A DNA stretch of 63,609 nucleotides from a virus (lineage: Duplodnaviria; Caudoviricetes). This document shows, piece after piece, positions 1 to 63,609 of the stretch. Under the pieces are notes generated by a model. The model was not told the origin of the DNA, did not search any database, and saw only the letters and a program-made list of their open reading frames with translations. The stretch covers positions 1 through 63,609 of IMG/VR virus record IMGVR_UViG_3300037461_000542; one strand, given 5' to 3'. The first letter of the stretch is position 1. Every line of letters starts with the position of its first letter. A program made the translations under genes and the position numbers.

Positions 1-127
1 CGTTTGGCTTCCCCTTGGGCTTGATCATGGAAGCATCGCTTCCAGCCGGAAAGCAAAGCACGTCAAACGCCAGACTTTTCCCGCCCATAACCCATGCGCC
101 CTTGGAGTCAAGGCGCGGTACGCGAAC
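1..127. repeat. Terminal direct repeat, copy 1 (identical to 63483-63609)
   Basis: The sequence cgtttggcttcc...ggtacgcgaac occurs at both ends. The 127-nt length matches a common assembler k-mer, so this is probably circular overlap. Confidence 0.95.
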
Positions 128-226
128 TGGAACGCACAACGTATGCTTACGAGTTTCGCCATCTTTTTGGTTAACCGATACGCCTTGCGGCGCGCCTTTG
201 CCCTGTGCTTTCGCTTTCTTTGCCAT
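1..226 (-). CDS. N-terminal part of a 215-aa hypothetical protein spanning the circular junction (continues 63482 down to 63061)
   Basis: ATG at 226 with a GAGGAG RBS at 240-235. The open frame MAKKAKAQGKGAPQGVSV...AWV runs into MGGKSLAF of ORF 63061..63570 without a stop. Confidence 0.85.
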   Translation of the reverse strand, partial: MAKKAKAQGKGAPQGVSVNQKDGETRKHTLCVPVRVPRLDSKGAWVMGGKSLAFDVLCFPAGSDASMIKPKGKPN

Positions 227-408
227 TGTTGTTACTCCTCATGTTGTGGGTTGTGGGTTGTGATACTATCCTCTATCCTCATCTTCTATTGCCACAACCA
301 CCTGAAAAGCATGCTTCTGGTGGCTTGCGCCATCCAGGTGCTATCAATGGGACGACGGGTTAATACCACCAGAGCGCACATTACGCTCCCTCTCTATAAT
401 CTGTATAA

Positions 409-614
409 AAACAAATACTTATAATATATAGCCACGTATCTTACTATTATTATTATAATATTATATTATATTATTATATTATTATTAGTATAGTTATATT
501 ATATCTTCCCCCCTATAGTCCCCCCAGAGCACAACCTAAAGGCTGACTCTTCTGCTTCTGCAGGCCCAAAGAGACCTATTTTTTAATCATTAGTTCTACA
601 AAAACAAACACTTA
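409..614 (+). promoter_or_regulatory. Two IHF-like sites (409-421 and 602-614) in the divergent intergenic region
   Basis: AAACAAATACTTA and AAACAAACACTTA, each one mismatch from the IHF consensus WATCAANNNNTTR. Confidence 0.4.
445..504. repeat. AT-rich low-complexity tract A
   Basis: 60 nt of TAT/TTA/TATAAT units with no C and two G on the + strand, followed by CCCCCCTATAGTCCCCCC. Confidence 0.9.
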
Positions 615-907
615 CCACCCTTTTTAAAATTGGAAAAATATTTTTGGAGAGAAATTTGTGCATAAGGTGCGAAGCACCGCTATATATTGTGGTTTTGGAA
701 AAAATGACATCGTTTTTGGAGGGACTTTTTTACTTCCTTTTTTGCAATTCCCGAAAAAAACGATGGTCTTTTAAAATTTTTATTTCGAAATATTTTAAAA
801 GGTTACGAGGTCTTGAAAAAATAGTTGGTTGTTAAGTGCCTCTAAAATTGTATATCTGGTCAAGGGGGGAAGATTCTATCTTCCTAAAAATGCGTCGAGG
901 TATCTAT

Positions 908-1513
908 ATGCCAGGAGAGATTCCTGTTACGGGTGACATTGAACCCGAGAATGAAGAGTTGAAGAAACAAAGATTCGCGCCCGGTAAAAATGGGAGGCGT
1001 TCAGCCGAGGGCACTACAGCCCTTGCTTTTACATCCACGGATCTCATTGATCCGAAGCTTCTGAAACCTGGAGTCATCAACGACAAAGGGATGCTCGCCC
1101 GGCTCTATTCTGCCGGTCTCACCCACGAGGAGATTGCCGACTATTTCGGAGTCACTCGTGTTGCAGTCACGAAGATGATCATGCGCGAAGGTTTGGAACG
1201 GGATCTCACAGACCCCATCGCGTTTAAAGAAAATATGCATGACGAGATCCTACGTCGCATGGAAATCCTCCTGCGTTATATGAGTCCCGATAAGATGAAC
1301 AAAGCTTCCTTGTCCCAGCTAATCATGGCCTTCGGCACGCTGTATGACAAGATGCGACTCCATCGCGGAGAGAGCACGGCTAACGTGGCCTCCGTCAACA
1401 TACACAAGATAGATCCATCCGATCTCAAACACATTCGGGAAATTATATCTCGGCAGACAGCGAAGAAACTCACAGAGGTAAAGAAAGAGTATGAACTTCA
1501 AGATTCGCTATAA
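908..1513 (+). CDS. HTH DNA-binding protein, putative terminase small subunit
   Basis: HTH LYSAGLTHEEIADYFGVTRVAVTK and a helical 'KASLSQLIMAFGTLYDKMRL' segment. First gene of the + strand operon. ATG 908 follows GAGG. Confidence 0.55.
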   Translation: MPGEIPVTGDIEPENEELKKQRFAPGKNGRRSAEGTTALAFTSTDLIDPKLLKPGVINDKGMLARLYSAGLTHEEIADYFGVTRVAVTKMIMREGLERDLTDPIAFKENMHDEILRRMEILLRYMSPDKMNKASLSQLIMAFGTLYDKMRLHRGESTANVASVNIHKIDPSDLKHIREIISRQTAKKLTEVKKEYELQDSL

Positions 1514-1820
1514 TGGCGCTACCATTCCCGTTCTTTTCGTAGAACATGACGCACTCACGAAGATTGGGGTGGACATAAAGGTTCTTGAAGATGGTGAGTT
1601 TCTTTTCGGTATGTACCGTTCCTTGCAGCAGATCATACTCCTCAACAAAGAACACAAACAATGGTTTGAAGTTTTCATGCACGAGCTTCTTGAATACGTA
1701 AAGACAGCCTACGGGGTGGACATAGATCACGATCACCTCTCAGTCATATCCAAGGTTCTTGCAGACATCATGAAACAGAATAAGAAAGAGTTTATAAGAA
1801 TGTTGGAGGAAGATAATTGA
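1491..1820 (+). CDS. Small phage protein with a degenerate zincin-like motif
   Basis: G-x-Y...IILLN...FMHELLE (HExxE rather than HExxH). Confidence 0.55.
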   Translation: MNFKIRYNGATIPVLFVEHDALTKIGVDIKVLEDGEFLFGMYRSLQQIILLNKEHKQWFEVFMHELLEYVKTAYGVDIDHDHLSVISKVLADIMKQNKKEFIRMLEEDN

Positions 1821-2239
1821 AAATAATAATGAAAAAGCTATTTTTGATTTTGGCAATCCTGATTTTCGCAGCACCCGTAATGGCGCAGACATGGCACACG
1901 GCAAACCAGGTCACGCTCACATGGGACGCGGTGCCAAAGGTGGCAACGACAGACAGCGCAAACAAATATCAGGTGTATATCAAGTTTCAATCAACGACCG
2001 CCGCGCCTGTTCTGGTCGGAAGCGAGATCGAGGCGACCCAGCAGGCGGTGAGCTTTTCGGCCGAGGGTCGTTATTACTTATGCGTCGATGCAGCCAGATA
2101 CCCGCAAGGCGAGACTCAGCCGGTGCGGTCAGAGATTGCCTGCTCACACGATGCGGCGTCAACAGCAGACGGAACGCCATTCGGCGTTAAATACTTCATC
2201 CACCCTACCAAGCCTGGAAAGCTACGAGTGGGGAACTAA
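1817..2239 (+). CDS. Secreted FN3/Ig-like protein
   Basis: Signal peptide MKKLFLILAILIFAAPVMA followed by an FN3-like pattern VTLTWDAV..YQVY..GRYYLCV..SEIA. Confidence 0.65.
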   Translation: MKIIMKKLFLILAILIFAAPVMAQTWHTANQVTLTWDAVPKVATTDSANKYQVYIKFQSTTAAPVLVGSEIEATQQAVSFSAEGRYYLCVDAARYPQGETQPVRSEIACSHDAASTADGTPFGVKYFIHPTKPGKLRVGN

Positions 2240-3043
2240 ATGCAACTACTAATCCGCAATTTCGACAGCACCAATCCCGACCCCGACCTTGACCGGCAGG
2301 GGTGCCGCAAGCGCGGTATGTGCGATGCGGTCATGCCGGACGGCCATGTGTGGGGCAGGCTTGAGGGATTACCTAAGTTTGTCATTATCAAATGCGCCAT
2401 AACTGATGAAGACCTCGCTCCCTACGTTGGATTGCGTAAAGTCTGGCGGGATGTGCTGGACTACGAAGTGACCGGGCAGAATATCAACCAGGGTTGGTAC
2501 GATGTTCGCGTGTTTGAAACGGCGTCCAGCCCTTCTGGTTTAAATGCGATCATTGGTGCCAAGGCTTCCAAAATCCAAGGATATCTTACACGCTGGGGCT
2601 GCATCAATATCGTTTTAGGCGCTAACCAAATCTCCTTCCGTTTCCGCCTTTCGGCAGCGGTGCAAAGCCAGGAGTTTTGGGACGTAACGGCTGAGCAGCT
2701 TGCAGCGGTATCGTTTAACATCGACTCCTACACTAACGGAGTCGGCACCGTTACCGTTACCGTTCCGCAGGCAACCAAGCCGGAGATGGTAACGTATAAA
2801 ATCCTTGAGCGTGGAGGCGCAATCGTTTCCGCAGCGCATCCGGTCTATACGTTTACAATAGAGCGTAGGACGATCTTGCAGAGTTTTAGGAGCGACATCA
2901 AGCGCAAGGCCGAGCAAGTCTATATGTATCAACAGCATCGAATCAACGAAGCCACGATGGGCGCAGCGGTTGCGGCGGGTGGGTATCTCACGTTGACCAA
3001 GGCCGAATTGCTTGCGGCGATCCGAAACATGGCGGCTGAATAA
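2240..3043 (+). CDS. Hypothetical protein (accessory virion module)
   Basis: 267-aa ORF tightly coupled to its neighbours. Confidence 0.75.
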   Translation: MQLLIRNFDSTNPDPDLDRQGCRKRGMCDAVMPDGHVWGRLEGLPKFVIIKCAITDEDLAPYVGLRKVWRDVLDYEVTGQNINQGWYDVRVFETASSPSGLNAIIGAKASKIQGYLTRWGCINIVLGANQISFRFRLSAAVQSQEFWDVTAEQLAAVSFNIDSYTNGVGTVTVTVPQATKPEMVTYKILERGGAIVSAAHPVYTFTIERRTILQSFRSDIKRKAEQVYMYQQHRINEATMGAAVAAGGYLTLTKAELLAAIRNMAAE

Positions 3044-3969
3044 TGGCTGATAAAACCGTAACAGTAAAATCAGCAGACGGTGACTACACTACCCTCAATG
3101 CAGCTTTCTCTGGTGAAGATGGAGCCACCTTTGACGCCTTCACTGGCGTATTGCATATTGTCTGTTATAATTTTGAGGATACAACTCTTGCTAATCAGGG
3201 GACCGGATTCGCAGACACAAGCGCAACCCATTATGTATCCATAGAAGCATACGATTCGCACGGCGGCAAATGGAGCACGAGCGCTTATCGTCTAAATGGG
3301 TCTCCACCACTCCACGGAATAGTATTAAATGTAAGAGCGGGATACAGCAGGATTACAGGGCTGCAATTAACATCGGCAGTGACGGCAAACCGATACGATC
3401 TTTTATCAATAGACACGGGTTCATCTGGATATACGGTCGTCGATAGTTGTATTTTAAAAGGACCGGGAGCTTCTGGAGCTACTTACACCAATGGGCTTTA
3501 TCATAATAGTTATAATTTAAATGTTTATAATTGTATCGTTTATGATTTTTCTTCGGAAGAGCAGAATAGAGGATTCGGAACCGGAAGCAGCGGTACAGCA
3601 AATTTTTTTAATTGTACCGCTGTAAATTGTTTTATAGGTTTTTTGCGTGAAGCCGGTACTTGTAACGCGACGAACTGCGGATGCTCCGGTTGCTCAACAG
3701 GGTTTAGCGGTACTATAACACAGACCACCTGCTCAACCTCTACTCCAACCTTTCTTGACGCTGATAACGACGATTTCCACTTAGCGTCAGGCGACACGAC
3801 CTGGAAAAACCAAGGTACCGATCTCTCCGGCACCTTCACAACAGACATAGACGGAGACACCCGCCCAACAGGGGCCGGCACATGGGACATCGGGGCGGAT
3901 GAATATATTGCGGCGGGTGGAAGCATAGTGCCATTGTTACTCAACCAGTATCGAGCACGAAGAGTTTAA
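3043..3969 (+). CDS. Right-handed beta-helix (pectin-lyase-like) protein, probable appendage or receptor-binding protein
   Basis: NCIVY/NCTAVNC beta-helix rungs and a C-terminal 'DFHL...DIDGDTRP...WDIGADEY' cap. Confidence 0.7.
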   Translation: MADKTVTVKSADGDYTTLNAAFSGEDGATFDAFTGVLHIVCYNFEDTTLANQGTGFADTSATHYVSIEAYDSHGGKWSTSAYRLNGSPPLHGIVLNVRAGYSRITGLQLTSAVTANRYDLLSIDTGSSGYTVVDSCILKGPGASGATYTNGLYHNSYNLNVYNCIVYDFSSEEQNRGFGTGSSGTANFFNCTAVNCFIGFLREAGTCNATNCGCSGCSTGFSGTITQTTCSTSTPTFLDADNDDFHLASGDTTWKNQGTDLSGTFTTDIDGDTRPTGAGTWDIGADEYIAAGGSIVPLLLNQYRARRV

Positions 3970-4046
3970 CATAGTTATCTTTATAACTATTTGCTATGTA
4001 ATAAAAACTATACTTAGAGCCATGTATGTGATAAAATGGAGGTACG

Positions 4047-4478
4047 ATGAAAAAGCTAATCGCCATCATCGCTTTTTTCTTACTAACCGCATTACCTGCC
4101 CTTGCCATCACCGTCAACCTAACCTTTGAGTGGGATCCCAACCAAGAGACAGACCTTGCAGGCTACCGCCTGTATATGTCGTCCACCAGCGGCATGAAAA
4201 AATGCCTATGCATAGTTCAGGGTGGTGGTGGAGGTGGTGCTGGTGGACTCAATACAGATTCGGCTGGCGGTGGAGGTGGCGGCGGTGGATGCGCGATCAA
4301 GCTTTTAACGTCAACCAATATTGGGGCCAGCAAAGAAGTCTATGTCGGAGGCGGAGGTGCAGCCACAAGCAATGGACAGGCGTCGAGAATAGGTGCTTCG
4401 GGATCTGAGTTGCTCATCGGTGGTTACGGCAGCGCAGGCGCGGCAGGAGTTATTTACATCATAGAGTTTTTAGGATAG
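4047..4478 (+). CDS. Chimeric protein: signal peptide and FN3 N-terminal fragment fused to a glycine-rich tail-associated domain
   Basis: LTFEWDPNQETDLAGYRLY, then TSGMKKCLCIVQGGGGGG...GAAGVIYIIEF. RBS GGAGG. Confidence 0.6.
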   Translation: MKKLIAIIAFFLLTALPALAITVNLTFEWDPNQETDLAGYRLYMSSTSGMKKCLCIVQGGGGGGAGGLNTDSAGGGGGGGGCAIKLLTSTNIGASKEVYVGGGGAATSNGQASRIGASGSELLIGGYGSAGAAGVIYIIEFLG

Positions 4479-4481
4479 GCG

Positions 4482-4910
4482 ATGGCAGACTACATTTACT
4501 TAGAGGACGGCAGCGGGAAACTTCTACTGGAAAGCGGCGATGCTTATTTGATGGAGCAATCGACGCCTGCTGTCACTCTTAGGCTATCGTCCAACATCGC
4601 AGCCGCCGCAGCGACAGATACGACTTATCAGCTTTCGGCCCCATCCGGCAAAAGCAGTTCGGATTTTCAGGCTGGAAAAATCAGTGACGATACTAATCCG
4701 ATCACAACCGACCTTGCGAGCGGCAAGTACACTGAACTTGAGTGGTCCTGCAAGACGGCACTCGGCCTTGCAGATGGCGATGAGATCGAGTTTCGTATCA
4801 CCAACGCCGGGACGGTGATTGACACATATACGGTAACTCCGAAGATTACGATTGGGGCTGGAGCAACAACTATAGTACCAATTTTATTACGACAGTATAG
4901 AGTAAAGTAA
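4482..4910 (+). CDS. Hypothetical virion-associated protein
   Basis: N-terminal YLEDGSGKLLLESG motif, beta-rich body, C-terminal IVPILLRQYR. Confidence 0.7.
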   Translation: MADYIYLEDGSGKLLLESGDAYLMEQSTPAVTLRLSSNIAAAAATDTTYQLSAPSGKSSSDFQAGKISDDTNPITTDLASGKYTELEWSCKTALGLADGDEIEFRITNAGTVIDTYTVTPKITIGAGATTIVPILLRQYRVK

Positions 4911-4922
4911 GGATTAACTATA

Positions 4923-5216
4923 ATGGGGAATAAAACAAGCTATAAAAGAGTTGCATCGGCTCAGATTACAACTAAACCTGGGGTTCTCCATGCCTATGCT
5001 GTAGGAACTAATGGGATGAATGATGCTACAATTAAAATATATGATACAGACAGTGCCGCATTAGCAGCCGATACCAATTGTATGTGGGAATGTACTGTCC
5101 CCTCAACTGGTATGTATGGAGGTAGAAATGTACTTCCAAGAGGGTTGGATTTTAAAGTTGGTTTATATGTAGAATTAATTGGTGCCGGTGCTTTCTATTT
5201 TATTGAATATAAGTAA
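4923..5216 (+). CDS. Small beta-rich structural protein
   Basis: 97 aa with the pattern ATIKIYD...GLDFKVGLYV typical of small phage structural proteins. Confidence 0.65.
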   Translation: MGNKTSYKRVASAQITTKPGVLHAYAVGTNGMNDATIKIYDTDSAALAADTNCMWECTVPSTGMYGGRNVLPRGLDFKVGLYVELIGAGAFYFIEYK

Positions 5217-5227
5217 AGGAGTTTAGT

Positions 5228-6742
5228 ATGCGTTTTCTTAGACAGAATACAGCAACAATAGTAACAGTAGGTCCGTTCTATGATAAAACGGATGGTGTCA
5301 CTATTGAAACTGGATTGACTATTACCAACGAAAAAATTTCGGCTACAGTGGATTTAAACGATGGAAGCGCACCAACTCTTGTGTTAGATAACGTGACTGG
5401 CGCTACTTCCGGCACATCTAACGATCTAAATTACATTACCAACTGCGATGCTGGATTGATGCAACTTGAACTTGCAGCCGCCAATGTAAACTATGTGGGC
5501 CGGTTTTTTCTAACGATAACCGATGCGGCGAACCATGTTCCAGTGTTTCATGAGTTTACTATTCTACCAGCAAACGTGTATGACTCGTTCATCCTCGGGA
5601 CTGACTATCTGCAAACTCATGCCGTTGAAATTACTAACGACCTGATTACAGCGGCGGCGATTGCGAATGGTGCTATTGATGCGAACACTTTTGCGGCAGG
5701 AGCAATTAATGCGGCGGCGATTGCGGACAGCGCCATTGATTTGGCGACCTTCGCAGCGGACGCCAAGACCGGATCGGCGCTCAAGGCAAACGTCGAAACG
5801 ATTACTGCGGGGGCGATCACGGCAGCAGCCATAGCAAATGGTGCAATCGACAACGCGACCTTCGCGGCTGATGTTGGAAGCACGGCATATGCCACCAACA
5901 TAATCGCCCTGGCGGCGGACAAGGCAATCGCTAATGCTGCTCTTGCTACGCAAGCAAGTGTAAACACGATTGACGATTTACTTGATACTGAGGTTGCTGC
6001 TATTTTGGCGGATACAAACGAACTGCAAACCGACCTTGTTAATGGAGGTCGCCTCGATCTGTTGATTGACGCAATAAAGGCGAAAACGGATTCGCTCACT
6101 TTCACCGTGGCCGGAGACGTTGACTGCAATGTGCAGACTTGGAAGGGCGCAGCGGCCCCGGATATGACCGGCGATGCTTACGCTCGTTTGGGCGCCCCTG
6201 CCGGAGCTTCGGTCAGCGCCGACATAGCCGCGATTGAGGCGCAGACTGACGATATCGGGGCAGCAGGCGCAGGCTTGACGGGGATTCCGTGGAACGCCGC
6301 ATGGGATGCTGAAGTCCAGAGCGAAGCAGCCGATGCACTCAATGCCTACGATCCTCCAACTAAGGCCGAGCTTGACACCGGGCTTGACGCACTGCCCACC
6401 GCAGCCGAAATAAAAACTGCTATTGAATCTGCTGGTAGCCATCTTGATTTGATCCTTGCGGATACCGGAACAGATGGGGTGGTAGTTGCTGCTGGATCTA
6501 AAACTGGCTACACGTTGTCCGATGCCGGGGTGGATGCTGTGTGGGACCGGGCCAGTTCATTGACGTTGAGCTTCGAGACTTTGCTGACTCGCGCCTACCA
6601 GATGATCAACAACAAGATGGAAGTAACCGACGCGGACGGCACCGTGAGCCTTAAAAACATTGGAGCGTCAGGGGAGATTGCTTCCGGCAGCGTGACGGAT
6701 AACAGCACTACCACTACCCGGCTAGAACTGACATGGGCATAA
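5228..6742 (+). CDS. Ala-rich fibre/appendage protein
   Basis: 504 aa with ~10-aa repeats ITAAAIANGA/IDANTFAAGA. RBS AAGGAG. Confidence 0.7.
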   Translation: MRFLRQNTATIVTVGPFYDKTDGVTIETGLTITNEKISATVDLNDGSAPTLVLDNVTGATSGTSNDLNYITNCDAGLMQLELAAANVNYVGRFFLTITDAANHVPVFHEFTILPANVYDSFILGTDYLQTHAVEITNDLITAAAIANGAIDANTFAAGAINAAAIADSAIDLATFAADAKTGSALKANVETITAGAITAAAIANGAIDNATFAADVGSTAYATNIIALAADKAIANAALATQASVNTIDDLLDTEVAAILADTNELQTDLVNGGRLDLLIDAIKAKTDSLTFTVAGDVDCNVQTWKGAAAPDMTGDAYARLGAPAGASVSADIAAIEAQTDDIGAAGAGLTGIPWNAAWDAEVQSEAADALNAYDPPTKAELDTGLDALPTAAEIKTAIESAGSHLDLILADTGTDGVVVAAGSKTGYTLSDAGVDAVWDRASSLTLSFETLLTRAYQMINNKMEVTDADGTVSLKNIGASGEIASGSVTDNSTTTTRLELTWA

Positions 6743-7191
6743 AGGGGACAGACATGGACATCAAAGCGATTCTTGCAAACTTCACAAGCGAAAAAGAGTT
6801 CACGGTGGAAGGTCAAATCCGCTGGCTGCAAAAGCAGGGGTTCACCCAAGACCAGATCGACCATGCGATTCTCAAGGTCTATTTTGACTTGGAGCGTGGC
6901 TGTATTCCCTGCAAGTGGAACACCGGAGCGGAAGTAGTTTATATGCCCGGTGATCAGCCAAAGTCCGGTGAGCATTGGGAAGGCGGCCCGATCAGCACCG
7001 GAAACGACCTTGACCAGTATTTGCTCAAAACGGCGAAAGACATTCGCACGAAGGAGCTATCCGACAAGGCCGCCGCGCTGGGGGATCTGGTTGCCAAGAT
7101 GAAATCCCAATGGGAGGCCGACGCGGCCAAGGCCAACGCCAAACCTGGTTTCTTCGCCCGTATGTTTAAAAAGAAGGAAGCCGAGGCATGA
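6733..7191 (+). CDS. Hypothetical protein
   Basis: Coupled ORF; the true start may be the second Met, after AAGGGG. Confidence 0.7.
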   Translation: MGIKGTDMDIKAILANFTSEKEFTVEGQIRWLQKQGFTQDQIDHAILKVYFDLERGCIPCKWNTGAEVVYMPGDQPKSGEHWEGGPISTGNDLDQYLLKTAKDIRTKELSDKAAALGDLVAKMKSQWEADAAKANAKPGFFARMFKKKEAEA

Positions 7192-7349
7192 ACTATAAGC
7201 CATTTTGCGGCTACTGGTTTTACGGGGGCGCTAACGCTAATCAACGGGCTGCTTTCTATTGCTCATGGGGGTTAATGTCGGTTGCGGCTTTGGTGGGTGG
7301 GGTATCAAAAGCGATATTTTCTATCTATTATAAATTCAGGAGGCAGTAA
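7188..7349 (+). CDS. 53-aa small protein, paralog A (not in ORF track)
   Basis: ATGA overlap with the upstream gene. MNYKPFCGYWFYGGANANQRAAFYCSWGLMSVAALVGGVSKAIFSIYYKFRRQ. Confidence 0.75.
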   Translation: MNYKPFCGYWFYGGANANQRAAFYCSWGLMSVAALVGGVSKAIFSIYYKFRRQ

Positions 7350-7350
7350 A

Positions 7351-7512
7351 ATGAACTACCTAGCTTGGGTTGGGTACAGTTTTTTTAACGCCTCTACAGC
7401 GGCAAAGCGAGCCTCGTTATTTGCTTCCTACGGCCTGCTTGAAACGGCTCCTGGATATACGCCGCCAACTTTTGTTAAACGCCTACAGGATTGGTTTTGG
7501 GAATTCTTTTAA
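7351..7512 (+). CDS. 53-aa small protein, paralog B
   Basis: RBS AGGAGG. MNYLAWVGYSFFNASTAAKRASLFASYGLLETAPGYTPPTFVKRLQDWFWEFF. Confidence 0.75.
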   Translation: MNYLAWVGYSFFNASTAAKRASLFASYGLLETAPGYTPPTFVKRLQDWFWEFF

Positions 7513-7524
7513 AAGGAGTAGTAT

Positions 7525-8040
7525 ATGGGACGAATAAATGATGGGCAAGTAGTTGTGGATTTCCCACACCACAATATTCACAAACAGAGATCTTTTATAG
7601 TTTCTGATTATGATTCTGATGTTGATATTGCCGGGCCAAAATATTATAGATTCACAACTCCGAATACGGATATTCAGGTTCATTTTACATTTCAGGTTTT
7701 TGGTAACGCTGCTGGTACAGTGGAGTTTTATGAGAATCCTACTATAAATGCTGCTGGTAGTGCTATGACAGCGTACAATATGTATAGGCATGGTGATTCA
7801 GTACCGGATGCTACTCTTCTTGTTAAATATGATTCTACCACTACCTCAGATGGTACGCGAATATTTATCGCTCGTGTCGGCACCACTGGTATTCCAGTAG
7901 AAACTTCTGGAGGATCCGTCGGTTCTCGACTTGAGTTCGTACTAAAGAAGAACGAGGATTATATTTTAAAGTTTACATCAGATGCGGATAATAATAAACT
8001 CTGGGTGGACTTTATTTGGTATGAAGTTCTCGAAAAGTAG
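7525..8040 (+). CDS. Hypothetical beta-rich virion protein
   Basis: 171 aa, RBS AAGGAG, ends in EFVLKKNEDYILKFTS...FIWYE. Confidence 0.7.
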   Translation: MGRINDGQVVVDFPHHNIHKQRSFIVSDYDSDVDIAGPKYYRFTTPNTDIQVHFTFQVFGNAAGTVEFYENPTINAAGSAMTAYNMYRHGDSVPDATLLVKYDSTTTSDGTRIFIARVGTTGIPVETSGGSVGSRLEFVLKKNEDYILKFTSDADNNKLWVDFIWYEVLEK

Positions 8041-8046
8041 GAGATT

Positions 8047-8247
8047 ATGGATAAATATAAACAGAAAGAAGATGCTGAAGAGGCAATTAAAAATTACAAC
8101 CAGTCTGCCAAGAAACAGGAGAACGATCTTCGAGCGAAGGGTGTTGCTGAGAAGATGGTACTTCGTAAAAATGTTCTGGATTCGTTGGACGAAGATTTCA
8201 AGAATGCTGGGCAGACTGAATATGAACGTAAAATTTTTGGAAAGTAA
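8047..8247 (+). CDS. Hypothetical protein
   Basis: 66 aa, RBS GGAG. Confidence 0.65.
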   Translation: MDKYKQKEDAEEAIKNYNQSAKKQENDLRAKGVAEKMVLRKNVLDSLDEDFKNAGQTEYERKIFGK

Positions 8248-8256
8248 GGAGAGATT

Positions 8257-8628
8257 ATGAAAACAGCTAAATATGTTCTTGCAGTTTTGCTTTTGGGTTT
8301 TGTGTGCATAGGCGCAATGTGTCAGCAACAGATCCTAACGCCGGATAAGATGACAGTTAAGCAAAGGGCTACGTTTGCAATGAACTTGTATTCCAATGCC
8401 TACGATAACTATCTGGCTCAGTTCGCTGCAACACCTCAACCTATTACTGGAGCTACGAAGGAATATTTTCAAGCTTACAAACAGATGATGGAAGTTGCGT
8501 ATCCTATCGTTACTACCTATAGTCAGATTGCTGTAATTGGTGGGACTCCATCTCCTGAACAGGAGCAGGCAATTTTAACCCTCATCTATCAGATGCAGGC
8601 TATTCTTATGAAAGGGATGGTGAAATAA
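8257..8628 (+). CDS. Putative lipoprotein / exported protein
   Basis: Signal MKTAKYVLAVLLLGFVCIGAM-C with a lipobox-like Cys and a helical body. Confidence 0.55.
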   Translation: MKTAKYVLAVLLLGFVCIGAMCQQQILTPDKMTVKQRATFAMNLYSNAYDNYLAQFAATPQPITGATKEYFQAYKQMMEVAYPIVTTYSQIAVIGGTPSPEQEQAILTLIYQMQAILMKGMVK

Positions 8629-8629
8629 T

Positions 8630-8815
8630 ATGGCTGCTGACGCGATTGTTGTTGCAGGAATTACCGCAGGTACTTCAATTATTATCCAGGGCATGCAGGC
8701 ATGGATTGAAATGGCGAGAGCCTTGGGGCAGACTGAGGCGGAGATTGATGCTGCTTTTGTTGCTGCTAAACTCAGGTTTGAATCGAAGACTCCCGATAAA
8801 TTGCCCAATGCGTGA
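8630..8815 (+). CDS. Small hydrophobic protein
   Basis: 61 aa with an N-terminal hydrophobic stretch; coupled to neighbours. Confidence 0.6.
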   Translation: MAADAIVVAGITAGTSIIIQGMQAWIEMARALGQTEAEIDAAFVAAKLRFESKTPDKLPNA

Positions 8816-8820
8816 GGTGT

Positions 8821-9021
8821 ATGATGGCAGAAACTAAGTTTGAAATTGTTTTGAATAAGTTGAAACAGCCTTCTACTATTAAGGGATTGCTTGGTATTGC
8901 CAGCATCGTTGCTCTTCGATTTGGGGTTACTCTTGATCTCACAGTGGAAGACTTGCAGACTATTGTAGAAAGCGCAGCGGCTCTTTATTTTAGCATCGCC
9001 ATTCTGTGGCAGAAGTCGTAG
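8821..9021 (+). CDS. Putative holin-like membrane protein
   Basis: KLKQPSTIKGLLGIASIVAL...AAALYFSIAILW: two hydrophobic segments. RBS GAGGTG. Confidence 0.5.
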   Translation: MMAETKFEIVLNKLKQPSTIKGLLGIASIVALRFGVTLDLTVEDLQTIVESAAALYFSIAILWQKS

Positions 9022-9023
9022 CT

Positions 9024-9374
9024 ATGGAAAACAAACACGGTCTCGTCGCTCATCCCACATTTTGGAAGTTGAGTGATGAATACATCTCAAAACAGTACGA
9101 GGGGTGAGGCCCAGGTAAATTTGGGGACAAGGTTGTTCCAGATACTTTCTACGGTCTTTCTGTTAAGGTGGCTTGACAGATCCACGATCATGATTATGAG
9201 GTGGGTCGCACCTTACAGGAAAAGATGGAAGCTGATTGTAGATTGTTGCACAATCTCTACATAATGATTCAGAGTGAACCCACCAATTGGCTTACATCTC
9301 TTCGTTATGAAAGGGCAATTAATTATTACGAAATGGTTTCGATATTTGGACGGGGAGCGTTCTTCAAAGATTAG
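9024..9374 (+). CDS. Phospholipase A2-like protein with two in-frame UGA codons (candidate selenoprotein, Sec28 and Sec51)
   Basis: MENKHGLVAHPTFWKLSDEYISKQYEG[U]GPGKFGDKVVPDTFYGLSVKVA[U]QIHDHDYEVGRTLQEKMEADCRLLHNL...AINYYEMVSIFGRGAFFKD. TGA at 9105 and 9174 lie at the Cys positions of the G-C-G-P-G and A-C-x-x-H-D-x-x-Y motifs. The frame fills the gap between the holin-like gene and terL. Confidence 0.8.
9120..9142 (+). promoter_or_regulatory. SECIS-like hairpin 1
   Basis: TTT(G)GGGACA-AGGT-TGTTCCAGA. The AGGU loop begins after a 22-nt spacer from UGA 9105-9107. Confidence 0.6.
9197..9215 (+). promoter_or_regulatory. SECIS-like hairpin 2
   Basis: TGAGGTG-GGTCG-CACCTTA, a 7-bp stem. The GGUCG loop begins after a 27-nt spacer from UGA 9174-9176. 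Confidence 0.65.
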
Positions 9375-9382
9375 GGGGATCT

Positions 9383-10993
9383 ATGGGAGTTACTGAACGT
9401 CAGATTTTAGAATTGACTTCAGCGTTAGATTGTTTCACATGGCTTACTCAGAACAATATAACGCTGTCTCATGGCCCCTGGAGATTGAAGGGACATGAAT
9501 ATCAACTGGCTTGGTTACAGGAAACTGCAAAGGAACAATGTTTTATTAAAGGCGCTCAGACAGGATGCACTGAAGCATTGGTTCTTCGAACCTTACATGG
9601 TATGATCTACCAGCATTATCCGCAGGGAGCTGTATATCTATTCCCAACACGAGATGATGTCAAGGATTTCTCGAAGGCACGGTTTGATCCTCTGATTGCT
9701 GGCAACGGTTGTATTTCCAACCATGTTCAAAACACAGATGCAACAAACATTAAACAGATAGGTCGTGCGTTTCTTTATCTTCGTGGTGCTCGTATCACAA
9801 AGAATATTTCAGGAGCCAAGAAGAGTTCATCTCAATTGAAATCAATTCCAGTAGATCGTGTGGTCTTCGACGAACGAGATGAGATGGACGATTCGATGGT
9901 AGAGTTGGCGAGGGAACGTGTATCCCATTCGGATGTTCAAGAAATTATCTCCCTTGGTACACCTACTATTCCAGACTATGGAATTGATAAGATGTATCAG
10001 GAATCGGATCAACGAGTATGGATGATTCGGTGTGAGAAGTGCAACAAGTTTACTTGTCTTGAACTGGAATTTCCAACCTGTATAATGCGAAGACCCGATG
10101 GAGAAGCGTATCGTGGATGTGTTCATTGTCAGGAAGAGATATTTCCACACAACGGACAATGGGTTCCACAGTATCCTGGAAGAGAAAAGGTAGGTTGGTG
10201 GATTTCACAACTGAATTCATTGTACGTTAAACCTGGGTACATTCTCGATCTATACGAAGACCCACCCAATGGGGATCTCTCAGAAGTAATGAACTCCAAG
10301 TTGGGTCGAGCCTACATACCAGCAGAAAATAGATTGACCTCTGCTGAAGTCTACGCTTGTTGTGGTAAGGATCCAATGTTAATGAAGCACGATGGTCCTT
10401 GTGGTATGGGTGTTGATGTTGGGAGGGAACTCCACGTTACGATTGGATACAGAACCAGTAGAAGAAATGTTAAGATAATCTACATAGGTCGAGTATCTTC
10501 TTTTACAGACCTACACGATCTCGGTAAAAGGTATGGAGTTAGGAGTTCTGTAATAGATCTGAAACCCGAGACAAGAAAGGTGAGGGACTTCCAAACTTCT
10601 GAACCATACTCGATTTTTGGGTGTGACTACGTAGAAACCAGAACTGGTATGACGGCGTGGGATGAGAAAGAACGGGTTATTAAATGCAACCGCACAGAGA
10701 TCTGCGATATGTCCCATGATCTTGTTACTGAACCGGGGAGATTGGAACTACCTCGTAGAAACACAGAAATTGATCAGTACGTGAGGGAGATGTGCAACAT
10801 CGCAAAGGTGTTGGAAGAAGATATGGACACGGGCAATCGTGTGTATCGCTACAAAAAATTAGGCCCGGATCACTATCGACACTCTACTAACTATTTATTG
10901 TTGGCTTGTGATAGAATAGGATCCGTCAACGATAGTAAACTAATTGGACTTTATTATGATCGCCGTAGACGGCGTAACTTTATGACTGCATAA
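9383..10993 (+). CDS. terL: Terminase large subunit, lambda GpA-like
   Basis: Walker A-like KGAQTGCTE, Walker B VVFDERDEM, coupling motif LGTPT, Zn site CEKC..CVHC, nuclease motifs GMGVDVG and DHYRHS. Confidence 0.9.
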   Translation: MGVTERQILELTSALDCFTWLTQNNITLSHGPWRLKGHEYQLAWLQETAKEQCFIKGAQTGCTEALVLRTLHGMIYQHYPQGAVYLFPTRDDVKDFSKARFDPLIAGNGCISNHVQNTDATNIKQIGRAFLYLRGARITKNISGAKKSSSQLKSIPVDRVVFDERDEMDDSMVELARERVSHSDVQEIISLGTPTIPDYGIDKMYQESDQRVWMIRCEKCNKFTCLELEFPTCIMRRPDGEAYRGCVHCQEEIFPHNGQWVPQYPGREKVGWWISQLNSLYVKPGYILDLYEDPPNGDLSEVMNSKLGRAYIPAENRLTSAEVYACCGKDPMLMKHDGPCGMGVDVGRELHVTIGYRTSRRNVKIIYIGRVSSFTDLHDLGKRYGVRSSVIDLKPETRKVRDFQTSEPYSIFGCDYVETRTGMTAWDEKERVIKCNRTEICDMSHDLVTEPGRLELPRRNTEIDQYVREMCNIAKVLEEDMDTGNRVYRYKKLGPDHYRHSTNYLLLACDRIGSVNDSKLIGLYYDRRRRRNFMTA

Positions 10994-11014
10994 AGATAAT
11001 GGGAGGAGTTTGTT

Positions 11015-11506
11015 ATGCCTACGATTCATTTTATTTCTGGGGATAAACTTGTGGTAGACCCAGAGGAATTTAAAGCTGTTAATGCTCGTATGATTTTTGG
11101 TGGAACCAAGTTTGTTCGTCTCAAAAGTGGAGATTTGGTTTCTTTAAACAGCACGACAATCGAATATATTTCTATGGAAGACATGCCCACTCCTGCTCCT
11201 GCACCCGCTCCTGAACCTGTAGTTGAAGAACAGGTTACTAAATCTGAAGAGATTATCCAGAAGGTGGAGGAAATTAAAGCTACAGCGCAGGACAAACAGA
11301 AAGAATTCATCAATGAGATGATAGCAAAATCTTCTTGCACACATCAGCCCGACCAACTCATCGTTATGAAGTCTGGTGGTAAGAAGGGATTGCGATATTT
11401 TAAAGTTTGTTCTTTCTGCGGATGGCGTGATCGTTTTATGAAAGAGAATTTGCTTACAGAGGAAGAGAAAGAGAACGCACCGTTCTATCAGGGTCAGGAG
11501 ATCTAA
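11015..11506 (+). CDS. Hypothetical protein with C-terminal CxH..CxxC site
   Basis: RBS GGAGGAG, PAPAPAP linker, CTH...CSFC. Confidence 0.7.
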   Translation: MPTIHFISGDKLVVDPEEFKAVNARMIFGGTKFVRLKSGDLVSLNSTTIEYISMEDMPTPAPAPAPEPVVEEQVTKSEEIIQKVEEIKATAQDKQKEFINEMIAKSSCTHQPDQLIVMKSGGKKGLRYFKVCSFCGWRDRFMKENLLTEEEKENAPFYQGQEI

Positions 11507-13633
11507 ATGTTTGAGGGATTGATAAAATCTAAAAAACTGGACAAAGCCAAGGAATTATTTACCGAGGCTGTATCTGCTGATAGAACGTGGCAGAAAGAGG
11601 CGAGAGAAGATTTCGCATTCAGGGATGGATTCCAGTGGACCTCCAATGAACGTAGATTGTTGCAAGATGAGATGCGTCCATGTCTTACCTTCAATCTAAC
11701 TAAATCAAGTATTGATCTTATTATGGGTATGAACGAAGATAATAGGATTGAATACAAATGCGGACCAGTTGATCGGACAGATGGATTTCTTTGTGATGTC
11801 CTCAACGATCTTGCATATTGGTTGCAGCAGAACAATAGATTTGGTGATGAAGAAGACGATGCTCTTGAGTCGGCAGCTACGGCTGGTCGTGGTTATGTAG
11901 CCATTGATTTTGCCCCAGATCCTAAAAGGTTCGGGGACATTATCATGCAGGAAATCAACGTACCTGTTCATGAAGTTCACTTCGATCCCTCTGCAAGAAA
12001 ACGAGACTTGTCCGATGCATCCTACATTTTTTGGGATCGTTGGCTTTCTGTAGCAGATTTTCGAGTAAAGTATCCCAAGATCAAGAAGAAACAGATAGAG
12101 GATTTTATAGCTGGATCGGCAGGATCGAAGGATCCTTGGAGTGCGGCTACTCCATTTGATGCTGATGCCATGAATCGTGATACTCGTGGTGTTGACTATG
12201 CATCAGACACGACAGACTATAACACTCCCCTTGATTCTGAATTCTATGATCGCAGTAAGAATATGATTCGTGTTGTTCAGATGGAATACTGGGATGTGTT
12301 TAAACGTAACTACGTATTTTATCCCAAGGACAAACAGTGGATAGAGATTACTGGAATTCCCCTGAAAGAAGCTGAAGCTGCTTTCATGGAAGATTTTCCT
12401 GGTCAGCAGTTCATGGTTGAGACCATGATGGATAAGAAGGTTAAGTGGATGCAGTTCACTGGGGATGACATCCTCTTTGAAGGTGATTCTCCACTTCCGT
12501 ATCCTGGGTTCTCGATCTGTCCTACATTTGTTTACGCAGATGCTTCGAAGCGTACAGCGAATCATTATGGGATTGTCAGACTGATTAAAGATCCTCAACG
12601 AGAGGTCAACAAGAGATGGTCGCAAGCGTTGCATCTCTTGAACCAACAGGCTCAGCCGGGGGTCTACGCAGAAACAGATGCCTTTGTAGATGTGAAACAG
12701 GCTGAAGCATCGTTGAAAGAAGCTGGTAGCATCACTTGGGTAAATCCAGGTGCTATGAATAACAAAATTAAAGAGCGAACGGTGCCTCGATTTCCAGATG
12801 CTCCCATGCAGATGGAGCAGTTTTCTCAGGAAATCATTAAAAAGATTACAGGTATCAACCCAGATCTTTTGGGGCAAGACAGAGGGCGGCAAGAACCGGG
12901 AGTGGTTATCCGACTCCGACAACAGCAGGGCTTGGTGTTGCTTAAGCCCCTCTTTAAATCGTTCAACAATATGAAGCGCGATCTGTTCATGAGACAACTC
13001 GCTGTCATTATGGAATATATGCCTGATTCCCAGATTCTCCGTATTCTTGGAGAGACTGATCGTTATGCAATAGATCCCAACACTGGTATTATTACCGACA
13101 AGATGACTGAGAGACAGGCTAACATTCGAGAGATCAAGAACATCCAGTATAATGTTATAGCTGAAGAGAGTGCTGGCAATATGACGAAACGGATGTTGGA
13201 GCTTACAGCTCTTCTTGAAATGCAGAAGGGCGGGTTCCCTGTCGAACCGTCTCAGATCATCGAGAAGATGTCCATACCTGACCAGGATAAGCAACGATGG
13301 ATGCAGTATATCCAGAGTCAGCAGGAATCCCAGGCTCAGGCTGCTCAGGAACAGTTCCAGGCACAGATGCAGATTGAAGCTGGTAAATTGTCGGCTCAGG
13401 ATAAAGCTACTGTCCTGAACTTCCTGGCGCAAATTACGAAGGTAAAGCAACAGCAGCGTAAAGACGACATTAAGGTGGCGCAGACTGCTGCAACATTGAA
13501 CCAGCAAGATCGACAGATGAGAGCTGGTCTCATGACAGACATTTTGAAGCTGGCTAAAGAATACAGTTCTGAACAATTGGCTGCTACACAATCGGAAGGA
13601 GAAGTTAATGGGGGCGCTCAAGCCGAACAATGA
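11507..13633 (+). CDS. Portal protein (P22-like)
   Basis: EAREDFAFRDGFQW...RPCLTFNL, YGIVRLIKDPQREVNKRWS, Gln-rich coiled C-terminus; located after terL. Confidence 0.9.
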   Translation: MFEGLIKSKKLDKAKELFTEAVSADRTWQKEAREDFAFRDGFQWTSNERRLLQDEMRPCLTFNLTKSSIDLIMGMNEDNRIEYKCGPVDRTDGFLCDVLNDLAYWLQQNNRFGDEEDDALESAATAGRGYVAIDFAPDPKRFGDIIMQEINVPVHEVHFDPSARKRDLSDASYIFWDRWLSVADFRVKYPKIKKKQIEDFIAGSAGSKDPWSAATPFDADAMNRDTRGVDYASDTTDYNTPLDSEFYDRSKNMIRVVQMEYWDVFKRNYVFYPKDKQWIEITGIPLKEAEAAFMEDFPGQQFMVETMMDKKVKWMQFTGDDILFEGDSPLPYPGFSICPTFVYADASKRTANHYGIVRLIKDPQREVNKRWSQALHLLNQQAQPGVYAETDAFVDVKQAEASLKEAGSITWVNPGAMNNKIKERTVPRFPDAPMQMEQFSQEIIKKITGINPDLLGQDRGRQEPGVVIRLRQQQGLVLLKPLFKSFNNMKRDLFMRQLAVIMEYMPDSQILRILGETDRYAIDPNTGIITDKMTERQANIREIKNIQYNVIAEESAGNMTKRMLELTALLEMQKGGFPVEPSQIIEKMSIPDQDKQRWMQYIQSQQESQAQAAQEQFQAQMQIEAGKLSAQDKATVLNFLAQITKVKQQQRKDDIKVAQTAATLNQQDRQMRAGLMTDILKLAKEYSSEQLAATQSEGEVNGGAQAEQ

Positions 13634-13793
13634 TAAGTACCGCAAGTTGTGGAAAATCTGGGGAAAGAATATGAATCCCTCGGAAGAATATGTGATCAAC
13701 TACGACAAGGTTCATTGGGGAGAAGGAACTAAGAAAGTAGTTGTAGAAAATCAAAAGTTAGCAAACCACTACATTATACACTTTGAGAGGTAG
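13608..13793 (+). CDS. Small hypothetical protein
   Basis: RBS AAGGAG before ATG 13608. Confidence 0.5.
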   Translation: MGALKPNNDKYRKLWKIWGKNMNPSEEYVINYDKVHWGEGTKKVVVENQKLANHYIIHFER

Positions 13794-13821
13794 TGCTCTC
13801 CCCCCACTACCACTCAAACCT

Positions 13822-13848
13822 CGGGAGAGGGGCTTCGGCCCCCTCCCG
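13822..13848 (+). terminator. cUUCGg hairpin upstream of the scaffold gene
   Basis: CGGGAG(A)GGGGC-TTCG-GCCCCCTCCCG with only a weak U-tail. Confidence 0.5.
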
Positions 13849-13868
13849 TTAAATCAGGAGGAGTTATT

Positions 13869-14798
13869 ATGGGCGACACAGAGTTTATTGATGATTTGAT
13901 GGAAGAGCAGGGAGAAGGTACTGGTGAAACAGAGCCAGCCGAGAAAGTAGAAGAGGTCGTAGAGACCGCGCTATCCAAGCGAGAAAAAGGATTCTACCAA
14001 GAGATGCGTGCTGAACGCGCAAAGCGTCAAGAAATCCAGAGTCAGTTGGATAAGTTGAGTGGCACGGTCAGGGCAATTCTGGAAACCAAAGCACAAGCTG
14101 CTTCTGCGCTTCCTGAGGGCGGTAAGAAATTCCAAGGAATTCCTATCGCTGAAACTGAAGAGGGGGATCTTTATCTCCCCGAGGATCACATAGCCAAGAT
14201 CCTTGAACCCTATCAAAGAAAGATTGAAACTCTGGAGGGCTATCTCCAGCAAACCAACCAGTCAAGGAATACCGAGACCGAAGCGGCAAAGGTAATCCAG
14301 GCTATCGTTGGTGAGGACGAGTCGTATACTCCGGCGTATCAAAAGTATACAGCGGCTCGAAAATTTGTAGAAGACAAGGTGATAGAATTTCAACGGGAAA
14401 ATGGAGTTCGTGGTAAAATGACTCCTGGGCAGGCTCTTGACTATGTGTTTGATGAGCAGGCCGAGAAAGAGTTCTCCTTAAAATTCCCCGGACTACCGTT
14501 GGACGAGATTGTACAGGCAGAAGATTCACAGCGCAACTTCCGTAGGATGTTGAAGAGCGTGTCTAAAGTAACTGCCGACTCTCGTGAAACTCCACCTGTA
14601 GGGGCCAAGTTCAAGAAACTGTTATCGAAACCCTCTGGTCTTGGACAGACTCCTAACGCCAAAGCTGGGCACATGAATGTTTCCGAAAAGGTTGGGTCTC
14701 TTTCACCCGACGATATTTTCAATCTGAACGACGCACAGATAAGAGCGTTGGAAGCAGCTCTCGCCCAGGAAGAAAGAGAAGGAGGGGTTAATTTCTAA
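13869..14798 (+). CDS. Scaffolding protein
   Basis: Acidic N-terminus, coiled coil; located between portal and capsid. Confidence 0.75.
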   Translation: MGDTEFIDDLMEEQGEGTGETEPAEKVEEVVETALSKREKGFYQEMRAERAKRQEIQSQLDKLSGTVRAILETKAQAASALPEGGKKFQGIPIAETEEGDLYLPEDHIAKILEPYQRKIETLEGYLQQTNQSRNTETEAAKVIQAIVGEDESYTPAYQKYTAARKFVEDKVIEFQRENGVRGKMTPGQALDYVFDEQAEKEFSLKFPGLPLDEIVQAEDSQRNFRRMLKSVSKVTADSRETPPVGAKFKKLLSKPSGLGQTPNAKAGHMNVSEKVGSLSPDDIFNLNDAQIRALEAALAQEEREGGVNF

Positions 14799-14824
14799 CC
14801 TAACATTCCTGGAGGAATTTTATT

Positions 14825-15018
14825 ATGGCCGTTACTAGTTTCGGGACCAACGACGCGCAAACAGTGAAAATCTGGAGCGCACTAACTATGCGGGATATGC
14901 TGAAATCCACCCTGATCTACAAGTTTCTTGGGACGGGGAAGGATGCTATTATTCAGCGTCTCACGGATCTTGAAAAGACCGCTGGTGATACCATTAAGTA
15001 CGACCTGCTCATGCAGAT
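14825..15018 (+). CDS. Major capsid protein (N4-gp56/DUF4043-like), exon 1
   Basis: MAVTSFGTNDAQTVKIWS...DLEKTAGDTIKYDLLMQ. RBS GGAGGA. Ends on U (AT|) at the 5' splice site. Confidence 0.9.
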
Positions 15019-15311
15019 GTGCTAACTCTCGTCTGCCCACTAACTGATAGGAGATTTATGGAAGTAAAAGATCAGGAAGTTTGGAAAACAACCGGAAGAA
15101 TTGCTGGGACACCCTAACGTATAGTCGAGGGCAATCAGCAGCCGATCCTCTGAAAGATTATAAAAGTAAGAGGCAGGTTCACAGACTAATCCCTGAGATA
15201 AATCAATCAATAATGGGAACACGAGTATCCGGGCCGAAAGGTAAGATATAGTCGGAACTTTAAGGAAACTTAAAGAAGTAAAATTTAAATAATTTTACGA
15301 TAACATATTTG
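15019..15311 (+). ncRNA. Group I self-splicing intron (293 nt, no full-length ORF)
   Basis: Core elements P AATTGCTGGGA (15099), Q AATCAGCAG (15133), R GTTCACAGACTA (15177), S AAGATATAGTC (15243). P1 GCAGAU/GUCUGC with U.G at 15018/15031, P3 CCGGA/TCCGG, P8 GCC-GAAA-GGT, P9 CTTTAAG-GAAA-CTTAAAG, terminal G at 15311. Confidence 0.93.
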
Positions 15312-16209
15312 GAGTGGTGCAGGTGTCACAGGCGATAATCGTATGCGCGACTTTGAAGAGGCTCTGGTGTACTACCAGGATTCTGTCGCCATTGACCAGC
15401 TTCGGAATGCTCACGCTTTCCGGCGTATGAGTCAACAGAGGACTCTGCACGACATGCGTATGGATGCCAAGACGAACCTTGCTGATTGGTTCGCTGGTAA
15501 GCTCGACGAGTATATGTTCCGTTATCTTTGTGGTGATACCACGATTAGCCATGCCAATACCGGCACGGCTCCCGATTCCACTCACTACATTATGTCTGGT
15601 GATGTGGCGCAGGGTACTGTTCTTGCCACGCAGGAAGCTTCGCTGGGTTCCAACGATCAGATTTCTTTGGCTGATTTGGACTACGCGAAAGAGACTGCTA
15701 AAACCCTGTCCCCCATGATTCGCCCCGCGATGATTGATGGTCAGGAATACTATGTTGTCGTCATGCATCCGTACTCTGTGACGGATCTGCGTCTTGACAT
15801 CGCCAACAGTGCCTACGTTGATTGGCCCACCATTCAACTGTATGCTAACAAGAGAGGTCTTGACAATCCTTTGTTCACTGGCGCTCTTGGTGTGTACAAT
15901 GGCATGATCATGTTTGAGAGCACCCGTATCGTTAGCTCTTCCTATGCGGCTACTGCCAACACTGTTCGTCGTAATCTGTTCCTCGGCGCTCAGGCTGGTG
16001 TGTTCGCTCAGGGCAACGCCTACGATTCTCTTGAGCAGGGTCGTGTTGGTAAGGACAATCTCATGTCCTGGTATGAGGAGACCGATGATTACGGCAATGA
16101 GAAGGGTATCGCCGTCGGTTGTATCTTTGGGATGAAGGCCACTCGCTTTAACTCCAAGGACTTCGGCAAGATCGTCATTTCGTCTTACTCTGCTACGCAT
16201 CAGGCGTAA
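15312..16209 (+). CDS. Major capsid protein, exon 2 (spliced product 363 aa)
   Basis: Splicing gives ...LLMQMSGAGVTGDNRMRDFEEAL. Motifs IDQLRNA, YYVVVMHPY, NPLFTGALGVYNG, FLGAQAG, DYGN. Confidence 0.9.
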
Positions 16210-16306
16210 CTTATAATCTCGCTCGGAGGAGCGTGTAGGCATTCATCGTAAGGTGCCGTTGCTCCTCCGAAGCATTTAAAGGGGATCGTAACCCCAAGGA
16301 GATACT

Positions 16307-17101
16307 ATGGCTGCTGGTCTTAATTTTAAATTCACGACTTCTTCTGGTGAGACTATCGACCTCACCTCTACTGCCACCAACCCGGATGCGGTTCCTACCG
16401 CTACTCCCCGTGAGGGTGGGTTTGTTCTTCGCAATCGTTGGAATTGTAACAACCTCTCCGCTGCCAACAAACAGACGTTCGGCCCTTTCTCGGCGTCTAT
16501 CACGGCTTCTGCGAAGAGTGCCAACATTATCAAGGTTCTGAAAGTTCCTGAGAGAACTTTGGTGAAGGCTCCTGTTGAGGTATTTGCTGTGGCGTCTGAA
16601 ACTATTCCCGGTCACGCCACCCTTGGAGCTGCTACGAAAGCGTCTTTGAACTCTGCTGGTGCTGCTGGTGTTCTCGGCTTCACCGCTTTGGCGTATAAGA
16701 CTCCTTCTCATGTTGCTGCGTCTACTGTTCGTTTTGTTGGAACGACTCTCAACGGGCAGACTGTCACTGCTGGTTGTGCTCTTGGTGGAGTTCCCATTGC
16801 CAAATTTGATTCGCATGGTGGTGGGTTCGATACGGGTCTTGTTGAGGCGGTTGATGCATCCATGACCGCTCCGGCTCTTGGAATGGTTAATGCAGCGGCT
16901 AATGCTGCGTCGGCGAAATACACCGCTGTTACGGGTTTGTATTTCCCGTATGGTGGTTACGTTACTATGACTCTTGGCCCCAACAACACCGCATTGGGTG
17001 CAATGGCTTCGTCCAAGGGTGCTTCTCAGGCGAAAGGTCTGTATGGCTACATGACCGGCACTTGGGAAGTTCAGGCTGATTGTCAGTACGTGCCTGAGTG
17101 A
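16307..17101 (+). CDS. Probable capsid decoration / minor structural protein
   Basis: Ala/Gly/Thr-rich, directly after the capsid gene, RBS AAGGAG. Confidence 0.6.
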   Translation: MAAGLNFKFTTSSGETIDLTSTATNPDAVPTATPREGGFVLRNRWNCNNLSAANKQTFGPFSASITASAKSANIIKVLKVPERTLVKAPVEVFAVASETIPGHATLGAATKASLNSAGAAGVLGFTALAYKTPSHVAASTVRFVGTTLNGQTVTAGCALGGVPIAKFDSHGGGFDTGLVEAVDASMTAPALGMVNAAANAASAKYTAVTGLYFPYGGYVTMTLGPNNTALGAMASSKGASQAKGLYGYMTGTWEVQADCQYVPE

Positions 17102-17114
17102 TCAATGATTGTTG

Positions 17115-17140
17115 AAAGAGGGGCTTCGGCCCCTCTTTTC
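17115..17140 (+). terminator. Rho-independent terminator, cUUCGg loop
   Basis: AAAGAGGGGC-TTCG-GCCCCTCTTTTC after the capsid operon. Confidence 0.75.
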
Positions 17141-17152
17141 AAGGGAGAGAAT

Positions 17153-17392
17153 ATGATTGCGATGCTTGATCGCCACAGTTATATTGATGTGGATAAGATA
17201 GATTGTATCAGTGGGGACTACAGATCTGAGAAAGAAAGTGAATGGGTTACAACTGTTCTCATTGGTGGGTTCTCATTGGAGTACAAGGGTCAAATGGGGA
17301 GAGAGATAATGAATGCGTATGAGTGGAAGTTTAAAACCTCCACCTACGATTTTATCACAGGGTCGTCCACCTATAAACGGGCGATAAAGTAA
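17153..17392 (+). CDS. Hypothetical protein
   Basis: ATG 17153 after AAGGGAGAG, downstream of the hairpin. Confidence 0.6.
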   Translation: MIAMLDRHSYIDVDKIDCISGDYRSEKESEWVTTVLIGGFSLEYKGQMGREIMNAYEWKFKTSTYDFITGSSTYKRAIK

Positions 17393-17409
17393 CGGAAGAG
17401 GGGGAAAAC

Positions 17410-18432
17410 ATGGGGTTTCTTCAAAGTCCAGAAATGATTTATCAGACCATGCAGTATGCTGGTAAGGCTCTTAGATGGGCACAGGAAGATTGGTTCACAT
17501 TCTTTTCAAGATTGAATGCTCAGGGTTTTGTATGGGATAACGAAGACGGTAGGTTGCGGCAGAAGGGTTGGATGGCATTGCAGGCCAATACTCCTTGGTG
17601 CCATACCTGTTCTTCTTGGGAAAAACATTGTGCCTTCGATCACAACATCATCTTTAATAACTGGAAGATTATTCATCCTCGCTGTCTTGAGTGTTGGAAG
17701 GTAGTGGTTACTCCTCGTACATTTCATGAGTTGATGCTTCTCGAAGAGTTGCAGGGAAAACTCATGTTTGATTCCAAATGTGGTATCGAAATGAGAGACT
17801 ACACTCCTAAGTTCTATGGCGGGTACTTCTATAATAGTTCGTTGGATGCTGGCCGTGCTCGTTGGAAAGAAGTTAAGGATGCTGTCTCTGAATTCATTTC
17901 ACCTGAAGTTGGAAATTCTGTCATCCTTAAACGTGGTTGTACTGAGTACGAAATGGTGAAGGGTCCATCTCTGTATTGGACTGTAACTCCTGAACAAGAG
18001 AAGACTCTGGAAATCATAGAAGCTTTCGTTGATGTTAAACGTGGTCATGGTGAACAAAGTTTGATGCTGAAGCGTAACGTGCATTTGAAATGGTTGCTCT
18101 GGGCACACTTTGTTGGAGATATGTCCTACGTGGATTACAATGGTGGGTTGAAACTTTTTCCTGACTACGTGAAGTACCATGAAGGTAATCTTGGGGACAT
18201 CAAACATGATATTGCTATAGCTCAGGCGCAAGCATCTGTGGGACTTCCTCCTGAAACCTCAGAGGCGTTCATCAATACTGTACAGGAATTCGCAAAGCAG
18301 TACAAGGTTCCTGGGTATGGTCATCTTGTTCGTGCGTTGGGTGGGCACAACACAGCAGCTCTCAATATGCACTTCAAAGTTCTCTCTGATATTCCTGAGG
18401 AACAGAAGGGGGATCTCAATGGGACGACGTAA
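17410..18432 (+). CDS. Cys/His-rich enzyme-like protein of unknown function
   Basis: Motifs HPRCLECWKVVVTPR, KCGIEMR, YGGYFY, LKRGCTEYE. Confidence 0.75.
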   Translation: MGFLQSPEMIYQTMQYAGKALRWAQEDWFTFFSRLNAQGFVWDNEDGRLRQKGWMALQANTPWCHTCSSWEKHCAFDHNIIFNNWKIIHPRCLECWKVVVTPRTFHELMLLEELQGKLMFDSKCGIEMRDYTPKFYGGYFYNSSLDAGRARWKEVKDAVSEFISPEVGNSVILKRGCTEYEMVKGPSLYWTVTPEQEKTLEIIEAFVDVKRGHGEQSLMLKRNVHLKWLLWAHFVGDMSYVDYNGGLKLFPDYVKYHEGNLGDIKHDIAIAQAQASVGLPPETSEAFINTVQEFAKQYKVPGYGHLVRALGGHNTAALNMHFKVLSDIPEEQKGDLNGTT

Positions 18433-18838
18433 ATGGGATCCTCTGTCTCCAGAAGAAAAGCGGTTGATATGTGAGAAGTGTGAAGGATTCTGTTGTGATA
18501 ACTTTTTTATCTGGGTAGGAGCAGGAGATGCACCACGAGAGTTTCATGAGTTTCGTGGTCGTAAAGTTTTAAAGTATGGCACCACGGAATCAGTTATTAT
18601 TCCAGATCCATGCCCCCATAGGAAACGAACTGAGAAAGGATGGTGTGATTGTTATGAAGACCGTCCTACAGTATGCCAAGTGTTCCCCACAGAGTACTCT
18701 CCATTCTGGAATTTGAAATGCAAGTTGATGCGAGAGTTGTATAAGAGGGGACAGTTACCAAAGAATGTGACGAAGTTTAATAAGTTGGTTAAAAATAGAA
18801 AACCTAAATCAGTCTTTAAATTTTTTAAGAAGGGATAA
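18419..18838 (+). CDS. YkgJ/CxxCxxCC cysteine-cluster protein
   Basis: CEKCEGFCC...CPH...CDCYEDRPTVCQVFP. ATG 18419 after AAGGGGG. Confidence 0.8.
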   Translation: MGRRKWDPLSPEEKRLICEKCEGFCCDNFFIWVGAGDAPREFHEFRGRKVLKYGTTESVIIPDPCPHRKRTEKGWCDCYEDRPTVCQVFPTEYSPFWNLKCKLMRELYKRGQLPKNVTKFNKLVKNRKPKSVFKFFKKG

Positions 18839-18844
18839 AAACAA

Positions 18845-19108
18845 ATGGCGTTTTTAAAACAGATGGCTACTCGTGACACTGGTGGTTCAGAACCGTTTGC
18901 AACTGGTCGTCTTGTTCCTGCTACAGAACCTACTGGTACTGCCTACGTCAATTGGAAAGCCAAGTACTATGGTTCTAAGTTGGGGTCGGCTACCACATTT
19001 AAAACGAGAGCCAATGCGTTGGAGCGGTACAGTGGCGGTGCTATGCTCCGCTACCATAAAATTCTACGGCGTGAAGGTAAACTCGGCGCTACCGCAATGG
19101 CGGCATAA
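18845..19108 (+). CDS. Small basic hypothetical protein
   Basis: 87 aa, RBS AAGGGA. Confidence 0.6.
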   Translation: MAFLKQMATRDTGGSEPFATGRLVPATEPTGTAYVNWKAKYYGSKLGSATTFKTRANALERYSGGAMLRYHKILRREGKLGATAMAA

Positions 19109-19117
19109 GGACAATCT

Positions 19118-19918
19118 ATGGCAACAGTAGCCCAATTCATAACAAGCGCAAGATATGATCTGCGTGACTACCAGACTGGGCTGGAATTTGATGACGAGGA
19201 GTTGTTAGAGTACATCAATCGTATGAAAGATGTACTCGACAACACCCTCTTTTCCATGAACTCCAGCTATGTTCATGGTACTGCTACCCTGACGTTGACT
19301 ACCAAAACAGATAAGATAGACCTCTCCTCTTCTTTGAACTCCGGTAGCTATGATACTATTCGTTCGCTATGGATTGGGACAGATGAGAAGGAAAAGGTTT
19401 CTCTTGATGTCATGGATTACAAAAAACAGTGGCAGTTCTCCATCCAGGACGAGGACTACGCTCTCGTGGTGGGAAATAGGTACGAGATTCTTGCAAGAAC
19501 TACCCTTGATTTTACAGGATGCGGTGCTGCCGCCAATACCGTGGGTACTGAGTTTACTTGTACGGTAACTGGAACACTGGGATCTGGCGATGCTGTTAAA
19601 GAGTTTACCCTCAAGGAACCTGATTTCTGGTCTCATGATGGCATTTACCTTAGATTCGACAGTCACGCAGACCAAACGTACCAAGTAAGAGTGTTCTACA
19701 ATAAAACTACAGCTACGCTGGCAACTACAAGCAACATGCCCTACGCCGATAAGTTCAACCAGATCTTCAGAGAATTGTTGGTTATGCACGCTAAGGCTAA
19801 GAAAGAGGGTGCTATGGGTCCAGCAGAACAAACCTATCACGCCATGTTTCGTGCCAAAGCTTTTGCAGATCAGATTAGACAGGATTATATTCCGAAGCGA
19901 TTCAAACTTGATTTTTAA
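19118..19918 (+). CDS. Head-tail adaptor-like protein
   Basis: MATVAQFITSARYDLRD...FDDEELLEYIN, an N-terminus typical of podovirus adaptors. Confidence 0.6.
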   Translation: MATVAQFITSARYDLRDYQTGLEFDDEELLEYINRMKDVLDNTLFSMNSSYVHGTATLTLTTKTDKIDLSSSLNSGSYDTIRSLWIGTDEKEKVSLDVMDYKKQWQFSIQDEDYALVVGNRYEILARTTLDFTGCGAAANTVGTEFTCTVTGTLGSGDAVKEFTLKEPDFWSHDGIYLRFDSHADQTYQVRVFYNKTTATLATTSNMPYADKFNQIFRELLVMHAKAKKEGAMGPAEQTYHAMFRAKAFADQIRQDYIPKRFKLDF

Positions 19919-19930
19919 AGGAAGACAACT

Positions 19931-20584
19931 ATGAGTCTCTCACTCGCTCAAGCTATTACCCAAGTTCGCAACGTGTTGAATGAAGACGTATCTGTGTTCT
20001 GGAGTGACACGGAGATTACATCCTGGATTCAGGAAGGTTGTCTTGATTTCTCCACCAAGTCTCTTTTGGTTGAGGATACGATTTCTGTTACTCTGCAAGC
20101 ATCTAAGTTGTACTATAACTCTTCTGATGTAGCTGCCATAGCCAACATAGTAGAACTATACACCGTTCTGTACTATAATGGTACAACCTACAAAGGAATC
20201 ATTAAATCTAAGCCCAACGTGATTGGTAACGAAGCTACCAATACAGCGGGGGATCCAAAGTATTATTCGTGGCACGATAAGAATCTATACGTATGGCCCC
20301 TTACTTCTGCTGCTGTGGTAGCTGCTGGTGGTACCTTGTCTCTTCTATGCTCTATAACGACCAACGATATAACTGTTATAAGGGATGAGTACCAGAGTAT
20401 CCCTCTCATGTATGCACGAGCTATGGCTAAGTACAAGGATAGGTTAACAGCAGAGGGCGATGGTTGGATGAATCTCTATAACCAGTACGTTGGTTTCGAG
20501 AGAAGCGATAAATATTCAAGAGAAGTGGACGCCCTCGACAAATTCAAGGTTAGGGGTAGGGGAGGCGAACGTGCCGCAGGCTGA
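19931..20584 (+). CDS. Second adaptor-like protein
   Basis: LAQAITQVRNVLNE...FWSDTEITSWIQEG...GDPKYY...LYVWP. Confidence 0.65.
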   Translation: MSLSLAQAITQVRNVLNEDVSVFWSDTEITSWIQEGCLDFSTKSLLVEDTISVTLQASKLYYNSSDVAAIANIVELYTVLYYNGTTYKGIIKSKPNVIGNEATNTAGDPKYYSWHDKNLYVWPLTSAAVVAAGGTLSLLCSITTNDITVIRDEYQSIPLMYARAMAKYKDRLTAEGDGWMNLYNQYVGFERSDKYSREVDALDKFKVRGRGGERAAG

Positions 20585-23258
20585 AAATCAGTTTGATCAA
20601 AAGGATGTTCCAGTCCCCAAGGGAGTAACGAAGACTCCTAACGTGGAGTGGCAAGATGCTCAGTTTCCATTTGACGGAGCCTGGATGCCCGATATGGATC
20701 CTGCTCTCATTGGTGCTCGTAACTTTGCCACACTGACCAATCTTAGATATACAGATAAGAGTATAGAGGGTGTTAATGGGTTCTCCAAGATCAATACTAC
20801 TGCACTTGATACGTACATTGATATTGATAACCTTGCTCAACTGAGAACCAACAGAACAGTACGAAGCTACCTTCTTGCTCACGCTGCCCCTACTCCTGGT
20901 GGTCAGGGGAGGGTGTATATCAACACCACTACTCCTGGGTCCGATGGGGATTTTGATTCTACATCGAGATTCGACACCTCAGGTAATGCGTACCGTGCAG
21001 ATATATCTTCTGGATTGCAGGGCAGATTCTCAACTGCACCTCAGAGTTCTGTAGCGTACTGTAACGGTAATGAAAGTCTCATCTACTCTGGTGCTGAGCA
21101 TCGCATTGCTGCTGCTTTCCTTCAGAAAGGGGATGCCGACACCTCTGTTAAAGAAGTTTCAGATGAATTAATATCTACTCTTACCACAGATGAAGCCTCT
21201 ATAGTGGATGGTACGTTTGATGAGTTGATCATCATGACTACTCGGCCAGTACAGGGGTTTAAATTTTATGTGGGTACTGCAAACACAGTAGCTTCTGTCA
21301 TGACCATTACTAAATGGAACGGGTCTGCTTGGGATGCTGTTGCTAACTTCACAGATAATACCATAGCAGTTGCAGGCAAGACCTTATCTCAAACTGGAAC
21401 TGTAGTTTTTGACCACACAGAAGGAACGACTGGTCTTAAACACTACCAAGAGTTATACCTTTTTGCCTATAAGATCACATTTTCAGGAGCCAATAATGGA
21501 ACTGTTTATCACGTTACTTGCGATCCAGCTTTTAACTATATCCAAAATGTTTGGGACGGTGTTTATCGGCAGCCAATCCAGTTTCAAGTCTTCTCCGCAG
21601 ACCATTACGAAGACTATACCCTACAAGTAAACCAGAGTAGCGATCTCAACGCACCTATCGGTGCTCAGATAGATGGGTTGGTAGCTGCTACTGATTCTAT
21701 CTACGTAATGTTTGAAGAACAGATGTCAGCCATAAAGTTCACCATGTTGGGGGATCTCATCAATAAAGCTGCATCTGTGATCTCCCTTTCATATTGGACA
21801 GGTGATTCATGGACTGCGGTTTCTAATTTTGTAGACGGTACCAAGAATACTGGTGGTACTGTTTCGTTCAACCAGACAGGACTTGCTTCATGGAACCCAT
21901 CACTTGACGAACAAAAACAAACCCTTTTCGGTTCATTAGGGTATGCCTACAAGATCACATTCACTGGAGCCAACCTTACTGGTACCAAGAGTGGTACTGC
22001 TGAAGTTCTCATCGACCTTTGCTCTGGTATTCCTAAACTGGCGCAAGTAAAAGCCTTTGATTTCCCCGTCATGTACAAAAATAGGTTGATGCTCTGTGGG
22101 TTTACGTCTGGTGGTGAGGGCAATAGGATGGACTACTCAGCTCCCAATGCTCCAGATGTGTTCAACGGATCCGAATCTTCGGATGATGGTGCCAACTCAA
22201 TCTATTTTGGTGGCGATGAACCAATAACTGGGGCTATCCAACTATTCAACAGGTTTGGGGCATCTATCTTTGCCATGCTTCTTGTGTTCAAAGACACCGA
22301 GACGTATCTTATGACAGGGGATACCCCGGAAGATTTTGTGGTGTATCCTGTGTCTCAGGTGGTTGGATGTCCTGCCCCACTGACAATAGCAACAACTGAG
22401 ATTTCTCTGGAAGGTGGCGAGAATCTCGCAAGAAATTTTGTGGTTTGGCTCTCTCATGCTGGACCTGTTATGTTTGATGGTGCTGTTCTTGCTCCAATTA
22501 AAGGGGTAGATAACTACTTTGATCCCAACGAGACTACCTACATCAACTGGACCTATATTCATACTGCTCGTGGGTGGATAGATCCTAACTATAAAGAATG
22601 GAATCTTATCATTCCCACTGGTGGTTCTACTACAGCCAATGTATGGCTGGCCTACGACCTCATGAGACGCAAGTGGTATCGTCGTGATCCTGGTGGTGGT
22701 GGATTTCCTGTGTCTGGGGCATCTATCATGAATCCAGCAACAGGTGAACAGTTCGCAGTAGCAGGTATGAATGATGGTCACGTTATGCAGTTGGAGGATG
22801 GTACTACATTTGATGGGGTAGCCATTGAACAGATAGTTAAGACTGGGGATTTTTGGCCCTCTCAGAATATTTGGGATTACACTACGTTACGTAAGTATAA
22901 ACTCATTACAAAGAAGATCAACACTGATGAAGATGTAGATGTAGCCTTCTTCTATTATGGAAATACTGAACCAGGAGGGGGTACATCTGCTACATTCACA
23001 GACGGAGATGTAGTGTTCACGGATGGGGATGTTGTGTTTACAGATGCTACTGCATCTACCTTTGATCTCTCAATCTCTGCTGAAAGTCAGAGAGTTGTTC
23101 AAAAAATTATAGATCTTAACAAACGGGGATGGGCACATGCGTTCGAACTTAGAGTCACTACGTCAACAACTCCACAAGGATTCTCTCCAATTGTCTGGGG
23201 TGTTAGATACCGTGTCGAAAGAAAAGACGATACAGCCAATATCCAAGAACAAACTTAA
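20571..23258 (+). CDS. Tail nozzle / DNA stabilisation protein (beta-propeller type)
   Basis: GTG 20571 after GGAGG; ~896 codons; YKNRLML, LLVFKD, VGCPAPLTI; located after the adaptors. Confidence 0.65.
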   Translation: MPQAENQFDQKDVPVPKGVTKTPNVEWQDAQFPFDGAWMPDMDPALIGARNFATLTNLRYTDKSIEGVNGFSKINTTALDTYIDIDNLAQLRTNRTVRSYLLAHAAPTPGGQGRVYINTTTPGSDGDFDSTSRFDTSGNAYRADISSGLQGRFSTAPQSSVAYCNGNESLIYSGAEHRIAAAFLQKGDADTSVKEVSDELISTLTTDEASIVDGTFDELIIMTTRPVQGFKFYVGTANTVASVMTITKWNGSAWDAVANFTDNTIAVAGKTLSQTGTVVFDHTEGTTGLKHYQELYLFAYKITFSGANNGTVYHVTCDPAFNYIQNVWDGVYRQPIQFQVFSADHYEDYTLQVNQSSDLNAPIGAQIDGLVAATDSIYVMFEEQMSAIKFTMLGDLINKAASVISLSYWTGDSWTAVSNFVDGTKNTGGTVSFNQTGLASWNPSLDEQKQTLFGSLGYAYKITFTGANLTGTKSGTAEVLIDLCSGIPKLAQVKAFDFPVMYKNRLMLCGFTSGGEGNRMDYSAPNAPDVFNGSESSDDGANSIYFGGDEPITGAIQLFNRFGASIFAMLLVFKDTETYLMTGDTPEDFVVYPVSQVVGCPAPLTIATTEISLEGGENLARNFVVWLSHAGPVMFDGAVLAPIKGVDNYFDPNETTYINWTYIHTARGWIDPNYKEWNLIIPTGGSTTANVWLAYDLMRRKWYRRDPGGGGFPVSGASIMNPATGEQFAVAGMNDGHVMQLEDGTTFDGVAIEQIVKTGDFWPSQNIWDYTTLRKYKLITKKINTDEDVDVAFFYYGNTEPGGGTSATFTDGDVVFTDGDVVFTDATASTFDLSISAESQRVVQKIIDLNKRGWAHAFELRVTTSTTPQGFSPIVWGVRYRVERKDDTANIQEQT

Positions 23259-23287
23259 ATCCACACGACAAGTAAAGGCGGTAACTG

Positions 23288-24718
23288 ATGGCGACTAAAG
23301 CATACGCATTAATTGCATTAACTGGAGGGGGTACTGGAGCGCTCGACGCTATTGATGGAGCTGCGTTGGTAGATGGAGATCAGGCGTATGTTGTAGATGC
23401 AACAGCCAACACAGTTTATGAATATACTCTGAACTCAACTTCTGCTGCTGCTGCTTCATCCCCCACTATCATATCCCCCACTGCAAATGCTGGGGATAAA
23501 AGATGGGAGCTGTGTAAATCCTATGTTAAAGATTCTATTACATTTAATGACGGAACTAACATCGGTCTCGTACAGTTTACAGCCAATGTTCTGGAACTGT
23601 ATAGTCAACGGCATTCTGGTGTTGTACGTATATCTGTAGAAGACGGAGCAGGAAATAAAGAAACTGCTGCCACCTTTACTGGCGGCGGATCAGTGAACCT
23701 ATATTATGATAATTCAGTTAAGTTAGCTACTACCTCTACTGGTGTAACTATAACTGGTGCTGTTCATGAAACTGTTCCGTCGTTTCCGAGAAAGAATTTT
23801 TTAATCAATGGTTGTATGCGGGTTAATCAACGAGGAAATACATCAATTTCTGGTACTGCAACTTATGGTGCTGTTGATAGATGGAGAGCATCCATTTCTA
23901 ATGTAACTGCTGGAACAATATCACAAACAACAACTGCTTCTGGTGCTACTAATGGGTATGGTTTATACCTAACAGGTTTATCTTGTACAGCAGGAGGACT
24001 ACTCGCAGTTGAACAACGAATAGAATCTATTAATTCCAGGATTTTAAATGGAAGAACTATAACATTTAGTTGTAAGTTATATCATAATTTTGGGAGTGAA
24101 ACCGATTTTACAATCTATTTGTATGAACCAAATGGAGCTGATGATTATTCAGCTACTACTCAACTTGGTAATTCTGGGGCACTTCCTTGTGCAAGTGGAA
24201 GTTATACTCAGTTATCTTTTACGTATACAGTAGGAGCTGCGGAAGCTACAAATGGATTGAGAGTGCAAATCGTTTCTGAAGGACTCGAAATTACAACAAA
24301 GGATTGTATTATATCAGATGCTCAACTTGAATTAGGAACAGTAGTTACTCCACTTGAATATCGTCCGTTTACAGAAGAGTTGTCTTTATGCCAACGATAT
24401 TATGAAAAATCATACAATATAGGTAATGCCCCTGGAACTGTAACACTTGATGGTACAGATCTTGGAAGAACAGTTCTTGCTTCTAACTATTTTGTTTCTA
24501 ATTTCACAGAAAGAAAAAGACCAGGAGTAGTATTAACTGATGTTTCTCTTTGGTCTCCAAGTACCGGAGACATAAATAAAGTACGAGATTCTTCTGCTGG
24601 AGCAGATATAGTACCAACTGTAGAATACACAAGTGAACATAATTTTTCATTCAGTGCTACTCTTGGTGGAGTTGGAAGTCTTTGTACTTGGCACTGGGCC
24701 ATAAACAGAGAACTCTAA
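23288..24718 (+). CDS. Tail fibre protein
   Basis: KNFLINGCMRVNQRG...DRW...QLELGTVVTPLEYRPFTEELSLCQRYYEKSY fibre domain; AT-richer distal half. Confidence 0.75.
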   Translation: MATKAYALIALTGGGTGALDAIDGAALVDGDQAYVVDATANTVYEYTLNSTSAAAASSPTIISPTANAGDKRWELCKSYVKDSITFNDGTNIGLVQFTANVLELYSQRHSGVVRISVEDGAGNKETAATFTGGGSVNLYYDNSVKLATTSTGVTITGAVHETVPSFPRKNFLINGCMRVNQRGNTSISGTATYGAVDRWRASISNVTAGTISQTTTASGATNGYGLYLTGLSCTAGGLLAVEQRIESINSRILNGRTITFSCKLYHNFGSETDFTIYLYEPNGADDYSATTQLGNSGALPCASGSYTQLSFTYTVGAAEATNGLRVQIVSEGLEITTKDCIISDAQLELGTVVTPLEYRPFTEELSLCQRYYEKSYNIGNAPGTVTLDGTDLGRTVLASNYFVSNFTERKRPGVVLTDVSLWSPSTGDINKVRDSSAGADIVPTVEYTSEHNFSFSATLGGVGSLCTWHWAINREL

Positions 24719-24727
24719 GGAGATAAC

Positions 24728-25330
24728 ATGGCTATAAACTATAGTGATCCTGCATTTCAAAGAATTCTACAACGCAAGAATGCCATGAAACCTTGGGGTG
24801 GTACGATGGGGTACACAAAGGAAGCCTCCGATTGGGCTTCAGCTCAGACCAAGAGCCAGTTGGAGTTTGGACAGTTGGGACTTCTCTCTCGTATGAATCA
24901 AGCAAAGATAGAACAGATGAAGTTTGATCAGGCTATGGCTGGAAAACGATTGGATTTGTCTGGAAGATATGTTGGGATAGACGAACAACGTCTCGGTCTT
25001 AAAGGTAAGTATCTTGACATAGATGAGAAACGATTGGGGTTGCAAGACAAGTATATAGGCATTGGTGAGAAAGAGTTGGGGCTGAAGACGCAGCAGATGG
25101 GGCTTGCAGCACAGGCACAGCAGCAGAGATTTGGGCAGGATCAATGGCGCTACAATGCAAAGATGAAGGCTTTGTCTGACGCAGAAGATGAGTTGAACCT
25201 ATCTACATGGCTTGGTCTTGGTACTTCTGCCTATGCTGGATATGAAGCCTATGAAAGAAAGAAAACACAGGAAGCATCCGCAAAAAAATGGGACGAGTTT
25301 ATTGAACGCAATAGGAGATTAATGAAATAA
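24728..25330 (+). CDS. Internal virion / ejection protein with 14-aa repeats
   Basis: RLGLKGKYLDIDEK-type repeats. Confidence 0.6.
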   Translation: MAINYSDPAFQRILQRKNAMKPWGGTMGYTKEASDWASAQTKSQLEFGQLGLLSRMNQAKIEQMKFDQAMAGKRLDLSGRYVGIDEQRLGLKGKYLDIDEKRLGLQDKYIGIGEKELGLKTQQMGLAAQAQQQRFGQDQWRYNAKMKALSDAEDELNLSTWLGLGTSAYAGYEAYERKKTQEASAKKWDEFIERNRRLMK

Positions 25331-26142
25331 TGGCTCAGATAGGCGCTGTATCAGGTATTCGTAGACCAAGAACTGGGTTACAGGTTGCAGAGGTAAACGC
25401 TCGTCTCCCTTTTCTTGCGAACATGATGGCTCAGAAGAGTCAGGAAGAGTTTCAAGGTGCCCAGATTCAGGATATGGAGGCCCGGCGTAAGCTGGATGAG
25501 TCACGCTATGGACTGGAACAGCGTAAGTTCGCTCTTGAGGAAGGATCTTTCGGACTGGATCAGCGGAAGCTCGCGCTCGATGAGAGCGCGTATGGTCTTG
25601 AGGAGAAAAAGTTTAAGTTGGCCGAGGGAGAGTACGGACTCAAGGAACAGGGTCTTACTCTTGAACAGCAAAGAGTTGCAGAAGAAGCTCGTAAAAATGC
25701 GTGGGAGCAGCAAGTCTACAAGAAAACCAGAGCGCTCGAAGAGGATAAAGAGCAACGGGAGATGGGAATAAAAGCAGCAGGCATGGGTATGTCTCTCTTT
25801 GGATCCAAGATGTTGGGTGGTGGTGGAACATTGGGTGATCTTGGAAACAAAGTCTCTGGCCTATGGTCCTCCCTCTTCGGTTCATCTCAGATTGCTCCTG
25901 GAACTCCGAAGGCTCCCCCGTTCTCTACAACTGGTCCAATTTCAGGACTGGATATAGGAGCATCTATCGCTGGTGGTGCAATGGGATTTGGTGCTGGTAA
26001 GATGTTTGGTGGAAGGAATAAGTTGAAGAGTTCATTGATTGGCGCAGGTGTTGGTGGGCTGGCTTCATACCTCGGTGGTGGACAGAGTTTAAGTTCTTCG
26101 TTCGGCGGAGCACTGCTGGGCGGGTTAGGTGGGTTGTTCTAA
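25330..26142 (+). CDS. Internal virion / ejection protein with 14-aa repeats and glycine zippers
   Basis: RKLALDESAYGLEE repeats; C-terminal GAxxGG zippers. Confidence 0.6.
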   Translation: MAQIGAVSGIRRPRTGLQVAEVNARLPFLANMMAQKSQEEFQGAQIQDMEARRKLDESRYGLEQRKFALEEGSFGLDQRKLALDESAYGLEEKKFKLAEGEYGLKEQGLTLEQQRVAEEARKNAWEQQVYKKTRALEEDKEQREMGIKAAGMGMSLFGSKMLGGGGTLGDLGNKVSGLWSSLFGSSQIAPGTPKAPPFSTTGPISGLDIGASIAGGAMGFGAGKMFGGRNKLKSSLIGAGVGGLASYLGGGQSLSSSFGGALLGGLGGLF

Positions 26143-28007
26143 TGGCAGACGATATAATGAAATATTTGACAGGCACGGATCCCTACGCCTCTTCAGGTGC
26201 GGATAACCCATTTGCTGAAGCCGCTCCAGTTGCAGGAGCAGAAACTCCATTTGCGGAGGAACTTCCATTCCGGTTCACTCAGTTTGCCATAAACCCTGCT
26301 TCACAGGCTACATCTGGACAATCAGGACGGACAGCAGTTGCGAGATCCCCATTCACATCTGGTGGATTGGCATCTGAATTGAGGACTTTGCGGGATAAGA
26401 TTTCAGGGATGGGTGATGTAAGGGCACCTGGGGATATGCCACAGGCTCCCATCCTTCCTGAAGTACAGCCAATGGTCCAAACTATGGATACCTCTACGTT
26501 CTCTATACCAAATCCAGCTCTCAACTTTGCTGCTCTTGAACCTCCTGTAGTGGAAGCTCCCCAGAATATATCCTATGGTATGGCAACTCGTACCTATGAA
26601 GTTCCTGTTTCTGTTCTTGAAAAGTATAAGTCTGAGAACCCCCTGGATGTTGCGATTAGGTATGAGTCTGGCAAAATACCACAGGAAGGTGGACCAACCA
26701 CAACTCTGACTGGGTATGATGTACGTTCAGCTATCGGGGATGAGGGTTGGAATAGTCTTCTCAATGCAAAGAGCAGAGATCGTGGTTCAGAACAAAGAGC
26801 GTTGTACAATCTTGCAATTCTCCCCACTACATTCGATCCTGGATTGGCAAAAAGTAAGAATCTTTCCAACCTTGCGGATCTTGATTTTAGGGATCTTGGA
26901 TCTCTTGTTATGGAGAAGGATCCTGATTATGTGATGGGAGAATCTGGAGGTGGGGGAAGTGGATACAGATCGACTAACGCGCCGTACTCCGATCAATTGG
27001 CGTATGATATGCTCTATAGGAATCGTGAAAGTTCTGGTATTTCTAAGTTTATGAGTGTCGCCATCCCCGGAACTGTGTTCGCGGCGATGGCGGCTATGAC
27101 AGGTGGTGCAGCAGGTACCTTGATGTCTCCTGCTGGTGGAGCAGTAGGAGGTACTGCTGGTGGTTTGGCTGGTGGATTGGGTATGTCTGCCGGAGCTGGT
27201 GCTACGGCTGTAAACATGATAGCTGGAGCCATTGCTTCTATGGGAGCAAAGGTAGCAGCAGAACAGATGGGATTGCCTATGGATCACCCTCTCATGCAAG
27301 CTGGTATGGCTATGGTAGCAGGAGCAGCAGGTGGTCTTACTTCTGGAGCTGGAGCACCAGTACAGGGTGGATCACTTCCAACTGAAGGAAATCCTCAAGG
27401 TATCTTCAACTATCTTGAACAGAACAACCTATCTCCCGGAGAGTTAATGGATATGATGGGAGAAGCTGAGTTTGTTAAAAACTTCGGGGATCCTACTCAA
27501 TTTACAAGAGCCTATGATCAGTTCTCTGGTGCAGTTGGAGGGATAGGTGGTGGAATCCCGATGGAAGGTGGAGGTATAGAGAAGGGGTTCACAAAGAATC
27601 TGTTTGATGTAGGTATGGGTGCCTACGGTGCTACTGCGCCAACTAACCAAACATCTCCGTTTGCTGGTGGTGCCATTACAGAGGAAGCCATGCTTTCTGG
27701 TGAAATCCCACAGGGGATCTCCCCTGAAGATTATGCAAGGTACAACTCAGAGTATTCAACTTATGAACAGCAATTTGCAGAGTACAATAGACAGGCCAAG
27801 CTCTACGAACAGATGCAACAGATGCAAGCAGACTACGAATCCAAGATGACTGAGTTTTCGTTACAACAAAAGAACTACATGGCCTACAAAGAGTTGCAGT
27901 CCAAACAAAAGGGGATAGCTTCTGCCATTGGTCAGAGCATTTCCGAGAATCCGTACTATGACGCACCTGAGAACTACACTGGTCCTCAGTCGTTCTATAT
28001 TGATTAG
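26142..28007 (+). CDS. Internal virion / ejection protein
   Basis: 621 aa with Gly/Ala-rich membrane-like segments and a Gln-rich coil. Confidence 0.6.
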   Translation: MADDIMKYLTGTDPYASSGADNPFAEAAPVAGAETPFAEELPFRFTQFAINPASQATSGQSGRTAVARSPFTSGGLASELRTLRDKISGMGDVRAPGDMPQAPILPEVQPMVQTMDTSTFSIPNPALNFAALEPPVVEAPQNISYGMATRTYEVPVSVLEKYKSENPLDVAIRYESGKIPQEGGPTTTLTGYDVRSAIGDEGWNSLLNAKSRDRGSEQRALYNLAILPTTFDPGLAKSKNLSNLADLDFRDLGSLVMEKDPDYVMGESGGGGSGYRSTNAPYSDQLAYDMLYRNRESSGISKFMSVAIPGTVFAAMAAMTGGAAGTLMSPAGGAVGGTAGGLAGGLGMSAGAGATAVNMIAGAIASMGAKVAAEQMGLPMDHPLMQAGMAMVAGAAGGLTSGAGAPVQGGSLPTEGNPQGIFNYLEQNNLSPGELMDMMGEAEFVKNFGDPTQFTRAYDQFSGAVGGIGGGIPMEGGGIEKGFTKNLFDVGMGAYGATAPTNQTSPFAGGAITEEAMLSGEIPQGISPEDYARYNSEYSTYEQQFAEYNRQAKLYEQMQQMQADYESKMTEFSLQQKNYMAYKELQSKQKGIASAIGQSISENPYYDAPENYTGPQSFYID

Positions 28008-28015
28008 GAGATAAT

Positions 28016-29584
28016 ATGTCAAGGTACGCACCGCTAAGAGACGCCTTTTCCGAATTAAACAAAACGATTACGGATTCTACCACTTGGAAATCCACTCACG
28101 ATCTCGAAGAGAAGAGAATGGGGTTGCAACAAATGCAGTTGGAATCCTCTCTGCAGGATGCTGCTCTTCGAAGAGAGACCTTGAAGAAAGATGCAGCTAT
28201 CGCAAAGGATCAGATGTCAGAAGAAGTGGTCAACATCTTCAATCTGATTCCTAACAATGCTTACACACAGGAGAAACTGTTCGACAAGACTGATGCTGGT
28301 CTCCGATTTGTAAAGGCGTTGGGTGGAGTGGATGTTGATCGGGCTACTGGTATTGTATTTGATGATTATGGTGAACCTCTGAAGATGCAGAAGTGGATGG
28401 TTGGTGAGAAGACAGCGCAGAACTATTCACTCCTCTCAGTAGCTTTTGACCCAGAAGAGATGGTGAAGGTGAACATAGATGCAGCTACTTCAAAGATAGC
28501 CGATCTTGAAAGGGAACTCTCTAAACTTCCAGAACATGATATTGCTGGACGCAAGAAGTTGAAGGAGAGAATCTACGAGGGTCAGACCACCCTTAAAGAA
28601 CAGATGGTAGCCCTCTCTCCAGAGAAATTGGTACCCCTTTATAAAATGAGATCTGATGCTGCGATGCAAACTGCAATCAATGCAGCTACTCGTGGAGTGT
28701 CAGAGAATAGTTTGAAATCCTTGCAAGAAGCAGCAAGGCTGGCTCAGGCAGACTACATAAATGCTGTGAATAAGCAAAGCGCGGCTGAGATGCAAAGACA
28801 GGGATTCACCCACTCTGAGAAACTCCAAAGTCAGCAACAGGGATTCCTTGGAGAGCAGCAGAAACGACAGTTTGCTCATGCTGAAGAGATGGAAAGAATT
28901 AGATCAGCAAAAGAATTGGAGAAGGAAAAACAAAAGATAGCTAAGGAAGCAGAAGGAACTAAACGTATTGCTGTTAAAATTGGAAACAACGGGCAACCTG
29001 TTGGAACTGTAGATATTAGTGTACCTAAGAACGCTGGGGGGGTTTATACCCCAGAGTCTATAGGTGGTGAAGATCTCAAGGGGTATGTGTGGAAAGATCA
29101 ACTGGAGATGGAAAATCAGTGGAAGGCTCAAGCCAACGCTAATACCACTCAAATGTCGAAGAATATAGAGAAGTTGTGGTCTAAGACAACTACCGATGAG
29201 ATGGGGAAGCAGACTGAAACTCTTCCAGAGATGCATAGACCACGCTTTGAAGCATCCCTGCGTGTAGCCGACGCTATTATGAAAGCAGACCCAAAGGGGT
29301 TAAATAATCCAATGGGGATTGCTACTCAGGCAAAATCTGCTGTGAAGGCGGCAGAGTTGGATTTCTGGAGAAAATATGAAGTCTTCGAAAAACAAATGAT
29401 GGTTGCTCAAAATATTTCTGAAGCTCGTCTTGATGATGAAACAAGAGAAATCTTTATTCGTAAATTCGCATCATTACCGGATAAAGAGGATGGATCAACA
29501 TTTGTGGGAGATCTTGGGTACATACCCAACTATAAGTACAAGGACACTTTGCTGGACCCTGAAAAAATAGTGCTGGATAAATAG
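28016..29584 (+). CDS. Internal virion coiled-coil protein
   Basis: 522 aa, helical, RBS AGGAG. Confidence 0.6.
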   Translation: MSRYAPLRDAFSELNKTITDSTTWKSTHDLEEKRMGLQQMQLESSLQDAALRRETLKKDAAIAKDQMSEEVVNIFNLIPNNAYTQEKLFDKTDAGLRFVKALGGVDVDRATGIVFDDYGEPLKMQKWMVGEKTAQNYSLLSVAFDPEEMVKVNIDAATSKIADLERELSKLPEHDIAGRKKLKERIYEGQTTLKEQMVALSPEKLVPLYKMRSDAAMQTAINAATRGVSENSLKSLQEAARLAQADYINAVNKQSAAEMQRQGFTHSEKLQSQQQGFLGEQQKRQFAHAEEMERIRSAKELEKEKQKIAKEAEGTKRIAVKIGNNGQPVGTVDISVPKNAGGVYTPESIGGEDLKGYVWKDQLEMENQWKAQANANTTQMSKNIEKLWSKTTTDEMGKQTETLPEMHRPRFEASLRVADAIMKADPKGLNNPMGIATQAKSAVKAAELDFWRKYEVFEKQMMVAQNISEARLDDETREIFIRKFASLPDKEDGSTFVGDLGYIPNYKYKDTLLDPEKIVLDK

Positions 29585-29592
29585 GAGCTATA

Positions 29593-32500
29593 ATGGGCAA
29601 ATACTTGCAGTATGGTATGGCGATTGCGAAGGGCGGGGAAGAGGCGAAGGCTGCGCAGAAGATCTCCGACGAAGAGTATGGTAAGTTGATGGAATCAGCA
29701 ACTTCAGATATTGCTGCTGAACTCGCTGCGTTGAAAAAAAATAAAGACGATACGGGTATTCTTGGCAAAGCCGCGAAGTGGGCTGGAGCTGCTCTATTCG
29801 ACACAGGTGCAGAGGACACTCCTGCTCCTACAATGGGGCAAACTCCAGAAGTAGTGGCTCAGTTAAAAACTCTTGCTGTGGAGAATGCAAGGGCAGAAAC
29901 AGAACGCCTCAAGATGGAGCAGCAGGTAAAGAACGAAGAAGCTGTAAAGGTTATGAAGGAATACTTCGTCTTGCCCGAAGCTTTGAAACCTTTGGCCGAT
30001 ACTGAAGTAGCTCGTGCTTTCATGGTTGGGCAAGCTCAGGATATGTACGGTCAGTTAGGGTATAAGCAGAAACAGTACGCCCTTAAAGATCAAGAGTTAC
30101 CACCTGAAGAGAAGACACGGTTGGAGAAACTGGGCAAGGTTCTGAACTACAAGTCCAACGATGAAGGGTTCCTGAACTTTGTAAAGAACAGCGCAGCAGA
30201 ACTCCTTGGTCAACAGGTTCAAACAGCGGTGGATCCCAATCATAATCCATATGTAACTGGAGCTGTGGCTGGTGCAGCTACCGCTGCTGGTACAGCCTAT
30301 CTTGGTCCTGGTGCCATCGCTACAGGTGCCTCCGCAGCAGGTGCAGCTACTCTTGCTGCCTCTGCTAACCGTACCCACATGATAGAAGCAGGACATGCGT
30401 TTGCAGATCTCAAGAAGTTGAAGCATGCCAATGGCAAATCTGTGACTGTAAAAGAAGCAGCCATTGCCTCCGAGTTGATAGGTGGAGCTGTCTCCCTCCT
30501 TGACACTGTTGGTCTCTCCGCACTCGCAAAGAGCGTACCAGTCCTTCGTAAGTTTGTGGGGGCGGACGCCATCGTTAAAAGCCCCACTGTTATGTCTGCT
30601 ATTCTGTCTACAGTTAAAAGAGTGGCTCATGGTACAGCAGCAGAAGCAAGTACTGAGGGTATGCAGGAGATTCCTGGTATTCTTGCGACAGCTATGCTCC
30701 AGGATAAAGATGTCTCAGATGCTATGATGGATCCTGAGAATGCAAGACAGATCGTTGAGGTCATGCAGAAAGTAGCTGCTGGTATGGGGGCACTCTCTTC
30801 TGCAGGTAACGTGAGATCTACGGTTCGTGATGCACGACAGATCATGTCTGAGCAACGTGCCAGAACTCACGATACTGTGGTCAATGCATTGAAAGAAGGG
30901 GTAGATCAACAGACAACTCCCAAGATCAATACTAAAGAGGAGCCGGAACCTTCGGTTCCTCCCAAGAAGAGAGTTCGTAAGCCGTCGCCAGCTCCAGAAC
31001 CCGTCGAGGCTTCATCTCCTCCCCCTACTCCTGAAGATAAGGTATCATCCGCCGGTTCTGTGGTGGATGAAAGTGTTGGTAAGGTAGCGGAAGACATTCC
31101 AAGGTTGAAGACTGGTTCCACGAAAGACAAGAAGACTGGAGAGACCCAGGATACCTTTATCAACATAGATCCGATCAGTACCCCCGGTGCTGTTGCGGAG
31201 AAACCGGATGGTTCGTTGACAGAGGTAACTCTTGCTCCTGAGAGTATGTCTCCCAAAACTAAGGTAGGTCTCCTCTTCGAAGACGAAGGGAATCCTCTCC
31301 CGTCTGTAGAATTTGAAGATGGTTCTCGACTCCATACTCCAAAGAGAGTATGGGCTGTAGCCAATGCTACGCCAGTTAAACTGGATTGGCTTACCCGTCC
31401 AGCACTCCTCACCAACGAGAATACGATCTACGAAGGACCGGCTGTTAACCCACCGTCCATTACGAGACCTATTATTGAGGATCTTGATTCTCTTGTTGAG
31501 AGTAGAAGGAAAGCAGAACAAGCAGTTACACAAGCTGGACTACGTGTTGCCCCATCCGATGAAGGTCCATCTGATATAAAAGATGTGGGGTTTGTCATCA
31601 CTGGTCCAGAAGGATCCCCCGTTGCTGGTCAGTTGGTATGGGTTTCTTCTAAACTCGTAGGTGAAAAGTTCAAAGGGGGCTACGCCTCCCTCGAAGACAG
31701 ACTTCGTGCCTCTATGGGAGAGAACTACGAGAAGGCCACTAAAGTACGAGAGGTGAAGGAAGAAGCGAAGGCCGAGAAAAAGAATGTACCACTATCCCCA
31801 GAAGAAACCTCTTTTCTTTCCCAGAAATACGTGCCTGCTCAGCAGAAAAGGGTTGTAAATTCGCTGGCTAACCAGGGCATGGAACGTACAGAGTTGGAAT
31901 CTATCGTGCAGGAAGCTGCTGTAGATGCTACTCGTGCAGTTCTCAAGGGAAAAGTACGGACTCCCAAAGCCCAGCAGAGAGCCTTCGCTCAAAGTTTGCG
32001 TGGTATAACCGCTAAGAAATATGAGGAATCTTTTGGGCAAGGCAGGCGTGGTCGTGAGGCCATGCGTAAAGCTGGCATAAAAGATGTATCCTATGAAGCC
32101 GCTGGTCTTGAGAATAAAGATGTAACTGGTGTTGGTGCCACAATGGAAGGTGCTGTCACTCAGGAGATGACAGGTGAACCTGTAGCAACTAAGGTGTCTC
32201 AAAATACCCCCATCAAGCAGGCCCAGCGTCGTGGTGAGTTTGTGGCCGAAGGCCAAAAGAAACCCCCTATCCGAACCAAGGTGTTCACGGAGGCCCAAAA
32301 AGCAGCGGAAGCTAAGAAGAGGGGTGTGGGTGTAGCTCCATCCAAAATGGGACCAACCATCCCTGCCAATATCCGTGCTATCCGTGCTCGTAAACAGGCA
32401 GTTGCCACTGTAACGCCAGTAGAACCCGTAGGATCGACGATCTCTCCAGAGCCTACCCTTGCTATGGCTGCTCCACAGATCGTGCAGCCAGTGCCTTCTG

Positions 32501-35500
32501 GTAAGGCCGCTATCAAGGCAGAAATCAAAAAAGAAGTGCAGGCTCGTGAAACTGAGAGACGTAACCGTGAATATGTGGCAGTACCGAAGAAAGATGTAGA
32601 CTCCCTAAAGGGAGTCACCACATCGTCGTACATTGGAGAGCTGCGTCGTAGCGACAAACTGGTAGTGCGGACGAATGGGGATGTGACCTTCTCCAAGTAC
32701 GCGCAAGCTGCGCCCGTTGCAAAGAAAGAAGGGGGTACAATCCTCCCCACAGATAAGGGAACCTACGTTGTAGCGAAGGATGCACAACCAAGGGTGATGT
32801 ATGATCTGAAGTTGCGACAGGAAGATGCAGCACAGCGAAGCGGTGAACGTAAACCAGTCAATGTTAAGGTGGAACCTATAGGTATGCCTGCCGGTACAGA
32901 TAGACCTATTGTTCTCGTTACACTCCAATCTGGTAGTAAGATCCCCTTTTACAAAAGCTGGAAAGGAACTTCCGGGAAAACTAAGGGTAACTGGTATCCT
33001 TTCTTTGGAATTGCTGAAAATGGATGGTTCATGAAGGGGGATACTACAGATCTTAATACTGGATATGGTAATCCTGAAATCAAAGCAGCGCAGGAGCACT
33101 TGAATTTTACTCTTAAAGGTGAACTTGGTCCAGAATTTAAGAAACAGATTGGAAGATCAGAAACAAATAAACTGATTGTTGGTAAAGAAAAACTTCTCGG
33201 TCATCCAGAAATCGGGCCAATAAGAGAGCAACTTAAAAAGAACAATGTACTTTTACTTGAACAGGCTGCTGTCCCCCAAAGCAAAACTACCACTGGAGCT
33301 ACCATGTTGGGAGAGCAGAATGCTGTTGCTCCGCTCAACGAGGAAGCCTCTAAATCCGTAGAAGAAACCGACAAGATGATGGTGGAAACACCTACCATCC
33401 CCGGTGTAGAGGATATTGCTCTGGTACCACAGTCTGCTACTGCACCCTCCATTCTCAACGTACCTTCTGTTAAAAGCGAAGCTTCTCCAGCGAGACCTGC
33501 TACTAAAGCCGAGAAGATGACGAGACCTCGGTATGGTGGGAAGATTGCAAAGAGTTTTGAAGGGGTTAAGCGAACCTTTCAGGATATAGTTTTTGAAACA
33601 GGGGTTAAGGGACCGGAGTTGGCGTCTCGTCTTATGACCTACGGTACGGATAACAATCTTCTTATCCTGAAGAAAGACGGAGATCCTATCCATACCGGGT
33701 ATAAAGGAATAATGCTCCGATCTTCTACCGATGATGTCATAAAGAACGCTTGGATTGTCCCTGTTGGGGACGATCAGTTTATTCTATTCAAACCCACACC
33801 TGAAACCTACCCAGATGGTACGAGTGGGTATGCAAAACCTGATGTTCTCTCTGTAGTCTCCGATGCATTGGATGCTACGGAGGGGGTGGCTGCTCCGTCT
33901 ATGACACCTGTGTTGAAGACTGCTCCAAAGGTTGGTGGTACTGTCTCCTCTCCTGGATCTGTAGAGGAGCAAGTGAGGGCAGGTAAGGTAGCTTTGGAAG
34001 AGGCGAAGGAAAGGGCAAAGACCACTCCTAAACTGAAGCCAACTACTGTGAGGAAGAAGAAGGTTACGATGGGAGATCCCTCCATTCAGATGCAATCCTC
34101 CAACCCTCACGCCAAGGTATCTGATGCTAACCTTGGAGACAAGATCCAAGTCATAGGTGCTCCACAATCGTATCAGGCTGTTCTCGTAGATCCTGCTACC
34201 TCTGGTGTCCTTGGTATCCACTCTACCTCCAAGGTTGGTGATGCTGGATTTAAAGAGGTGGCGAAAGCTGCACAGGCACAATCGAAGGGCGTAGCTACAG
34301 CCCACCGTGTTGTCATCACAATGTCTGGAGCAGAGGGGCAAGCTGCGTCTCAGGATCATGTGGTTCTTAAAGTTGTGGATCGTGGATTCAACGGTGCCAA
34401 GTCTGTACGTCTCATGGATAGTTTGCAGAATGAACGTGGGAGTACATTGGTTATCCCCCATCTTGCTAACGGTAGTATGAAATTGATGGGTGGATTGAAG
34501 TCTGCCTATACTTGGGCTGAGAAAGCGTTGTCTGTTGAACAACCCTGGATCTCAAAGAACATGCACGAGATAGGGTTCGCCATCAAGAACTTCTTTGGAC
34601 GGCGTGATGTTGAAGAGAAGATTGGTATGCAGGTAGCATTGGATCTCCAGACCGACATTAGAAATACGTTTGGAGATAAGCCCTCCCGTCAGAATTATGT
34701 GGACATCATCCTTGCTGCTGAGAATCCTGCTACTATGGCCGACTTTTCTCCTGAGTACAAGGCTCAGATCTCCCCCATTGCAGCTAAGATGAGAAAATAC
34801 TTTGATGATTCTCAGGCTGAGATGCTGGCTCGTGGATTGAATCTCGACTGGAAGACCAACAAACTGGGACAGTTGCAGTCTAAGTTAGAAGACGAAGCTG
34901 ATCCAGTAAAGCAGCAGAGAATCGTGGAATCCATAGAGATGGTGAAAGCTTCAGAGTTTGTTCACATTCCCTACAAGATGATGTTTGGTTCTAAGATGGA
35001 TCGTATGATTCAAGAAGTAGATCCAGTTATCCGTAAGAAGAGGTATGCTGAATTACAGTCTATGTTAGCTCATCAACGTAGGGGTACTACCATTGCCTCT
35101 ATGTTGAATCGTAAGAACAAAGATGGAGAGTACGTTATTGATCGTGCTGAGTTGACTCCTGTTAATGTCATCATGTCCTACGCCTACAACAAAGGGCATG
35201 ACATGGCGATGCTCGACATCAAGGATGCTATCAAGCAGTATAAAGATCTTTACCGTACAACTCGTGGCAAGCCCAAGGATGATAAACATGGGTATACCTG
35301 GATTAAGATCAACACTCCTAAGCTTGCTATCCTTCGTACTATGCTATCGCCTGAAGATAATAAGGCTAAGAAGAATCTTTGGATTCGTCAGGATGTGGTG
35401 CGTGCTATCTCAGAAGCATTGGGATACAATGAAAGACAGACCTCTTGGGATAAATTCATGTCTATCTCTAAGATGTCTGCTTTCTGGAACCCTGTATTTC

Positions 35501-36894
35501 TTCCCATGTACAATACTATGCAAGCGTTACGATCATGGACCATTAATCCCATGAAACCTATTCGTACATGGCAAGCATTCTCTAAGGCCGTAGACGATAT
35601 TGGTGGGATGCGATCCATTCTGTCTCGTCAACATAAACCATACTCAGAGGATTATCTTGAAGCTCTGAGAAATGGACTGGCTTCCAAACCATTCTCCAAT
35701 CCATTCCAAGGATGGAGGGATTTTGCGAAAGCTATCTCTGATGGGACCAATGGATCTTGGTATACAGATGCTATCCGTGCATTTAAACAAGAGTTGGATC
35801 ATTCCTCTCCTCTTGCAAAATATACGTTGGCTTTGCCTGTAATGAAATCTTTATATCAGGCATCATGGCATATTTCGTGGCAGGTTGACGAACTGTTCCG
35901 CATGGCATCATACAATTATCTGAGGGACAGAGGACACAGCCCTCGTGAAGCAGCACAGGTTTCAGCCAACCTTCAGGGTGACTACGCTTCTATACCTCCC
36001 AAGAGTAGGAAGATTCTTAATAAGATCTTCTTCACTCCTACCTTTAAGATAGCTACTCTAAAACTTTATGGAGCATTGATGCATGGTGCTTTAAAAAGTG
36101 GTAAGATGATGCTACTTCATGGTGGTGATTGGAAGAAGCACACTTCTAAACCAGAGAGACGCTATGCTCGTGCAGCAATGGGTGTTATCATGGTTAACAT
36201 GGCCTTCGATCTTGCATTGTTGGGTCTTGGTTTTCAGCGGGATGAGTGGGGTCGTCGTTATGTGAAACGTATTGTGGATGAAACTGGTAAGAAGAAAGAT
36301 TTTTACATTACCTTTGCTTCATCTGAGAACGTAGTGCAACGCTACACTGAACGTATCCAGAAGGCTTTCTTTGATCCTTCTGTGTCCAACCCCTGGTCTG
36401 AATTTGTAAGGGTTAATAAGTGGGAGTTGCATCCTGTATGGCGTAATGCCTACTCTGCTTTTATAGGAGAAGGCGATGAGGGAAGAATCTGGAGTACTTC
36501 AGAGAGTGGTGCTTCGAAGTTTGCAAAGAGTATGTGGTATTTCACATCGAAGACTTTCAACTTGTTGGATGCAATTCAAAGTCGTACAGAATTTGCAACC
36601 AATAAAGTAGAACGTGAACGTGTGCAAAAGACTTGGATCAGAGAGTACGGCAAGGGGCTGGGTGCCATCTACGGTGGGCTGGAAACCGTATTCGGATACG
36701 GCTACCTTACAGACCCAGTTGAAAAACGCAAGGTGTTGAAGTTGAAGGCTGTGCAGAAAGAGTTCATACGAGAAGCGTATGACTCTGTAAATAAAACAGG
36801 TAAGGTGGATCCTACCCTCAAAGAGAACTTTCGGAATAGGATGAAGAGTATTACCAAACACTATGACGAAATGAAGAAGGGGGTGGTCCGATGA
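29593..36894 (+). CDS. Very large (2433 aa) internal virion / polyvalent-type protein
   Basis: EASTEGMQEI-type N-terminal helical region, long low-complexity linkers, helical C-terminal domain; last large gene of the virion module. Confidence 0.7.
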   Translation: MGKYLQYGMAIAKGGEEAKAAQKISDEEYGKLMESATSDIAAELAALKKNKDDTGILGKAAKWAGAALFDTGAEDTPAPTMGQTPEVVAQLKTLAVENARAETERLKMEQQVKNEEAVKVMKEYFVLPEALKPLADTEVARAFMVGQAQDMYGQLGYKQKQYALKDQELPPEEKTRLEKLGKVLNYKSNDEGFLNFVKNSAAELLGQQVQTAVDPNHNPYVTGAVAGAATAAGTAYLGPGAIATGASAAGAATLAASANRTHMIEAGHAFADLKKLKHANGKSVTVKEAAIASELIGGAVSLLDTVGLSALAKSVPVLRKFVGADAIVKSPTVMSAILSTVKRVAHGTAAEASTEGMQEIPGILATAMLQDKDVSDAMMDPENARQIVEVMQKVAAGMGALSSAGNVRSTVRDARQIMSEQRARTHDTVVNALKEGVDQQTTPKINTKEEPEPSVPPKKRVRKPSPAPEPVEASSPPPTPEDKVSSAGSVVDESVGKVAEDIPRLKTGSTKDKKTGETQDTFINIDPISTPGAVAEKPDGSLTEVTLAPESMSPKTKVGLLFEDEGNPLPSVEFEDGSRLHTPKRVWAVANATPVKLDWLTRPALLTNENTIYEGPAVNPPSITRPIIEDLDSLVESRRKAEQAVTQAGLRVAPSDEGPSDIKDVGFVITGPEGSPVAGQLVWVSSKLVGEKFKGGYASLEDRLRASMGENYEKATKVREVKEEAKAEKKNVPLSPEETSFLSQKYVPAQQKRVVNSLANQGMERTELESIVQEAAVDATRAVLKGKVRTPKAQQRAFAQSLRGITAKKYEESFGQGRRGREAMRKAGIKDVSYEAAGLENKDVTGVGATMEGAVTQEMTGEPVATKVSQNTPIKQAQRRGEFVAEGQKKPPIRTKVFTEAQKAAEAKKRGVGVAPSKMGPTIPANIRAIRARKQAVATVTPVEPVGSTISPEPTLAMAAPQIVQPVPSGKAAIKAEIKKEVQARETERRNREYVAVPKKDVDSLKGVTTSSYIGELRRSDKLVVRTNGDVTFSKYAQAAPVAKKEGGTILPTDKGTYVVAKDAQPRVMYDLKLRQEDAAQRSGERKPVNVKVEPIGMPAGTDRPIVLVTLQSGSKIPFYKSWKGTSGKTKGNWYPFFGIAENGWFMKGDTTDLNTGYGNPEIKAAQEHLNFTLKGELGPEFKKQIGRSETNKLIVGKEKLLGHPEIGPIREQLKKNNVLLLEQAAVPQSKTTTGATMLGEQNAVAPLNEEASKSVEETDKMMVETPTIPGVEDIALVPQSATAPSILNVPSVKSEASPARPATKAEKMTRPRYGGKIAKSFEGVKRTFQDIVFETGVKGPELASRLMTYGTDNNLLILKKDGDPIHTGYKGIMLRSSTDDVIKNAWIVPVGDDQFILFKPTPETYPDGTSGYAKPDVLSVVSDALDATEGVAAPSMTPVLKTAPKVGGTVSSPGSVEEQVRAGKVALEEAKERAKTTPKLKPTTVRKKKVTMGDPSIQMQSSNPHAKVSDANLGDKIQVIGAPQSYQAVLVDPATSGVLGIHSTSKVGDAGFKEVAKAAQAQSKGVATAHRVVITMSGAEGQAASQDHVVLKVVDRGFNGAKSVRLMDSLQNERGSTLVIPHLANGSMKLMGGLKSAYTWAEKALSVEQPWISKNMHEIGFAIKNFFGRRDVEEKIGMQVALDLQTDIRNTFGDKPSRQNYVDIILAAENPATMADFSPEYKAQISPIAAKMRKYFDDSQAEMLARGLNLDWKTNKLGQLQSKLEDEADPVKQQRIVESIEMVKASEFVHIPYKMMFGSKMDRMIQEVDPVIRKKRYAELQSMLAHQRRGTTIASMLNRKNKDGEYVIDRAELTPVNVIMSYAYNKGHDMAMLDIKDAIKQYKDLYRTTRGKPKDDKHGYTWIKINTPKLAILRTMLSPEDNKAKKNLWIRQDVVRAISEALGYNERQTSWDKFMSISKMSAFWNPVFLPMYNTMQALRSWTINPMKPIRTWQAFSKAVDDIGGMRSILSRQHKPYSEDYLEALRNGLASKPFSNPFQGWRDFAKAISDGTNGSWYTDAIRAFKQELDHSSPLAKYTLALPVMKSLYQASWHISWQVDELFRMASYNYLRDRGHSPREAAQVSANLQGDYASIPPKSRKILNKIFFTPTFKIATLKLYGALMHGALKSGKMMLLHGGDWKKHTSKPERRYARAAMGVIMVNMAFDLALLGLGFQRDEWGRRYVKRIVDETGKKKDFYITFASSENVVQRYTERIQKAFFDPSVSNPWSEFVRVNKWELHPVWRNAYSAFIGEGDEGRIWSTSESGASKFAKSMWYFTSKTFNLLDAIQSRTEFATNKVERERVQKTWIREYGKGLGAIYGGLETVFGYGYLTDPVEKRKVLKLKAVQKEFIREAYDSVNKTGKVDPTLKENFRNRMKSITKHYDEMKKGVVR

Positions 36895-37196
36895 ACGAGC
36901 GAGAAGTCTTTGAAATGTTGCAAAAAATGGACGAAAAGCTGGATAAGATCCAGGACAATTGTTCTCAACGGGTAATGGGATGTGCTCACATGATAAGTGG
37001 AAAGGCTTCATCCGGCTTCGTCACTTGGGCAATAGGACTTATTGCTCTGTTTCTACTCGGCCTTGGTGCGCTCACTACATCCACGAAAATTGAACAAGCA
37101 CACCAAGGGCACGCACTAACTGCGATTGCAGAACAAATAGTTGGGTTGCAATCGGAGTTGATCGAACACACCAAACGAACGGAAGGTACTAAATAG
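36891..37196 (+). CDS. Coiled-coil plus single-TM membrane protein
   Basis: KMDEKLDKI coil; TM FVTWAIGLIALFLLGLGAL. Confidence 0.6.
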   Translation: MNEREVFEMLQKMDEKLDKIQDNCSQRVMGCAHMISGKASSGFVTWAIGLIALFLLGLGALTTSTKIEQAHQGHALTAIAEQIVGLQSELIEHTKRTEGTK

Positions 37197-38192
37197 ATGG
37201 GATTCCAGGCTATCTCTGATCCAGTATTTGATAAGGCATCCCGTGAAATCAAAGAAAGACTGGATGCAATGGAGGAGGGAAAGACTGCGGCTATGGGGGT
37301 AGCCTCTATGCTGTCGTCTTTCCTTGTCCCATCATCTATGGGGTACGTTCCACGTAAGGGGTCTGTCTCTGCCAACACCCTTGAAGCAGGCAGATTGGCA
37401 AGATCCAAGATTTGGAAAGAGTTGAAATCCCGCATTTCACCAGAAGAAACTGGAATCTGGAATGGTATTAAACGCAACATCTATAACTCGTTAGCCGATG
37501 ATGCCGATAAGATTCTTACCAGAAAAGAAGCGTTGGAACAATATAAGATGGCTGTTAAAGAAGTGACCTCCATCCCAGATCTTGTTGTGCAAAACGTCAA
37601 ACATGTAGAAAAGATAAAAGGATCCCCACTATCGAAGGGTTCTGCGTGGGGACAGTTCGATGATACTACTGGTACTTTGGGGTTGTCCTCAAACTTTCAG
37701 AAGGGGACTATAGCCCATGAAATAGGTGGGCATACAGGTACTCAGACTGCAAGACAGTTGCAAATATCTGAATTGTCGTCTCCTGCGATAAAAAAGGCTG
37801 TGAAGAAACTAACCCCAGAAATAAAAGAAGCGTTGCGGAATCAATCTTTAATGGAGGATTTTGATAAGGCACATCTTACAGTACAGAAACCACAAGAAGG
37901 GTTTATGTCAAGACTTCCTCCTCTTGTGCAGAGATTTCTGGGAGTTGATCCTGAATCCAAGATCACTAAGTTCTACGACAAGAACTATAGTAAGTGGCCC
38001 TCCGAGATTCATGCGGAGGGAGTGGCTCGTACACTACCTGGAGAAGTGGAGAGGTTAGGTGTACGCCCATCTTATCCTGAGTTTCTCAACATGACAAGAG
38101 GACCAACTGAAGCAGGTATCAGATCCATGAAGCATAACTTTCCAGACGAATACCGATACCTTAAACAAATGCAAGAAGCAACTATGAAATAG
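37197..38192 (+). CDS. Zincin-like metallopeptidase-domain protein
   Basis: AWGQFD...GTIAHEIGGH...PSEIHAE. Confidence 0.55.
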   Translation: MGFQAISDPVFDKASREIKERLDAMEEGKTAAMGVASMLSSFLVPSSMGYVPRKGSVSANTLEAGRLARSKIWKELKSRISPEETGIWNGIKRNIYNSLADDADKILTRKEALEQYKMAVKEVTSIPDLVVQNVKHVEKIKGSPLSKGSAWGQFDDTTGTLGLSSNFQKGTIAHEIGGHTGTQTARQLQISELSSPAIKKAVKKLTPEIKEALRNQSLMEDFDKAHLTVQKPQEGFMSRLPPLVQRFLGVDPESKITKFYDKNYSKWPSEIHAEGVARTLPGEVERLGVRPSYPEFLNMTRGPTEAGIRSMKHNFPDEYRYLKQMQEATMK

Positions 38193-38193
38193 A

Positions 38194-38230
38194 AAAAGCC
38201 AGCACCCCTTAATTGGAAGTGCTGGCTTTT
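38194..38230. terminator. Bidirectional terminator between the convergent genome halves
   Basis: AAAAGCCAGCAC...GTGCTGGCTTTT between stops at 38192 (+) and 38234 (-). Confidence 0.85.
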
Positions 38231-38233
38231 ATT

Positions 38234-38602
38234 TTAGACTTTACATTTTTCACAAAGAGTTCTCAACCATCCCCTATCATTCCTTGTCTTGCCTTCTCCA
38301 CCACATCTCTCACATACTATACTGGATTTTCTTTCGGCTTCCTCGATTGCATCGTGTATTTCATTGGATGCATTTCCTACATAGAATCTAAGAGTACCGA
38401 ACTTCTCCTTCACCTGGATGGCATAGCACTTCTTCTCTGGATCCAACTCCACGATACGTTGGCAAAGACTATCTATGAGATCATACCATCCATTCCCGCA
38501 TGACATTCCACAGCACATAGCAGTCTTTGTAAGATCTCCATTGTAGTCACGGAATACGGAGGGATATTTTGAAATAAGTTTTAATTCCAAGTCTTCTCTC
38601 AT
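38234..38602 (-). CDS. Conserved phage hypothetical protein with Zn-ribbon
   Basis: CGNGWYDLI...QVKEKFGTLRFY...CERCG...LCEKC. Confidence 0.75.
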   Translation of the reverse strand: MREDLELKLISKYPSVFRDYNGDLTKTAMCCGMSCGNGWYDLIDSLCQRIVELDPEKKCYAIQVKEKFGTLRFYVGNASNEIHDAIEEAERKSSIVCERCGGEGKTRNDRGWLRTLCEKCKV

Positions 38603-38610
38603 AATTCCTC

Positions 38611-39159
38611 CTATAAGACTTTGTATTCATCCAGAACTTCTTCCAAAGTTTCGACAGCTATGTGAGATAACCCATTACTTGCGTTCCAGGGGGCTGGGTA
38701 AAGGAAGGCAAGCCCACCGTAGTCGAACCAATCATTAACATTTTTCTCAGCATCATCAATCAATAATGAATCCTCATGAGCACACATATACTTTGCTGGC
38801 CCTATCAAGTACCTCTTCTCTTGGAAGTAAGTGGGCATATTTTCACGAATCCATTGCTGAGACCATCCTGCATTGTTTAAAGTAGGAGAAGTAAGAAGAC
38901 ATACCTTACATTGACTCTGCTCTACAAGAGAGAGAATCCGTTTCGCATCCTCTGTGAACTGCAACCCCAACCAAAACTTTTCATCCTGTTTCTCCCAAAA
39001 CTCCTGCTCTGAAATCTTATGATAGGAGCAGACGAATGATGTGAGCCAACCCCAATCGTTGACATGCTCTGGAGAGAAATCAACCTCGTACAACTTCTTA
39101 ATCCCATCCACCCAATCTCGTACTACTCCATCAAGATCCAGGAATATTCTCTTTAACAT
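38611..39159 (-). CDS. 5'(3')-deoxyribonucleotidase (HAD/NT5C-like)
   Basis: IFLDLDGVVRDW, LLTSP, LLIDD, PWN. Confidence 0.8.
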   Translation of the reverse strand: MLKRIFLDLDGVVRDWVDGIKKLYEVDFSPEHVNDWGWLTSFVCSYHKISEQEFWEKQDEKFWLGLQFTEDAKRILSLVEQSQCKVCLLTSPTLNNAGWSQQWIRENMPTYFQEKRYLIGPAKYMCAHEDSLLIDDAEKNVNDWFDYGGLAFLYPAPWNASNGLSHIAVETLEEVLDEYKVL

Positions 39160-39331
39160 CACTCCTCCCTTCCAATAGAGAAGCCAACTCAATGGCGCAC
39201 GCTTCTTCATCATCGGGTGAGCCATCGAGATTGATCAACCTATTATCCATATCTACATCTGTGATTGTGCAACCATGCCTTGCAGCCACAGAAGCTACAA
39301 GGTTGATAAAGACTACATCTTCATTTGTCAT
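39131..39331 (-). CDS. Hypothetical protein
   Basis: 66-aa coupled ORF. Confidence 0.55.
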   Translation of the reverse strand: MTNEDVVFINLVASVAARHGCTITDVDMDNRLINLDGSPDDEEACAIELASLLEGRSDVKENIPGS

Positions 39332-39530
39332 TAGGTTTAAACTCCTCTATAAGTTTCTTTAAATAGAACGCTGCCTTCTCAAGATCCAACATACCCCCTT
39401 TAAACGGAGCACGATATACGTACTTTATAACCTGCCCCTCAAGGAATGACAACTTGTTGGAAAGAATAAAATCCAGGGGTTCCACCCCACCACGAAATGT
39501 ATACTGTCCTTCCATACCAGGATTTGCCAT
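39321..39530 (-). CDS. DUF3310 / T7 gp1.7-like nucleotide kinase domain protein
   Basis: GGVEPLDFI...FLEGQVIKYVYRAPFKGGMLDLEKAAFYL. Confidence 0.8.
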   Translation of the reverse strand: MANPGMEGQYTFRGGVEPLDFILSNKLSFLEGQVIKYVYRAPFKGGMLDLEKAAFYLKKLIEEFKPNDK

Positions 39531-39594
39531 CACGATGTACCTCCCAGAATTAGTAGTAGAACCACAAACAATAGAAGAACCTCCATAAACTCTG

Positions 39595-40086
39595 TCATAT
39601 CTTCTCACCTGAGGCTGTCTTCTCGGGAATGGTGGGATACTGATCGGTGACGATCACACGAATCAATCTCTTTGCACGAGTACCCACCTGTTTGTACCAA
39701 GCAGATTGTTCCAAATTACGAGCAGCTTCCTCCCATCGTTCCGCTTTCAAAAGAGAAAGAGAGTTCACAAACTTAGCCACCTTCCTGTAATTCATGTTAT
39801 AGCACATATCAAGTAGCACCATACGCCGTTGGCATGACAGATTCCAGAGTTGAAAATCGTTCACGATACGAAGATAGTCAAGGTAGGCTCTTTGAAAATC
39901 CTGATCGAAGAGCCAGTCTGCATACTCACGTATGGTTTCAAACTGCCGCTCTGCGGTATAGCAATGACCCCATCCAAAGGTGGGGTATTTTTTTGAATCG
40001 AGGTACATGATACCCCTGTAGTCCTCTGAGAATTTAATGTGACGCTTTGCCACCTCTTGCATTTCTTTATCGTTGGAACAATTCAT
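39595..40086 (-). CDS. Lysozyme (T4-like, GH24) endolysin
   Basis: E-x8-D-x5-T triad (EDYRGIMYLDSKKYPT), FGWGH, SAWYKQVGTRAKRL. Confidence 0.85.
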   Translation of the reverse strand: MNCSNDKEMQEVAKRHIKFSEDYRGIMYLDSKKYPTFGWGHCYTAERQFETIREYADWLFDQDFQRAYLDYLRIVNDFQLWNLSCQRRMVLLDMCYNMNYRKVAKFVNSLSLLKAERWEEAARNLEQSAWYKQVGTRAKRLIRVIVTDQYPTIPEKTASGEKI

Positions 40087-40096
40087 ACGCCCTCCA

Positions 40097-41824
40097 TTAG
40101 ATTTCGCATGCGCCTGTTGCACAAGATGCAGACTCAGGAGCAGGAGTAGTATCAACATCCAATTTTTCACAAACATAAGTCCTCGCTTCGTCTATCGTAA
40201 TTGGAGTGAGTACCTGACCGGAGCGAGAGCCGTCGCGGTAAACCGTGACTCCTTTAATATCATACAGGTACTCAAAGAGGATGGGGGAGAGATCATCTAC
40301 ACCAAAGGTAGAAGGAACGTTGATCGTCTTGGACACAGCTCCATCTATATACCTCTGACAAGTAGATTGCATATCCAGATGATCAATCGGTGAAAGATCT
40401 CCAGCATCCACGACATAATCTGGTACGTCACTACCAGACAGGAGATGAGAATTAAGTATAGAGTGTACATAAATGCGAGAAGATACACGATCATTTCTTA
40501 CATATCCTTTCGAAAACAATGGTTCAATGCTGCCCGTAACCTCAGGAATAAGAGATATAGTTCCAGTGGGAGCCAAAGCAAGCAAAGTGACATTACGGAT
40601 ACCACTCTCAGAAATTGCCTTCCGAATAGACGGAGGCAACTTACGGACAAAAGACGCTTTGTGGTATTGTACTTTATCATAGGCAGGAAACGCTCCTTTC
40701 TCCTTCGCCAACTCGATAGAAGTACGGTACGCTTGGTCACGTATTACCTTCAGAAGATCTGCTGTTTCCGACAGAGCTGCTTTCGAACCATACCTCAATT
40801 CTTTAGCGAATAGATATTCTGCAAGCCCCATCACACCAAGACCCACCCTCCGACCAGCATGAGCCATGCGTTTGTTTGCTTCCAGTCGATACTTATTTAC
40901 ATCAATTACGTTATCGAGAAATCGTACACCAATAGATACTACTCTTTCTAACTCTTGCCACTTAGTTCTTCCCCCACTATCAACAAATTTTGGAAGTACT
41001 ACCGATGCCAAATCGCAAACATCGAAGGGTGCAAGACAAGTTTCTCCACATGGATTAGTTCCTGTAATAGGAGCGAAGTAATATGAATTATTCTTAATGA
41101 GATTATCCCACACAAGAATCCCAGGTTCCCCACACTCCACCATGTTGGAAAGAATCTTGTACCATAACTCACGAGCATCTACAGTATCGTAGACCTTCCC
41201 CCTGAAGGTCAGATTCCAAGGAGAGCCAGCAAGAACAGACTCAAGGAAAGACTTGGTAACATTAACACTAATGTTAAAGTAAGAAATAGAACCATCCACA
41301 AGCTTTGCGTCGATGAAATGTCGAATTTCTGGGTGAGATACATCACAACTGCCAAGGGAGGCAGCGCGGCGAGAGCCGCCAGATTCAATACAAGCAGCAC
41401 ACCCATCAATAGCTTGCATAAAAGATACAAGTCCACTTGAAACACCTCCTATTCCTTTGATTTCAGCACCCATTGGTCTTAAGGTTGAAAAATTTATGCC
41501 AACACCTCCACCATCAGCCCATAGTTTAAGAGCATTTGCAGCGCAATCTCCAATCTCATCAATAGAATCCCCAATGGGTAGATGATAACAATTAAACAGG
41601 GAGCCACGGCTACGCCCAGCGTTTCTTAAAATCCTCCCCCCTGGGATGAAGAGCAGAGTATTTATAATGTCTGAAAACTGAGTAGCCCATTCATCTCTCT
41701 TCTCTACTGGTTCTGCTTCAGCTATAGCTCTCCCTACTCTGGATGCCAACTCACTCCACTGTGTTTCCTTACCTTCCAGCAGATACCGCTTCTCTACAAT
41801 CTTCTTCGCACTTTCGCTCAGCAC
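40097..41824 (-). CDS. nrdJ: Ribonucleotide reductase class II (B12-dependent)
   Basis: FIPGGRIL, LFNCY, TNPCGE, RRVGLGVMG, APTGTIS, VSKTIN, C-terminal CATGAC. No beta subunit in the genome. Confidence 0.88.
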   Translation of the reverse strand: MLSESAKKIVEKRYLLEGKETQWSELASRVGRAIAEAEPVEKRDEWATQFSDIINTLLFIPGGRILRNAGRSRGSLFNCYHLPIGDSIDEIGDCAANALKLWADGGGVGINFSTLRPMGAEIKGIGGVSSGLVSFMQAIDGCAACIESGGSRRAASLGSCDVSHPEIRHFIDAKLVDGSISYFNISVNVTKSFLESVLAGSPWNLTFRGKVYDTVDARELWYKILSNMVECGEPGILVWDNLIKNNSYYFAPITGTNPCGETCLAPFDVCDLASVVLPKFVDSGGRTKWQELERVVSIGVRFLDNVIDVNKYRLEANKRMAHAGRRVGLGVMGLAEYLFAKELRYGSKAALSETADLLKVIRDQAYRTSIELAKEKGAFPAYDKVQYHKASFVRKLPPSIRKAISESGIRNVTLLALAPTGTISLIPEVTGSIEPLFSKGYVRNDRVSSRIYVHSILNSHLLSGSDVPDYVVDAGDLSPIDHLDMQSTCQRYIDGAVSKTINVPSTFGVDDLSPILFEYLYDIKGVTVYRDGSRSGQVLTPITIDEARTYVCEKLDVDTTPAPESASCATGACEI

Positions 41825-42041
41825 TACGCAACACCTCCCTTGAAATCAAGCATACGAGATCCTCCACTGTTTCTATAGTTCTATCTTCTGGTACAGAGAT
41901 GTTGAATACATCCTCTGCTTGCATTCCTAACTCCATAACATCCAACGAATCCAACCCCAAATCCTTATAAAGATGTGAATCCTTGGAAATTTCTTTTCCT
42001 GGAAACCAACCTTTAAGAACTCGCATCACATTTCTTTCCAC
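41769..42041 (-). CDS. acpP: Acyl carrier protein
   Basis: KDLGLDSLDVMELGMQAEDVFNISVPED..IETVEDLV with the DSL phosphopantetheine Ser. Start uncertain (42041/42029/42026). Confidence 0.8.
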   Translation of the reverse strand: MERNVMRVLKGWFPGKEISKDSHLYKDLGLDSLDVMELGMQAEDVFNISVPEDRTIETVEDLVCLISREVLRSAERKCEEDCREAVSAGR

Positions 42042-42513
42042 GTTTTTTCTGGAACCATTCTTTCCTGGGAGTGACAGCACTCCACAGGAATCCATGTTTC
42101 TCTGCCCATTCTGCATAGGTGGTACGGCTCCCCCTCTCTATCTTATTCTCCGGTTTCTCGAAGATCAAAGCTATCTTCCGTTCTGGATTTGATGTGGCAA
42201 TCGCCATCAACTTACGTCTAACATCTCTTGTGAGTTTCCCCTTGCACTCAAGGGTAGGGCCAGGGACTTTAAAATCTGGGGTATACTTGGCGGGTTTAAA
42301 TGCGTAGACCCACTTCTCTGCTTCATACTCGAATGGAATATCGTTCTCTTCCAACCATGCTTGAGTTCGTACTTCAAGAATGGATTTCAACCCCGCCATC
42401 TTAGCAAACTTACGCGCAGAGGCAGAATGCTGTTCACTCCTCGGCAGGTTTCCCCACCTTTTTAGAACTTCCGTTGCGCTCAACACTATCCTTTTCTTTG
42501 GCATCAGGATCAT
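42013..42513 (-). CDS. T7 endonuclease I-like resolvase
   Basis: KSILEVR...FEYE...YTPDF...LECKG...TTYAEWAEKHGF. Confidence 0.85.
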   Translation of the reverse strand: MILMPKKRIVLSATEVLKRWGNLPRSEQHSASARKFAKMAGLKSILEVRTQAWLEENDIPFEYEAEKWVYAFKPAKYTPDFKVPGPTLECKGKLTRDVRRKLMAIATSNPERKIALIFEKPENKIERGSRTTYAEWAEKHGFLWSAVTPRKEWFQKKRGKKCDASS

Positions 42514-42740
42514 CCTTTAATTTGTTAGTTATTCGACGGATAAATTCCATCTTCATTTCCTCTGGATATTTCATATCTTCATTCATGGGTATGGATCCTC
42601 CTTCTGTTTCACATCCTCTGCTGGATCCAATAGGATTACTGTTTCCTGCTGTGGTTCAACCACAGAACCCCACCAGAGGGCGGCCTCCATGAGACCCACC
42701 CTTCTTTCCAACTGCTCTACTCGCAACTCCAACTGTGTCT

Positions 42741-43664
42741 TCATATCATGATTCTTTCCACAAGACCAGCATCACCTTGTTTATTGTTTTTATAGTGGGC
42801 ATACTGATTGCACCAAGGAGCAACATCACACCATTCTTCACATCTCTTCCTCTTTGGGAGTCTTACCTCCACGAAGATAGTTCCTGGTTGATGTTTCACC
42901 TTCACTTCCTGAGCGTAGGCTATCGCCTCTTCCTTCACTTTAAAATTCTTCATGGAGCGTTTAAGATTGGACGTAGACATGACAGCATAGGTAGTATCTG
43001 AGTCTCGTTCCCACATTTCTTCTGAGGTACAAAGTGGGAGATTCTCGTCGGCTACCTGCTCATTGGATTTCATGAGATTAATTCTATCCCTCACAAAACC
43101 CTCTGTCTCTTCCAAGGGCCAGAACTCCATCTCATATTCTTCCACAGGATCACGAGGAAATCTTTCATCCCTCACAGCATCCACCTGTTTCCAATCAAGG
43201 TAGAGTGCTATGATGTTCAACGACTTCACCTCTATACCCCTACGATGCAGCATGTAGGCATAGATGTTGACCTGCTTGTGCCAGTCCTCCATGTGTGGGT
43301 CAAAGATCTTCTTCCACACCTTGCAGGTCTTAATGTCGTAGAGATGCTTACCATCCATGAGAATATCAAAGGTACCAGAAATCAGGCGGTCCTCAATCTT
43401 ATCAAAGACGGTACGCTCTACATCATACTTGTCGTCGATGAGAGACTGCAACCGCAACCCATCTTCGAACCCACCATGCACACATGAACCAATGAAGGCT
43501 GAGATCTGTTGCTCTGGTCCCCTCTTGATCTCATGCTTATGTCGCTTCATGAGATGTACAATACGTGGGCTATCAATGAGAGTGGTCACACTGTAATCTC
43601 CGTATGATCTATACCTCTTAGACCATACTGCCAACGCATCCATCAACGGTTTAATGTGTTTCAC
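42741..43664 (-). CDS. PD-(D/E)XK exonuclease (Cas4/RecB-like)
   Basis: IGSCVH, ISGTFD, LYDIKT, QVNIYAYM, C-terminal RCEEWCDVAPWC. Confidence 0.8.
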   Translation of the reverse strand: MKHIKPLMDALAVWSKRYRSYGDYSVTTLIDSPRIVHLMKRHKHEIKRGPEQQISAFIGSCVHGGFEDGLRLQSLIDDKYDVERTVFDKIEDRLISGTFDILMDGKHLYDIKTCKVWKKIFDPHMEDWHKQVNIYAYMLHRRGIEVKSLNIIALYLDWKQVDAVRDERFPRDPVEEYEMEFWPLEETEGFVRDRINLMKSNEQVADENLPLCTSEEMWERDSDTTYAVMSTSNLKRSMKNFKVKEEAIAYAQEVKVKHQPGTIFVEVRLPKRKRCEEWCDVAPWCNQYAHYKNNKQGDAGLVERIMI

Positions 43665-43844
43665 ATGACCTCCTCTGGATCCACTCTCTGGATCACATCT
43701 GAGAATGTGAGCATCATCTTCCTGAAATCCTGCAACGAGAGACCAGAATCAAACTTCAAACCATACTCCCCCACCTCAAAGTTGAAGACGAGTTCAAAAT
43801 GTTTCTGTTCATGTCCATCTTCCATCACGTAGATGTCTACGAGT

Positions 43845-44159
43845 TTATTCAAACTCACCTCCACCACACGAGAACTGTTCGTGTGTCTGTAAATAGTATT
43901 TGGTACCCACCTTACGCACACGTACACCAGGAGGCAAATGCCTCATTGCTTTCAGATACTCACCTTTAAAGTTATGACATAACTTATAATACTGTACATC
44001 ATGCGGATCAAATGGCACCCGCAACGGATGCCCCATGTCACTCTCACATTGTTCCAATGCCGGATTCAGCTTCGTCAAGACACGATAACAATCCCCCCAC
44101 CTTGCGTACTCTCTCTGCTTTCTGGAGAGCTGCCAATGTGGGCAGGCCCGACACATCAT
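43845..44159 (-). CDS. Cys-rich hypothetical protein
   Basis: CRACPHW...GDCY; ATGA overlap with the HNH gene. Confidence 0.5.
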   Translation of the reverse strand: MMCRACPHWQLSRKQREYARWGDCYRVLTKLNPALEQCESDMGHPLRVPFDPHDVQYYKLCHNFKGEYLKAMRHLPPGVRVRKVGTKYYLQTHEQFSCGGGEFE

Positions 44160-44641
44160 GCTGCCCTCGCTCTTCGATTCTTACAATTTTCAGACCGTGT
44201 AACCCAGTTGACATTGCCGGGTTCATAGTTTCCGTCGTTGTTAATTCTATTAATTTGAGCAGATTTAAATGGACGTCTTCCAACATCAGAAATAAATTTA
44301 TTAAAAGATGAGTATAAACATTTAATACCACGGCCCCCATAATTTTTATAGTTCCATGTTTTTGTATCAGTGCATCTTTGTTTCATAGTACGAAACACTG
44401 CGTACTCTGGAGTATTACGTAATCCATGTATTCTTGTTATTTCACCAAGTACAGAACGTTTATGACAACCACATGATGTAGTTGTACCATACACAAGATT
44501 TCCGTATGCTACAACTGTTCGTTGCCCACAATCACACAAACAATAGTACATAATTTTTCTTGACTGAGATCGTTTATTCGATAATCTTTCAACCAACAAT
44601 CTACCAAATCGTTTATTAGTTAAATCTTTTACAATTTTCAT
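44156..44641 (-). CDS. Free-standing HNH homing endonuclease
   Basis: DLTNKRFGRL, CLCDCG, SCGC, YGGRGIKC, INRINNDGNYEPGN; AT-rich relative to its flanks. Confidence 0.85.
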   Translation of the reverse strand: MKIVKDLTNKRFGRLLVERLSNKRSQSRKIMYYCLCDCGQRTVVAYGNLVYGTTTSCGCHKRSVLGEITRIHGLRNTPEYAVFRTMKQRCTDTKTWNYKNYGGRGIKCLYSSFNKFISDVGRRPFKSAQINRINNDGNYEPGNVNWVTRSENCKNRRARAA

Positions 44642-45543
44642 TTAACATCTCCGCCTATAATAATTTTATTCCTCACTTTAAACAAACCAGTATTTGTGAA
44701 ATATTTTACAGTAGCGAAACCTCCTATCCAATTATTCATAGGCATATAGCTTTCAGATAGTTTACAAGTACATCCTACCATCCACGAACCTTCATGGGTG
44801 TTGTCCAGCTTCTTGAAGATGTGCTGCTGACTCTGGTGATGATGCCCAAAGATGGTATTCACATGTGTTTTCAAATACATATTGCGTGCCATGTTCACCA
44901 CGTTACCTGTCATGTACACTTCATGACCATGCAAAACGTAGAGCTTACCCAACTGGTAGGGTTCCAGCCCTGAGTTCATACGGGCTACATTGGACACGTA
45001 CTCGATGTCCAACTTCGAAAGATCGAGCAAAGAATCCACCGCCAACTCAGGCAAACGACACAATTCTGGAGCCTTGGTCCAGAGGTAGCGGGTGAGACGA
45101 TGCTCATGGTTCCCCTCAATGTACACGATCTTCTTATGGGGGAAGGTGGATCTGATGTGAGTAAGGAACATACGGACAAGATCAATTTCATCCTTGAAAT
45201 CCATACGATCTGGATCCTGTTTCCAATGGGACACATCCTTGAAGTCTACAAAATCCCCCGCGAGAATCAGTTCATCGGGATCCCACTCACGAGCGTATGT
45301 CAGTGCAATGTCGAGGGCTTGCTGATTATGGTAGGGGATGTGTGGATCAAAGAGAAGGAAAGCTTTACGCTCTGTCCCATTCATGTCCTGCATAACCCTA
45401 TTCCCCTGCATACGATCCGACCATCTACCAGCATAGCGACGAACAGACCTCTCACTACAGCCCAACGCAGCAGCTATCTCCTTGTTGGTCATCTTTGTTT
45501 CTTTAATCATAAACAATATGCGATCTTTTAAGTCCTGATTCAT
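44638..45543 (-). CDS. Calcineurin-like metallophosphoesterase with N-terminal HTH
   Basis: TNKEIAAALGCSERSVRR; DPH, GDFVD, GNHE, HGH, FGHHH. Confidence 0.85.
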   Translation of the reverse strand: MNQDLKDRILFMIKETKMTNKEIAAALGCSERSVRRYAGRWSDRMQGNRVMQDMNGTERKAFLLFDPHIPYHNQQALDIALTYAREWDPDELILAGDFVDFKDVSHWKQDPDRMDFKDEIDLVRMFLTHIRSTFPHKKIVYIEGNHEHRLTRYLWTKAPELCRLPELAVDSLLDLSKLDIEYVSNVARMNSGLEPYQLGKLYVLHGHEVYMTGNVVNMARNMYLKTHVNTIFGHHHQSQQHIFKKLDNTHEGSWMVGCTCKLSESYMPMNNWIGGFATVKYFTNTGLFKVRNKIIIGGDVK

Positions 45544-45684
45544 ATTAATCCTTTCGTACTGCATAATTACTTGTAATCATTTGGAATCCATCCTCAAATT
45601 GAACAAGACATGAATTCTTTTTTCCTTTCGCAACTACAACACAAGTTTGTCCTGTTCTACTTGGTAATTTTTTCCACACATACT

Positions 45685-46236
45685 TCATTCTGTAGGGGGT
45701 GCCAAAGGGTCTGCACTACCCTTCTTCATTTTCTTCGGAGCTTCGGGGAATGGTGCCACAACCCCGTCCTTGATGTAAGGAGTGAGGTACACATCTGCCA
45801 ACTGGGTACAGAAAGCTGCCACATACTCAGGTGACTGCCCCTGAGAGGCTCCGCACGCCACGATAATCTGCTGAGCCAGATAGACACCAGCACTCCTATT
45901 CGTGTCGTCACCACGACTTCCTCCGTCTGCTCTACGGGCAGATGCCTCCTTGGTGTAGGATTTTCCACCACCTTTGGCATACTTCTTGGCGTTGGCAATC
46001 TCATCCTCTGTAGCTTGTTGAATCTTCACGATATTCCAGTAGTCCCCATCTTGCTTCATGGTCACATTGATGGTATCCCCAACCTCACAATCTTCCAACT
46101 GATCCCGAAGATCCTTCTGGTTAGCAAAGAACTTCTTCTTCCATTCCTTGTCATCCTCCAACTTGGTACCCACAATTTCCTTAGCTGCTTTGGTTCCCAA
46201 CTTAGAATCATTGATCTGCGTAAGTTTAATTATCAT
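45685..46236 (-). CDS. Probable OB-fold ssDNA-binding protein
   Basis: EVGDTINVTMKQDGDYWNIVKI followed by a Gly/basic linker; in the replication module. Confidence 0.45.
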   Translation of the reverse strand: MIIKLTQINDSKLGTKAAKEIVGTKLEDDKEWKKKFFANQKDLRDQLEDCEVGDTINVTMKQDGDYWNIVKIQQATEDEIANAKKYAKGGGKSYTKEASARRADGGSRGDDTNRSAGVYLAQQIIVACGASQGQSPEYVAAFCTQLADVYLTPYIKDGVVAPFPEAPKKMKKGSADPLAPPTE

Positions 46237-47299
46237 CTTATTTCCTCCTTTGAATTAAGAGCATTATCCGCAATTGATTTACATTCTTCCACCATCTGTC
46301 TCCACGATACTGTACCTGGACTGTTCTCCTCTATGTCCACTATTTTATGCAGTGCCACTTCAAGCTTCACAATGCGTTGTTCATAATAGCCTACCTTCTC
46401 ACGAATTGCATCTTCTATGGCTCCCATAATCTATTCCTCCATAGCTTTATGCGCTTGATCTAAAACATCCTGATAATTATCTGATATAATTCCAGCAAGA
46501 CATCCTTCATAATAAGCAAGAACCCTCGATAGAACGTCTTTCAGTACCCCTATACGTTTTCTTAATACATCACGTTCTTCTTCCAGCCGCTCAACGTCAG
46601 CGGCGTGGTAGTAGTCGCCTGAATTGTCACCAGGCTCAGAACATCCGTAAGCAGGAGCGTTGTGTCCGTTGCAGTCAAACCGCACCTTACTCATTCCCCA
46701 CCTCCCAGCGCCTTGATTGTTGCAGCTCTGCAAGATATTTTTTCACCACCAGCCGCATAAGCTAAGTCTTTCCACCATTTTCTACTGCGGTTGCATTGTT
46801 TTAACTCTCTTACCAACCGCTCGATCTCGATGTGTACGGCTGTAATCTCATCCCGCAGCCTAACGATTTCCTCAGCCAGCCGCCGGGCATGATTCGCCAG
46901 CACTTCGACGGTATCCGGCCCTCGCTGTTCCGGCTGTGTGCTGAGTGCCTCCCCGGCTATGTCAATCATGCGCTGGTTCTCGGCGCGGAGTGCCATCTCC
47001 CTGTCAACAGCAGCTTCAACATCGCTCATAGATGCTGAGTAGTAAGGGCTATCTTTTGGTACCCTACACAGCGCCGCAGACTCTTGAGTGTTTGCTTGGG
47101 CCACCACCCCGACACCCGCCAAGCGTAGGCGCTCAGTTTCAAGTTCGGCCTCCAACTCCTTGACGCGCTGCTGGAGGGCTGCGTAGTCGGTATAGTTTGC
47201 AACCTTCAAAGCCGGGTCGTGGATGGGACACCCTTTTTTAAAATCTGTCGCTGTGCCTTGATCGCATAAGCACTTCCAGTATGCTTTCATTATCACCAT
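46233..47299 (-). other. Cluster of small coiled-coil accessory ORFs (46233-46427, 46431-46733, 46691-47299)
   Basis: Overlapping short ORFs with 'VERLEEERD' and 'QRVKELEAEL' coils; mosaic GC. Confidence 0.6.
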
Positions 47300-47368
47300 T
47301 ATCCCTCCTTCGTCGCCTCTGCGAGCATTTTATCCCACGATTATTCCAAACCCATAGGTAGGTATGGG

Positions 47369-47632
47369 TCAAGTGGAGATCTTCTCCTGAACCACACCAG
47401 GGGAGAGGGTTGTTGGATTTTTTTTCGATCTCCGGCTGCCCTTCCCCATACGAAACGGCCACAACGGACACAGATTCAACTCACATTCTCGAACTTCAAC
47501 TATGCTGCCACCACTACAATCCAAACAATGGAATCGAATTGCCTTTGATGCCGATAGGTTACGAGTTTCAGTACGTTCTTTTCCTGCCATTAAATATTTA
47601 AATGTGTGATTAAACGCCATGTTATGCCTCAC
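47369..47632 (-). CDS. Small Cys-rich phage protein
   Basis: KAIRFHCLDCSGG...EVRECELNLCPLWPFRMG. Confidence 0.7.
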   Translation of the reverse strand: MRHNMAFNHTFKYLMAGKERTETRNLSASKAIRFHCLDCSGGSIVEVRECELNLCPLWPFRMGKGSRRSKKNPTTLSPGVVQEKIST

Positions 47633-48354
47633 TTCTGTCTTCGTTTATACTCCACTATGACCTTTGAGATTGCATCACTCTTCAGTTTATGCACCCGTTG
47701 TTGAGTGAATCCAAGCTGATTTCCTATGTATTTCTCAGTCTTACCTTTCATTGACATGGACATGACCTGTCTTTCATGAGGTTTCATAAGCAGGGTAGCC
47801 TCTTTCAAAGCACTTTCTTTCATGGTGTCTTCCAACTTCTCACAAAGATCCTGCAATGGATTCCCCTGCATGGGGTAAGTGGCAGGGATGGAGGATCCAA
47901 AGTAAAGATCCCGCTTCGCATCTTTGTTTATCCTCTTGAACTGTTCGTAGGTTTCTTTGTACGTGTTTTGGATAAGGAAATCAACAGCTTGATCTCTACT
48001 CATCTTTCCTGGCTTGATCCTACGTGTCCAGGTGTAGCAAGCGAACTCCACGGTGGACATGATCTCGTCTTTATCTATGAAATTCAGAGCGTTGCGTATC
48101 TTTCGAACTACTATAGGTACCACATCGTTCTTAAATTCCATGTATAGGGTCCACTTCATGGAATCCAGCAACTCTTTATCGGAAGGCCATTCAGCTACCG
48201 TTTCCCAATCAAATCTGCAACATAGGGGTACAGGCCAATGCCGTACACCTGTCCTACCAGTTGCCACTTTACAGAGATGCAACGCTCTCTTTAACTCCAC
48301 CACACGGCCAAACTTCCACTCTCCATCTTTACGCCATCCAATGGCTACAAACAT
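47629..48354 (-). CDS. Sigma70-family RNA polymerase sigma factor-like protein
   Basis: Region-4 HTH LMKPHERQVM...KTEKYIGNQLGFTQQRVHKLKSDAISK. ATG 48354 after AAGGAGG. Confidence 0.65.
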   Translation of the reverse strand: MFVAIGWRKDGEWKFGRVVELKRALHLCKVATGRTGVRHWPVPLCCRFDWETVAEWPSDKELLDSMKWTLYMEFKNDVVPIVVRKIRNALNFIDKDEIMSTVEFACYTWTRRIKPGKMSRDQAVDFLIQNTYKETYEQFKRINKDAKRDLYFGSSIPATYPMQGNPLQDLCEKLEDTMKESALKEATLLMKPHERQVMSMSMKGKTEKYIGNQLGFTQQRVHKLKSDAISKVIVEYKRRQK

Positions 48355-48385
48355 AAGTACCTCCTTGACCAGATATACAGAATTT

Positions 48386-48958
48386 TCACAAATAACAACC
48401 ATCTTTTTTTAGGGAAGCCTCTAACGTACAGATACTATTCATAATATTTTTCATCTCACAGCTCAGGATAAAACGGCCACGGTTACACTCCGCTGTCCTC
48501 ATGTTGATGGCCTCAAGGGTGTCCGCTCCTTCCAGTTCCAGGAATGTACGCTCAAAGTTCTTCATCTTTCCCCAGTACAACTCTTTAAGAAATTGTATTC
48601 GTAACAGTATCTTAACAAGAGGGGAGACCTCCGATGCTCCTGAAACTACACGAGATCGTCCTCTCAATTGTGACACTGAGCTATAACAGAACGGACAATG
48701 GTGCCTGTCCTTGGAATGGAAAGCTGTGAAACAGGACGGACAGATGGTATGATTCTCTGTGAATCTTCGCCTCCTACCAGGAGGAGGCAGATACGTGACC
48801 CTCTCTCTCACTTCATTACAGGCCCGTGGCTCATACTTTATTCCCTGTGGCTCCCTGCATAGGGGACACAGGAGATCGTGGAACCTGGGGGCTGTGAGGA
48901 AGCTACGCACATACTCCTCACTCATCTCTGCCTTGCAGAACTTACACTGGAATCTCAT
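48386..48958 (-). CDS. Double zinc-ribbon protein
   Basis: CKFC..CPLC..CPSC..CPFC; RBS GGAGG. Confidence 0.65.
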   Translation of the reverse strand: MRFQCKFCKAEMSEEYVRSFLTAPRFHDLLCPLCREPQGIKYEPRACNEVRERVTYLPPPGRRRRFTENHTICPSCFTAFHSKDRHHCPFCYSSVSQLRGRSRVVSGASEVSPLVKILLRIQFLKELYWGKMKNFERTFLELEGADTLEAINMRTAECNRGRFILSCEMKNIMNSICTLEASLKKDGCYL

Positions 48959-48992
48959 AGACCCTCCGGGAAGACAACTCCTGTTTAGAATC

Positions 48993-49167
48993 AGGAGAGG
49001 TTTATTTTATTTAAATAGATTATTATATTATAATATTAGTATAAGTATTATTATAATAATATTAATTTATTTATATTAATATATTATTATAATAGTATTA
49101 GTATAATAGTTTATTTATAATATTATTATATTATAATAGTATTAGTATAATATTATATTATAATAGG
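48993..49167. repeat. AT-rich tract B with a 24-nt direct repeat (candidate origin / unwinding element)
   Basis: 175 nt with no C on the + strand. TATTATAATAGTATTAGTATAATA at 49085-49108 and 49129-49152. Confidence 0.85.
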
Positions 49168-49472
49168 CGGGACGAAGGTTCCCGCCGTAGCTTCCAATAT
49201 TTTATGAGCTTCGTGGTGGATAGAAAGTATCCACCCAGTTCGAAGTACCCTTCTGATTCTTCCTCCGCAATGTGGGACCGAGGGGCCAGCATGTCTGGCA
49301 GGTCCATGTCCCTGTCGTCATCCTTGTTTCGTTCCAGGATGGGTGGTATGACAGGGGTGAACATGTAGCAGGAGTAGACTGAACCCTTCAGGTTCCCGCA
49401 CTCGTACCGTGGTCCACTCTCAGTCTCAAAGAACTTCGCACGATGCTCACATCTCATGCACAGCATTTTCAT
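49158..49472 (-). CDS. Cys-rich hypothetical protein
   Basis: CMRCEHR...PRYECG..SCYMF; RBS AGGAGG. Confidence 0.6.
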   Translation of the reverse strand: MKMLCMRCEHRAKFFETESGPRYECGNLKGSVYSCYMFTPVIPPILERNKDDDRDMDLPDMLAPRSHIAEEESEGYFELGGYFLSTTKLIKYWKLRREPSSRLL

Positions 49473-49748
49473 GGTGCCTCCTATGTGCTTGAAGTTGTAG
49501 TGTAAATGTATGATGCAGACGTACCTATATCCCATTGATGTGGGTGGAAAGCTGAGTACTGACTCCAATCAAATGTGTTTTTGTTGATTTTTCGATTTCA
49601 ATGAAAGCCTTCCCCCCGAAATCACAGATAATATGAGCACCTCCTCCACCAAAAACATGCCCTCCCTGTATGTTCTTGAGATTTATAGCAATTGCTATGT
49701 ACCCATCACTCTCCTCTACAATTCTTTGAAGGTGCCATACCTGCGTTT

Positions 49749-51692
49749 TCATACCGGGCTTAGATTTGAGTAACGATTCCCACATTCGCATTCACCTCCT
49801 AATTTTACGTTCCAATCTACCCCAAAATAGTTGGAGATGTAGGTATCAAGGTTATCCCCTACGTAATTACACAGTTTTATTAGGGATTGCAATTCGTTCT
49901 CCACATAGTCGAACACAAGAGAATCATGAACTGTAAGGATCAGCTTGCTTCTCATTCTCCTCTGTACAAGGGCACGACGAAGCACAACGCAAGCAAGAGG
50001 CAATATATCACCACCAGAATTACCCTGTATAGGCCAGTTCTTAATGGTGTTTTCTGGGTATACGTAAGTACCTGTTTTCTTATCGTACTCAGACTTATGA
50101 AAAGTAAAGCGACGACCAGAAAATATTTCAAGTTTACCTCCTTGCGACCACACCCTTGAGATCAAGGATTGGTTATGATCCCTAAGTCCATGATATTTTT
50201 CAAAGAATGCATCTATAATCTCCATCCATTTTCGTTTGGAGAATGGGGGCATCTTAGGATCAAGGAAAAAACCCCAGTAGGAGCCACCGTAGATCATGCG
50301 GAAGTTGAATACCTTGGCGTGTGTTCTATTTTGGTAGCTCTCTGGATCTGACTTGCTCTCGAACTTTAACCCCATGAGGTCTCGACAAGCAGCTATATGC
50401 TGATCAACCCCCGTGTTTATCTCGTGGATCATCACCTGATCTTGTGATAGGAACGCTGCATCCCTCCACTCTATCTGCGACAAGTCCCATTGCAGGAGTC
50501 CATCGTGGTGGGGTACTACAATATCTTTGGTCACTTCATATAAGTTCATGACGTTGGGGCCAGAGGAGGAGAGACGACCTGTAGTTGTGAAGGTGTTGTT
50601 GAATGTGGTGTGAACACACCCATCTGAGGCGATCTTGTTGAGGATTCCAGTATCCTCTTTCTTTCCCACCAGAGTTTTCATGATGGCTACGTGATCAGCC
50701 AACTCCAGGAGTTTAATCTTAATCTCCTTCGCCTCCTTAGTCTTTGCCTTCAAGAGAGAGATCGTTGTCTTATCGGTTTTGAAAAACCCTTTCTTCTTAT
50801 ACTCAGTTCTCGGCAACGGTTCAAACAATCGTGGGAAGTTCACCTCTTTCTTAAATGTCTTCTCGTAGTACTTCGTTTCAGGTTTAGATTTGTACGATCT
50901 TGTTACCCATTCCTCCCAAGAAATATCACAAGTACCACCATAAAGACAAGCGCTAAGTTGGTCATTTGACTCAAGATTTATTCTTTCATCTCCAAAGATT
51001 TCCTTCAATTCTTTTTCAAGAAGTACTACTTTACTTCTACTTTGTTCGTAGATTTCTCTCGCTTTTTCCACATCAATCTTCAATCCCATCATCTCCATAT
51101 CTACAAGAGAGAAGAGAAACTCATTCTGTAATTCTATAACCTTAAGAATTTGTAAACCATCCACCTCTTTCCATTGAGAGCGATACACTTCCTCTGTCAG
51201 ATTCACATCCTGGGTAGCATACTCATCCAGTACATCAAACGGAATATCCTCTGTGTGTACACCTGCATCCCAGTATTCCTTTGCCGATCCCAGTTTAGCA
51301 CCAAGTCCACGACGAGCAGCCACTTCGTCGAGATTGTAGGACAGCGTATGATCCTGCCCATGAATAAGATAGTCTGCTACTTGCGTACACCACAACTTCT
51401 TTCCTTCAAAGTTTATGCCACCACAGTATTTAGCTACGATAAGATCGTGCTTCAAGTTGTGTCCTACTATAAGATCAGCCTCGTTGACAGAACTTTGAAA
51501 CTCTTTCCATGAATCTATGGGTGCTGGAGTTTCCACACTTATATTCTTGTGATCAAACCATAGTGTACCCATCCTATCTTTCTCGTAGTGTTTATCCCCT
51601 ATCGTGTAAGTAAGACAGGACAGTACAAAGTCAGGATCCCACGGCTTGAACACACTTTCTCTATGCTCTGTGTCGAAAACCAAAGTCCTCAT
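49749..51692 (-). CDS. polA: DNA polymerase family A with 3'-5' exonuclease
   Basis: Exo motifs FDTE, GHNLKHD, YATQD; TGRLSS; motif A DLSQIEWR, motif B RTHAKVFNFRMIYG, motif C VHDS. Confidence 0.95.
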   Translation of the reverse strand: MRTLVFDTEHRESVFKPWDPDFVLSCLTYTIGDKHYEKDRMGTLWFDHKNISVETPAPIDSWKEFQSSVNEADLIVGHNLKHDLIVAKYCGGINFEGKKLWCTQVADYLIHGQDHTLSYNLDEVAARRGLGAKLGSAKEYWDAGVHTEDIPFDVLDEYATQDVNLTEEVYRSQWKEVDGLQILKVIELQNEFLFSLVDMEMMGLKIDVEKAREIYEQSRSKVVLLEKELKEIFGDERINLESNDQLSACLYGGTCDISWEEWVTRSYKSKPETKYYEKTFKKEVNFPRLFEPLPRTEYKKKGFFKTDKTTISLLKAKTKEAKEIKIKLLELADHVAIMKTLVGKKEDTGILNKIASDGCVHTTFNNTFTTTGRLSSSGPNVMNLYEVTKDIVVPHHDGLLQWDLSQIEWRDAAFLSQDQVMIHEINTGVDQHIAACRDLMGLKFESKSDPESYQNRTHAKVFNFRMIYGGSYWGFFLDPKMPPFSKRKWMEIIDAFFEKYHGLRDHNQSLISRVWSQGGKLEIFSGRRFTFHKSEYDKKTGTYVYPENTIKNWPIQGNSGGDILPLACVVLRRALVQRRMRSKLILTVHDSLVFDYVENELQSLIKLCNYVGDNLDTYISNYFGVDWNVKLGGECECGNRYSNLSPV

Positions 51693-51970
51693 TTTATCAG
51701 AACCTTTCTATATGAGGGTGTATGTTTAACTCCAGCAGTTTCCGCAACTTTTTGAGAGACCATAGATGTGTCCATCCCAACTAAAGAAAGACCTACATAG
51801 TGCAAGTTTGGTCGTCCGAATACAACCCTCAGTCCAGTATTACCTAACCCATTGGAGAACCACCAATTCTTCAGAAATATAACGGGAGTTCTTGCTCCTT
51901 CTACTGTCAAGGATATAGTTCCTCTTGAAGTATCGGGTACCATTTCAACTTTGTAGACTGCGGTTTTCAA
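51689..51970 (-). CDS. Hypothetical protein
   Basis: Fills the helicase-polymerase gap; RBS GGAGGT. Confidence 0.55.
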   Translation of the reverse strand: MKTAVYKVEMVPDTSRGTISLTVEGARTPVIFLKNWWFSNGLGNTGLRVVFGRPNLHYVGLSLVGMDTSMVSQKVAETAGVKHTPSYRKVLIK

Positions 51971-51971
51971 A

Positions 51972-53216
51972 TTACACCTCCCTATAAATGCAGCGTTCGC
52001 GGGTAAATTCTGCTGTGAATCTTGCTCCCTCCCCTTCGTTCAGCTTGTTTTTAGGTACTGAAAAGAACCGTAAATTAGCCATAGAAAGATCGTCAAGAGT
52101 GCGCCCGATGCCAACGGCATAATCAAGCTCACCTTGAATGGCAACTCTTGAGCCATAAATGTCCGACAGTTTGAGATATTTTCTATTCTCGCTCTCACCC
52201 GTAGCTTGAGCCAAACAAATGATGGAGACATCATAAAGTTTTGCCCTTTCACGATACCAGTTGAAGAGATACTGAGCACTGTGGATTTCATTGTCGGTCC
52301 TAAGATCAGTTGAAACTTTTGTCCCTTGGTCAATAAATAGAATTCTGGGTCTGTTTCGTTCGAGCAATCGTTCGACAGTAGCGATATGGGAAACTGAATC
52401 ATATAGACAGATAGAGTTCCATCCTCGTTCTGTCCTGAGAGTGCTTGTACCCTGTGGATCTTCAAGGATTTCTTTCCTTGTTCTTCCGGTAATAGCTTGG
52501 GTAAGGCGCAATGCAATTCTGCTACCTCCCTCTTCGTTCCCCGCATAAACAATCTTATCCATAGTACCAACCATTTGGCGAGCAAAGTGAGCACAACAAG
52601 ATAGACCGAAAGAAGTTTTTCCTGTATCCACAAACGCATAGATTATCCCCACAGTCTTCCGCTTCGCCCCACCTATAGCCTTGGTGAGAGATTGCAGCGG
52701 CCAAGATAGACCTACATCTGAGATCTCTGAAGTTATCAACTCCTCCACCGAGAAGTTGCAAGGTGTTAGTTCACGAGCTACAGCAGGAGGCACTCGCATC
52801 TTTGCAACAAACTGATCCACGTCTGAGATTAAAGAGGGGAGCACTCCATGCACAGTACCCTCCACTACAGGCACCAGCTTAGCCATGATCTGTGCAGCAT
52901 GGTGCTGCTCGATAGTACGTTCCAAAAGATCCTGCATGATGGAGGTGGAAATCTGTTTCTGAAAGATGTCGTTGATGATCTCTGTGTACACCTCCCTATC
53001 CTTGGATCCAGGATAATTCATCTCGTAGAAGTGGAGCAATTCCTCTCTTCCTATGTACTTATGCTCACGATAGGTCTCGTAGTAGCGAGTGATGAGATTG
53101 AACACCACCTTGATCTCACGATCCATATTCTTTATTTCATGTAGGTATGGTCCTCCCTTCTCAAATTCGTTACGCTTCTCACAGAATAATTTTAGGAGCG
53201 AAATTTCATTTGACAT
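51972..53216 (-). CDS. DnaB/T7 gp4-like (SF4) helicase
   Basis: YAFVDTGKTSF, NEE, LFIDQ, LAQA, GSRVAIQGELD, KNKL. Confidence 0.88.
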   Translation of the reverse strand: MSNEISLLKLFCEKRNEFEKGGPYLHEIKNMDREIKVVFNLITRYYETYREHKYIGREELLHFYEMNYPGSKDREVYTEIINDIFQKQISTSIMQDLLERTIEQHHAAQIMAKLVPVVEGTVHGVLPSLISDVDQFVAKMRVPPAVARELTPCNFSVEELITSEISDVGLSWPLQSLTKAIGGAKRKTVGIIYAFVDTGKTSFGLSCCAHFARQMVGTMDKIVYAGNEEGGSRIALRLTQAITGRTRKEILEDPQGTSTLRTERGWNSICLYDSVSHIATVERLLERNRPRILFIDQGTKVSTDLRTDNEIHSAQYLFNWYRERAKLYDVSIICLAQATGESENRKYLKLSDIYGSRVAIQGELDYAVGIGRTLDDLSMANLRFFSVPKNKLNEGEGARFTAEFTRERCIYREV

Positions 53217-53217
53217 A

Positions 53218-54171
53218 TCAATCCTCAGGTAGAAATTTATTCAACTCAAACTTTATAACTGTGTCGGAATAGTCCTTTGGATCCAACGCTGTGTAGATGT
53301 AGGACGATGGTATGTCTAACGAGAGAGCTTTCTTCCAATATACCATAGACTTATCCAATGCATCGGCATCAAGCCACAATACCATCCTTCCATCGAGATC
53401 CAGCATACTCTTTATCCGCATCATCAATGCAGGTGACACATGCGTACCAAGGAGAGCCAACGTCTGCAACTTGGTTGCCTTGAAGATACGATAGGCAGAG
53501 ATTAAATCCTCACACACCACTATTGTTGTGGACTTGCAACTGTAGTTCCGCAAATGATAGAACATATTGCCGGGAAGATGGCGTTTAACCAGCCATTTAG
53601 GTACGGAATAATCTTTACCTTTACCCTGCTTTCGTAACCATTCGTTGGTGTCTCTACCAATCCATCCCAGTAGTTTCCAATTAATGTATTCTGGATTTAT
53701 CAACTCTGTATTACGGATGGGGAAGATCAATCTCTTGTACCAAGGTGAATAATGCACATCGAGATTGTTAAAATCTGGAGCTGTGAGTCTGTACTTCAAG
53801 AGAAAATGCAACGCATCCATTGGTATTCTACTGGCATCCACATTAGTAGGAGACACAGCTATGCAATCAGGTGGCAAGTAGAGTGGACCTAATGGCTTGT
53901 CGTTGTTCAACAATTCAGGAGGCACAGCCCTTGTGATGTCCATGATCTGTTTGGGAGTCATGAGATCAAGGGCAACACCACCCTTTTCCCCACATCGAAA
54001 GCATTTCCATAGCCACCCATTCTCTACCCTCTTGACTACCATACATGGATCTTTGCCCTCAGAACATGGCATGCCACTTCTCGTTTCTTTGTGGAGAACA
54101 CGAGTGCTCTCCCCCATCTTGAAGTGTACCCCATTGGAGCATACGTCTTTGACTTCTTGGGGGACGTACAT
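53218..54171 (-). CDS. DNA primase (Zn-binding plus TOPRIM)
   Basis: WKCFRCGEKG, RLIFPI, VVCEDLISA, ALLGT, WLDADA, DPK. Confidence 0.88.
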   Translation of the reverse strand: MYVPQEVKDVCSNGVHFKMGESTRVLHKETRSGMPCSEGKDPCMVVKRVENGWLWKCFRCGEKGGVALDLMTPKQIMDITRAVPPELLNNDKPLGPLYLPPDCIAVSPTNVDASRIPMDALHFLLKYRLTAPDFNNLDVHYSPWYKRLIFPIRNTELINPEYINWKLLGWIGRDTNEWLRKQGKGKDYSVPKWLVKRHLPGNMFYHLRNYSCKSTTIVVCEDLISAYRIFKATKLQTLALLGTHVSPALMMRIKSMLDLDGRMVLWLDADALDKSMVYWKKALSLDIPSSYIYTALDPKDYSDTVIKFELNKFLPED

Positions 54172-54319
54172 TACTCCACCTCTCTTTCCCATTCCCGTTT
54201 CCACGCATCCTTCAACTTCTTGCGCGTGGTTAGTTTAATGATGGCTCCAGACTTGCGCTTAAATACCTCTGCCATTTGCTTCGTAGTCTTCGGCACGTTC
54301 CGTCTTGTGCGAGACATGT

Positions 54320-55138
54320 TTACACCACCTTTCTATAATGATGGCCGTTTATTAGATCATGTTCGGATCCCTGTCCAGTAGATGTTGCAGGATTAGACAC
54401 CCAGTTTATAATCCTACAACCAGAATTTGTTTTGCGAATTTGCAGGATTCCACAATTATGTGTAGATGTTGGTTTAACCACAGTCAGGATTCCTTTAGAA
54501 GAGTGTACCTTCTGCACAGTAGCAGCAAGATATGTAATCAAAGGACCGCCTGAAAAATCAGAATATAATCCAAAGTATAGGGTATTCATATTATCTCCTA
54601 CTGGTGCAAAGTCAACGGTTCCCAAAGGTTAGGAGCTGGCACTGGTTCAGTTTCAATGAGTAGTTTAATTCCATCCTCAATCACTGAGTTAACATTTGGG
54701 TACACAGCTTTCAGTTTATTGATACCTTCATATACCCTCACAGCCATGCCCATGTGTACATTACCTGGAGCCAATGGACCAAATGTAATCTTCCACGTTT
54801 CAGGTATGGCAATCTTGATAGATCCTTTATTGGTGAATGTTATGGTGTACCTATTTCGTTTCATTAGGTTCCCTCCTTTTGTAGTCCCACGCGCTTCGCA
54901 TTTTCAATAGCTCCGTGAGAGTTATGAGATAGTACCATGACTTTGTTCTTTCTGCACCCATATGGTGCCTATCCAGAATCTTTTTGTGGTGCCTCCATTG
55001 TCTGGTTATGTATTGCAATGAGAACCCATAGTAATGATCCCACAATGCCCCAAGGTTTGGTAGGAATAGAAAGATGTTATCCATTGAGAGCACCTCCATG
55101 TGTCTTTGTGCTGAACCTACGGAACATGTCAAGATCAT
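54320..55138 (-). other. Three small hypothetical ORFs (54320-54625, 54598-54864, 54851-55138)
   Basis: Overlapping co-oriented ORFs. Confidence 0.5.
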
Positions 55139-56441
55139 ACATGTGGATAACTCCAGTACTCATGGTGAAGACACACCCACACTCGTTGCACATATTATCC
55201 CCCACGGTGTACTGAGTGGGGCCGATCTGCTCACCAAAACAATGGGGGCATGTGCGTAGATCATCAAGATCTGCTCCCTGTTTCTCCGCTACCTTATTAC
55301 CATCCCAAATCAAGAGATCACCTTCGGTGTTCATCAGTGCTGCATGTACATCTTTCTTGTCGAGATTGTATTCCTTTGCTGCTTTCTCCAACCCACTATT
55401 CTTATTCTTTTTCTTTTCGTGATGCTTCACTATCTGTTTGTCGATGCTGAAAACTTTCCAGTTGAAATTGGAGAGACACTTCCCATCCTTCGTGCAGTAC
55501 GTCTGGAAATATCTCTGCAAGATTTCTGTGGCAGTCATGGACATCAGTTTATCATATACTGAGACTTTAGAATTCTCTTTATCTTTTCGAGCAGGGTTTC
55601 CGGCTGGAGGAAGTAACCCCCGATCTACGTACTTATGCTTCACGGAGTTATAGGAATCCTCCCATGAAGTGAACGTACCAGCCTGCCAGTACCCACACTT
55701 TCCATACTGTACGCCAGAAGAGAAGTACCCGTAGGGCAATTCTTTCCACTCGTCAAGCTTGGTATACCAGGAATCAAGATGTTCCTTCTGGATGTAGGGC
55801 TTTGAGTTAGAATACCATGTCCCACCACCCTTCCATCCACTCGTCCCCCCACTGTAATACGTTGGAGTCGATGGGGCATAGTTTAAATTTGAGAACTCCC
55901 AGTCCTTGTACTTGTGCCATGTGCCATACTTCCAATATGTTTCTTTGTAGGTAACGATCCACCTCGAAGCACCTTTTGTTAGGATAGTGTCTGCAATGTT
56001 GTCATGCACCCTTTTATCTTCCCAGATCGACATGAGAGGGAAGAGATAGTCCCGAATATAGCAGATGGTATCAGATGCTACCTTCTCACCGTTACCCACC
56101 ACTCCATTGTGGATTGCCATGTATGGAGTTTTAAATTCCAACTTCCGCATTTCATCCACATCGTCAAGGATTGGGAACGGATGACAGTTCCCACCATCTT
56201 TATACCCAGAAGTACCGATGCGAAAGTGTACGAATACCGTGTCCTCTTTCTTAAAGTTCTGAGACTTGTACTTCTCTATAAAATCCCCCCACTTCATGAA
56301 CCCCTTGTGAACCTGCCACAAACTCTCGGTAGGTAGCCAGTATGCATAGCCTGCACCATCGCTGTTCTTTTCCCAGCAATACTTCAGAATTTCCTCGGTG
56401 AAATCTTCTGCCTTGTGGTCCTTAATTCCAATAATACACAT
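55077..56441 (-). CDS. Class II (Ntn) glutamine amidotransferase with C-terminal extension and Zn-ribbon
   Basis: N-terminal MC, NSDGAG, HFRIGTSG, NCHPF, HNG, SDT; CPHC..CNECG. Confidence 0.88.
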   Translation of the reverse strand: MCIIGIKDHKAEDFTEEILKYCWEKNSDGAGYAYWLPTESLWQVHKGFMKWGDFIEKYKSQNFKKEDTVFVHFRIGTSGYKDGGNCHPFPILDDVDEMRKLEFKTPYMAIHNGVVGNGEKVASDTICYIRDYLFPLMSIWEDKRVHDNIADTILTKGASRWIVTYKETYWKYGTWHKYKDWEFSNLNYAPSTPTYYSGGTSGWKGGGTWYSNSKPYIQKEHLDSWYTKLDEWKELPYGYFSSGVQYGKCGYWQAGTFTSWEDSYNSVKHKYVDRGLLPPAGNPARKDKENSKVSVYDKLMSMTATEILQRYFQTYCTKDGKCLSNFNWKVFSIDKQIVKHHEKKKNKNSGLEKAAKEYNLDKKDVHAALMNTEGDLLIWDGNKVAEKQGADLDDLRTCPHCFGEQIGPTQYTVGDNMCNECGCVFTMSTGVIHMYDLDMFRRFSTKTHGGALNG

Positions 56442-56451
56442 CGAGACCTCC

Positions 56452-57987
56452 TTATTTGCGAGTTACGTTAGAGAGATAGGATCCATAGTAGCCAGCCATC
56501 ACAGACTTTATGAACTGATGCAGATTAGCATACGTCTTTGGTTTCACGGAGATATACTTCAAGAAATCCTCCGCCGTGAGATTCTGCATGGATGTATCTC
56601 GTGCAAAGTAATACACCGCATGGCAGAACTCCACATTCTTGAAGAAGATGGGAGTCTCTACAGTGGAGTTGAATATCCGTACTTCCACAGAGTTCTTAAG
56701 CATGAGGTTCACAGCGGAGTGCCGCTCACCAGATGCCAACTGTTTATTCTTCGCACAGTCAGGCAGTTGATTCAAATCCTGCTTACGAAATGAGAAGTAC
56801 TCATTCTCCCTATTTCCGGTGAGATGGTTTACCTCCCTTCCTGAAATGTCGAGGATAAAATTCCTGTTATCCTTCGAATAGAAGAACTTCATGAACTTGT
56901 AGAGATGCGTTGTTGTGAATGCTGCCTTGCTGAGATGGATGTGGATACCGCAGGTTTTATCCCACCCTTTTCCATACATGGGACTTTTCGAAGAGAGCTT
57001 GTTGTCCCTGCAATAAGCCAGCATCGCATTCCACGCATCTCGATCCCCCTTCCACGTCTCCCATGTGAAGGGCTGAGTGACGACCTCAAATCCATTCTGG
57101 ATAGAGGAGTCTGTCTTGCAATAGAACGCTGTGGGTGGGAGGAATGTATGCAACTGTTTAATGTGGTATTCGTGCGATTTTCCAGTATGATTTTCCACTT
57201 CCCACTCAATACCCATGAACAAGGAGTCCTCTCTCTTTCTTTCATGAGGTGCAAGACGGAAGATCGCCTTGGGTTTGAATGACCATTGATGTATGGGATG
57301 ATGCATGATTCTATGGCACGATTGACAGGTATCCCCATTGTACATATTGCGTTGAAGGTACGGATAGGAACAGGAGATACAGTTCTTAACAGATGCTCCA
57401 CACTTTACACAGAGAAGTTTTGGGAATGTTTCAGTGGAGTCATTCCCTACATCAACAGTGATGTTGTGCAATTTCATGGTGGAGGTGTGGAATTTGTTGC
57501 CACACCCAGCACAGTTTACATAGTTTCTAAAACATGAGGCGCATACTCTTGCGTTGCTACGATCAACTGCCACCCCTTTACTCTTAATCATAACTGCTCC
57601 GCAATCCCTGCACTTCATATAAGTGGATGCGAAACATTCCCCGCAGATGAATCGTTTAACTCCGCTCTGCTCTATCATCATGTGGCTTGCTACTTTATGC
57701 AAGCGCCCACAATGGAAGCAATACGACAATCGTTTCTGAGAGATCTTCGATTTCTTGAAGGCTATCTCTGCCTGCTTGTTCCCCTCCATCAACTCCTTGA
57801 CCATCTCTATGTGGGCGTCGATCTTATCTTGCAGATTAGATCCCACATATTGATCAAGAGAGTAGATTACTGGGATAAATCCCAGTTTTGAGAAGGCAGT
57901 CTTTGCGTACTTCTCATACTGCTCGTTCTGGCGAATTGTGCGGCAAGTGTAGCAGTCACAATCGCCGCCCTTCTTAATTTTGTACAT
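56452..57987 (-). CDS. Amidoligase (COOH-NH2 ligase) with N-terminal multi-CxxC region
   Basis: MGIEWEVE, DSSIQNGFEVVTQP, TCGIHIHLS, RHSAVN, VEVRIF. Confidence 0.85.
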   Translation of the reverse strand: MYKIKKGGDCDCYTCRTIRQNEQYEKYAKTAFSKLGFIPVIYSLDQYVGSNLQDKIDAHIEMVKELMEGNKQAEIAFKKSKISQKRLSYCFHCGRLHKVASHMMIEQSGVKRFICGECFASTYMKCRDCGAVMIKSKGVAVDRSNARVCASCFRNYVNCAGCGNKFHTSTMKLHNITVDVGNDSTETFPKLLCVKCGASVKNCISCSYPYLQRNMYNGDTCQSCHRIMHHPIHQWSFKPKAIFRLAPHERKREDSLFMGIEWEVENHTGKSHEYHIKQLHTFLPPTAFYCKTDSSIQNGFEVVTQPFTWETWKGDRDAWNAMLAYCRDNKLSSKSPMYGKGWDKTCGIHIHLSKAAFTTTHLYKFMKFFYSKDNRNFILDISGREVNHLTGNRENEYFSFRKQDLNQLPDCAKNKQLASGERHSAVNLMLKNSVEVRIFNSTVETPIFFKNVEFCHAVYYFARDTSMQNLTAEDFLKYISVKPKTYANLHQFIKSVMAGYYGSYLSNVTRK

Positions 57988-57999
57988 GCACCCTCCCTC

Positions 58000-58755
58000 C
58001 TAAAGACCGTTGAATGCTGACACATACGCCTGTCTCACACCAGGGATCTTCATACCTGGGGAGCTGTTCACTTCAATGAACCAAGGAACCAGAGGATCGT
58101 CGTTGCTACTTACGATGAAATCCACTGCTCCAAAGTTCTGCCCAAGAATCTTCAACGCTTTGTGTGCTGCAAGCTGAGCACGTTTGAAGACTCCAACCGA
58201 TGGTTCTTTCAGAGATGAGAATACACCGCCTTGTTTATGGTTCCAGGTTAGCTGTTGCTCACCCATAGGATGGGTGCGCTTGAATACTGGGTACTCAGAA
58301 GGAGGAATCCAATCAAACGCATGGACTCGCAACTCATATTTACGATTGAGTACCCTGAGTTGAAGGTATTTATGTTCATCCTCCGCTATTTCAGAACCAT
58401 CCCACACGCAGATCCCCTTTCCACCTATAGAATAGAAAGGTTTAATAATGTATTTATTAAATTCATCTACGTCATTGTCCAGCATTGTAGGTGGAACTGC
58501 AATATGATCCTCCACCATCTTGCATACCTTATACTTGTTCGGCTCGATGTTAAAGTTGATAGCCTTGCAATCCTGTGGTAGAAGTGGAACTACATCCATG
58601 AGGAATGATGCCCACTTCTTACCCACCATTCCGAAGTTGACCACAACAGGAGCACTCCTGCACTCCTGCACGGAGGGAGTTGTCGTCCAATCTGGCCCCA
58701 GAATCTTCGCCACTTTTTTGTACCATGTCCCGCGACCCACAATTATCTTTTTCAC
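58000..58755 (-). CDS. ATP-grasp ligase
   Basis: IIKPFYSIGGKGI, YLQ, YELRVH, FGAVDF, FIEVNSSPG. Confidence 0.85.
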   Translation of the reverse strand: MKKIIVGRGTWYKKVAKILGPDWTTTPSVQECRSAPVVVNFGMVGKKWASFLMDVVPLLPQDCKAINFNIEPNKYKVCKMVEDHIAVPPTMLDNDVDEFNKYIIKPFYSIGGKGICVWDGSEIAEDEHKYLQLRVLNRKYELRVHAFDWIPPSEYPVFKRTHPMGEQQLTWNHKQGGVFSSLKEPSVGVFKRAQLAAHKALKILGQNFGAVDFIVSSNDDPLVPWFIEVNSSPGMKIPGVRQAYVSAFNGL

Positions 58756-58824
58756 GGCACCTCCTCATTTTTATGGAGAATGGAACGTTCCGTTTCGAGA
58801 ACTGTACGTACCAGTATTCATCCA

Positions 58825-59133
58825 TTATTGCACCACTTTCACCTTTCCCGCGTTGTCCAACTCAAACACGGATGATAGTCTGTCAAGGTTTGGGCCTTCA
58901 ATTTTCTGCCGTACCCATACCCCGTCTTTCTCTACGATGACCAGTCCACCCTCGATGGCGGTGCCATCTTTCTCGCAAGCTGTGAGACCCACGAGAGATC
59001 CCTCATACCCATCTTTCTCGACGTATACGAACTTGAGGTATATGTCTTCCGCAAGATGAGCCACCTCGTTGCAGTTAGCGATGATATGCTCCACGTTGGG
59101 ATCGCAAGAGCTATTTAATTTCGGCATTTGCAT
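58825..59133 (-). CDS. Hypothetical protein
   Basis: RBS GAGGAGG; lies within the ligase cluster. Confidence 0.6.
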   Translation of the reverse strand: MQMPKLNSSCDPNVEHIIANCNEVAHLAEDIYLKFVYVEKDGYEGSLVGLTACEKDGTAIEGGLVIVEKDGVWVRQKIEGPNLDRLSSVFELDNAGKVKVVQ

Positions 59134-59320
59134 CCTCCTCGAATGTGGAATATTTCCCCACCAGAAACATCTCGGTGGGTTTATCCTTCTCGTTGTGGAA
59201 GTCTGGTCTGAATACCACAGTCTCCCCCATGTGGTTCACCACTTTCAACCAACCATTCTGAGATCCGTAAAGATACGCCTCAAACTCCTTCAATTCTTCC
59301 CGTTTTTTCTTCTTGCCCAT
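59111..59320 (-). CDS. Hypothetical protein
   Basis: RBS GGAGGA; coupled to neighbours. Confidence 0.6.
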   Translation of the reverse strand: MGKKKKREELKEFEAYLYGSQNGWLKVVNHMGETVVFRPDFHNEKDKPTEMFLVGKYSTFEEDANAEIK

Positions 59321-60172
59321 TTAGATCCTCCAATCTTTTTCAAAGGTTGTCAGTTTGATGGATGCTGCACGCTTGATCCAACGCGCAGCGCACGCATACA
59401 TCCACCCGTTGAAAGAGTTAACAGCAAGTAATGGGTTGTTCTCATTGATCCCTTTCTCTGGATTCCTATGCTTCGAGTGCGGGTATAGATTTGTAAACAT
59501 CAACGCTCTTTCTGTGAGATCATAGGCCAGCTCCACCAATTTGGGATGTGAGGCCCAGAAGTTGGAGAGTGTGCGATACTCACACCCGTATGGAGTGGGA
59601 CGATATGCACCAGATTTTCCATACAGTTCCTTGCGTACAGCAGATGCAGGAGAGCGATCCAAGAGAATGGACAGATTACCAAGCAGAAGATCCATATACT
59701 GGATCATGCGGATCTTTGCATCTTTCTCTCCCAAGCTGGGATGCCCAACATGGATATGTAGTCCTCCAGTCCGCAATCCAGAATTCAGGGAGAAGGGTTT
59801 GGGGTTTACCCTTCCTTTCTTCCAGGCATTGAAATCAGGATCACACCCAAACTCCATCGCTTCCGGGTGTTCCAATTGGTCGGGCGTGAATACAACGGAT
59901 GGCACGGCCTTGATTGTGTATCCTGCTGGAATGGTACGCATAATCAACTTGATTCCGTCCCGGATAGCGGAGACAAACTCCCGCTTATTCCTGCAAATCG
60001 GAGTGGCAAACTCGATGGCTACGTTGTCCCTCTGCAACGTAAACCCATCAAATTTCAAAGGGTTGTGTTTTGTTCCATGTTCATCGTCACCCAACAATCC
60101 CTGTGATGGCACCAGTTTACCTTCGGGATTGTACACGAAGAACTCCACATCCGAACCCACCGTGAATTTCAT
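59321..60172 (-). CDS. phiEco32-like COOH-NH2 ligase type 2
   Basis: TVGSDVEFF, GTKHNP, DNVAIEF, FGCDPDFNAW, RTGGLHIHVG, RKELYGKSGAYRPTPYGCEYRTLSNFW. Confidence 0.92.
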   Translation of the reverse strand: MKFTVGSDVEFFVYNPEGKLVPSQGLLGDDEHGTKHNPLKFDGFTLQRDNVAIEFATPICRNKREFVSAIRDGIKLIMRTIPAGYTIKAVPSVVFTPDQLEHPEAMEFGCDPDFNAWKKGRVNPKPFSLNSGLRTGGLHIHVGHPSLGEKDAKIRMIQYMDLLLGNLSILLDRSPASAVRKELYGKSGAYRPTPYGCEYRTLSNFWASHPKLVELAYDLTERALMFTNLYPHSKHRNPEKGINENNPLLAVNSFNGWMYACAARWIKRAASIKLTTFEKDWRI

Positions 60173-60182
60173 GATCCCTCCT

Positions 60183-60929
60183 TTACTTTTGCAGAATGTG
60201 CGTCTTAATGTTTTGTTTCAAGGTATCATTGGAAACAGCGCAAGACACCAGCCCAACAATACCACCTGAGTCATGGAATCTGTCGAGTGTCATATCTTTG
60301 TATCCCTGGAGAAACGAAATCTTTTCCCGATTCTGCATGATGCGGAGAAAGTAGGGAGCAGCAGAGTAAACGTAGGATCTGTCGTTGCCGTGGATGCTAT
60401 CCACATTACTCTTCAATTTACTCATGTATTCCTTAGCAGTTGCTAACTTCTCTTTCAATAGCTCTTGAGCACCTAACCGTATCATCAATGAATACAGGGA
60501 TATGGTGGCAGGTGCTTCAAGCCATTCCTTACTACCTCTAAAAATGTAGACATCTTTTTTCACAGGAAGTAATTTTGATTCCTTGCGAAATCCTGCATCG
60601 TGCTCAAACACACGGATCATGTGCAGGGCATTTTCAACCTCTTCCGCAAAGTTGAAACGGGTGGAGGTAACAGCCAGCCTCAACGCAGAAGTGTCGATCA
60701 TGGGATCCTTTGACGGATGATAATCAAATCCGTACACGACTTGATAATTGGCTGGAGGAAACAACGTGGTGCGTATTCCATCGTGCAGGTAATCTCTGCA
60801 TTTTACCCACGGATGGCACATTTGGTACACACCTGCCTCCACTCTACGACAGAGGGAGAACCTGTAGTTAACCTCTTGTGATATTTCGGAGAGATCCATA
60901 CTCCGTTTTGGCATCTTCAAGGTAATCAT
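60183..60929 (-). CDS. Hypothetical protein heading the ligase cluster
   Basis: CHPWVKCRDYLHD...ISLYSLMIRLG...FHDSGGIV; RBS AGGAGG. Confidence 0.7.
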   Translation of the reverse strand: MITLKMPKRSMDLSEISQEVNYRFSLCRRVEAGVYQMCHPWVKCRDYLHDGIRTTLFPPANYQVVYGFDYHPSKDPMIDTSALRLAVTSTRFNFAEEVENALHMIRVFEHDAGFRKESKLLPVKKDVYIFRGSKEWLEAPATISLYSLMIRLGAQELLKEKLATAKEYMSKLKSNVDSIHGNDRSYVYSAAPYFLRIMQNREKISFLQGYKDMTLDRFHDSGGIVGLVSCAVSNDTLKQNIKTHILQK

Positions 60930-60937
60930 CGTGCCTC

Positions 60938-62979
60938 CTAAAAATTGAGTGCGTGTTGAGCTACTTCCACTGCCTGCTGGATGTAGCTTGCACGGTTATC
61001 GTGCGCTTCCACCACCACATTATCCTCGTCGAAACAGCGAGGGCAGATTTCCATTATGTCTGGATTCTGCCGCAAGGAATCGTTGGAGAACCAACGTTCC
61101 CCACATTTGCACTCCACCACCAGTCTCATGGCTCCTCCTATACGATTTTAACGGTTTGTTTTGAACTGCTCTCTTTGAATCCCAGATTAGAATACGTATC
61201 CTGATCAGATACCCATCCACGTATACGCATTTTCTCGTAACTGTTGTACCAATTATTGAGGAATGTTATGAAATACTCTCCATTCGCAAACAGGCATACA
61301 ACGTGGCCTTCATCACTTTCCTTGTGCAATGTAAGTTTTACCATAGTTGCACCGTGTTCCTTCCAGATTTCAGAGCAAATCCAGATGCTATGATTGATTC
61401 TTCATACGACCAAATCCAAGCACGCAAGCACAGATTATTCGATTGACTGTACAGAAATGTGAAGATGTTCTGTATGTTATTGAATTCCACCTCCTTCCCC
61501 TCCGCTTTAATACATAGAGTGTGTCCAGGAGCATTCGCAGGTTTAATCGAGATCTTGATCATATTCATAGCTGCTCTCCCACGGATCCGCCTCATCCCCC
61601 AAGGGGATGGGAAACTCAGTTTCATACCCGAAATCTTGGTCCCACATATCACGAATAAGCACAGTTTTATGCGGACCGGGCAACTCATTGAGACAACGAT
61701 TAAAAGAAGCAATGTCTGAGTCTGTGTGTAGTGGTTCAACCATGCGTACTGTGTATCTGTACACCCCCTTCCCATGTGTCATTGATTCAACGGACAGATA
61801 CGAATCACAAGCCGTGGCTTGCGATCCGCAGAGCATAACACCGAGCACTGCAATTCGAATGGCGAGTTTAATCACGTTGTCCTCCATATCCGTGTAATCT
61901 TGTACCGTTTCCACATTGGAAGCCGCATCCATTGACCCCATACAATATCCCATCCGGGGTCATTTTCCCCTACCGAGTAGCAATCATCGAAGAAATAGAG
62001 GAGCTGTACCATTTCTCACCTCCTGCAAACGAGAAAACCGATCACAAGCAGTATGCCTATGACCGTGTAAGCAATGAGATCTTGAATTGGTAACTGTACA
62101 GCGTGAATGTAGTCATACCGTAGTGGACCCATGATTAGAACCTCGCAAGAAGATGGTAAATGTCATTCAAATACTCTTGCTTGTGCATGTAGAGATGCAA
62201 ACTGGCAAGCACAAGACAAGATACCATAACCACATTCCACATGAAATTGTAAAGCTTGTTCATACATCACCACCAAATCATGTAAGCGGTTAATCCCAGG
62301 AACAACAGAACATACAACATGGCAAGATACAGGATTGTCATACAGCACCTCTCCGTTTACGGTTAGCTTGCAACACTTCCTCCGAGGTACAATGTCTGGC
62401 AACATCTGAGAAATACTCCACGTTATACCCACCGCATCCATTGTGCTTGAATTTGTAGCCCCACATATTGCCAGCTCCAGTCAATGGACGATGCCGCCTC
62501 TCACTTTCACCTTCAGCCCCATGCATCACTTCTTGATCCCGTTTCAACGTATCCTCCACCTGTTTCCTTGTGCGTACACTGTCGTACCGTTCCACCTTAC
62601 AGTTACGTCCAATCTTGACAGCGTAGTGCTCATCTGTCAACAGTTTCTTTTCGGAGCGAGGCATATCAGGTATGCAGGATGGGGTGTTTGGAGTATCGTC
62701 AACCGATATTTTCGCTGTAGATATGGGCTTATGCGTATAGCGTACAAACCATGTAACGGACATCTCCCCGTTTTTCAAGAGGGTATAGGCTACAATTTCA
62801 CCCGATGCAAACCCACGGCGCAATGCCCTATTCAAATAGCCCCAATTTACACGGGCTGTATGATCTCCAAATAACGAGGCCGGAAGTGTACCAGCCATCC
62901 GTCTGCTGATAACATTCCGGTCTCCATCGTCAAACTGTGGCTTACGTTGCCAATTCAAGAGTTGCATAGCGTGCTCCAT
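60938..62979 (-). other. Array of small early-region hypothetical ORFs (60938-61129, 61138-61344, 61543-61953, 62163-62441, 62338-62979)
   Basis: Co-oriented short ORFs with RBS. One has a CxC..CxxC site and one a signal-peptide-like start. Confidence 0.55.
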
Positions 62980-63006
62980 GTTAGGGGTTAGAGTTTGAGA
63001 TCATAA

Positions 63007-63040
63007 GCAAGCGCACAATCCATATGGATCATGCGCTTGT
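63007..63040 (-). terminator. Stem-loop downstream of the junction-spanning gene
   Basis: GCAAGCGCA..ATCCATATGGAT..TGCGCTTGT nested inverted repeat. Confidence 0.5.
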
Positions 63041-63060
63041 TATTGCCTCAATCCTCTGGT

Positions 63061-63609
63061 CTACAGTTGCACGTAGACGACCTTACTCTTGGCTTCTTTC
63101 GCCTGCGGCATGGCGAACAGCCGGACCTTGAACTCATTCAACAGCCCGGCGGGTGGATTAAACAGCGCCGCTTTCTCGTCCGGGGTGAAGATGTCGGCCA
63201 GCCCTTGCACTTTCACCGCTGCGGCGATCTTCTCGCAAGCGGTATTCAACTTGCGGATCACGTTCGCCCGTTTCGCCCTGGTAATGATCTCTTTCTTGAG
63301 ATCGCTGTCAATGGCATCGACGAGATCTCCGTCCGTCCGTCCGTCTCCCTCGAAAGAATAGACCATGTACGCCAGTCCGTCTACGTCTCGCACATACCCC
63401 ATACCAATGGACAGTTCACGTGCTTCCTGCGGCGTTAGCGTTGCACCGTCCAACTTCACGCCCCACTTGGAAACATCGGCGGCGTTTGGCTTCCCCTTGG
63501 GCTTGATCATGGAAGCATCGCTTCCAGCCGGAAAGCAAAGCACGTCAAACGCCAGACTTTTCCCGCCCATAACCCATGCGCCCTTGGAGTCAAGGCGCGG
63601 TACGCGAAC
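63061..63609 (-). CDS. C-terminal part of the 215-aa junction-spanning hypothetical protein
   Basis: Frame continuous with 1-226 once the overlap is removed. Confidence 0.85.
   Translation of the reverse strand, partial: VRVPRLDSKGAWVMGGKSLAFDVLCFPAGSDASMIKPKGKPNAADVSKWGVKLDGATLTPQEARELSIGMGYVRDVDGLAYMVYSFEGDGRTDGDLVDAIDSDLKKEIITRAKRANVIRKLNTACEKIAAAVKVQGLADIFTPDEKAALFNPPAGLLNEFKVRLFAMPQAKEAKSKVVYVQL
63483..63609. repeat. Terminal direct repeat, copy 2
   Basis: Identical to 1-127. Confidence 0.95.

What the first reader, a model, noticed from the sequence alone, without database searches (positions are those of the whole stretch)
9024..9374. Hidden phage-encoded double-selenocysteine protein (PLA2-like) with two SECIS-like hairpins
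Seen: the apparent 361-nt gap between the holin-like gene (stop 9021) and terL (9383) is filled almost exactly by one frame, ATG 9024 to TAG 9374. It is broken only by TGA at codons 28 (YEG*GPG) and 51 (VA*QIHDHDY). Each TGA is followed by a hairpin whose GGU-containing loop starts 22 and 27 nt downstream. Established: GCG(P)G and C-x-x-H-D-x-x-Y followed by A-D are the Ca-loop and His-Asp catalytic motifs of secreted-PLA2-like folds. Bacterial SECIS elements are in-CDS hairpins just after UGA with a G-containing loop (E. coli fdhF loop AGGUCU). Inference: two independent Cys-to-TGA changes at conserved positions with the rest of the frame intact point to Sec recoding by host SelB/SelC rather than decay. 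I know of no described phage selenoprotein of this fold, but that needs a literature check.
Basis: partly seen in the sequence, partly recalled or inferred. Interest (0 to 1): 0.95.

Follow-up and report, generated by a model that had tools for sequence, protein, structure and literature searches.

The report
Phage phospholipase gene with two selenocysteines
A small phospholipase-like gene of an uncultured wetland phage reads through two UGA "stops" that sit exactly on a conserved cysteine pair, each followed by the kind of RNA hairpin bacteria use to insert selenocysteine, so it most likely encodes a selenium-containing phage protein.

Summary
One frame (ATG 9024 to TAG 9374) fills the gap before terL and is broken only by TGA at codons 28 and 51.

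The protein belongs to a large, mostly viral family related to prokaryotic and fungal phospholipase A2. In 158 aligned members the two sites are Cys in 143 and 145, and they are lost together, which indicates a disulfide pair.

DNA-pattern scans of IMG/VR found 10 further distinct homologues on 13 contigs with TGA at these codons:
- six have TGA at both sites;
- four have TGA at site 1 and TGC at site 2;
- all have intact frames, at 36-68% identity between lineages.

One close pair gives pN/pS 0.06. TGA is an ordinary stop elsewhere in this phage.

A hairpin meeting the published bacterial SECIS geometry follows every TGA and is weak or absent after Cys codons. The four TGA/Cys genes have it only at site 1.

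Host-supplied selenocysteine insertion is therefore the best explanation (about 0.75). It is not proven: the host and its Sec genes are unknown, the phage carries none, and the site-1 hairpin in this window is weak on its own.

The scan has noted PLA2-like phage selenoprotein candidates before on other DNA. I found no published phage selenoprotein.

The parts
9024..9374 (+). PLA2-like gene of 116 codons plus TAG stop. It reads through two UGA codons. Its start lies 2 nt after the stop of the upstream small membrane-protein ORF.
   Evidence: Searches give the frame. Searches give the family. Searches give the PLA2 relationship.
9105..9107 (+). UGA 1 (codon 28). It lies at the family's near-invariant Cys of the G-C-G-P motif.
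   Evidence: Cys in 143 of 158. TGA at this codon in 10 other distinct phage genes.
9124..9139 (+). SECIS-like hairpin 1: GGGACA / loop AGGU / UGUUCC, with the loop 22 nt after UGA 1. The extended minimum-free-energy stem spans 9119-9143.
   Evidence: The same hairpin register occurs in 11 of 11 TGA-bearing genes, with 97% of cells paired.
9174..9176 (+). UGA 2 (codon 51). It lies at the Cys of C-x-x-H-D, the covarying partner of codon 28.
   Evidence: Cys in 145 of 158, and non-Cys states co-occur with non-Cys at site 1. TGA here in 6 other distinct genes.
9197..9215 (+). SECIS-like hairpin 2: UGAGGUG / loop GGUCG / CACCUUA, with the loop 27 nt after UGA 2. A competing minimum-free-energy hairpin lies at 9179-9207 with loop GAUU.
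9159..9180 (+). Strongest simple hairpin of the gene (9 bp, loop GUGG, -10.2 kcal/mol). It spans UGA 2. Its role is unknown.
8812..9021 (+). Upstream small ORF (69 aa from GTG 8812, or 66 aa from ATG 8821) with a hydrophobic stretch, holin-like by eye only. Two more small ORFs precede it (8257-8628 and 8630-8815).
   Evidence: No informative family was found, so 'holin' is not shown.
9383..10993 (+). Terminase large subunit gene immediately downstream.
   Evidence: tblastn hits lie under annotated terminase large subunits, best 26-27% identity.

Best explanation
The frame 9024-9374 is a functional late gene, probably lysis-associated, of an uncultured tailed phage. It encodes a 116-residue enzyme-like protein of the prokaryotic/fungal phospholipase A2 superfamily. 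Its two in-frame UGA codons are not stops. Each is recoded as selenocysteine by the host's SelB and Sec-tRNA(Sec), guided by a short stem-loop inside the coding sequence 22 and 27 nt downstream (a bacterial-type SECIS).

The two Sec residues replace the two partners of the family's conserved disulfide. The mature protein would therefore carry a diselenide where relatives carry a disulfide. Relatives with UGA at site 1 only would carry a selenylsulfide.

Shown here:
- the UGAs are real;
- they sit on a covarying Cys pair;
- they are retained in many divergent phage lineages under purifying selection;
- they are accompanied by hairpins that track the UGA state.

Inferred:
- that the inserted residue is Sec;
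- that host SelB reads the hairpins;
- that a diselenide forms;
- that the protein acts on membranes at lysis.
For: 1. Cys/UGA alignment. In 158 aligned family proteins site 1 is Cys in 143 and site 2 in 145. Of the 12 full-length rows with a non-Cys residue other than W at either site, 11 are non-Cys at both (A/A in 6, others M/G, V/A, G/F, A/F). This marks a bonded pair.

2. Recurrent UGA.
- IMG/VR pattern scans returned 10 stretches (6 family genes, 4 chance hits), 13 stretches (all 13 family genes) and 2 stretches.
- These give 10 distinct TGA-bearing genes on 13 contigs besides the window.
- TGA at both sites: L030, L037 (=L038), L040, L041, L042, L043.
- TGA at site 1 and TGC at site 2: L027 (=L033, L035), L029, L036, L039.
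- All frames are otherwise open and keep the family motifs. Lineages are 36-68% identical.

3. Selection.
- L042 versus L043: 20 synonymous and 5 non-synonymous differences, pN/pS 0.061. Downstream of site 2 the counts are 12 and 2.
- Population variants of this window's gene in runs X5 and X6 change 9 codons: 8 synonymous and one I99V.

4. A context-dependent code.
- TGA ends 22 of 78 crude ORFs of this phage, including the portal gene and the 2433-aa gene.
- TGA is also the true stop of the L027 and L037 homologues themselves.

5. Hairpins track UGA.
- All 11 site-1 and all 7 site-2 hairpins have a 3-6 nt loop, a 5-9 bp stem, a G in the first two loop positions, and a loop start at nt 25-31. 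This fits criteria i-iii of the bacterial SECIS consensus quoted in PMC13188914 (passages read).
- Best-hairpin dG has median -9.2 after TGA (n=11) against -2.0 after Cys codons (n=7) at site 1. At site 2 it is -6.5 (n=7) against -0.6 (n=11). One-sided Mann-Whitney p is 0.0006 and 0.0003.
- The four TGA/TGC genes have minimum free energy -8.2 to -11.4 after site 1 but only -1.3 to -2.9 after site 2.
- All 11 site-1 and all 7 site-2 TGA sequences fold better than the mean of their own synonymous recodings.
- Site-2 stems differ completely between lineages: GAGGUG/CACCUU, UAUCUC/GAGAUA, UAUGCC/GGCGUA, AAUACGC/GCGUAUU, GGACG/CGUCC.
- The site-1 hairpin is the strongest simple hairpin of the whole gene in 8 of 11 genes.

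6. The Cys-to-UGA state is scattered on the family tree: 8 changes by parsimony on 89 rows. Such scatter is what I recall of Sec/Cys interchange in selenoprotein families.
Against: - The host is unknown, so the presence of selA, selB, selC and selD cannot be checked. The phage has none of them. Ten other TGA-bearing viral records have no tRNA-Sec.
- In this window the site-1 hairpin is weak. The simple hairpin is -5.3 kcal/mol and nt 13-42 fold at -7.1, above the consensus limit of -7.5. Its z-score is -0.3 against synonymous recodings, and 5% of all TGA triplets in the genome do as well. Single-sequence folds do not beat shuffles.
- The site-1 stem shows no two-sided compensatory change in its six core pairs (RNAalifold adds a seventh pair, columns 25-30, with changes on both sides). 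It is built from conserved Gly-Asp and Val-Pro codons, so part of its conservation is protein-driven. The only extra evidence is GGG in 11 of 11 and GTY in 11 of 11 while other four-fold sites vary.
- The Mann-Whitney tests treat related sequences as independent. The Cys-codon controls are few (7 and 11) and more distant.
- Sec at a structural rather than redox-catalytic cysteine pair is atypical for known selenoproteins (my recollection).
- Two Sec codons in one short mRNA should lower the yield.
- No protein or RNA evidence exists.
Confidence: 0.75

Rival explanations
1. The UGAs are translated, but by SECIS-independent leaky read-through with a near-cognate tRNA (Trp, Cys or Arg). The hairpins act only as read-through stimulators, and the gene is kept at a very low, safe expression level.
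For: UGA retention and purifying selection fit any translated reading. Hairpins after stop codons could promote read-through. A membrane-damaging enzyme might benefit from tight dosage. No Sec machinery is in hand.
Against: - In all 11 genes UGA occurs at the two paired Cys codons and at no other internal codon.
- A dosage device could sit at any codon. Trp or Arg at a bonded Cys pair would break the pair that 143-145 of 158 relatives keep.
- Loop composition and spacing fit the SelB-type consensus in 18 of 18 hairpins.
Confidence: 0.1
2. The UGA plus hairpin is read by a Sec-type pathway that delivers cysteine. Such a pathway would be a tRNA-Sec-like Cys-accepting tRNA with a SelB-like factor, as I recall being reported for some bacteria. 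Alternatively Cys is inserted when selenium is scarce.
For: This gives the same cis-signals as Sec insertion. Cys is the ancestral residue at both sites.
Against: There is no evidence here for such a host system. If Cys were the product, a TGC or TGT codon would do the same more cheaply, so long-term retention of UGA in many lineages would be unexplained.
Confidence: 0.07
3. The gene is a recently inactivated pseudogene: two nonsense mutations (TGY to TGA) in a decaying accessory gene.
For: Each TGA is one substitution from a Cys codon. Within this gene alone the coincidence is only 1 in 45. Single-sequence hairpin statistics are weak.
Against: - Ten other distinct genes keep TGA at the same codons with synonymous sites near saturation (pS 0.5-0.95) and no other lesion.
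- pN/pS is 0.06 in the close pair.
- 8 of 9 changed codons in natural variants of this very gene are synonymous.
Confidence: 0.03
4. The phage or its host uses a genetic code in which TGA is a sense codon (table 4, Trp, or table 25, Gly).
For: The two closest database proteins, P0002 and P0003, were called with W at these sites. This suggests a gene caller used table 4 on their short contigs.
Against: - TGA terminates 22 of 78 crude ORFs here. Large genes such as terL, portal and the 2433-aa protein are open under table 11.
- terL and portal are likewise intact in the other TGA-bearing contigs.
- W or G would not fit an invariant Cys pair.
Confidence: 0.01

Closest known systems
Bacterial selenoprotein genes with an in-ORF SECIS read by SelB (prototype E. 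coli fdhF, recalled; consensus model as quoted in PMC13188914, passages read)
   Same: An in-frame UGA aligned with Cys in homologues. A small stem-loop inside the coding sequence, with the loop 16-37 nt after UGA, a 3-9 nt loop with G in its first two positions, and a stem of at least 4 bp. Cys and Sec forms interchange within one family.
   Different: The gene is carried by phages, not by a cellular genome. It has two Sec codons 69 nt apart, each with its own hairpin. The residues form a structural pair rather than a known redox-active site. The trans-acting machinery is not in the genome that carries the gene.
Prokaryotic and fungal secreted phospholipase A2 (Pfam PF09056; Streptomyces violaceoruber 1FAZ, Tuber borchii 4AUP)
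   Same: - The family profile hits 1faz, 4aup, 7ygk and 8k1w at E 3e-8 to 1e-4 over residues 44-116, including C-x-x-H-D...Y and the later Asp.
- The Foldseek top hit is 4aup_B, probability 1.00, TM 0.61.
- 27 of 114 members match PF09056 at E <= 0.01.
   Different: - The window protein itself matches no Pfam model.
- 34 of 114 members match DUF1353 instead.
- I saw no signal peptide by eye in the N-terminus.
- The family is mostly viral.
- Activity is untested.
Cys-form phage homologues, e.g. the 'phospholipase A2 domain protein' of Vibrio phage 1.097.O (MG592470, AUR87155.1)
   Same: Same family (33% identity). It also lies beside terL in the packaging and late region.
   Different: It has TGC and TGT at the two sites and no SECIS-like hairpin after them.
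SelL, a eukaryotic selenoprotein family with a diselenide in a redox motif (Shchedrina et al. 2007; seen only as a reference entry in PMC2398784; content recalled)
   Same: Two Sec residues positioned to bond with each other.
   Different: There the two Sec lie in a U-x-x-U thioredoxin-like redox motif and use eukaryotic 3'-UTR SECIS elements. Here they are 23 residues apart on a structural disulfide pair and use bacterial in-ORF hairpins.
Phage-borne tRNA-Sec genes (Basilisk-like Bacillus phages, PMC6145125; huge wastewater phages, PMC10747093; passages read)
   Same: They link phages with the Sec system.
   Different: Those papers report only the tRNA gene and name no phage selenoprotein. 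This phage has the converse: a candidate selenoprotein gene and no tRNA-Sec.

Membership tests
Bacterial-type selenoprotein gene (UGA plus in-ORF SECIS) | In-frame UGA aligned with Cys in homologues | tested here: met
   Searches show Cys at both sites in 143 and 145 of 158 proteins and in all 10 Cys-form loci that cover the sites. One search places the UGAs at codons 28 and 51.
Bacterial-type selenoprotein gene (UGA plus in-ORF SECIS) | UGA retained in divergent homologues, with an intact and selected downstream frame | tested here: met
   Ten other distinct genes. pN/pS 0.061 for L042 versus L043, with 12 synonymous and 2 non-synonymous differences downstream of site 2. 8 of 9 variant codons are synonymous.
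Bacterial-type selenoprotein gene (UGA plus in-ORF SECIS) | Stem-loop geometry: 3-9 nt apical loop, 4-16 bp stem, G in the first two loop positions, 16-37 nt from UGA (PMC13188914) | tested here: met
   Window: loop AGGU, 6 bp, 22 nt; loop GGUCG, 7 bp, 27 nt. All 11 site-1 and all 7 site-2 hairpins of the family comply.
Bacterial-type selenoprotein gene (UGA plus in-ORF SECIS) | Minimum free energy <= -7.5 kcal/mol (same consensus) | tested here: inconclusive
   Site 2: -8.0 for the hairpin and -8.6 for nt 14-48. Site 1: -5.3 for the hairpin, -7.1 for nt 13-42 and -8.0 for 46 nt. The value depends on the stretch folded.
Bacterial-type selenoprotein gene (UGA plus in-ORF SECIS) | Hairpin present with UGA and absent with a Cys codon | tested here: met
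   medians -9.2 versus -2.0 at site 1 and -6.5 versus -0.6 at site 2. The four TGA/TGC genes have the hairpin at site 1 only. The test is not corrected for phylogeny.
Bacterial-type selenoprotein gene (UGA plus in-ORF SECIS) | Compensatory base-pair changes in the hairpin | tested here: inconclusive
   Site 1: no two-sided change in the six core pairs, 3 pairs with one-sided changes, 97% paired against 30-71% when slid; the extra closing pair that RNAalifold adds (columns 25-30) changes on both sides in 5 sequences and is broken in 3. Site 2: stems are wholly different between lineages at about the same place, but in shifted registers, so no single column-wise count was possible.
Bacterial-type selenoprotein gene (UGA plus in-ORF SECIS) | selA, selB, selC and selD available in the translating cell | not testable with these tools
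   The host is unknown: the nearest cultured phage TerL is 26-27% identical. No tRNA-Sec, selB, selD or selA is in the phage. There is no tRNA-Sec in 10 other TGA-bearing viral records.
Bacterial-type selenoprotein gene (UGA plus in-ORF SECIS) | Selenium in the protein | not testable with these tools
   Needs 75Se labelling or mass spectrometry.
Prokaryotic/fungal phospholipase A2 superfamily (PF09056 and relatives) | Significant sequence match to the family model or to solved members | tested here: inconclusive
   The single sequence matches 0 Pfam families. The family profile hits four PLA2 structures at E 3e-8 to 1e-4. 27 of 114 members match PF09056 at E <= 0.01, best 1.5e-5, and 34 match DUF1353.
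Prokaryotic/fungal phospholipase A2 superfamily (PF09056 and relatives) | Same fold | tested here: met
   AlphaFold2 model with pLDDT 91.2. The Foldseek top hit is 4aup_B (probability 1.00, E 8.6e-3, TM 0.61), and the next hit has E 1.9. The Atlas structure search of homologue P0005 reaches a PF09056 cluster at TM 0.66.
Prokaryotic/fungal phospholipase A2 superfamily (PF09056 and relatives) | Catalytic His-Asp in C-x-x-H-D...Y, and a later Asp | tested here: met
   H54 and D55 in 158 of 158, Y58 in 150, D71 in 152. They align with the same residues of 1faz and 4aup.
Prokaryotic/fungal phospholipase A2 superfamily (PF09056 and relatives) | Calcium-binding loop at G-C-G-P-G | not tested
The PDB profile alignments begin at residue 44, after this motif.
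Prokaryotic/fungal phospholipase A2 superfamily (PF09056 and relatives) | Phospholipase activity | not testable with these tools
   Needs an enzyme assay.
Stop-codon-reassigned phage (TGA as a sense codon, tables 4 or 25) | TGA in frame throughout the genes and rarely used as a stop | tested here: not met
   22 of 78 crude ORFs end in TGA, and the large genes are open under table 11.

The most novel reading that the evidence does not exclude
Phages of selenium-using, probably anaerobic, bacteria have repeatedly swapped the structural disulfide of a lysis-associated phospholipase for a diselenide (Sec-Sec) or a selenylsulfide (Sec-Cys). Such a cross-link forms and persists at redox potentials where a disulfide cannot. 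The enzyme could then fold into its active, cross-linked form inside a reducing cytoplasm or an anoxic habitat without any oxidative-folding system. As a side effect, phage lysis would depend on the host's selenium supply and its SelB. This would be the first structural use of selenocysteine in a viral protein, and it would link trace-element availability to phage burst.
Probability: 0.3. Interest if true: 0.9.

Novelty: new variant of a known kind. Interest (0 to 1): 0.8.

Why it matters
Selenocysteine recoding is known only for cellular genes and a few animal-virus genes (the latter from my recollection). In the papers I could search, phages were credited at most with tRNA-Sec genes (PMC6145125, PMC10747093). 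A 2026 review of the prokaryotic selenoproteome contains no occurrence of the words phage, virus or viral.

If these genes are translated as proposed:
- Phage gene callers systematically truncate or miss a class of genes. Here the locus looks like a 361-nt empty gap.
- Phages exploit their host's Sec machinery, which gives a new marker for host prediction, since the host must be a Sec user.
- The family offers a natural series of Cys/Cys, Sec/Cys and Sec/Sec versions of one small enzyme. That series could test what a diselenide does for a protein outside a redox active site.

Tried and rejected
- **DNA of the closest database homologues.** That their W stands for TGA, and that the 80-aa forms are truncated at TGA, remains my inference.
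- **Metagenome scan**. It used a single peptide pattern and returned only L014, the same contig as L005.
- **First TGA patterns.** They found nothing in viral contigs or genome contigs, because they demanded CAR after the TGA. Looser patterns succeeded.
- **Genome contigs with alignment A1**. It gave only L026, a 10-residue chance match followed by a stop, which I rejected.
- **terL relatives.** The eleven loci L015-L025 contain no homologue of the gene within the DNA held, so synteny with close terL relatives gave nothing.
- **Host search.** The nearest cultured phages are Vibrio phages at 26-27% TerL identity. A profile search of 401 genomes of the phylum of the chance MAG found none. That was a blind sample and shows nothing.
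- **RNA evidence.** No RNA holder was listed by the look-up of sequencing runs. X6 and X8-X10 are labelled RNA-Seq but were guessed to be DNA.
- **Single-sequence folding** did not beat shuffles.
- **TGA stop at 17099-17101.** It has a stronger SECIS-like hairpin than either site, but this is a GC stem followed by a T run, an intrinsic terminator, with a new RBS and ATG after it. I rejected it as a Sec site.
- **Genome-wide list of TGA-interrupted frames**. It was too noisy to use.
- **VIA-align libraries** were not on the machine.
- **Supplementary files** of papers were not consulted. They might list phage-derived sequences among metagenomic selenoprotein candidates (for example PMC2398784 and PMC9402790), which I could not see.

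Rows dropped before counts:
- Duplicates L033 and L035 (=L027), L038 (=L037), L004 (=L003), L009-L011 and L007 (about the same as L008; L007 was kept only) and L014 (=L005).
- The partial loci L001 and L006.
- The tree used 89 rows: 11 TGA genes, 5 Cys loci and P0002-P0074. It left out P0075-P0158, L044 and L045.
Full report
**What is there**

The window is a complete-looking viral record of 63,609 bp with direct terminal repeats. It comes from a wetland metagenome setting.

Between a small upstream ORF (stop TAG 9019-9021) and terL (ATG 9383) lies a 361-nt stretch with no ORF longer than 63 aa under table 11. One frame, ATG 9024 to TAG 9372-9374, spans it. That frame is interrupted only by TGA at 9105-9107 (codon 28) and 9174-9176 (codon 51).

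Both TGAs are present in contigs assembled independently from two other wetland runs, with 0 differences over 8800-9567. No difference is listed at them in a roughly 96%-identical 151-nt contig from a freshwater run.

**What the protein is**

Read with Cys at the two TGAs, the 116-aa product has no Pfam hit of its own. It does have 11 close database homologues. A profile of these finds 1487 representatives at E <= 0.001.

- The family profile matches four solved phospholipases A2 (1faz, 4aup, 7ygk, 8k1w) at E 3e-8 to 1e-4. The match covers C-x-x-H-D...Y and the later Asp.
- An AlphaFold2 model (pLDDT 91.2) has Tuber borchii PLA2 (4aup_B) as its only convincing Foldseek hit: probability 1.00, TM 0.61.
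- 27 of 114 members match PF09056, and 34 match DUF1353, at E <= 0.01.
- A cultured Vibrio phage homologue is annotated as a PLA2 domain protein.
- The Atlas clusters nearest to homologue P0005 are 82-89% viral.

**The two sites are a bonded pair**

In 158 aligned proteins, site 1 is Cys in 143 and site 2 in 145. H54 and D55 are invariant.

I set aside the two W-bearing and the two truncated rows. That leaves 12 rows with a non-Cys residue at one site, and 11 of them lack Cys at both. The exception is P0106, which is H/C. Such coupled loss is what a disulfide pair predicts.

**The decisive comparative result**

All IMG/VR homologues found by protein patterns carry Cys codons. I therefore searched IMG/VR for the motif with TGA written in.

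- These scans returned 10, 13 and 2 stretches.
- 4 of the first 10 were chance matches. All the others are family genes.
- Besides the window there are 10 distinct TGA-bearing genes on 13 contigs.
- Six have TGA at both sites: L030, L037/L038, L040, L041, L042, L043.
- Four have TGA at site 1 and TGC at site 2: L027/L033/L035, L029, L036, L039.
- Every one has an otherwise open frame with the family's motifs.

The lineages are only 36-68% identical in protein, and their synonymous sites are near saturation. The TGAs have therefore been kept for a long time.

In the one close pair (L042/L043, 96% identical) there are 20 synonymous and 5 non-synonymous differences (pN/pS 0.061). Downstream of the second TGA the counts are 12 and 2. 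Natural variants of this window's own gene change 9 codons, 8 of them synonymously.

On an admittedly poorly resolved tree of 89 family members, TGA forms are interleaved with Cys forms. Parsimony needs 8 changes, and starred branches force at least 2-3.

The pattern scans required a TGA, so they say nothing about how common TGA forms are in the family.

**Not a code change, not decay**

TGA ends 22 of 78 crude ORFs in this phage, including the portal gene and the 2433-aa gene. It is also the true terminator of the L027 and L037 homologues themselves. terL and portal genes are intact under table 11 on the other contigs. UGA is therefore read differently according to context.

**Hairpins**

The published bacterial SECIS consensus has four criteria (PMC13188914, Fig. 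2 legend, passages read):
- a 3-9 nt apical loop;
- a 4-16 bp stem;
- a G in the first two loop positions, with 16-37 nt between UGA and loop;
- a minimum free energy of -7.5 kcal/mol or lower.

*Site 1.* All 11 genes have GGGGAY, a 4-6 nt loop, then GUYCC in the same columns. 97% of cells are paired, against 30-71% when the partners are slid. The loop starts at nt 25-26, and G27 is invariant. The stem is made of conserved Gly-Asp and Val-Pro codons and shows no two-sided compensation. Even so, the Gly codon is GGG in 11 of 11 and the Val codon GTY in 11 of 11, while the other four-fold sites nearby vary freely.

*Site 2.* Each of the 7 genes has a 5-8 bp hairpin with its loop starting at nt 26-31 and G in the first two loop positions. 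The stem sequences are unrelated between lineages.

*The hairpins go with the codon.*
- Best simple-hairpin dG has median -9.2 (TGA, n=11) against -2.0 (Cys codon, n=7) at site 1.
- At site 2 it is -6.5 (n=7) against -0.6 (n=11). One-sided Mann-Whitney p is 0.0006 and 0.0003. These p-values ignore relatedness.
- The cleanest control is internal. The four genes with TGA at site 1 and TGC at site 2 fold at -8.2 to -11.4 after site 1 and only -1.3 to -2.9 after site 2.
- The site-1 hairpin is the most stable simple hairpin of the whole gene in 8 of 11 genes. In three of the seven double-TGA genes (L030, L037, L040) the two post-TGA hairpins rank first and second.

*This window taken alone.* Site 2 is good: -8.0, a level reached by 1.7% of all 2235 TGA triplets. 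Site 1 is weak: -5.3, a level reached by 5.0%. Folding against shuffles was not significant.

**Context and likely role**

- The gene starts 2 nt after the stop of the last of three small ORFs (8257-9021). No family could be assigned to those ORFs.
- It sits immediately before terL.
- In L030, L037, L039 and L041 a terminase large subunit of four different PHROG families follows within a few kb.
- In L040 the ORF that abuts the gene is a Peptidase_M15 endolysin.

The gene thus sits at the end of the late region, where lysis genes lie, in unrelated phages. I infer, without a test, a membrane-directed role at lysis.

**What is missing**

- The phage has no tRNA at all, and no tRNA-Sec, selB, selD or selA. 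The ten other viral records have no tRNA-Sec. Any Sec must come from the host.
- The host is unknown.
- There is no expression or protein evidence.
- Sec at a structural pair is unusual for selenoproteins, by my recollection.

**Comparison with what is known**

In mechanism this is the bacterial UGA, SECIS and SelB system. The differences are that the gene is viral, that it carries two Sec codons with separate hairpins, and that they occupy a disulfide pair in a PLA2-type fold.

Literature searches found phage tRNA-Sec reports only, and no phage selenoprotein:
- (listings);
- passages read in 10.64898/2026.04.03.716425, PMC5029168, PMC10747093, PMC13188914, PMC2398784, 10.1101/2022.07.06.499078, PMC6145125 and PMC9784644.

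The library lacks most subscription journals, and supplements were closed.

Earlier notes of this scan record PLA2-like phage genes with UGA at these cysteines in at least five other genomes. They also record other phage selenoprotein candidates. They agree with this report but are AI notes, not independent evidence. I reached the results above before reading them.

**Verdict**

Translation through both UGAs is close to certain (about 0.9). Selenocysteine inserted by host SelB is the best reading (about 0.75). A diselenide, and a role for it in reducing conditions, is an attractive inference that remains untested.

Noticed in passing
window 15022-15275 (+): Rfam group I intron (RF00028, 54.5 bits, E 4e-11, full-length model match) inside the structural-gene region.
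   Followed up: no
window 17099-17145 (+): The TGA stop of the 264-aa ORF is followed by a GC-rich stem with a TTCG loop and a T run, an intrinsic terminator, then an RBS and ATG at 17154. It scored as the best 'SECIS-like' hairpin after any TGA stop in the genome. It is a warning about false positives from hairpin rules alone.
   Followed up: yes
window 9567 (inside terL): Contigs of runs X2 and X4 match the window perfectly up to 9567. Both then continue with the same unlike sequence (loose ends of 161 and 145 nt). This is a co-occurring variant with a different terL continuation or an insertion at that point.
   Followed up: no
window 9094-9128 and 9161-9208 (runs X4 and X2): Short contigs from the same wetland runs match only these most conserved stretches (3 and 7 differences). 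Their flanks translate to family-like sequence, so other PLA2-like phage genes co-occur in these samples. Whether they carry TGA could not be seen.
   Followed up: partly
window 9159-9180 (+): The most stable simple hairpin of the gene (9 bp, -10.2 kcal/mol) has the second UGA in its 3' arm. It might influence access to that codon.
   Followed up: no
L027 (oriented 5335) and L037 (oriented 4150): In these homologues the same gene uses TGA both internally, at the Cys site or sites, and as its real terminator.
   Followed up: yes
L040:6958-7362 (-): A Peptidase_M15_3 endolysin (Pfam E 5e-9; PHROG 894 'endolysin' E 2e-14) overlaps the start of the double-TGA PLA2-like gene. This places that copy in a lysis cassette.
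   Followed up: partly
L030 (oriented 780-1170): This double-TGA homologue has lost the Tyr of H-D-x-x-Y (it reads HDFEV). Like the other members of its clade (L037, L042, L043) it is about three residues shorter after that motif than most of the family. It may be diverging in function or beginning to decay, yet it keeps both hairpins.
   Followed up: partly

What the first reader, a model, noticed from the sequence alone, without database searches (positions are those of the whole stretch)
9105..9176. The two Sec positions map to the Cys29-Cys45 disulfide of sPLA2, suggesting a diselenide bridge
Seen: U28 sits in G-U-G-P-G and U51 is three residues before the His of HD (H54). Established: in group I/II secreted PLA2s, Cys29 of the Ca-binding loop bonds to Cys45, three residues before catalytic His48. 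Inference: both partners of one structural disulfide were replaced, giving an Se-Se bond that is much harder to reduce. This could let an enzyme with no signal peptide fold in the reducing cytoplasm of an anaerobe. That would be a structural role for Sec rather than the usual redox-catalytic one.
Basis: inference. Interest (0 to 1): 0.8.

Follow-up and report, generated by a model that had tools for sequence, protein, structure and literature searches.

The report
Phage phospholipase with a selenocysteine pair
A phage gene for a small phospholipase A2-like enzyme carries two in-frame UGA codons exactly where its relatives have a paired set of cysteines, which most likely makes it a phage-encoded selenoprotein whose structural disulfide has become a selenium-selenium bridge.

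Summary
ORF 9024-9374 (+) has TGA at 9105-9107 (residue 28, G-U-G-P-G) and 9174-9176 (residue 51, three residues before H54-D55).

The window is a complete 63.6-kb phage record. It uses TGA as an ordinary stop (23 of 82 ORFs) and has no other convincing interrupted gene.

The protein has a microbial secreted-PLA2/DUF1353 fold, not a group I/II fold.

In 158 aligned family rows, the two positions covary: C/C 142, A/A 6.

Ten other distinct phage gene sequences carry TGA at these columns: six U/U, three U/C, one C/U. All three gene segments are under purifying selection.

Hairpins that fit the published bacterial SECIS model follow the TGAs far more often than the Cys codons. At site 28 the counts are 8/9 against 6/24, and at site 51 they are 5/8 against 4/25. 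In the window itself, site 51 passes and site 28 is borderline.

Best reading (about 0.6): both UGAs are read as selenocysteine by the host's SelB system, and the two residues form a diselenide in place of the family's structural disulfide.

My literature searches found no phage selenoprotein and no PLA2 selenoprotein.

The parts
9024..9374 (+). ORF of the PLA2-like (DUF1353 / group XIV-like) protein, 116 residues when both TGAs are read through; TAG stop at 9372-9374; the ATG lies 2 nt after the stop of the upstream ORF
9105..9107 (+). In-frame TGA, residue 28 (G-U-G-P-G loop); Cys in 143 of 158 family rows
9119..9143 (+). Hairpin candidate after the first TGA. Stem is GGGGAC with GUUCC, plus an outer extension and a bulged G. 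Loop is AGGU, 22 nt after the UGA. It is borderline: -7.1 kcal/mol on nt 13-42, it fails my strict bSECIS scan, and it is no better than synonymous shuffles (fraction 0.565).
9174..9176 (+). In-frame TGA, residue 51, three residues before His54; Cys in 145 of 158 family rows
9197..9215 (+). Hairpin after the second TGA: 7-bp stem, loop GGUCG, 27 nt after the UGA. It meets the published bSECIS model (-9.4 kcal/mol with its outer pairs). Only 0.001 of synonymous recodings fold as well.
9183..9188 (+). His54-Asp55 (HD motif), invariant in 158 of 158 rows
9234..9236 (+). Asp71, candidate second member of the catalytic His/Asp dyad (D in 152 and N in 6 of 158 rows)
   Evidence: the dyad concept comes from passages of PMC11525133
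9383..10993 (+). Terminase large subunit, immediately downstream (context)
11507..13633 (+). Portal protein (context)

Best explanation
The gene encodes a small cytoplasmically made phage enzyme of the microbial secreted-PLA2/DUF1353 superfamily, with a His54/Asp71 dyad and an HD motif. In most relatives, a Cys in the glycine-rich loop (G-C-G-P-G) is bonded to a Cys three residues before the catalytic His, tying the loop to the catalytic helix.

In this phage both Cys codons are UGA. Each UGA is followed by a coding-region hairpin. The host's SelB with Sec-tRNA(Sec) would bind that hairpin, so that selenocysteine is inserted at both places. The two selenols would then form a diselenide, which takes the place of the disulfide and resists reduction far better.

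Shown here: the TGAs, the Cys alignment, the covariation of the pair, the recurrence of TGA forms in other phages, purifying selection across the TGAs, the link between hairpins and TGA, the PLA2 fold, and the standard genetic code of the phage.

Inferred: actual Sec insertion, the Se-Se bond, the benefit in a reducing setting, phospholipid hydrolysis, and the stage at which it acts (entry or lysis).
For: 1. Cys/TGA alignment. Columns 28 and 51 are Cys in 143 and 145 of 158 rows.

2. The two columns are a pair. The split is 142/1/1/12 of 156 rows (Fisher 6e-16, no correction for phylogeny). MI divided by the lower column entropy is 0.85, the highest of all pairs. The A/A forms (6) show that the pair is dispensable together, which fits a structural bridge.

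3. Recurrence. Pattern scans of viral contigs gave ten further distinct TGA-bearing genes. Six are U/U: L037 (same as L039), L041, L043, L045, L047, L050. Three are U/C: L013 (same as L015 and L016), L014, L102. One is C/U: L077. In the tree these need at least 3 changes of state.

4. These are not pseudogenes. Between TGA-bearing pairs, pN/pS is below 1 before, between and after the TGAs. L041/L077 gives 0.03, 0.05, 0.17. L047/L050 gives 0.11, 0.10, 0.04. L013/L014 gives 0.22, 0.19, 0.41. This holds at pS of 0.2-0.85. The 22-codon middle segment has no usable start codon of its own.

5. Hairpins.
- At site 28, all 9 U-forms use GGG for Gly34 and GTY for Val38. That gives a GGGGAY/GUYCCN stem 15 nt after the UGA, with G-G or G-U in the loop (96.3% of cells paired).
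- Among the 9 Cys-forms with the same G-D-x-x-[VI]-P peptide, 2 use GGG and 1 has all 6 pairs.
- Under the bSECIS model quoted in PMC13188914, site 28 passes in 8/9 U-forms against 6/24 Cys-forms (Fisher 0.0015). Site 51 passes in 5/8 against 4/25 (Fisher 0.02).
- Local MFE at site 51 is -8.1 (n=8) against -4.2 (n=24), p=0.00018. At site 28 it is -9.8 (n=9) against -7.2 (n=23), p=0.021.
- L091, a C/C form inside the U/U clade, has lost GGG. L077, a very recent Cys at site 28, still has the hairpin.

6. Standard code. 23 of 82 window ORFs end in TGA, and no other clear TGA-interrupted gene was found. The TGA-form loci show 0.80-0.95 coverage by code-11 ORFs, like the Cys-form loci.

7. Fold.
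- Profile A2 hits 1faz at 2.9e-8, and also 4aup, 7ygk and 8k1w.
- The AF2 models have pLDDT 85 and 91.6.
- The top five PDB matches in both Foldseek runs are chains of these four microbial sPLA2 entries, with TM 0.5-0.6.
- The best viral match is the Vibrio phage 1.097.O PLA2 domain protein, TM 0.79.
Against: - In the window itself, the site-28 hairpin is sub-threshold. It scores -7.1 kcal/mol, fails my strict scan, and 56.5% of synonymous recodings fold as well.
- At site 51, 3 of 8 U-forms (L045, L047, L050) fail the strict scan.
- The site-28 stem shows no double-sided compensatory change. Three pairs never vary and three vary on one side, and the shuffle control is uninformative. Half of the stem is dictated by the conserved G-D and V-P residues.
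- Six of 24 Cys-forms also pass the model at site 28.
- The U-forms are not independent: 4 of the 7 U/U sequences sit in one clade.
- Rfam gave no SECIS match.
- The phage has no tRNA-Sec, selA, selB or selD, and the host is unknown, so the availability of Sec machinery is unproven.
- No TGA-form was found in bacterial genomes. All 9 pattern hits in genome contigs were chance, and the 7 of 401 matches in one phylum had no internal stops.
- The residue 28-51 distance could not be measured.
- Two SelB-dependent events 23 codons apart would be inefficient (my own knowledge).
Confidence: 0.6

Rival explanations
1. Sec is inserted at both UGAs, but the pair is not a permanent structural bridge. It might act as a redox switch that keeps the lipase inactive until the selenols oxidise on release from the cell. 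It might instead be a redox-active or metal-binding site.
For: Known selenoproteins nearly all use Sec in redox chemistry, as the abstracts and passages of PMC13188914 and PMC13326102 state. Mixed U/C and C/U forms exist, so a single Sec is already useful. The protein has no evident signal sequence by direct reading, so it is made in a reducing compartment.
Against: A/A (6), M/G (2), V/A, G/F and A/F rows keep the HD motif and the rest of the fold. The pair is therefore not needed for catalysis. According to passages of PMC11525133, a DUF1353 PLA2 without these Cys is active. Two residues alone make a poor metal site.
Confidence: 0.15
2. The UGAs are leaky stops. A near-cognate tRNA (Cys or Trp) reads them at low frequency, possibly helped by the downstream hairpins. 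This would throttle the production of a membrane-damaging enzyme, and no selenium is involved.
For: TGY to TGA is a single change, so a Cys column is where such a stop arises most easily while still giving active protein through Cys misreading. The window's site-28 hairpin is weak. No Sec machinery was found in the phage. The database proteins P0001 (W/W) and P0002 (C/W) show that gene callers can read these columns as Trp.
Against: The hairpins have the spacing (21-27 nt) and the G-G or G-U loop start of the bacterial SECIS model. They are enriched after TGA compared with Cys codons. The TGAs are restricted to the two partner columns in at least four lineages, and to Cys-equivalent columns in a second subfamily. 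Trp is otherwise absent from these columns: it appears only in P0001 and P0002 among 158 rows.
Confidence: 0.12
3. The gene is a decaying pseudogene, or the region holds three unrelated short ORFs.
For: There are two stops in a 116-codon frame. The single protein has no Pfam match.
Against: pN/pS is well below 1 in all three segments between TGA-bearing pairs at high synonymous divergence. The same two columns carry TGA in several diverged phages. There are no frameshifts and no other stops. The full-length alignment to homologues reaches 68% identity (P0001).
Confidence: 0.04
4. The phage or its host reads TGA as a standard amino acid (code 4 Trp or code 25 Gly).
For: G-U-G-P-G would read G-G-G-P-G under code 25. 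P0001 was apparently called with TGA=W.
Against: 23 of 82 ORFs end in TGA, including the 2433-residue and portal ORFs. There is no other convincing in-frame TGA in about 60 kb of coding sequence. No suppressor tRNA is present. Gly and Trp are nearly absent from these columns in the family.
Confidence: 0.03

Closest known systems
Group XIV/XIII microbial secreted PLA2 (Streptomyces violaceoruber 1FAZ/1LWB, Tuber borchii TbSP1 4AUP, 7YGK, 8K1W)
   Same: All-helical fold: chains of these four entries are the five best PDB matches in both runs, TM 0.5-0.6. Profile match of 2.9e-8 to 5.3e-5. P-D...C-x-x-H-D...D...Y-Y motifs. The Cys three residues before His aligns with column 51.
   Different: Those enzymes are secreted, carry four Cys in two disulfides (passages of PMC11525133) and have no Sec. 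The phage protein has no evident signal peptide, has a G-C-G-P-G loop upstream, and has only one conserved pair. On its own it matches no Pfam model.
TtaP and the DUF1353 family (PF07087), shown experimentally to be a PLA2 (PMC11525133; abstract and passages read)
   Same: Small size of about 125 residues, links to prophages, and a His/Asp dyad. 54 of 121 family members match DUF1353 at E<=0.1.
   Different: TtaP lacks the disulfide Cys altogether. The window protein has the pair, and it is encoded as TGA.
Vibrio phage 1.097.O._10N.286.49.B3 'phospholipase A2 domain protein'
   Same: Closest protein from an isolated phage: 32.7% identity and TM 0.79.
   Different: It matched as an uninterrupted frame and is annotated as an ordinary protein. 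I did not inspect its codons at the two columns.
Parvovirus/densovirus VP1 unique-region PLA2 (PF08398)
   Same: A virus-encoded PLA2 with Y-x-G-x-G and H-D-x-x-Y motifs. 14 of 121 members match at E<=0.1. Many weak fold matches.
   Different: It is part of a capsid protein of animal viruses and has no Cys pair or Sec. Its role in membrane penetration is only an analogy here.
Bacterial Sec/Cys selenoprotein families with coding-region SECIS (consensus model quoted in PMC13188914)
   Same: In-frame UGA aligned with Cys in homologues. A hairpin 16-37 nt downstream with G among the first two loop bases.
   Different: Known families use Sec in redox-active sites of cellular enzymes. Here it is a phage gene, there are two Sec, and they sit at the partners of a structural bridge of a hydrolase.
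SelL, a eukaryotic selenoprotein with a diselenide in a UxxU redox motif (Shchedrina et al. 2007; I saw only the title, in the reference list of PMC3473315; the paper is not held)
   Same: Two Sec proposed to bond to each other.
   Different: SelL has a thioredoxin-like redox motif with the two Sec three residues apart. Here the two Sec are 23 residues apart and replace a structural disulfide.

Membership tests
Bacterial-type selenoprotein gene (SelB/SECIS-dependent UGA recoding) | In-frame UGA aligned with Cys in homologues | tested here: met
   Cys in 143 and 145 of 158 rows at the two columns
Bacterial-type selenoprotein gene (SelB/SECIS-dependent UGA recoding) | Reading frame conserved and under selection on both sides of the UGA | tested here: met
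   Full-length alignments. pN/pS is 0.03-0.46 in all three segments for five within-clade TGA-bearing pairs. The three distant window pairs give 0.65-1.04 in the poorly alignable N-terminal segment.
Bacterial-type selenoprotein gene (SelB/SECIS-dependent UGA recoding) | Hairpin meeting the bSECIS consensus: loop 3-9 nt, upper stem at least 4 bp, G in the first two loop bases, 16-37 nt from the UGA, MFE <= -7.5 (PMC13188914, Fig. 2 legend) | tested here: inconclusive
   Window site 51 passes (-9.4, loop GGUCG, spacing 27). Window site 28 fails (-7.1, bulged stem). Across the family, site 28 passes in 8/9 U against 6/24 Cys forms, and site 51 in 5/8 against 4/25. No Rfam hit.
Bacterial-type selenoprotein gene (SelB/SECIS-dependent UGA recoding) | UGA is otherwise a stop in the same genome | tested here: met
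   23 of 82 ORFs end in TGA; no other clear interrupted gene
Bacterial-type selenoprotein gene (SelB/SECIS-dependent UGA recoding) | selA, selB, selC and selD available in the translating cell | not testable with these tools
   The host is unknown. The phage has none of them.
Bacterial-type selenoprotein gene (SelB/SECIS-dependent UGA recoding) | Selenium shown in the protein | not testable with these tools
   Needs 75Se labelling or mass spectrometry
Microbial sPLA2 / DUF1353 superfamily | HD motif and a second Asp (His/Asp dyad) | tested here: met
   H54 and D55 in 158/158 rows; D71 in 152/158
Microbial sPLA2 / DUF1353 superfamily | Fold similarity to solved members | tested here: met
   The five best PDB matches are chains of 4aup, 1faz, 8k1w and 7ygk, with TM 0.50-0.61 and probability 0.98-1.00
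Microbial sPLA2 / DUF1353 superfamily | Match to the Pfam models PF07087 or PF09056 above threshold | tested here: not met
   The window protein has 0 families at E<=10. Of 121 relatives, 54 match PF07087 and 44 match PF09056, but only at E<=0.1. The link is at profile level.
Microbial sPLA2 / DUF1353 superfamily | Phospholipase A2 activity | not testable with these tools
   Shown for TtaP only (PMC11525133)
   No group I/II structure appears among the significant matches. The only other PLA2 is plant PLA2 2wg7/2wg8/2wg9 at E 2.7-3.7 and probability 0.13-0.16. Phospholip_A2_1 is not among the 22 Pfam families that members matched.
   The motif positions match by direct reading and the two columns covary. 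The bond itself and the distance could not be measured. The group I/II numbering is recalled.

The most novel reading that the evidence does not exclude
Tailed phages encode genuine selenoproteins. In a widespread phage PLA2 family, the two partners of a structural disulfide have been converted from Cys to Sec more than once. The conversions affect one partner or both, and each comes with its own coding-region SECIS. The result is a natural structural selenylsulfide or diselenide that holds the enzyme together where disulfides cannot survive. This would be the first phage selenoprotein family, the first PLA2 selenoprotein, and the first natural case of Sec used for bond stability rather than redox catalysis. 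A second, compact subfamily with three TGAs (U-U-x-[IV]-H-D plus one more) suggests the habit is general in these enzymes.
Probability: 0.5. Interest if true: 0.9.

Novelty: new variant of a known kind. Interest (0 to 1): 0.82.

Why it matters
Selenocysteine is regarded as a catalytic redox residue of cellular enzymes. A phage gene that borrows the host's Sec machinery would add viruses of bacteria to the users of the 21st amino acid.

It would also give a natural example of something protein chemists so far do only by synthesis: replacing a disulfide with a diselenide to make it resistant to reduction.

There are practical consequences too. Standard gene callers truncate or miss such genes, or read them with code 4, as P0001 and P0002 suggest. 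A Sec-dependent phage gene would also be a marker of host range, because the host must carry selABCD.

The claim is directly testable with a 116-residue protein.

Tried and rejected
Slips and searches that found nothing
- my translation started one base off and is void.
- Pfam on the single protein gave 0 families; only a weak PHROG match of unknown function.
- the one metagenome-contig scan used a pattern containing [CW] at column 51, so it could not find TGA forms. It returned only L012, the same contig as L004. As a result, the DNA of P0007 (JGI) could not be fetched.
- the pattern for TGA at site 51 alone gave 11 stretches, and none is a family member.
- the TGA pattern in genome contigs gave 9 stretches, all chance. 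No prophage with a TGA form was found, so there is no host clue.
- 401 genomes of the phylum of G001 gave 7 matches, none with internal stops, mostly inside long open frames. No host clue.
- Rfam gave no SECIS family, only chance snoRNA matches.
- the word-index search with the compact three-TGA protein found no homologue.

Checks that could not decide
- plain folding z-scores and the synonymous-shuffle test do not support the window's site-28 hairpin.
- pair counts give no covariation support for the site-28 stem, because the stem is almost invariant.
- RNA runs X5, X6 and X7: their contigs cover only 8600-8805 and 9605-9800, not the gene. Nothing can be said about transcription of the gene.

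Tools and papers not available
- the SelL paper is not held.
- Supplementary tables were closed. The family list of BSepDB (its Table S2) was therefore not seen and could in principle list this family.

Rejected readings
- Code 4 or code 25.
- Pseudogene.
Full report
**1. What is there**

The window is a whole virus record of 63,609 bp with direct terminal repeats. On the + strand, an ATG at 9024 lies two bases after the stop of the preceding small ORF. It opens a frame that runs to a TAG at 9372-9374 and contains exactly two stops, both TGA, at 9105-9107 and 9174-9176.

Read through, the product has 116 residues. U28 lies in E-G-U-G-P-G-K. U51 lies in V-A-U-Q-I-H-D, three residues before H54-D55. 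My one search was a frame slip and is void.

The gene sits immediately upstream of the terminase large subunit (9383-10993) and the portal (11507-13633). The small ORFs upstream have no family match.

**2. The phage uses the standard code**

Code-11 ORFs cover 94% of the window. Of 82 greedy non-overlapping ORFs, 43 end in TAA, 23 in TGA and 16 in TAG. Those ending in TGA include the 2433-residue ORF and the portal.

No tRNA of any kind is present. There is no tRNA-Sec and no selB, selD or selA.

The only other frames that need TGA read-through lie in one short ORF-free stretch (49481-49815) and look like noise.

An independently assembled contig of run X2 covers 8600-9567 with no difference, although that run may be the source sample.

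**3. The protein family**

A word-index search found 11 relatives. A profile search of 1.84 billion representatives found 1487 at E<=0.001 and 676 at E<=1e-10.

The single protein matches no Pfam model. Evidence at profile and fold level is clear:
- A profile of 121 members (A2) hits the solved microbial secreted PLA2s: 1faz at 2.9e-8, 4aup at 3.3e-6, 7ygk at 4.9e-6 and 8k1w at 5.3e-5.
- Of the 121 members, 54 match DUF1353, 44 match Phospholip_A2_3 and 14 match the parvovirus-type Phospholip_A2_4, all at E<=0.1.
- Two AlphaFold models (pLDDT 85.0 with 12 sequences, 91.6 with 121) are helical, with the HD motif at the start of helix 48-60.
- In both Foldseek searches of the PDB, the five best matches are chains of those four microbial PLA2 entries, with TM 0.50-0.61. 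Nothing else is close.
- The best viral match is the 'phospholipase A2 domain protein' of Vibrio phage 1.097.O (TM 0.79; 32.7% identity).

H54 and D55 are invariant in 158 of 158 rows. D71 is Asp in 152, N77 is Asn in 157 and Y101 is Tyr in 150.

Passages of PMC11525133 report three relevant points. A DUF1353 protein, TtaP, is an experimentally verified PLA2 distantly related to these group XIV enzymes. The Streptomyces and Tuber enzymes have four Cys in two disulfides. TtaP lacks them.

The family, however, is the microbial/DUF1353 one and not group I/II. No group I/II structure or Pfam model appeared.

**4. The two TGA columns are a pair**

The alignment has 158 rows: the window, read with C, plus 157 database proteins. 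The residue pairs at columns 28 and 51 are:

| Pair (28/51) | Rows |
|---|---|
| C/C | 142 |
| A/A | 6 |
| M/G | 2 |
| V/A, G/F, A/F, H/C | 1 each |
| W/W (P0001) | 1 |
| C/W (P0002) | 1 |
| truncated rows with Cys at 51 | 2 |

Leaving out the two truncated rows, the split between Cys and non-Cys is 142/1/1/12 (Fisher 6e-16, no correction for phylogeny). The pair ranks 6th of 6328 by APC-corrected mutual information. It ranks first when MI is divided by the lower column entropy, at 0.85.

Column 51 aligns with the Cys of T-A-C-A-R-H-D in 1faz and the equivalent Cys in 4aup and 7ygk.

This is the behaviour of a structural disulfide whose partners are lost together. I could not measure the distance in the models, because no coordinates are returned.

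P0001 and P0002 are the closest relatives of the window (68% and 59% identity). They are the only rows with Trp at these columns. I infer that they are code-4 gene calls of TGA, but I could not see their DNA.

**5. TGA recurs at these columns in other phages**

Degenerate DNA patterns scanned over IMG/VR contigs gave the following hits.

| State (28/51) | Distinct genes |
|---|---|
| TGA at 28, Cys at 51 | L013 (same as L015, L016), L014, L102 |
| TGA at both | L037 (same as L039), L041, L043, L045, L047, L050 |
| Cys at 28, TGA at 51 | L077 |

Chance hits were common and were discarded by translation:
- 11 of 11;
- 8 of 18;
- 8 of 19;
- 9 of 9.

Each TGA-bearing gene has an ATG 26-39 codons upstream of the first TGA and a homologous N-terminal part within its clade.

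A tree of 33 distinct sequences has 7 U/U, 2 U/C, 1 C/U and 23 C/C (L102 was not yet included). The tree shows:
- the window weakly joined (85/74) to a well-supported clade holding four U/U forms, the C/U form and one C/C form (L091);
- L043 and L045 unresolved;
- the U/C pair in a separate clade.

Well-supported branches force at least 3 changes of state. Both-site TGA is therefore the commonest state among TGA forms, but the sites are not strictly linked.

**6. The TGA-bearing genes are under selection throughout**

Between TGA-bearing pairs, pN/pS for the segments before, between and after the TGAs is as follows.

| Pair | Before | Between | After |
|---|---|---|---|
| L041/L077 | 0.03 | 0.05 | 0.17 |
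| L047/L050 | 0.11 | 0.10 | 0.04 |
| L037/L047 | 0.23 | 0.17 | 0.46 |
| L013/L014 | 0.22 | 0.19 | 0.41 |

Synonymous divergence in these pairs is 0.18-0.85. For the distant window pairs, the N-terminal segment is near 1 (0.65-1.04), because that part barely aligns.

The middle segment carries the G-P-G and V-P-D motifs and has no start codon of its own. It can therefore be made only by reading the first UGA.

The TGA-form loci have code-11 ORF coverage of 0.80-0.95, like the Cys-form controls (0.82-0.92).

**7. Hairpins after the TGAs**

The published bacterial SECIS consensus is quoted in PMC13188914 (Fig. 2 legend). It asks for:
- a 3-9 nt apical loop on a 4-16 bp upper stem;
- a G in the first two loop bases;
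- 16-37 nt between the UGA and the loop;
- MFE <= -7.5 kcal/mol.

*Site 28.* All nine distinct U-forms use GGG for Gly34 and GTY for Val38. GGGGAY then pairs with GUYCCN 15 nt after the UGA, around a loop such as GGUU, GGCU, UGGAUU or AGGU.
- 52 of 54 cells are paired, against at most 70% when the partner strand is slid.
- The other Gly codons in the same sequences vary freely.
- Among nine Cys-forms with the same G-D-x-x-[VI]-P peptide in the same register, GGG occurs in 2 and a full six-pair stem in 1. L078 was dropped because it has a different register. L077 was missed by that regular expression and keeps the hairpin.
- There are no double-sided compensatory changes, and half of the stem is fixed by the amino acids. 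The evidence is therefore codon choice, not covariation.

*Site 51.* The peptide differs between lineages. Even so, each U-form has a 5-8 bp hairpin with its loop 22-27 nt after the UGA. The loops are GGUCG, GUG, CGGG, CGGU, GGUC and AGUUG.

*Numbers.*

| Measure | Site | TGA forms | Cys forms | p |
|---|---|---|---|---|
| Mean local MFE (kcal/mol) | 28 | -9.8 (n=9) | -7.2 (n=23) | 0.021, Mann-Whitney |
| Mean local MFE (kcal/mol) | 51 | -8.1 (n=8) | -4.2 (n=24) | 0.00018, Mann-Whitney |
| Pass my scan for the four criteria | 28 | 8 of 9 | 6 of 24 | 0.0015, Fisher |
| Pass my scan for the four criteria | 51 | 5 of 8 | 4 of 25 | 0.02, Fisher |

The sequences are related, so these p-values are optimistic.

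*For the window itself.* Site 51 passes: -9.4 kcal/mol, loop GGUCG, spacing 27, and only 0.001 of synonymous recodings fold as well. Site 28 does not pass: -7.1 kcal/mol, a bulged G three pairs below the loop, and 0.565 of recodings fold as well.

*Other cases.* L102 has a hairpin at the same place, but its loop (CUUGA) lacks the early G. Rfam gives no SECIS match.

An evolutionary detail fits function. L091, a C/C form inside the U/U clade, has lost GGG. L077, whose Cys at site 28 is very recent, still has the hairpin.

**8. Mechanism**

The best reading is that both UGAs are decoded as selenocysteine by the host's SelB, guided by the two coding-region hairpins. Residues 28 and 51 would then form a diselenide that replaces the family's disulfide between the glycine-rich loop and the catalytic helix.

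The mixed forms imply that a selenylsulfide also works.

That diselenides and selenylsulfides are much harder to reduce than disulfides is established chemistry that I recall, not something I tested.
- By direct reading, the protein has no evident signal peptide.
- The four DNA runs that hold the stretch are labelled wetland metagenome. They may be the source and are not independent.

It remains inference. Whether the enzyme acts at entry, like the parvovirus VP1 PLA2, or at lysis is also open.

**9. Rivals**

| Reading | Odds |
|---|---|
| Sec inserted, but used as a redox switch or reactive site | 0.15 |
| Leaky UGA read by near-cognate tRNA, as an expression throttle | 0.12 |
| Pseudogene | 0.04 |
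| Reassigned code | 0.03 |

The last two are contradicted by sections 2 and 6.

**10. Novelty**

The searches were as follows.
- 29 papers hold selenocysteine, bacteriophage, selenoprotein and SECIS together. None of the 20 listed concerns a phage gene, judging by title and abstract.
- the phrases 'phage-encoded selenoprotein', 'phage selenoprotein' and 'selenoproteins in phages' occur 0 times. All 11 papers found use 'viral selenoprotein' for animal viruses.
- the listing shows nothing relevant.
- A 2026 review of the prokaryotic selenoproteome (PMC13188914) and the BSepDB paper with its 111 families (PMC13326102) contain 0 occurrences of phage, phospholipase or diselenide in their main text. 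BSepDB also has 0 occurrences of DUF1353.

Within what I could search, a phage selenoprotein, a PLA2 selenoprotein and a structural diselenide in a hydrolase are all unreported.

**11. Seen in passing**

A compact 87-95-residue subfamily occurs in L053, L054 and L055 (same as L056). It carries C-x-x-x-P-D ... U-U-x-[IV]-H-D-E-D-Y ... U, that is, three TGAs and one ordinary Cys.

Its profile hits 4aup (4.2e-6), 8k1w, 7ygk and 1faz. The ordinary Cys, the second U and the third U align with Cys residues of those enzymes. The profile also matches A2 at 97.9% probability.

This suggests that writing disulfide Cys as TGA is a wider habit of phage PLA2-like genes.

Noticed in passing
L053 (minus strand, 737-1000), L054 (minus strand, 1826-2212), L055:5440-5727 (same gene in L056): A compact PLA2-like subfamily of 87-95 residues with three in-frame TGAs (U-U-x-[IV]-H-D-E-D-Y and one more about 24 residues later) plus one ordinary Cys before P-D. 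Its profile hits solved microbial sPLA2s (4aup at 4.2e-6). The Cys and two of the U columns align with Cys of those enzymes. Two adjacent UGAs would be unusual for SelB-dependent decoding. No protein homologue was found by word index.
   Followed up: partly
L102 (minus strand, 2039-2434): A further lineage with TGA at column 28 and Cys at column 51, in a U-G-P-K-G-F-G-Y-L-I-P-D context. It has a hairpin at the same distance, but the loop is CUUGA, without the early G.
   Followed up: partly
L094-L101 (genomes G399, G263, G028, G284 and others): In 7 of 401 genomes of one bacterial phylum, the PLA2-like domain lies inside long open frames of 420-2427 residues, without internal stops. These may be fusions to large phage-tail or toxin-like proteins.
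   Followed up: no
window 9161-9208, run X2 record 2: A 153-nt contig in the same run matches this stretch with 7 differences and continues into unlike sequence that still reads V-V-P-D-T-M-W-G. A second member of the family is therefore present in that sample.
   Followed up: no
window 8257-9021: Three small ORFs directly upstream (123, 61 and about 66 residues). One has a lipoprotein-like hydrophobic N-terminus and two look membrane-associated by eye. None has a PHROG match. They might form a lysis-type cassette with the PLA2-like gene.
   Followed up: no
window 49481-49815: A stretch without any code-11 ORF of 50 residues or more. Only frames with 1-3 TGAs are open there. It is probably an intergenic or regulatory region.
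   Followed up: no
window 29593-36894: A single 2433-residue ORF ending in TGA and overlapping the next start. It was not examined.
   Followed up: no
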